A stretch of DNA of 20,904 nucleotides from Rhizaria sp. SCN 62-66 (Eukaryota). A model generated the notes under the pieces. It saw only the letters and a program-made list of their open reading frames with translations. It had not been told where the DNA came from and did no database searches. A program made the position numbers and the translations under genes. The stretch covers positions 62,001 through 82,904 of the forward strand of contig MEDY01000091.1 in the NCBI GenBank assembly GCA_001724265.1, written 5' to 3'. Shown here piece after piece: positions 1 to 20,904 of the stretch (position 1 is its first letter; every line of letters starts with the position of its first letter).

Positions 1-3000
1 AAGTTCTCGCTGGCAACGTCCGCGTCAGCGGCGGCGCTGGCGCTGGCGCTGGCGTTGGCGGGGGCGCCGACCGGAAGCGTGGCGCCGGCGGGGGACACGA
101 GCGTGCTGTAAGGGGGCAGCAGGTCGGTGTAGACCATCTCGCTCGCACTCACGCTCGCGGCAGCAGCGCCGGCGCCCACAGCGGCGGCACCGGACGCGGT
201 CGCGAGGGCGATGCGCTCAGCCTTCTTAGCCAGCGCGGCGGCGCGGGAGACCGCGTCGCCGCTCTCCGCAGCAGCGGCGGCGGCGCTCTGGCCGGCGCCG
301 AAGTGGCCGTGCGCGTCGCCGTCGTGCTCGCCGTCGTTCTCGTCGCCGTTGTTCGTGCTCGCCGTGTGCTTGTTGACGAACTCGACCGTCGACACGTAGT
401 CGTCGTGGTCAGCACTGCAGTCGTCGCCGCCGTCGCCGCCCGCGTTGGCGTTGTCGTTGGCGACGCTCTCCAGCTCGGCGGCCTGCGCTTCGAGCGACAG
501 CGCGCGGTCGACGTCGCCGTCCTCGCGCGCAAGCCCGGCCTGTGCACGCAGGGCCTCGACGCGCGCGCGTGCGCTGTCGCGGGCGGCGCGCGAGAAGGCC
601 GCGCGCGCCGAGGCGAAGGCCGGGAGCGTGACGGCCGCGTGGCGCGCCACCAGCGGCGTGTACGCGCTTAGCGGCTGCGACAGCGGCGCCGCGGGGTCGT
701 GCAGCAGCGAGGGCGCCGAGGACAGAGAGAGCGGCATGTACGCGTACAGCGAGCGCTTTGAGCCCGCGGAGCCGGCGCCGGCACCGTTGTTGTTGTTGAG
801 CTGGTTGCTGACTGCGGCGAGCACAACGGGGTGCGCCTGCGCCTGCGGCAGGGCGGCAAAGGCCGCCAAGAGCTCGCTTGTGCACAGCGTGCGCACCGCG
901 AGCCCGTCGCCCGCGCCGCCCAGCAGCGCTAGCGCGGCGTCGCCTACGGAGCCCGCGGAGACAGAAGCGTTGGCGTTGGCAGCGGAGAGGTTCTGGGCCT
1001 CGAGGCTGGCGGCCACGGTGTCCTCGGCGTCACTGTCAGAGTCGAGCTCAGCGAACAGACCGCCCACGGCAGCGCTGGAGCTGGAAGAGCTCGAGCTGGA
1101 GCTGCTGCCGCGAGCGCTGCTGCCGCTGGCGGAGGGCGTGTCGTCGGCGGCGGGGGGCTCCTCGTCGTCCGACTCGGGCAGCCCGTCAGCAAGCGCCTTG
1201 AGCCCGCGGCGCAGCGGCACGGCCTCGATGTCAGTCTTGGTCACGCTCGCAGCGCCGCTGCTGCTGGGCTTGCTGCGGGACATGACCACGGGCCGGCGGT
1301 GCGCGGGGCCCGCGGCGCCGCTGCTCGGGGCGGCTGGCGCGGCGGGCGCGGTCGGCGCCGCGGGGGGCTGCGGGCGCAGGCGCGGGCGGGCCGGCTCCAG
1401 GACCAGCCCCCAAGCCCGGCCCTTGACCTTGCTCTTGAGCGATAACGCGCGCGAGGCGCCGGCCTCCACGGTCGCCGCGGGGGCGTCGCATGGCGCGACC
1501 AGTGCCAGCGCGGCGGCGTTGCTAACAGCACTGGCAGCGGTGGCGGCAGCGGGGACGGGCGCAGCGGACGCGGTGGGCGTGTTGAGCGATGAGGCGCGGG
1601 ACGCGGTGGGGCGGGGCAGCGGCAGGTGGCTGTGGCGGGAGCCAGCACGCTGCAGGCCCTCGGGACTGAAAGGGTTACTGCCGCCGCCGGCGCCGCTGCT
1701 GGCGTAGTTGGAGTTGGCGCTGGCGCCGCCCGCGCGGGGCGTGTTGGCCAGCGACACGGGCTGGCGCGCGCTGGCCGTGGCGGCGTGGTGCACGAAAGGG
1801 AAGCCGCCGCCAGTGGCCACCGACGCGGGCGTCGCGGGCACGGGCGCGTGCGGACGGCCCGGGATCGACTCGATCGAGCTGCGGCGGCTCAACATGTCGT
1901 CCGTGACGACGACACCCAGCGCCGTGTTGGTGCTGTTGGCGCCGCCATTGACGCCGTGCATCGAGTGCGAGAACATCGACAGCGGCGAGTGCGGCGTGCC
2001 CGCGGCGTTGGCGACGCTCGTGGTATTGTTGCTGCTCGCGTTGCTCGTGTCGAGCGCGGAGGACGTCGTGCGCAGCGGCGCGAGCTCGCTGTCGTGTACG
2101 GAGAACACCAGCGCGTTCTCGCCGTCAGCGCCACCGTTGGCGCCCGCCGCGCCGGGGCCCGCGAGCACGGGGGCGGGCGCGCTGAGCACGTCCTCGAGCA
2201 GCGCCAGCGGCGTTGGGACCGCGGCCAGCAGCCCCGGCGCGCTCATCGCGTCCTCGGCGCGCTGGATCAGCTCGCTGTCGCTCACCACGGCGTCGCCAGC
2301 GCCGGCGCCGGCGCCGGAGCGCGCGGCAGCGCAGGCGGCGGCGTCGGAGCTGAAGGTCTCGGCGCCCGCGCAGGCCGCGGCGTCGGGACTGCCGCCGGCG
2401 CCGGGTGCGGTGGGGACGGCGTAGAGCGTGCGCACCGCCGTGTCGACCGAGGCCTTATCCGAGTCGTGGATCGACACCACCGTGTTGAGCGGCGCGAGCA
2501 CGTAGTGCGCCGCGCTGATGCCCACCGCGGCGCTGCCGCCGAGGCCGTGCGCGCCGGCGTCGTGGCCCAGGTGGCTCACGGGCGTGGGCAGGTTGCTCGC
2601 GGCGTCGTCAGACATGCTGCTGCTGCCGTGCAGGCCCCCGGCGGACGCGGCGGCGGCAGAATCGAACGCGTCCTCGTCGTCGCTGTACTCGCGGTTGCCG
2701 TCGTACACGGCGCTGAACCGCGCGTTCGCAGTGCTGATGCTGCTGTTGCCGTTGAAGCGGCGGTCGGCGACGCTGGTGAGCCCGAGCACGGCGCGCACGC
2801 TCTGCAGGCGCGCCGCGTGGGCCGCGCGCCGCTCCGCGCGCTCAGCGGCGCTCGCGGCGGCGTCCTTGGCGGCGCGCTCGTCGTGCATGCGTTTGAGCGT
2901 CTGCGCCTCGGTGAGGATCTCCTGGCGGCGCACGTCGATGTCGGCCTCGTCCAGCTCGTATGGCTCCTCGCGCGCGTCCTCCTCCATCCCGGCGAACTCG

Positions 3001-4238
3001 CCCAGGCCCAGCGGGGGCTCGGCGCCGGCGTCGTCCTCGCCGTCGCCGTGCTTCGGCGGAACCGTGCCCGCGGGGGGCAGAGCGCCCTCCGCGCGGAGCG
3101 AGAACAGCGAGGACCGCGCCTTGCGGGGCTCGTCCAGCTTGCGCGAGTCGTCCTCGGGGTCCAACCCCGCGACGCCGCCCGCGGGCGGCACGTACAGCCC
3201 GCGCGCGCGGAACTTGCGCTCGGCCTGCGCGATGAAGGGCAGCAGCGCGTCGTACTCGGCCTTGACGCGCGCGCGCTCACGGGCCTCTGCGGCGGCCTCG
3301 CGGGCCTCACGTTCGTCCTCGTCGAGGTCGGCGTCGTACTGATCGCGCTCCTGCTGCGCGGCGAGCTGCGCGTCCGCGCGCACGGTCGCGAAAACCGTCT
3401 CGGCGGCCGAGTCGGCGGCGCGGGCGAGCGCGCGCGTGTGTGAGTCGAGCGTGAGTGCCTCCGTCTGCAGCTTGGTGAGAGCACGCGCCACGGCCGCGGG
3501 CGGCACCAGGGACGCGGGGTCAGCGGTGCGCAGCAGGGGCGGGATCTGGACGGACACCCCGTTTGGGACCGTGGCGATCTTAACGGTGATGCGGCGGAAC
3601 AGGCGTTCCAGCAGCCCAGCGTAGGCCTCGGCCGTGGTGTCGGGGCACCACAGGTCCACCAGCTCGAAGATGGACTCGTAGAACTGATCGTACGACAGCG
3701 AGGGCTGGCCTTGGGCGTCGCGGGCAAAGTCCTCGTTGACGACGCGCAGGGCATCGCTGAAGACGAAGTCCGGGTTGAGCACCTTGCAGAGGCGGATGTA
3801 GAGGTTCAGATACGATTGCTTCTCCAGGCGGCCGTGCGCGTTCTTGCGCAGGAGCAGCCAGAAGCGGTTGATCTGGCGCGCAACAAGCTTGCTGTGGCGC
3901 AGCACGGCGCGCTTGCGCAGCGCCTCGGGTGTGTAGTGCTCGTAGTCGCCCTGCTCGCGGTACGCGGCCACGGGAACGCCCGCTGCGCCAGCACCAGCAG
4001 CGCCGTCGTTTGCAATGTGGCTGCTGCTGGACGCGCTCGAGGGCGCGGCAGGGCGAAGACTGCCGGTCTTACCGCCCTTAGAAGGAGCAGATGCCGAGCT
4101 CGGAAGATCAGCTGTGTTGTTTGTGATGTCAGGGTTGCATTGCTGTTGCCAAGGAAGAGACTGGTCTCGAGCCTCGGCCTCGGTCGGCTTGCGGAAAGCA
4201 CGGCCGAAAGCAGCGGGCGGTCCAGGATTGGGATCCAT
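1..4238 (-). CDS. Large uncharacterised protein (>1412 aa, 3' end beyond the left edge); N-terminal degenerate EF-hand-pair-like domain, then Ala/Ser/Asp-rich low-complexity and coiled-coil-like segments
   Basis: ATG at 4238 (MDPNPGPPAAFGRAF...). The frame has strong GC3 bias in the segments I translated, down to position 3. The track lists no minus ORF in this frame, as expected if it is open to the edge; plus-strand ORFs 303..671, 1626..3443 and 3711..4283 are its in-register antisense shadows. Globular-looking segment 3962-3585: YREQGDYEHYTPEALRKR...FWLLLRKNAHGRLEKQSY...DFARDAQGQPSLSYDQFYESIFELVDLWCPDTTAEAYAGLLERLFRRIT. Confidence 0.85.
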   Translation of the reverse strand, partial: MDPNPGPPAAFGRAFRKPTEAEARDQSLPWQQQCNPDITNNTADLPSSASAPSKGGKTGSLRPAAPSSASSSSHIANDGAAGAGAAGVPVAAYREQGDYEHYTPEALRKRAVLRHSKLVARQINRFWLLLRKNAHGRLEKQSYLNLYIRLCKVLNPDFVFSDALRVVNEDFARDAQGQPSLSYDQFYESIFELVDLWCPDTTAEAYAGLLERLFRRITVKIATVPNGVSVQIPPLLRTADPASLVPPAAVARALTKLQTEALTLDSHTRALARAADSAAETVFATVRADAQLAAQQERDQYDADLDEDEREAREAAAEARERARVKAEYDALLPFIAQAERKFRARGLYVPPAGGVAGLDPEDDSRKLDEPRKARSSLFSLRAEGALPPAGTVPPKHGDGEDDAGAEPPLGLGEFAGMEEDAREEPYELDEADIDVRRQEILTEAQTLKRMHDERAAKDAAASAAERAERRAAHAARLQSVRAVLGLTSVADRRFNGNSSISTANARFSAVYDGNREYSDDEDAFDSAAAASAGGLHGSSSMSDDAASNLPTPVSHLGHDAGAHGLGGSAAVGISAAHYVLAPLNTVVSIHDSDKASVDTAVRTLYAVPTAPGAGGSPDAAACAGAETFSSDAAACAAARSGAGAGAGDAVVSDSELIQRAEDAMSAPGLLAAVPTPLALLEDVLSAPAPVLAGPGAAGANGGADGENALVFSVHDSELAPLRTTSSALDTSNASSNNTTSVANAAGTPHSPLSMFSHSMHGVNGGANSTNTALGVVVTDDMLSRRSSIESIPGRPHAPVPATPASVATGGGFPFVHHAATASARQPVSLANTPRAGGASANSNYASSGAGGGSNPFSPEGLQRAGSRHSHLPLPRPTASRASSLNTPTASAAPVPAAATAASAVSNAAALALVAPCDAPAATVEAGASRALSLKSKVKGRAWGLVLEPARPRLRPQPPAAPTAPAAPAAPSSGAAGPAHRRPVVMSRSKPSSSGAASVTKTDIEAVPLRRGLKALADGLPESDDEEPPAADDTPSASGSSARGSSSSSSSSSSSAAVGGLFAELDSDSDAEDTVAASLEAQNLSAANANASVSAGSVGDAALALLGGAGDGLAVRTLCTSELLAAFAALPQAQAHPVVLAAVSNQLNNNNGAGAGSAGSKRSLYAYMPLSLSSAPSLLHDPAAPLSQPLSAYTPLVARHAAVTLPAFASARAAFSRAARDSARARVEALRAQAGLAREDGDVDRALSLEAQAAELESVANDNANAGGDGGDDCSADHDDYVSTVEFVNKHTASTNNGDENDGEHDGDAHGHFGAGQSAAAAAAESGDAVSRAAALAKKAERIALATASGAAAVGAGAAAASVSASEMVYTDLLPPYSTLVSPAGATLPVGAPANASASASAAADADVASEN

Positions 4239-4904
4239 AGAATACCTGCCTGTGGGTTTCATGCGAGAGAGAGAAACAAATGAGCATAGAACTAAAGGAC
4301 GAAGTGCAGCGAGGCAGATTTGCAGAAACTGACTCTGGCAACGGTTCGAGTCGAGGGTGGTCTAAAAATAGTGTAGTTCGATATGTTCCCTAACGTTGTT
4401 TAGATATTAAACAGAATGACAAAATAGTACACGTCGTGATTCTTTTTTACATAAAAGCAATATTTAAACAAACTTGTCTACAGGTCGTGGGGGCGTCTTT
4501 TCGGTCGCCGCGCTCGTTACCCACTTTGAACAGACTGGGTCAGCGGCCAAAAAGTCAGGCCGCAGTTGGCCAGTCCATTTGACCGAGGGGACTTGTGGTG
4601 CCTTCAAAATCATCTTTCAAACTCACGCGATTGTTCGTCAACTGGATATATTTTTGTTGTTTTGTTTTTGCTTGGTATTAATACTGATTGCTCTCAAATT
4701 ATATCCTTTAAATCTGACGGTGACATGTCCAACTGGCACCTGTCTAGGTTCTCGTAGCCCAACGGATCGCAAGCCATTCAAGTTGTCGCTCGCTCACGCC
4801 CTGCCAAACCTAACTGTACCCCTAACTCCCATCACGACACTATGTGGTACTTTTCTGTGTAGCTTTACTGCTTCTGTTTTCTGGGTGACTCTCCTCGAGT
4901 TTTT
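4239..4904. promoter_or_regulatory. Divergent intergenic region (666 bp), probable bidirectional promoter plus 5' UTRs
   Basis: Lies between head-to-head ATGs at 4238(-) and 4905(+); AT-rich flanks around a GC-rich core at ~4480-4605. Confidence 0.55.
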
Positions 4905-6826
4905 ATGCCGCCAATGCAGCGCCCGCCCTCGTCGAGCACGAAGGGCGCGAGCTCGAGCTCCAGCACCACGACCAGCAGCAGCCTCAGCGCCGGCTCTCGT
5001 CCTGTCTCCCGCCCCGCAGCGGGCTCGTCGGTGGGCAGCAGGCCGCTGGCGTCGGCCGGCGTTGCCATCATGGGCACCAGCGTCGGCGCGCGCCCTCTCT
5101 CGTCCAGCGCGAGCGCGAGCTCCACGACGGCGAGCGGCACTGGCAGCAGCAGTCGGGTCGGCATGGGCAGCGCTGCGAAGCCAAGCGCTGCGTCGACCTC
5201 AGCGACAGCGAGTGTGACGGTGCGCAAGCCGCTTGTTGGCGCTGCGAGCGCCGCCAGCACCGGCGCGCGCGCTCCTGCCCCGGGCGCTCGCCTTGCCGCC
5301 AGCACCGGCGCGAGCGCGAGCGCGCAGCCGAGCTCCCGCCCCGGCACGGGCGGCAGCGGCCCCGCCAACGGCGTGAGGACGAAGTCTGTTGCTGCTAAGA
5401 CAACTTCTGCGGGCGCCGATCCCGAGGGCGATGACAACGACGATGCTGCTGGGGATGAGGCTGAAGACGACGTCCCGCAGAAGCTTCGCTCTAGCTACGA
5501 GGCCTTTGTCCGTCGGCTTGAAGGAGACATTGCGAATCAAAGCAATGACGACGATGATGACGATGACAATGACGAAGATGGCGGCATTGCAACTGAAGAC
5601 GACGATGACGGCGACAACAATAACAACAACGACGACGACGGCTTATACGCCGACGACCTCTTTCACGACGACGACAGCAGCAAACACAGCAACGGCGGCG
5701 ACAGCGACCCGCACACGGACGCCGCGCTGCTTGCCCTTACGCGCCCACTGCAGGGCCCCTTCACACCGCTCGCGCCCCTCCTTTACTTCTTCCCCTTCGC
5801 GTGCCCCCCGCCGGCCGCCCCCGCCGCGCGCGCGGCTGAGCTCGCAGAGCTGAAAGCGCGGCGCGAGAGCGCGCTGCGCAGCGGCTACGAACTGGCTGCC
5901 GAGCTTGCGGGCACGGACGCGGGCTGCGTGACCATCGCCAAGGCGCTGAGGGACATCTGCGTTAACGCACCGGGCCATGTCCTCAGGACGGACAAGAGTA
6001 CGTGTCTCCACTGTGTAATTGCTGATCAAATGCTCTTCTGTCCAGTCTTCCTTTTATAGATTCTTCAACATCATTCGCTTGACACCAATGCACCTCTGTT
6101 TCTCACCTCACGTGCTTCTGTATTGTTATCTCCGTCTTGCTCCGACTCCAGTGGTGCCGTGTGAGCGCTGCATTCCCGCGGGTAGGACTGGTGCGGCGCA
6201 AAAGAAGCGCCGCGCCGCCCACTACGCGTGCGCCATGTGCGCCTACGAAGATGTACGTCATGTGCTCACTTAGCATAATATAAAATTATCATGTATTCTG
6301 TATCGAGCTCATGAACACTTGCCTTGCAATCTTGTTCAACATTTACATTCAATTGCCTTTTTCACTTTGTTTTCTGTGGATACTTATCACCGCGTAGGGC
6401 GTGTGTCCCGCGTGCCGCGGCATCATCCGCCTGTGCACCTTTGCGCCGCCCACGGTAGGCTTCGCGGCCGTGTGCGCGGCGCTGTCGACGCCGCAGGGCG
6501 CGGCGTGCGCGATACGGCTGGCGCGCGACGACGCCAAGCGCGTGTACCCGCTCAAGGCCGCAGCCAGCGCCCACGCGAACAAGAACAAAAGCAAGCAGGA
6601 AGCAAACGGTGATGATGACGAGGACGAGGACGACGACGATGATGAGGAGGACGAGGATGAGGATGAGGTCGAGGACGAGAGCGCCGCGGGGGCGGAGTTC
6701 ACGGCGCTGTGCAACGAGCTGCGGCGGCACCTCACCGTGCTGGTGCGCACGTATCTCATCTCCATCAAGTCAATTGGCAGCACTGAAACATTTGGGTCAA
6801 CGAAAGTGAATACGGTTCCCCACTGA
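4905..6826 (+). CDS. Uncharacterised ~540-aa protein: Ser/Ala-rich N-terminus, Asp/Asn-rich tract, Cys/His zinc-ribbon, acidic tract near the C-terminus
   Basis: Exons 4905-5997, 6152-6252, 6398-6826. Introns 5998-6151 (GTACGT...CAG) and 6253-6397 (GTACGT...TAG) join in frame to give ...TDKMVPCERC...AAHYACAMCAYEDGVCPACRGIIRLC. The 3' end is uncertain because GC3 bias falls after ~6750, so a further intron is possible. Confidence 0.7.
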
Positions 6827-7222
6827 AATCCCATTGCAAGGCCACTGCTAGCTTCAACAACACCGCCGCTGCGACAGCGCTTATCGAGGGCAGATGGGCG
6901 TATTTGTTGATATATCAGCTCTTTTCCAATCAATACAACTTGACTAGTGAATGTACAAGTTACTTTACGACTGGAACTGAGCAATCATTCGACTTATGGG
7001 CTAAAATGCGAATCCATTTTGCAAGATTCGTTAAAACAAGAAAATTACAAGCATATTTATTGCTATCAAAAAGGAATTTCAAACACATCTCAAATTTGAA
7101 GAACATAATCCTTCTCATGAGCGAAACTCACTTCACTGTAACATATCCCAACAATCTGACTAGAGCGAGCTTCTCTTGCGCCCAGACTTCAACTGCGACC
7201 CAGTTTAGCCCTCCATCCTCGC

Positions 7223-8883
7223 TTAGCCCTCCTGGCCGAACTGCTGCGTCCACTCCTCCTGGCGCGCGAGGTCGCCCTGCGCTACGGAGGGCTTGGTGTT
7301 CTGCACGGCCATGACGAAGTGGCGCAGCGCCAGCGGCGGCGGCAGCAGCTGCTCGCCGGGGATGTCGTAGAGCGTCATCTCGATGCCCTGCGGGTCGCCG
7401 GGCGAGCAGGGCGAGTACATAAACTCGTGCTTACCGTCGGGGTCCGCCACCTTCTTGAAGTGCGTGGCGTCCTGGCACATGCGCACGGGCGCGTAGAGGG
7501 CCTCGCGCACGCAGACTGAGATATCGCTGCCCGAGAAGCCCTCGGACTCGCGGCCCAGGCGCATGAAGTCAGCGTCGGAGAGCGTGTTGGGCGTCTTGCC
7601 GACGTGGATGCGGAACATGGCCGCGCGCGCCGCGGGGTCGGGGAGGGCGATGTACACGCGCTTCTCGAAGCGGCGGCGGATGGCCGGGTCCAGCTCCCAC
7701 GGCACGTTGGTGGCGCCCAGGACAAGGATACCGTCGTTGCCCTTGCCGACGCCCTGCATCTGGACCAGGAACTCGGTCTTGATGCGGCGCGCGGACTCGT
7801 TCTCGCCCTCGCCGCGGGACGTGCACAGCGAGTCGACCTCGTCGATAAAGATAATCGAGGGCGCGTTCTTGCGCGCCAGCTCAAAGAGGTTGCGCACGAG
7901 GCGCTCCGACTCACCCTGGTACTTGGAGACGAGGTCCGAGGAGGAGACGGCGAGGAAGCAGGAGGACCCAGCCTCAGTGGCGACGGCCTTGGCGATGTAA
8001 CTCTTACCAGTACCTGAGTTGATTGGCGAGGAGAGGTTGGCAATAAAAGAAAGAGAATAAAGATAATATGATAGTTATGTGAGAATATACAATATGATCC
8101 CATATAGAAACAAAGCATGTCTTACTCAACACAACATTGAGGAGTTATTTAGTCACAGTGAGCGACGACGTACCGGGGGGTCCGTAGAGGAGAATACCGC
8201 GCCAGGGCTTGATGGCACCGACGAAGAGCTGCGGGAACTTGACAGGCAGGATCACGGCCTCCTTGAGGAGCTTCTTGGCGCCCTCGAGCCCGGCGACGTC
8301 CTCCCACTTAACGTTGGGCGTCTCCTTGACAATCGCGCCCTCGAGCGCGCCCATCAGCTTCGCATTCTCGGGGTCCTCCTCCTTGTCCGACTTGTCGCCG
8401 TCGCCGCCACCCGCCTTGGTGCCCTTCTTGCTCGAGGCCTCGGCGCCGCCCTCGGCCGTCACCACGGCCTTGGACTGCTTCGAGTTGAGCAGCTTGTCGA
8501 TGGCCTCGGCGCGGTCCATGTACTCGAGGATCTTCTCGCGGATCACTTGCTTGTTGCGCTCCGTCTTGGTGTAACGCACGCCCGTGACGAGGTAGTTGAG
8601 ACCCTGCTTGTAAAGCGAGAGCGCCTTGGCCAGGTCGTCGTCGTTGTCGGCCTGCACAGCCTGCTTGATGATCTCAAGGCCCTACCGCGCGCGCGCGGCA
8701 ACGAGCGAGGATAAAACACGGTGATAAAAAGTGCAAGTGAGCACGTGACCAGGATAAATATGTGTGCATCAATGCGTACACGCTATTCGTTAAGATTATA
8801 AACCACATTAGAAAGAATGAAATGACAAATCGATGGAGAAATGTGGGAGCACGACGAACCTTGGGGATGAACGAGTTGTCCAT
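7223..8883 (-). CDS. VPS4: Vacuolar protein sorting AAA+ ATPase VPS4 (MIT + AAA + Vps4_C), 440 aa
   Basis: Exons 8883-8860, 8681-8174, 8013-7223. Introns 8859-8682 (GTTCGT...TAG) and 8173-8014 (GTACGT...CAG). MIT helices ([12 protein letters not shown]), [15 protein letters not shown], Walker A GPPGTGKS (split by intron 2), Walker [29 protein letters not shown]-terminal FGQEG; stop TAA. Confidence 0.97.
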
Positions 8884-9409
8884 GTTGTTGGGGACGAGAG
8901 CTCACAGCGCAAAGCTACGAGTTTGCTGGTTTCGCCGGTAGACAGCTCAACGCTGCTGTTGTGTAAAAGAGGCGAGAGAAGACTTACTCGCTGTCGGAGT
9001 TGTCTCGCGTGTGAAAGAAGAAGGCGACGTCGCCCTGCTGAACGAGGAGAGAGCGAGAAACGCTTCGTGGTCAGAACCGATGAAGCAAGTAGAAAGAGAA
9101 TAAGATAAGATTTTGAAAGAAAACCCTAAATATATAATGGAGATTACGCAGATGCAGTATCGGGCAAAGTGATTTTATGTCTGCACACGGAGCCGTTAGC
9201 GCATACCACTGTGGGATACGAAAGACCTCCTCGACCTAAGCCCGCTTGCCAGTTTGCAGACGACGGGCATCGCGTGGCATTTCCTCGCACAACGCCTGCA
9301 ATTCCAACGCCTTTCTTTTGCAACTACCGCTACGTCTTATCCTGCCTGTCTCTCAATTCTGCCTGCTTGTTTTTTGATCTATATTCCCTTTTTTTCCCTT
9401 CTGCGTAGT
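8884..9409. promoter_or_regulatory. Divergent VPS4/MMAB intergenic region (526 bp); includes a candidate VPS4 5'-UTR intron 8987-8915 (GTAAGT...TAG)
   Basis: Head-to-head ATGs at 8883(-) and 9410(+); AAACCCTAAA at 9121-9130 followed by TATATAA. Confidence 0.5.
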
Positions 9410-10735
9410 ATGCTTCGCCGCCTGGGTTCTCAGCTTCTCACCAAAAAGACCCCCCTCGCTCTCGCCGCATCCGTCTCTGCCTCTGTCTCCGTTCTTCCTT
9501 CTGCTTCTCTTCGCGCCCTCCCGCTTTCCCGCCCCGTCTTCTAGCCCCGCCGCGCCATGTCCACCGAAAGCCCCGCGTCTAGCGAGAGCGGCGACTCCCC
9601 GCGCCGCATCAAGGTCTACACTAAGACCGGCGATAAGGGCACCTCGACGCTCTACAACATGCAGCGCGTCAGCAAGGACGCTGACTACTTCCAGGCTCTC
9701 GGCGAAGTCGATGAGCTCAACGCCTTTATTGGCGTTGCGCGTCGTACGTGACAACAGTCGCAACATCAACCACTTTTTTCATGCTACAAACTCTCTCATC
9801 CCAACCTGTAACTTGTATGCTCACCAGTCGCTCTCTCTGTTTTGGCCTCAAACCGGTCTCCGTCTTTCTTGCCGCCCCCAGACCACTGCCAGACGGAGGA
9901 CAACGGGCTGGACAAGTGGCTGGAGATCCTCCAGTCGCGCCTGCTCGACGCGGGCTCCTGCATCGCGACCCCGCTGACCTCGTCGCCCGAGTCGCGCATC
10001 CACCGCACGAAGTTCCCCGAGGACGCCACCGGCAACGTCGAGCAGTGGATCGACGAGGTACGCGCTCTTGAAGCCACGCTATGCCCGACTTATCAACGTG
10101 CTGTCTATCTTATCCTCAGATTTCAATTTCCTAGCGTGTTATATAACCTGACAAATATTTTCTTATTGCTTCGTTATCGCCTCTGTCTGCAGATGGATGC
10201 CAAGCTGCCCCCTCTGACACGCTTCATCCTGCCCTCCGGCGGCCTTGCTTCCTGCTCCCTGCACGTTTGTCGCACCGTGTGCCGCCGCGCTGAGCGCCGC
10301 ACGATCCCCCTCGTCGCGCGCGGCGACCTCGAGCCCTACGTCGGCATGTTCCTCAACAGGTATGCCAAAACGCATATATCACCGTGTATACCTCACTTTA
10401 ATGGCACAAGATTGGAATAATATGTTTAATGTGTGAGACTATATTATGTCTCTAAGTTTCAAGTTTAATTGTGCTTATCTTTGTTTTCAATTCTCGTGAT
10501 TTTTCTTTCTAACGAGTTCTGCAGGCTGAGCGACTTCTTCTTCGTCGCGGCCCGTTTCGCGGCCCAGAAGGCGGGCAAGCCTGAGGTGGAGTACGTCAAG
10601 CACGTCGAGCGCTTCCACTCCCACCTCCGCACTCCCACCGTCGCCGCCGCCGACGCCGCTGCTGGCGCGACGGCTGCCACTGATGCGCCTGCTGCTGACG
10701 AGGCGACTGTGACGACCACCGGTGAGAAGCAGTAA
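9410..10735 (+). CDS. MMAB: ATP:cob(I)alamin adenosyltransferase, PduO/MMAB type; putative mitochondrial presequence interrupted by an in-frame TAG (9542-9544); second ATG at 9557 gives 246 aa
   Basis: Exons 9410 (or 9557)-9743, 9882-10057, 10193-10359, 10525-10735. Introns GTACGT...CAG (9744-9881), GTACGC...CAG (10058-10192), GTATGC...CAG (10360-10524). Family motifs KVYTKTGDKG, GEVDELNAFIG, LQSRLLDAG, FILPSG, RTVCRRAER, NRLSD; stop TAA. True start uncertain. Confidence 0.93.
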
Positions 10736-11112
10736 GCAGTAAGCGCGAGATTGTCAACGATATCTCCGTTGTGAACGAAGTCATCGATGTGTGACATCGT
10801 AGTTTATATAAATTTAACGATAATTGCAGTATTTAGCCCCGTTTTATGTGTTCATTCTAAATCAACAAATACGACTAATAAAATACGTTTTGTTTGAAGA
10901 AAACTTAGCAACGATAGTCCACAGTTCGTCAATATTTATGCAAATGGAAAGGCCCTTTATTAATCCGTACGTACGTACGTCCAACAAAACAGCAATTTTT
11001 AGTCGTTTAACTTCAACAACAAAGCCAACAACTCAACTCGTTCACCTCACTCATACTAATTTTCTAGTTGCACCTCGCCTGTCAGTTGTCGGCTCACTCG
11101 CTCGTCCCTCGC

Positions 11113-12657
11113 TCACCGGATCTCCTTGAGGATGACCTCGGCGCCGAGCTTCCTGAGCCGGTCGCCCAGCTCGCGGCCTGCGGCCCAGGCGCGGCCCTGG
11201 CGCTCCGCGCGCGAAAGCCCGTGGGGCAACGCGACGGCGCCGTTGCACTCGCTCACCATTGCGCCGTCGAGCGAGAGCACCGCCGCGCGGGTCAGCACCA
11301 CGTCCACAGTCCCCGCCGCGTCCGCGCCCTGCGCAGAGCCACCGGCCGCCGGGGCGGGGAGGGTGATGGCGGCGGTTACGGCGCGGTTGTTGCGCAGGGC
11401 CTCCTTCGCCTTGCAGTCGCCCTCGGCGGTCGCCGTCGCCGTCGCCGTCCCAGTCTCAGCGGCCTTCGCGGCATCGGCAGCGGCAGCGGCGGCGGCAGCG
11501 GCGGCAGCCTCCATGGTGGCGGCGACCTCGGCCTCGGTCTGCGCGATGAGCGCCTGCGCCTGCTGCTCGGCGACGGTGGCGACCTCGGAGTAGACGGCGA
11601 TGGGGACCTTGCAGCCGCCCTGGAGCGCGGCCAGCATCCCGCGCTCGAGCGTGCACGAGCTCTCGCTGTTGCTGTCCTGCAGCGCGGCGAAGACCAGCTC
11701 GCCCGCCGCCGCTGTCGCCGCGTCCAGCGCCGCGATCCCGCGACGCGCGTTGGCCGGCCCGGGCGCCGCCGACTCGGCGTTGCTCAGCGCGGGCGCGGTC
11801 GCGCAGGGGACGTCGGCGGATCGCACGACGACGGCGAGCGCGCCCTGTCCCACGGCGTGCAGGTAGAAGGACGCCGAGAGCTCCTCGGCCACGCGCGCCG
11901 GCAGGTCGAGGCGCTCCAGGCCCACGCGGGCGAGGATGATGGCGTCGAACTCGCCAGAGTCGAGCTTATTCAAGCTAATGCGCATGTACGCAACAGAAAG
12001 AAACATGGGGGAACAGCAAGAAAAAGAAAATAGGTGAGCGAATAAAGGAAGTCGCTTTTATAACTTTTCAGAGCTAAACATGGCTTTGTCGGAGATATAG
12101 TGTTGTCTTGTCGCGTACCGCGTGAGGACGTTGCCGCGGATGTGGGCCGCGACAAGGTGCGGGTGGTGGCGCGCGAGCGTCGCGCGGCGGCGCAGCGCCG
12201 AAGTGCCGATGACGGCGCCCGGGGGCAACATGTTGAGCGCGAGCGACGCGCCCGGGTTAGCCACGGCGTAGGCCTTGGCCTCGGCGCTGTCCTTATAGGC
12301 GGCGAAGGCGGCAAGGTGCTTGGGGTGTAGGATGACGGCGTCCGCGGGCGGCTCGCGCTCCAGGATGGCGGCGAAGGAGACGCCCTCGGGCAGCGTCGTG
12401 GGCAGGTCCTTGACGCAGTGCACGACAATGTCGACCTTGTCGGTCAGCAGCGCAACGTCCAGCTCCTTGGTGAAGACGCCCTTGTTGTCGAACGACGAGA
12501 GCGGAATGAGGAGGTTCTTGTCGCCCATCGTCGTCATTCCGATGATCGGAAAGGAGATCTCGGGGTACGTCTCGGACAGAACGCGCGCAACGTACTTGGC
12601 CTGCCACATCGCCAGGGCACTCTCGCGGGTGCCGATGCGGATGGTGCGCTTCGACAT
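11113..12657 (-). CDS. hemC: Porphobilinogen deaminase / hydroxymethylbilane synthase, 466 aa, with Ala-rich insertions
   Basis: Exons 12657-12119 and 11974-11113; intron 12118-11975 (GTACGC...TAG). Motifs IRIGTRESALAMWQA, TMGDK, KGVFTKELD, VHCVKDLPT, GTSALRR, IRGNVLTRLNKLD, HAVGQGALAV, and the cofactor Cys in LQGGCKVPIA; stop TGA. Confidence 0.96.
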
Positions 12658-13215
12658 CGGGTAGATGAAACTACGAGGGCGCAGCGCGGGCGTGAGAGGT
12701 GGGACAAGAAGTGAGGAAAGAGGAGTGAGGTGGTCAAGTTCGGGTGAGTTTAGTTGAAGACATCACATGCTTAATCTGAAGATTTAATATTGTTCATAGA
12801 TATACAAATACTATTTGAACCTATAAAGCATATTGGTATTTCAACTGACGATGTAATGCGCTCGCGCCACTCCATGTCGATTTCCGAACGAAGTCATGTG
12901 CTTTGTGCGACTGTGGTTCGTAGTTGCGCACTTTGCTTCAAACAAGGATTTCGAGATAGAACTGCAGTCCGAGTTGAAAATAATCAAGAATATGAGTTAC
13001 TAGAGAAGTATTTGAAAAGACTGTGTATCGAAAAACTTGTGCACGCTATAATGCGCCGCGCATCAATGTGAAATTTGTTTTTGTTTGTGCAAATTTTGTG
13101 TTCTGATCAGGTTCACATGTTTTGTTTGGTTGTTGTTTCAAGAGAGACTATTAGTAAAGCAGGGTTGACTTGTAATTTAATATTTACTTATGGTATACGC
13201 TTTTCGTATAGCTAT

Positions 13216-14807
13216 TTACTCGTCAGACATATCCTTCTTGTCCTTCTTGTCCTTCTTCTCCTTCTTATCCTTCTTGTCCTTCTTGTCCTTCTTGGAGCTC
13301 TTCTCCTCCTCCTCCTCAGCCGCCGCAGCAGAGGACTTCTTGGCCGCAATAGCAACGTCGGCCGTCTCGTTGTACGTCTTGGTCGCCGCGGGCGCCTGGT
13401 ACTTCTCGAAGTTGGCCTTGCCGTTGCCCTTGCCGGAGAACTTGGCGCTCTTGCCCGACTCGATTTCGCGCAGGCGCTTCTCGAGCTTGATGCGGTGCTC
13501 GTAGCCCACGGTCACGCCCTCGCTCTCGCCCAGCGCATCCTCGCGGACCGCGATCGAGGCCTTGGCAGCGAGCATGCGCGCGATCTTGCCCTTGGTCGCG
13601 GGCTGCGCCTGGCCGACGAGCGAGGCGTGGTAGATGAGTCCGTACTTAGGCGTGAAGTGGCTCGTCTTGATGGCGCGGAACAGGGCCTTCTCGGCGCCAA
13701 TGATCTGCACCGTCGACGCGGGCTGCTTCGCCAGGTTGATCAGCGAGCCCTGGTGCGCGATGAGGCGCGCGCCGACGAGCTCGCCGACGAGCGCGGTGAG
13801 GTTGGGCGCGATGGCGTTCATGCGGTTCTGCAGGTACTGGTACAGCGACGCGCGGTAGTCGCCGAGCGAGATGACCTGCTCGCACACGAGGCGGATGTTG
13901 GCGATGTCCTCATCAGCGATGTCCGTGCCCATTGAGACCTCGGCGGCCTCCTTCACGCGCGTCTCCTCCTCCTCGGAGAGGAACGAGGAGAAGTCCGAGG
14001 TGGTGGCGTTCTTGCGGACACCCATGGTCTGGAGAGTAGACGATACGGCAAAAGAGAATAAAGTGATGTTAGCTATCGGTAATAGAGCTTAGACATGCGT
14101 AGATCAATAGATACATGAGTCAAGTATGCTAAGTTGATGTGATATGATATATAATCTTTGTTGATTGAGTGTTGACGTACCTGAACGATCTTAGCGTACT
14201 TGCTGTGCTCGTCGACGAGCTTGGACATCTCGGGGAAGTGAACGCCGTACCACTCGCGCGCGCGCATGGAGTAGACGTTGAGCTCCTTGTCGAGCTCGTC
14301 GAGCAGCGAGATGGCGTGCACAATCATCGTGTCGACCTTGTCGGGGGAGAACGAGATGGTGAAGCGCGCCAGCGAGTGGGCGAGGCCGAGCTTCATGGCG
14401 TTGTTGTTGCCCTCGGTGAGGCCCGTGACGAGGTTCTCGAGCTGCGAGCGGATGCCGCGCATGAGCTCGACAACAGAGGCGTCGTAGACGACGTTGAGGC
14501 CGAGCTTCTCCTTGATAAGGCCGCCGAGCTTCTGGTCCAGCACGGCCAGCTTGGTGTTGGCGTCCGTCGCGGCCTTCTTGAGGAACGACGACAGGGTCTT
14601 GTCCAGCGAGGCCTCGGTGATCGACACGGCAGCCTTGAGCGCGGTCTCGTTGTCGGCGAACTTGCAAAACTCCTTGAGCTTGACGAGCTCGCGAGCAGAC
14701 TCGGCCGTGCGGAAGTGCTTGTTGATGCCATCGACGTCCTTGAGCGCCTTGGGGTTCTGCACCTGGAAGAGGGCGTAGCCGGCGGGCGTATCAAACAGCG
14801 CAAGCAT
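13216..14807 (-). CDS. NOP58: Box C/D snoRNP core protein NOP58 (Nop5), 479 aa
   Basis: Exons 14807-14181 and 14028-13216; intron 14180-14029 (GTACGT...GCTAAC...CAG). MLALFDTPAGYALF start; GLAHSL...FSPDKVDTMIV...LDKELNVYSMRAREWYG (NOP58-type rather than NOP56-type); IAPNLTALVGELVGARLI; PASTVQIIGAEKALFRA; TPKYGLIYH; KKD tail; stop TAA. Confidence 0.95.
13231..13293 (-). repeat. Seven near-perfect 9-nt units encoding the NOP58 KK(D/E) tail
   Basis: Plus strand (N)TCCTTCTT x7, translating as KKDKKDKKDKKEKKDKKDKKD. KKD/E tails are typical of Nop56/Nop58/Cbf5. Confidence 0.9.
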
Positions 14808-15417
14808 TCGATACCTACAATTACCGCAAAATGTACAATAAAAGCAAGGATAGAGGGTGCGAAAGAAACAAAAGTGGGTCAGAAAGGGGTAAAGAAGAAG
14901 CCGAGGGAGGTGGCAGACGAAGAGGAAAAAAGTGGGCGAATGCGGCTCAGAAAAACAAGGGGAAAATGGCAGCAGAACGGCATTAAAATTATCAATGCAG
15001 ATAGAACACGCAATGGAATATCTAACCATGATTACGACAACATCATGGGCCTTTGCCTCAGTGCACAATTGAAGGTGCTAAGACGAATGCGTGGCGAAGC
15101 AGTTCGGAGAGCGTTTGCATAGCTCGTCTGAATTTTTCGGCCCCATGGCCTGAGGGCCGAAATCGTGATTACGGCAAACCCTCTATGCACATCCCATCAT
15201 CGTTGCAATACGCTTTGCGTTCACTTACTTGTTCTTTTTAGTTCTGATTGATTTAAATTTATAATTGAAATCGCGTGTGTCCCACGTTAATGTGCTCTAC
15301 TAGAGGTCGCTTTCCTCGACTCTTCCCGACTCCTCAGCTAACCAACCTGTTTCCTCCCTTTTTTGCTCTGCACTTCCCCGCCATTCACTCTTTGCCCTTT
15401 TTCCGCCAAGCTCTTTG
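14808..15417. promoter_or_regulatory. Divergent NOP58/PPAN intergenic region (610 bp) with a central inverted repeat
   Basis: Head-to-head ATGs at 14807(-) and 15418(+); TTTCGGCCC (15135-15143) and GGGCCGAAA (15154-15162); pyrimidine-rich leaders on each coding strand. Confidence 0.55.
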
Positions 15418-17089
15418 ATGCCGCCCAAGGCTAAGAAGCGTTCCAAGCGCAAGCACCTGACCCGCGAGGACCTGCGGCAGAAGGCGCGCCGCAAGAACGC
15501 GCGCGCACAGTCTGAGCGCTTCGAGTCCGAGCTCAACAACCCGCCGCGCAGCATGGTGTTCCGCCGCGGCATCGTCGGCGAGCAGGTCCGCGAGCTCGTC
15601 CACAACCTGCGCGCCGTCATGTCGCCCTTTTCGGCCATGAAGCTGCGCGAGACGAACAAGAACCAGCTCCGCGACTTCCTCAACGCAGCGCCCCCGCTCG
15701 GCGTGACGCACTTCATGATTCTCACGCAGACGCCCTCCGGCGTCGGCCTGCGCGTCGCGCGCCTGCCGCGCGGCCCCACGCTGACGTTCCGCGTGGTTAA
15801 CTACACGACGACCAAGGCGATCCAGACTGCGCAGAAGACCCCCCACGCGCTCAACGGACCCGAGTTCCTGACGTCGCCACTCGTCGTACTCAACAACTTC
15901 GCCGGCGAGGAGGACCATAAGAAGATCATGGCCGCCGTGTTCCAGAACATGTTCCCGGGCCTCGACATTACCAAGCTGAAGCTCTCGCAGTGCCGCCGTG
16001 TCGTGCTGTTCAACTACAACGCCGACACCGACACCGTGGACTTCCGCCACTACCTCATCAGCGCCGTCCCCGTCGGCCTCACCCGCGGCATCCGCAAGGT
16101 ACGAACAGTCGCGAAACACCTTAAACGCATTAGATTATGCTCTTGGTAGCTGTGCTATGATCTAGTTTGCTCAATGTATCTTCGTCAATTCTCTCGAGGA
16201 AAACCTTATCTCGACCATGGCACTTAACTCACATCTTATCTCTTAATCTGTCATAATTGCTCCCCTTTGCTCTCTCGCTCTCTCGCTCTCTCAGGTGATC
16301 AAGGGCCAGATCCCCGCGCGCCTGGGTGACCGCGAGGACATTGCGGACTGGGTGGAGAACCCCAACACGCTGTCGGACTCCGAGGCGGAGCTGCCCGAGG
16401 ACGCGCGCGTGACGCTCGCCCACGAGTTCGCGGGCCGCGGCAACAAGGCGGCGGGCACGTCTGCGATCAAGCTCAAGGAGCTGGGCCCGCGTATGACGCT
16501 GCAGCTGTATAAGATCGAGGAGGGCGTGTGTGACGGTCAGGTGGTGTACCACCGGTACGTGACCAAGACCGAGGACGAGCAGCTCGAGCTGGCCGAGCGC
16601 AAGGAGCGTGAGCGCGCCGAGAAGGCGCAGCGCAGGGCCGTGCAGGAGGCCAACGTGCTGCGCAAGCAGCAGGCGGCTGAGGCGCGCGCCAAGGAGAAGG
16701 AAGAGCGCCGCGCCGCCAAGCGCGCCGAGGCCGAGGCCAAGGGCATCAAGTACGAGGGCTCCGACTCCGAGGACGGCAACGACGAGGTCGACGACGACGA
16801 CGAGGACTACGAGCGCCACAACCAGATCAAGCGTGAGCGCGCGCGCGCGGCCGGGCTGGCCTACGCCGACGACTACGACGAGGACGAGGACGACAGTGAG
16901 GGCGAGGGCGGCGACGCCGAGGACGGCGAGGCCGACCTCGGCGACATCGGTCACGACGACGAGATGGAGCAGTCCGCCGATGACGATGATGACGACGATG
17001 ACCAGGAAGAAGAGGATGGCAGCGACGATGACCAGGATGAGGAGGAAGAGGAGGAGGTCGTTGCCCGTGTCAAGAAGAGCAAGAAGTGA
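15418..17089 (+). CDS. PPAN: Brix-domain ribosome biogenesis protein Peter Pan / SSF1, 491 aa
   Basis: Exons 15418-16098 and 16295-17089; intron 16099-16294 (GTACGA...CAG). PRSMVFRRG, VMSPFSAMKLRE...LRDFL...LGVTHF, RLPRGPTLTFRV, PLVVLNNF, FQNMFP, CRRVVLFNY, DFRHY, and the Brix motif ELGPRMTLQLYKIEEG; acidic C-terminal tail; stop TGA. Confidence 0.95.
16269..16292 (+). repeat. (GCTCTCTC)x3 forming the polypyrimidine tract of the PPAN intron
   Basis: Exact triple 8-mer immediately before the acceptor AG at 16293-16294. Confidence 0.8.
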
Positions 17090-17544
17090 GCTAACCCTGC
17101 TTGAAGAATGCTTTCGTATTGCTGTCGATGGGTTGTTCGTGTCGTCATAAGTCTTATATATAGCCATTTACGTATTTGATATAATTTCATACAAAGTTCA
17201 AGTCACTATACCTCCTCGTTTACAAACCACTCCAAGCCTAGCCTAGTGCGATTGCTACACCGCTGTAGCCGTTTGGACTGGCGCTAATTTTGAATAGCTC
17301 TATGTGCGACGAACTTATCGTGCTTTCTTCTGTCTGTCGAATATACTATTTAAAGTGACTGTGACACTATTTTGTGTTCATTAGATCTTGTGGAAATGCG
17401 TTATTGTTGTGAAATCTTCTTGCTCATCCCTCATCCTTCCCACTCGTCCCCCCCTGAAACAGTCAACTCTAACTCCAACCCTGGTAACAAATCCCATCGA
17501 CACAAAAAGAAAATTCAGTAAGTTTCTGACCTTAACCGCTGACT

Positions 17545-19230
17545 ATGTCGTCCTCTGGTGCTGGTATCGGTGAGACGGCCTACGTCTTGCGCGCGCACGA
17601 AGAGCTGCGCGTCGAGGCTTCGCCCACAGTTCCCATCACCGTCTCGCTTAAGTCCGGCACATGCGAAGTTTTCGGCACGGAGCTCGCTAAGGACATGCCG
17701 TACATCTTTTCTGATGCAAAGCTCGCGTTTTACACTTTTCATAGCTGCGAGCTCATCGTCTCTGGCGTTCCCCTGCTCGCGTATGTGTCGTCCGACTGCA
17801 CGACGCACGTCCATGCCAACATCCACGCCGAGCTGGACAAAATGCGTCGCAACGCAGGCCGCATCGAGCCCACGGTTACCGTTCCCGTGCCTCCGCGCCC
17901 GCACACGCTTCTCGCTGCCGCCACCGACTCCTCAAGCTCTTCTAGCGACAATGCGACCTCTGAGAACGCTTCGAACGACGACAGTGAGCCCCGCCTTGTC
18001 ACCATTCCTTCCCCCGAGTCAGCCGGTCCCCGCGCCCTCATCGTCGGCGCCCCCGGCTCCGGCGCTTCTTCTCTGTTCCGCACGCTCGTGACATACGCCA
18101 CCCGCAGCAACTGGCAGCCCACGGCCGTGGACCTCGACCCCTCAGATAACCTGTTTTCGGTCCCCGGTTCGCTTTCCGCGCTGAGCGCCGAGATGCCGCT
18201 GGGCCTCGGCCACGGCGCCACGCTGGCCGCGCCCGCCGCCTCGGCCGCGGCGTTGTCTTCACCGCTGGTCCACTTCTTTGGCCACCAGACGGTGAGAGCG
18301 AACGAGCCGCTCTGGCGCAAGCAGGTGACGCGCCTCGCTAAGTCGGTCGACGCGCGCGCCGGCGAGCCCTACTTGCACGCGCTCACCGAGACGCAGGCGC
18401 ACTACGCCACTGCGGGCGCGGATGCCGCCGCCACGGCCGAGGCCAGCGCGGTCGCGTCGGGCGCCTCGGCCGCCGAGGCCGCCGCAGCCGCCGCGGCGGC
18501 GACACTGGCCAACGCGCCCTTGCTGGCGGCCGCCGTGGCGGCCGTAGTGCCCGGAACCGTGCCGCAGACGACGCCGCCGGAGCTCACCGCGGCGCAGCGG
18601 CGCACGCGCGCGTCAGGCGTGCTGGTGCACTTCCCCAGCACGCAGGCGGGCGGGACCGTGGAGCTGCTGGCGCACGCCGTGGCCGCCTTCCGAATCGACG
18701 TCGTCGTTGTCGTGGACAACGAGCGCCTCGAGGCGCAGCTGCGGCAGAACGCGCTGTTCGAGGCCGTAAGCGTCGCCACGGTGCCCAAGTCCTCAGGCGT
18801 GGTTAGCGTGGGCTCGCTCGACAGTGCAGACCGCGCCGCGCGCGCGGCCCGGCGGATCAAGGAGTACTTCTACGGCGCCAAGGGTGACTTCGCGCCGCAG
18901 CAAATGAGCATCAAGGCGGGGCTGATGCAGATCTTCAGCACGACGCCACCGCGCGTGCTCGACGACACGCTGATGCCCGAGGGGCTCGCCGGGCCTGGCA
19001 ACGCGTCGGAGCAGCTCGTGGTGCCCGCGGACATTACCGGCGCGCACACACAGGCCATCTTCGCCATCTCGGCCGCCACCACCACCGCCGAGGTCGCCGA
19101 ATCCCACGTCTTCGGCTTTCTCTGCGTCAAGAACGTCGAAGATGGGATTGTCTCGTGCCTGGCGCCTACCGACGAGGCGCGGCCCGGCAATATGCGCTTT
19201 GTGGTTGGCTCCATCGCCTGGATGGACTAA
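17545..19230 (+). CDS. CLP1: CLP1-family polyribonucleotide 5'-hydroxyl kinase / cleavage factor II subunit, 561 aa, apparently intronless, degenerate active site
   Basis: N-terminal domain motifs ELRVE, LKSGTCEVFGTEL, AFYTFHSC, YVS, HANIHAELDKMR; GPRALIVG P-loop region; VDLDP, SVPGSLSA, PLVHFFG, VPKSSGVV, IKEYFYG, FGFLCV; ends GSIAWMD; stop TAA. Confidence 0.9.
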   Translation: MSSSGAGIGETAYVLRAHEELRVEASPTVPITVSLKSGTCEVFGTELAKDMPYIFSDAKLAFYTFHSCELIVSGVPLLAYVSSDCTTHVHANIHAELDKMRRNAGRIEPTVTVPVPPRPHTLLAAATDSSSSSSDNATSENASNDDSEPRLVTIPSPESAGPRALIVGAPGSGASSLFRTLVTYATRSNWQPTAVDLDPSDNLFSVPGSLSALSAEMPLGLGHGATLAAPAASAAALSSPLVHFFGHQTVRANEPLWRKQVTRLAKSVDARAGEPYLHALTETQAHYATAGADAAATAEASAVASGASAAEAAAAAAAATLANAPLLAAAVAAVVPGTVPQTTPPELTAAQRRTRASGVLVHFPSTQAGGTVELLAHAVAAFRIDVVVVVDNERLEAQLRQNALFEAVSVATVPKSSGVVSVGSLDSADRAARAARRIKEYFYGAKGDFAPQQMSIKAGLMQIFSTTPPRVLDDTLMPEGLAGPGNASEQLVVPADITGAHTQAIFAISAATTTAEVAESHVFGFLCVKNVEDGIVSCLAPTDEARPGNMRFVVGSIAWMD

Positions 19231-19693
19231 GCTTGCTTTGAAACAACTTGATTAAAATTCGATGTGTGCTTGCGAACAGTGTGTTATCTATTTTGTGACA
19301 TGCGTCAGCTTCATTGGTTAGTAAGGTTTTAAATAGATATCCTATTTTAGCATGTGTTATTCTTTTAGTTGTACATGTACATGTATTTTGATTTATATCA
19401 ACTCGTAATTGTAAGAAAGAAAGCAAGACCACATAGCTTCCATTGTTACTAAGTACATGTATGTACGTACAAGGATAAAAGCACGAGCACGAGTCTAAAC
19501 ATTGTTATCATGTTACGCATGCGTAAAACAGAGAGAAAAAATCTGAAAGAATCGGAAAAATGATGGTTATACAGAAACTAGATAAATGAAACAAGAAGTG
19601 AAAAAAACTCAGCGCAACAGGCTCCAATGCATCAACGACGAAGCGTTCATCACTTTCCTATTGAGGCTTGTGACGCAGCTGACGGCAACGTGC

Positions 19694-20545
19694 TTAAAGC
19701 CATGAGTTGACAGTGAGTGAGGTGGGCTGGCGCGAGACATCCTGGGGGCGCTTAGGCGCAGTGTAAACGTAGTGGTCGCGGTGGCGGTGGCCTGTCACAG
19801 AGAATAACCAGGAGAAAAAACATTAGCAAGTAAACAAGGATGAATATAAACATGTCAGAAAAACAAATATGTAAGGTCATTATATTTTATCATGAACAAT
19901 ATAACTCGAAGACGAATGTTAAATGCATCATATCAATCTGAAATCGTGCGTACCATAGCCGAGTCCAGCGGGAGCGTAAATGATTCTGCCTTTCTCGTCG
20001 TACTGCGTCGGCTTGTCCTTGTTTCCTGTGGACCTACGAGCGGCGCCAAACTCGGTGCCGGGCACGGAAATGTGCAGCCGCACGCTAGCGTTGACAGATG
20101 CACCGATGTTTCCAGCGCTCATGACGTCCTCGCCGCTCGCCAGGCGCGCAGCAGCCGGGTTGCCGGTCGTGTCGAACGAGTTCGAGCCCGCGCCAGGACG
20201 CGCCGCGGCGGGCGCGGTCGCGGCGGGCGCGGTCGCGGCAAAAGATACAGCGGGCGCAGTTACCTTGGCGCGCTGCTGGAGAAGCTGCGCAGCGGTGGGC
20301 ATGCGGTCGGCGTCTGAGCTGGCGAGGTAGCGCGAGTGGTCGCGGTGGTGGATACCGTAGCCCAGCGACGCGGCGTCGATGTTCGGAACGTACTTCGCGC
20401 GGCGCTCGGCTGACGACTCAAGAGGAGGAAGAGTTCCCTCAAGGGCCTTCATGATGTCCTTAACAGTCATGTTCATAGTCACAGTGACGCCCGAAGAGGT
20501 CTGGCTGGGCTGCGTCTGGCTAAGAGAAGCGGACTGGGCTGACAT
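19694..20545 (-). CDS. Uncharacterised 229-aa protein with two LGYGxxHRDH motifs
   Basis: Exons 20545-19954 and 19791-19694; intron 19953-19792 (GTACGC...CAG). Splicing produces LGYGHRHRDHY, matching the earlier LGYGIHHRDH, which supports the junction; stop TAA. The ATG directly follows an acceptor-like CAG, so an upstream exon cannot be excluded. Confidence 0.7.
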
Positions 20546-20904
20546 CTGCGCGATGAGATACGTGGGTGATAAAATCATCCGATCAAAAGGTTTTTAATAA
20601 AAGTTAGAACATACAAAATGAAAATATGTCAAACATGCAAAATTAATCACTATTAACGATGACACATTGCACTAGAGTCAAAGAAATCTCAGCGAACCAA
20701 GAAGAAACGGCCTGACTCCATCCGACCACAAACGAAACCAGCCTTCCTATTTTTCGTCTATACGACTTCCTTATTATCGCACGGATATGATGATAAGACA
20801 ACATTTGTGACGCACGACATTTTACATTTAAAAAAGCATGTGAGACGGTGACTAAGACGGCCCGCGGTGTATTCCCCTCGCTGTGTCCAAAGGTGGTGTT
20901 TCTG

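Follow-up and report, generated by a model that had tools for sequence, protein, structure and literature searches.

An in-frame TAG between a presequence homologue and the enzyme domain of a cobalamin adenosyltransferase gene from an uncultured protist

The 20,904-nucleotide stretch of DNA that we analyzed (the window) contains a gene that, judging by its conserved domains, is a nuclear PduO-type ATP:cob(I)alamin adenosyltransferase (MMAB). At the 5' end of this gene, which is our subject here, a TAG lies in frame between a stretch that aligns with the N-terminal presequences of related proteins and the methionine at which the enzyme most likely starts. The TAG is genuine. The explanation that we favor is that it is an ordinary stop codon, which looks fixed; that the enzyme is made from the internal ATG at position 9557; and that the old presequence is now an upstream open reading frame (uORF) or a 5' intron. 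We give this explanation a probability of about 0.5. The main alternatives are that UAG is decoded as an amino acid in this organism or that ribosomes read through it.

The MMAB gene and its 5' end

The family PF01923 (Cob_adeno_trans) matches exon 1 of the gene (57.3 bits, E = 2.6e-15) and exon 3 (55.3 bits, E = 1.1e-14), where the Pfam cut-off is 24 bits. Exon 4 had no match to this family when the exons were searched singly; exons 2 and 4 align by eye with the full-length orthologue P0002. The identification as MMAB in an earlier note on this DNA is thus upheld by the matches on exons 1 and 3. From ATG 9557, the gene model has 246 codons plus TAA, without any internal stops, in four exons on the forward strand. 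Exon 1 (9557-9743, MSTES...GVAR) is followed by intron 1 (9744-9881, GTACGT..CAG, 138 nt; the nearest relative, P0028, reads ...ARRT into the same position), exon 2 (9882-10057), intron 2 (10058-10192, GTACGC..CAG, 135 nt), and exon 3 (10193-10359). Intron 3 (10360-10524, GTATGC..CAG, 165 nt) and exon 4 (10525-10735, with the TAA at 10733-10735) come from the gene model. The coding signature begins at ATG 9557: exon 1 has a coding score of 0.65, and 19% of its codons end in A or T.

The gene is alive, as its exons are all intact and intron 2 is spliced out in a contig from a cDNA library. This contig (X8) joins 10055 to 10191, which gives a GT..AG intron if the cut is shifted by +2. It provides the RNA-like coverage of MMAB, which spans 10005-10359 only and ends at 10359. 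From the polyA RNA run X13, nothing could be placed on the window. The same run also yielded a foreign-looking 34-nt piece with loose ends.

Upstream of exon 1, ATG 9410, the TAG at 9542-9544, and ATG 9557 share one frame, which runs on into the enzyme. Starting from ATG 9410, there are 44 codons (9410-9541, MLRRLG...RPVF), the TAG, four codons for PRRA (9545-9556), and then MSTES. We reproduced the coordinates and the frame given in the earlier note, along with three other features that it had described: the C at the +4 position of the TAG (position 9545); the 8 arginines or lysines (6 Arg and 2 Lys) and the lack of aspartate or glutamate among the 48 residues around the TAG; and the cleavage-like motif RRA-MS, with arginine at -2 and -3, downstream of the TAG. 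Directly 5' of ATG 9410, on the same strand, is a C/T-rich tract (9300-9407) that is likely a promoter or 5' leader. Similar tracts are found 5' of the start codons of the Brix, Clp1, and Nop genes.

The TAG is not an error

The earlier note had left room for an assembly error at the TAG. However, a contig assembled from a run of another study (X2) has 0 differences from the window over 9508-10675, including the TAG, and the 64-amino-acid reading frame that begins at ATG 9557 (P0027) appears on 7 contigs of other assemblies. Therefore the TAG is genuine, and an assembly or sequencing error at 9542 is practically ruled out. No version of this species' leader with an open frame was found among proteins of 61-195 amino acids, and the TAG looks fixed. 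Another contig (X4) ends at 9534, short of the TAG. A simple SNP bubble at 9542 does not account for the breaks of X2 and X4 near 9508-9534.

Homology of the leader to the presequences of relatives

Comparison with related proteins indicates that the sequence preceding ATG 9557 is genuinely homologous to their N-terminal presequence. In P0028, the frame is open into the enzyme, and the protein begins with six residues, MLRRLG, that are also the first six encoded from ATG 9410. P0028 aligns with 100% of the length of the 111-residue read-through product (E = 7e-21 in the search and 7e-34 in the pairwise comparison). With the leader alone, 11 of 23 residues matched P0028 (E = 0.011, from one single comparison), and a proline and an arginine of the PRRA stretch are also common to both proteins. 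Across the mature part of exon 1, the two are about 70% identical, as counted from the pairwise alignment.

Besides P0028, eight further eukaryotic relatives have N-terminal extensions. In seven proteins (P0028, P0029, P0002, P0004, P0006, P0012, and L001), the extension begins with methionine, is basic, and lacks acidic residues. In none of the nine aligned relatives, including L001, is there a stop in or close to the position of the TAG. The methionine of ATG 9557 is shared by five relatives in our alignment A1, being followed by serine in P0028, P0001, P0002, and L001, as in the window, and by alanine in P0004. By eye, P0005 and P0010 start at the homologous methionine. The earlier note had described 9410-9556 as presequence-like, a claim that would have been undermined if the orthologues of relatives had no presequence; they do carry one, in an open frame, and so the claim survives.

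The 44 residues of the leader include 6 Arg or Lys, 0 Asp or Glu, 10 Ser or Thr, and 20 Leu, Ala, or Val, but C/T-rich sequence by itself yields much of this presequence-like composition. The best hydrophobic moment of any 11-residue segment is 0.60 (residues 1-11), a value that is not significant, as 814 of 5000 shuffled sequences reached it.

We also scanned metagenomes with exon 1, using six peptide patterns; the peptides of P0028 match none of the six, and its contig was not among the hits. The scan returned mostly bacterial PduO genes, and the eukaryotic-looking sequences among those inspected were L001 and L002. We considered whether a different presequence might be encoded by an exon farther upstream, and rejected this: there is no forward-strand ATG at 9180-9409 and no GTAYG or GTTCG donor at 8884-9407.

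The leader does not resemble coding DNA

The third positions of the leader look noncoding, and the leader no longer resembles the coding DNA of this genome. Among the 43 codons that follow ATG 9410, 17 end in A or T, versus 4.25 expected from synonymous usage. As many as 17 were reached in none of 500,000 simulations, and the maximum over 3700 exon windows of 44 codons was 16. Similarly, the coding score of the leader, -0.09, is below the 1st percentile of exons (-0.02), whose median is 0.67. Because the start of Clp1 is also low in GC3 (13 of its first 43 codons end in A or T), 5' ends can be atypical in this genome.

That the leader's frame is open apart from the TAG is, by itself, little evidence of translation, since this C/T-rich stretch has two open frames out of three. 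In such a tract, only codons that contain purines can become stops, so an open frame is expected even if the sequence is untranslated.

A candidate 5' intron

Positions 9408-9544 on the forward strand have the signals of an intron: GTATGC at 9408, CTCAC at 9437, a pyrimidine tract, and an acceptor formed by the TAG itself, with a length of 137 nt. The region from 9449 to 9542 is free of AG. The ten introns that we modeled in the window are 135-196 nt long; nine have a GTAYG donor and one has GTTCG, and three have TAG as the acceptor. So the donor, acceptor, pyrimidine tract, and length of the candidate all match the pattern of the window's introns. Its composition does not: the G+C content is 0.61, versus 0.33-0.50 in the eight introns that we tabulated, so it is not A+T rich, and the pyrimidine content is 0.75, versus 0.57-0.65. 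In addition, the exon position before the donor (-1) is A instead of G. Both the composition, which is above that of all eight introns, and the A at -1 speak against an intron here. A GT just before ATG 9410 would arise by coincidence roughly 1 time in 16.

Other GTs lie within the leader. Those at 9473, 9485, and 9491 read GTCTC, GTCTC, and GTTCT, and among the in-frame donors at 9473, 9485, 9491, and 9536, none fits the donor consensus.

The source organism

The divergent neighbor of MMAB is a three-exon gene on the reverse strand (7223-8883) that encodes Vps4, with the Pfam domains MIT, AAA, and Vps4_C; the protein P0267 confirms its junction. The best named match to this Vps4 is a UniRef entry labeled Lygus hesperus, with 74% identity to the window's protein and 59% to mammalian Vps4B. 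In a Vps4 tree, the window's sequence and the Lygus-labeled sequence fall inside a clade of 13 sequences with support of 100/98, and Paulinella lies outside it; this placement of the organism is from a single-gene tree.

The Lygus-labeled Vps4 is probably from the rhizarian exLh, which was discovered in transcriptomes of L. hesperus and was placed in Sainouroidea, a group of feces-associated protists (Panek et al. 2017, PMC5304391). In the nuclear code of exLh, UAG encodes leucine and only UAA and UGA terminate translation; there were 384 in-frame UAG codons in 71 genes. As described in the same paper, Guttulinopsis and one gene from Rosculus appear to use the standard code. The source of our window is probably an uncultured sainouroid-like cercozoan of wastewater and bioreactors. 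When we scanned contigs of prokaryotic genomes with Vps4 for mis-binned relatives, nothing exceeded 61% identity.

Use of UAG in the window

The seven gene models of the window have 0 in-frame TAGs in 4008 codons; 9 TAG triplets occur out of frame in the same models. The six gene ends that are backed by homology are 4 TAA, 2 TGA, and 0 TAG, and two further reading frames without homology support end in TGA. The lack of TAG among just six ends would be expected about one-fourth of the time if TAG ended one-fifth of the genes. On neither strand of the window did we find a stop that lies between two clearly coding flanks; the best pair of flank scores around any stop is 0.27 and 0.27, on the strand opposite a 1453-amino-acid reading frame. 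The window contains no tRNA genes, so the search within it for a tRNA with a CUA anticodon, which the earlier note had proposed, gave no candidate; nor did any Rfam families turn up in the window. In the porphobilinogen deaminase gene, what first looks like an in-frame stop proves to be a TAA within an ordinary GTACGC..TAG intron.

The favored explanation

We propose the following history. The relatives keep the presequence in one open frame, and in this species the genuine TAG, which plausibly arose by a change from CAG, closes that frame five codons before the conserved methionine. Translation from ATG 9557 would then give a form of the enzyme that lacks the presequence; both the start site and the cellular location are predictions. 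The former presequence would be left as a 5' leader in decay, which could take two forms. It may be a uORF of 44 codons, in which case ribosomes must scan past it or reinitiate after it. About equally likely, it may be part of a 137-nt intron in the 5' untranslated region (9408-9544), whose predicted removal would take out the upstream AUG and make ATG 9557 the first AUG. Apart from an assembly error, the earlier note offered three options for the TAG: a CAG-to-TAG mutation, a sense codon, or readthrough. Of these, a mutation of this type ranks first, because it fits the noncoding-like codons of the leader and the intron-like signals; the other two fared less well.

Several observations count against the favored explanation. 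ATG 9410 is the first forward-strand ATG after 230 nt without any, and it has an A at -3. On any mRNA that includes it, this AUG should capture ribosomes, and its reading frame ends 12 nt before the main AUG. The preservation of MLRRLG, while the mature part of exon 1 is about 70% identical, suggests that the stop is recent or that the leader is still used, and the frame of the leader has no lesion other than the TAG. Also, none of the six homology-backed genes ends in TAG, and Vps4 groups the organism with the probable exLh. Finally, methylmalonyl-CoA mutase is mitochondrial, so an MMAB without a presequence needs explaining.

Alternative explanations

Alternatively, UAG may be a weak or abandoned terminator in this organism. 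It might be undergoing capture as a sense codon, as an intermediate towards the code of exLh, or it might be read through so often that the import of MMAB depends on the decoding of a UAG within the presequence; AUG 9557 would then give a cytosolic form. We consider this scenario doubtful, and sense decoding and readthrough jointly hold a minority share of the probability. Sense decoding, taken on its own, is improbable. Here UAG would encode leucine, as in exLh, or glutamine, in a rare or early reassignment, and translation from ATG 9410 would yield a full-length precursor with a working presequence. This would be in keeping with the 74% identity to the Lygus-labeled Vps4, with the tree that leaves Paulinella outside, with the leucine code of exLh in Sainouroidea (PMC5304391), with the gene ends of the window, and with a leader that is intact but for the TAG and retains MLRRLG. 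However, the rate of UAG reported for exLh (PMC5304391) predicts dozens of in-frame TAGs in our 4008 codons, where there are none, even though TAG triplets do occur out of frame. The Vps4 proteins nearest to the exLh-like one (P0150, P0152, and P0153) are uninterrupted reading frames of 379-435 amino acids, the placement near exLh is from one gene, and the standard code seems to be in use in Guttulinopsis and in the Rosculus gene (PMC5304391). The absence of TAG from six gene ends is also not surprising under ordinary use of TAG, the window holds no tRNA gene, and the codons of the leader are not used as in coding DNA. The earlier suggestion that UAG is a sense codon is therefore not borne out by the window's 4008 codons. 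Leaky termination is about as improbable as sense decoding. Most ribosomes that start at AUG 9410 would stop, but through gene-specific or general leakiness of UAG-C some would continue and supply a little mitochondrial precursor, while AUG 9557 supplies a cytosolic form, as a switch for dual targeting. C at +4 is a weak termination context, and the enzyme is needed in small amounts only. The frame is intact except for the TAG, the cleavage-like RRA-MS lies 3' of the stop, and in-frame methionines that bracket the presequence, which are common to several relatives, would suit two isoforms. However, the TAG context (UAG CCC CGC) is not of the CAR-YYA type, and only the C at +4 fits a leaky stop. 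Predicted folding is significant neither downstream of the TAG (9542-9661; z = -1.47, with 13 of 200 shuffled sequences folding equally well) nor in a wider region (z = +0.51). The stop is not conserved, as all nine aligned relatives are open or lack a stop there, and the codon usage of the leader is of a noncoding kind. A literature search of titles and the openings of abstracts found no case of readthrough within an N-terminal presequence. Programmed readthrough, as the earlier note had imagined it, thus finds little to stand on in the relatives, the stop context, or the downstream fold. We are aware of no earlier example of readthrough in a presequence at the N terminus.

Two other explanations are less probable still. 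A splice from an in-frame donor within the leader to the acceptor at 9544 could leave a shorter functional presequence: the GTs at 9473, 9485, and 9491 are in frame with 9545, and 3 of 10 introns in the window use TAG as an acceptor. But none of the three has the GTAYG (9/10) or GTTCG (1/10) donor of the window's introns, and the resulting introns would be just 54-72 nt, far below the range of 135-196 nt. It is just as hard to believe that the whole gene is being lost and that the TAG is its first pseudogene lesion. Although the stop comes early in the ancestral frame and the leader's codon usage has decayed, the exons 3' of it are undamaged, score strongly as coding, match PF01923 clearly, and closely resemble the full-length orthologue P0002. 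Furthermore, a spliced contig from a cDNA library exists, and the same sequence is on 7 contigs.

Comparison with known systems

The gene resembles those for other eukaryotic MMAB proteins with a cleavable presequence: it has PF01923, its relatives have basic extensions free of acidic residues, and a serine-rich acidic linker joins the extension to the KVYTKTGDKG core. Unlike these, the extension in this species is severed by a TAG that lies in frame, five codons ahead of the internal methionine. Dual localization by alternative translation initiation, from two AUGs that share a frame and flank a presequence, is a known arrangement. The window has the same order of AUG, presequence, and a second, conserved AUG near the mature N terminus, which is also seen in P0028, P0002, L001, and P0004, but here a stop lies between the AUGs, which makes the long form impossible by ordinary translation. 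In fungi and animals, stop codon readthrough exposes peroxisomal (PTS1) extensions, which are C-terminal and conserved and mostly involve UGA in special contexts. In those proteins, as here, a stop lies between the body of the protein and a targeting signal. In contrast, the stop in MMAB is N-terminal, is not conserved, and has around it no context or structure known to stimulate readthrough.

uORFs, introns in 5' untranslated regions, and the intronization of formerly coding sequence are known in intron-rich protists. The 44-codon AUG reading frame that ends 12 nt before the main AUG, and the 137-nt segment with GTATGC, CTCAC, a pyrimidine tract, and TAG, are like these, although the G+C and pyrimidine contents of the candidate intron are higher than in any of the eight tabulated introns. 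As for exLh, the window is probably from the same wider clade, according to the Vps4 tree; its homology-backed genes end in TAA or TGA only (6 of 6); and the habitat fits feces-associated sainouroids. But against the 384 in-frame UAGs that exLh has in its 71 genes (PMC5304391), the window has one candidate and 0 in its 4008 other codons.

Implications

The contig appears to come from a poorly sampled rhizarian group that holds the only known nuclear code in which UAG is leucine. How widespread this code is in Sainouroidea was a question raised by Panek et al. (PMC5304391). Because the organism is present in public wastewater runs, its genome could be assembled and its use of TAG could be settled directly. 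If the TAG is an ordinary stop, then the locus would be a clean natural case in which a single stop removes the import signal of a mitochondrial enzyme and a conserved second start, perhaps with a new 5' intron, rescues expression. The site of cobalamin activation in this protist would then also come into question.

The MMAB gene and its neighborhood

The window comes from a eukaryotic metagenome contig. Its exons are strongly G+C-rich (about 90% G/C at third positions in the training exons), and its introns are stereotyped, A+T-richer than the exons, and 135-196 nt long. MMAB is encoded on the plus strand by four exons (9557-9743, 9882-10057, 10193-10359, and 10525-10735), with TAA as the terminator. 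Pfam PF01923 (cobalamin adenosyltransferase) hits exon 1 (E = 2.6e-15) and exon 3 (E = 1.1e-14). After splicing, the product closely resembles P0002, a full-length orthologue of 292 amino acids, and the gene belongs to the PduO/MMAB family. In a contig from a library labeled as cDNA (X8), 10055 is joined directly to 10191 (GT..AG), and coverage stops at 10359. Some molecule had thus lost intron 2, which implies that MMAB is probably expressed; no RNA-like contig reached the 5' end of the gene.

Vps4 (7223-8883, minus strand) and MMAB (9410-10735, plus strand) are transcribed divergently from a common region of about 530 nt. The nearest relative has probably kept the pair: the JGI contigs that encode its Vps4 (P0147, which shares 90% identity with the Vps4 of the window) and its MMAB (P0028) are both 5,789 nt long. 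In four genes the start codon directly follows a C/T-rich tract of about 60-130 nt: MMAB (tract at 9300-9405), Brix (15310-15417), Clp1 (17415-17470), and Nop (14830-14960, minus strand). These tracts may be a common promoter or 5'-leader element of this organism.

We relied on seven gene models with 4008 codons: MMAB, Vps4, porphobilinogen deaminase, Nop56/58-like, Brix, Clp1, and 1319 codons of a 1453-amino-acid ORF. The last is a single open frame (3-4361, minus strand) that runs off the window; it is 73-77% G+C, the coding score supports the minus strand, and it has no match in Pfam at E = 0.01. Porphobilinogen deaminase (11113-12657, minus strand) has one intron with a TAG acceptor and a long Ala/Thr-rich insertion after the match to the C-terminal domain. 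A low-complexity gene rich in Ser, Ala, and Asp (4900-6826, plus strand) has Cys-x2-Cys pairs in its short middle exons. Both of its introns (5998-6151 and 6253-6397) start with GTACGT, and a TAG acceptor closes the second; its first exon has no match in Pfam.

The TAG is present in the DNA

Rereading the sequence confirmed the layout described in the earlier note: ATG 9410, 44 codons, TAG 9542-9544, C at 9545, PRRA, and ATG 9557 are all in a single frame. The stretch is also present in wastewater and bioreactor metagenome runs. A contig of run X2, which belongs to another study than X1, the run that may be the source, has zero differences across 9508-10675, and the 64-amino-acid ORF from ATG 9557 (P0027) is recorded on 7 contigs. 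(The contig from another run, X4, ends at 9534, short of the TAG.) Among proteins of 61-195 amino acids, we found no open-frame version of this species' leader. Together, these results exclude the assembly error that the earlier note had allowed for, with a negligible chance left to it; in the populations sampled, the TAG seems to be fixed.

The leader as an ancestral presequence

C/T-rich sequence cannot encode Asp, Glu, or stops, so the open frame of the leader says little by itself; two of the three frames are open across this stretch. Nor is the leader's amphipathicity significant (814 of 5000 shuffles equaled it). It is the comparison to relatives, rather than openness or composition, that decides the matter. 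P0028, a JGI protein of 130 amino acids, aligns over the entire 111-residue read-through (E = 7e-21; pairwise E = 7e-34). Its first six residues, MLRRLG, are those of the leader, and its frame stays open for 46 residues up to ...HPQRC-MSD...; it also shares the SDSPRR linker with the window's MMAB and enters the same intron position (...ARRT). The leader by itself matches P0028 with E = 0.011 (11 of 23 residues identical). All of the more distant eukaryotic relatives (P0002, P0029, P0004, P0006, P0012, P0001, and the metagenome locus L001) have basic N-terminal extensions. In our alignment (A1), Met-Ser or Met-Ala aligns with Met 9557 in P0028, P0001, P0002, L001, and P0004, and the TAG column holds a His of P0028, adjoining a Gln.

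The leader is thus homologous to the mitochondrial presequences of the orthologues. The earlier note had raised the possibility that relatives lack a presequence; extensions are present both in P0028 and in the more distant relatives, and these comparisons uphold its reading of the stretch before ATG 9557. Judging from the alignments, ATG 9410 is the start of an ancestral presequence, and the window species is the only one with a stop inside it. At another, more distant eukaryotic MMAB locus (L002 1-240, 69% identity), the conserved MKVYTKTGDKG comes immediately after ...ttgactcag, which looks like an acceptor; any presequence of this locus may be on an upstream exon.

The leader's present character

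After the ATG, 17 of the leader's 43 codons end in A or T, versus 4.25 predicted from synonymous usage in the seven gene models. That number was reached in none of 500,000 simulations and in none of 3700 44-codon exon windows (maximum 16). The leader's coding score (-0.09) is under the 1st percentile of exon windows, yet the other two frames score lower still. Codon usage approaches that of the leader in just one further coding stretch, the 5' end of Clp1, where 13 of the first 43 codons (17545-17676, plus strand) end in A or T versus 4.4 expected (P about 2e-4); the annotated start or 5' structure of Clp1 may need checking. The codon-usage evidence on the leader is therefore strong, not absolute.

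Every signal typical of introns in this organism is also present in the segment 9408-9544. It starts with GTATGC, as does MMAB intron 3 (GTAYG opens 9 of the 10 modeled introns); it has CTCAC at 9437 (by eye, similar motifs lie 42-70 nt upstream of several acceptors); it lacks AG from 9449 to 9542; it ends with a candidate TAG acceptor, as in 3 of 10 introns; and its length, 137 nt, is inside the intron range. Given Met-Leu, the only coincidence needed for the donor is a GT before the ATG, or about 1 in 16. Counting against an intron, its G+C content (0.61) and pyrimidine content (0.75) are above those of all eight tabulated introns, and exon position -1 would be A.

Is the TAG decoded?

The six homology-backed gene ends use TAA (4) or TGA (2) and never TAG, despite about 90% G/C at third positions; TGA also closes two more ORFs that have no homology support (6824-6826, plus strand, and 19928-19930, minus strand). 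This is weak evidence for decoding. Among named sequences, the window's Vps4 best matches a Vps4B fragment labeled Lygus hesperus (P0238, UniRef100_A0A0A9WUK5), which is 74% identical to it but only 59% identical to a mammalian Vps4B. A maximum-likelihood tree groups the two in a single protist clade of 13 rows (support 100/98) that excludes Paulinella. P0238 is probably a mislabeled sequence from the rhizarian exLh, truncated at an upstream in-frame stop. Panek et al. 2017 (PMC5304391) report exLh from L. hesperus transcriptomes and place it in Sainouroidea, which are free-living or coprophilic protists; in exLh, UAG was shown to encode Leu, with UAA and UGA as the sole terminators. Hence, the window organism is plausibly a sainouroid-like cercozoan, a placement that comes from one gene and that agrees with the wastewater habitat. 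An oddity at the TAG thereby becomes likelier a priori, although the same paper reports that the standard code seems to apply in other sainouroids. Probable kinship with the only known nuclear lineage with UAG=Leu, along with the lack of TAG terminators, leaves decoding of one kind or another unlikely but worth taking seriously.

According to that study (PMC5304391), exLh has 384 in-frame UAGs in 71 genes, and at that density dozens would be expected in our models. We found no in-frame TAG in their 4008 codons, though out-of-frame TAG triplets are present, and a canonical intron accounts for every exon junction. Examining every stop triplet on both strands gave no convincing second stop with coding-like flanks (the best candidates are antisense to real genes), and the window contains no tRNA genes or Rfam families. 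The TAG's context is not of the CAR-YYA type, and the fold downstream is no better than shuffles (z = -1.47). Among the titles and opening lines of abstracts covered by a literature search, no case of readthrough inside a mitochondrial presequence appeared.

Interpretation

We favor the view that the presequence acquired an ordinary stop (probability about 0.5), most simply by a CAG-to-TAG transition. Translation of the enzyme would start at ATG 9557, which is conserved and marks the onset of the coding signature, and the old presequence would persist as a 44-codon uORF that ends 12 nt before the main AUG. Alternatively, the old presequence may have become a 5'-UTR intron, whose removal would delete the upstream AUG; we consider these two versions about equally likely. 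The product would lack a presequence. Several observations sit poorly with an ordinary stop: MLRRLG is perfectly conserved; the frame is otherwise intact, although C/T-rich sequence stays open by default; the 230 nt before ATG 9410 contain no other ATG; and the cobalamin/MMAB pathway is located in mitochondria. We judge it improbable that the TAG is a rare or nascent sense codon, and equally improbable that readthrough yields a minor mitochondrial form. Splicing at a non-consensus site that would retain some of the presequence is very unlikely; similarly slim is the chance that MMAB, with its spliced cDNA-labeled contig, is a dying gene. Thus, of the earlier note's interpretation, the MMAB gene and the presequence stand, while a sense codon or readthrough is less probable than an ordinary stop.

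The arrangement resembles dual-targeting genes with two in-frame AUGs, but here a stop codon stands between them. Frequent in-frame UAG, by which an exLh-type code is defined, is not a feature of the window, and programmed readthrough is defined by a conserved stop and a stimulatory context, neither of which is found here. Most probably, this is a neat example of ordinary presequence loss.
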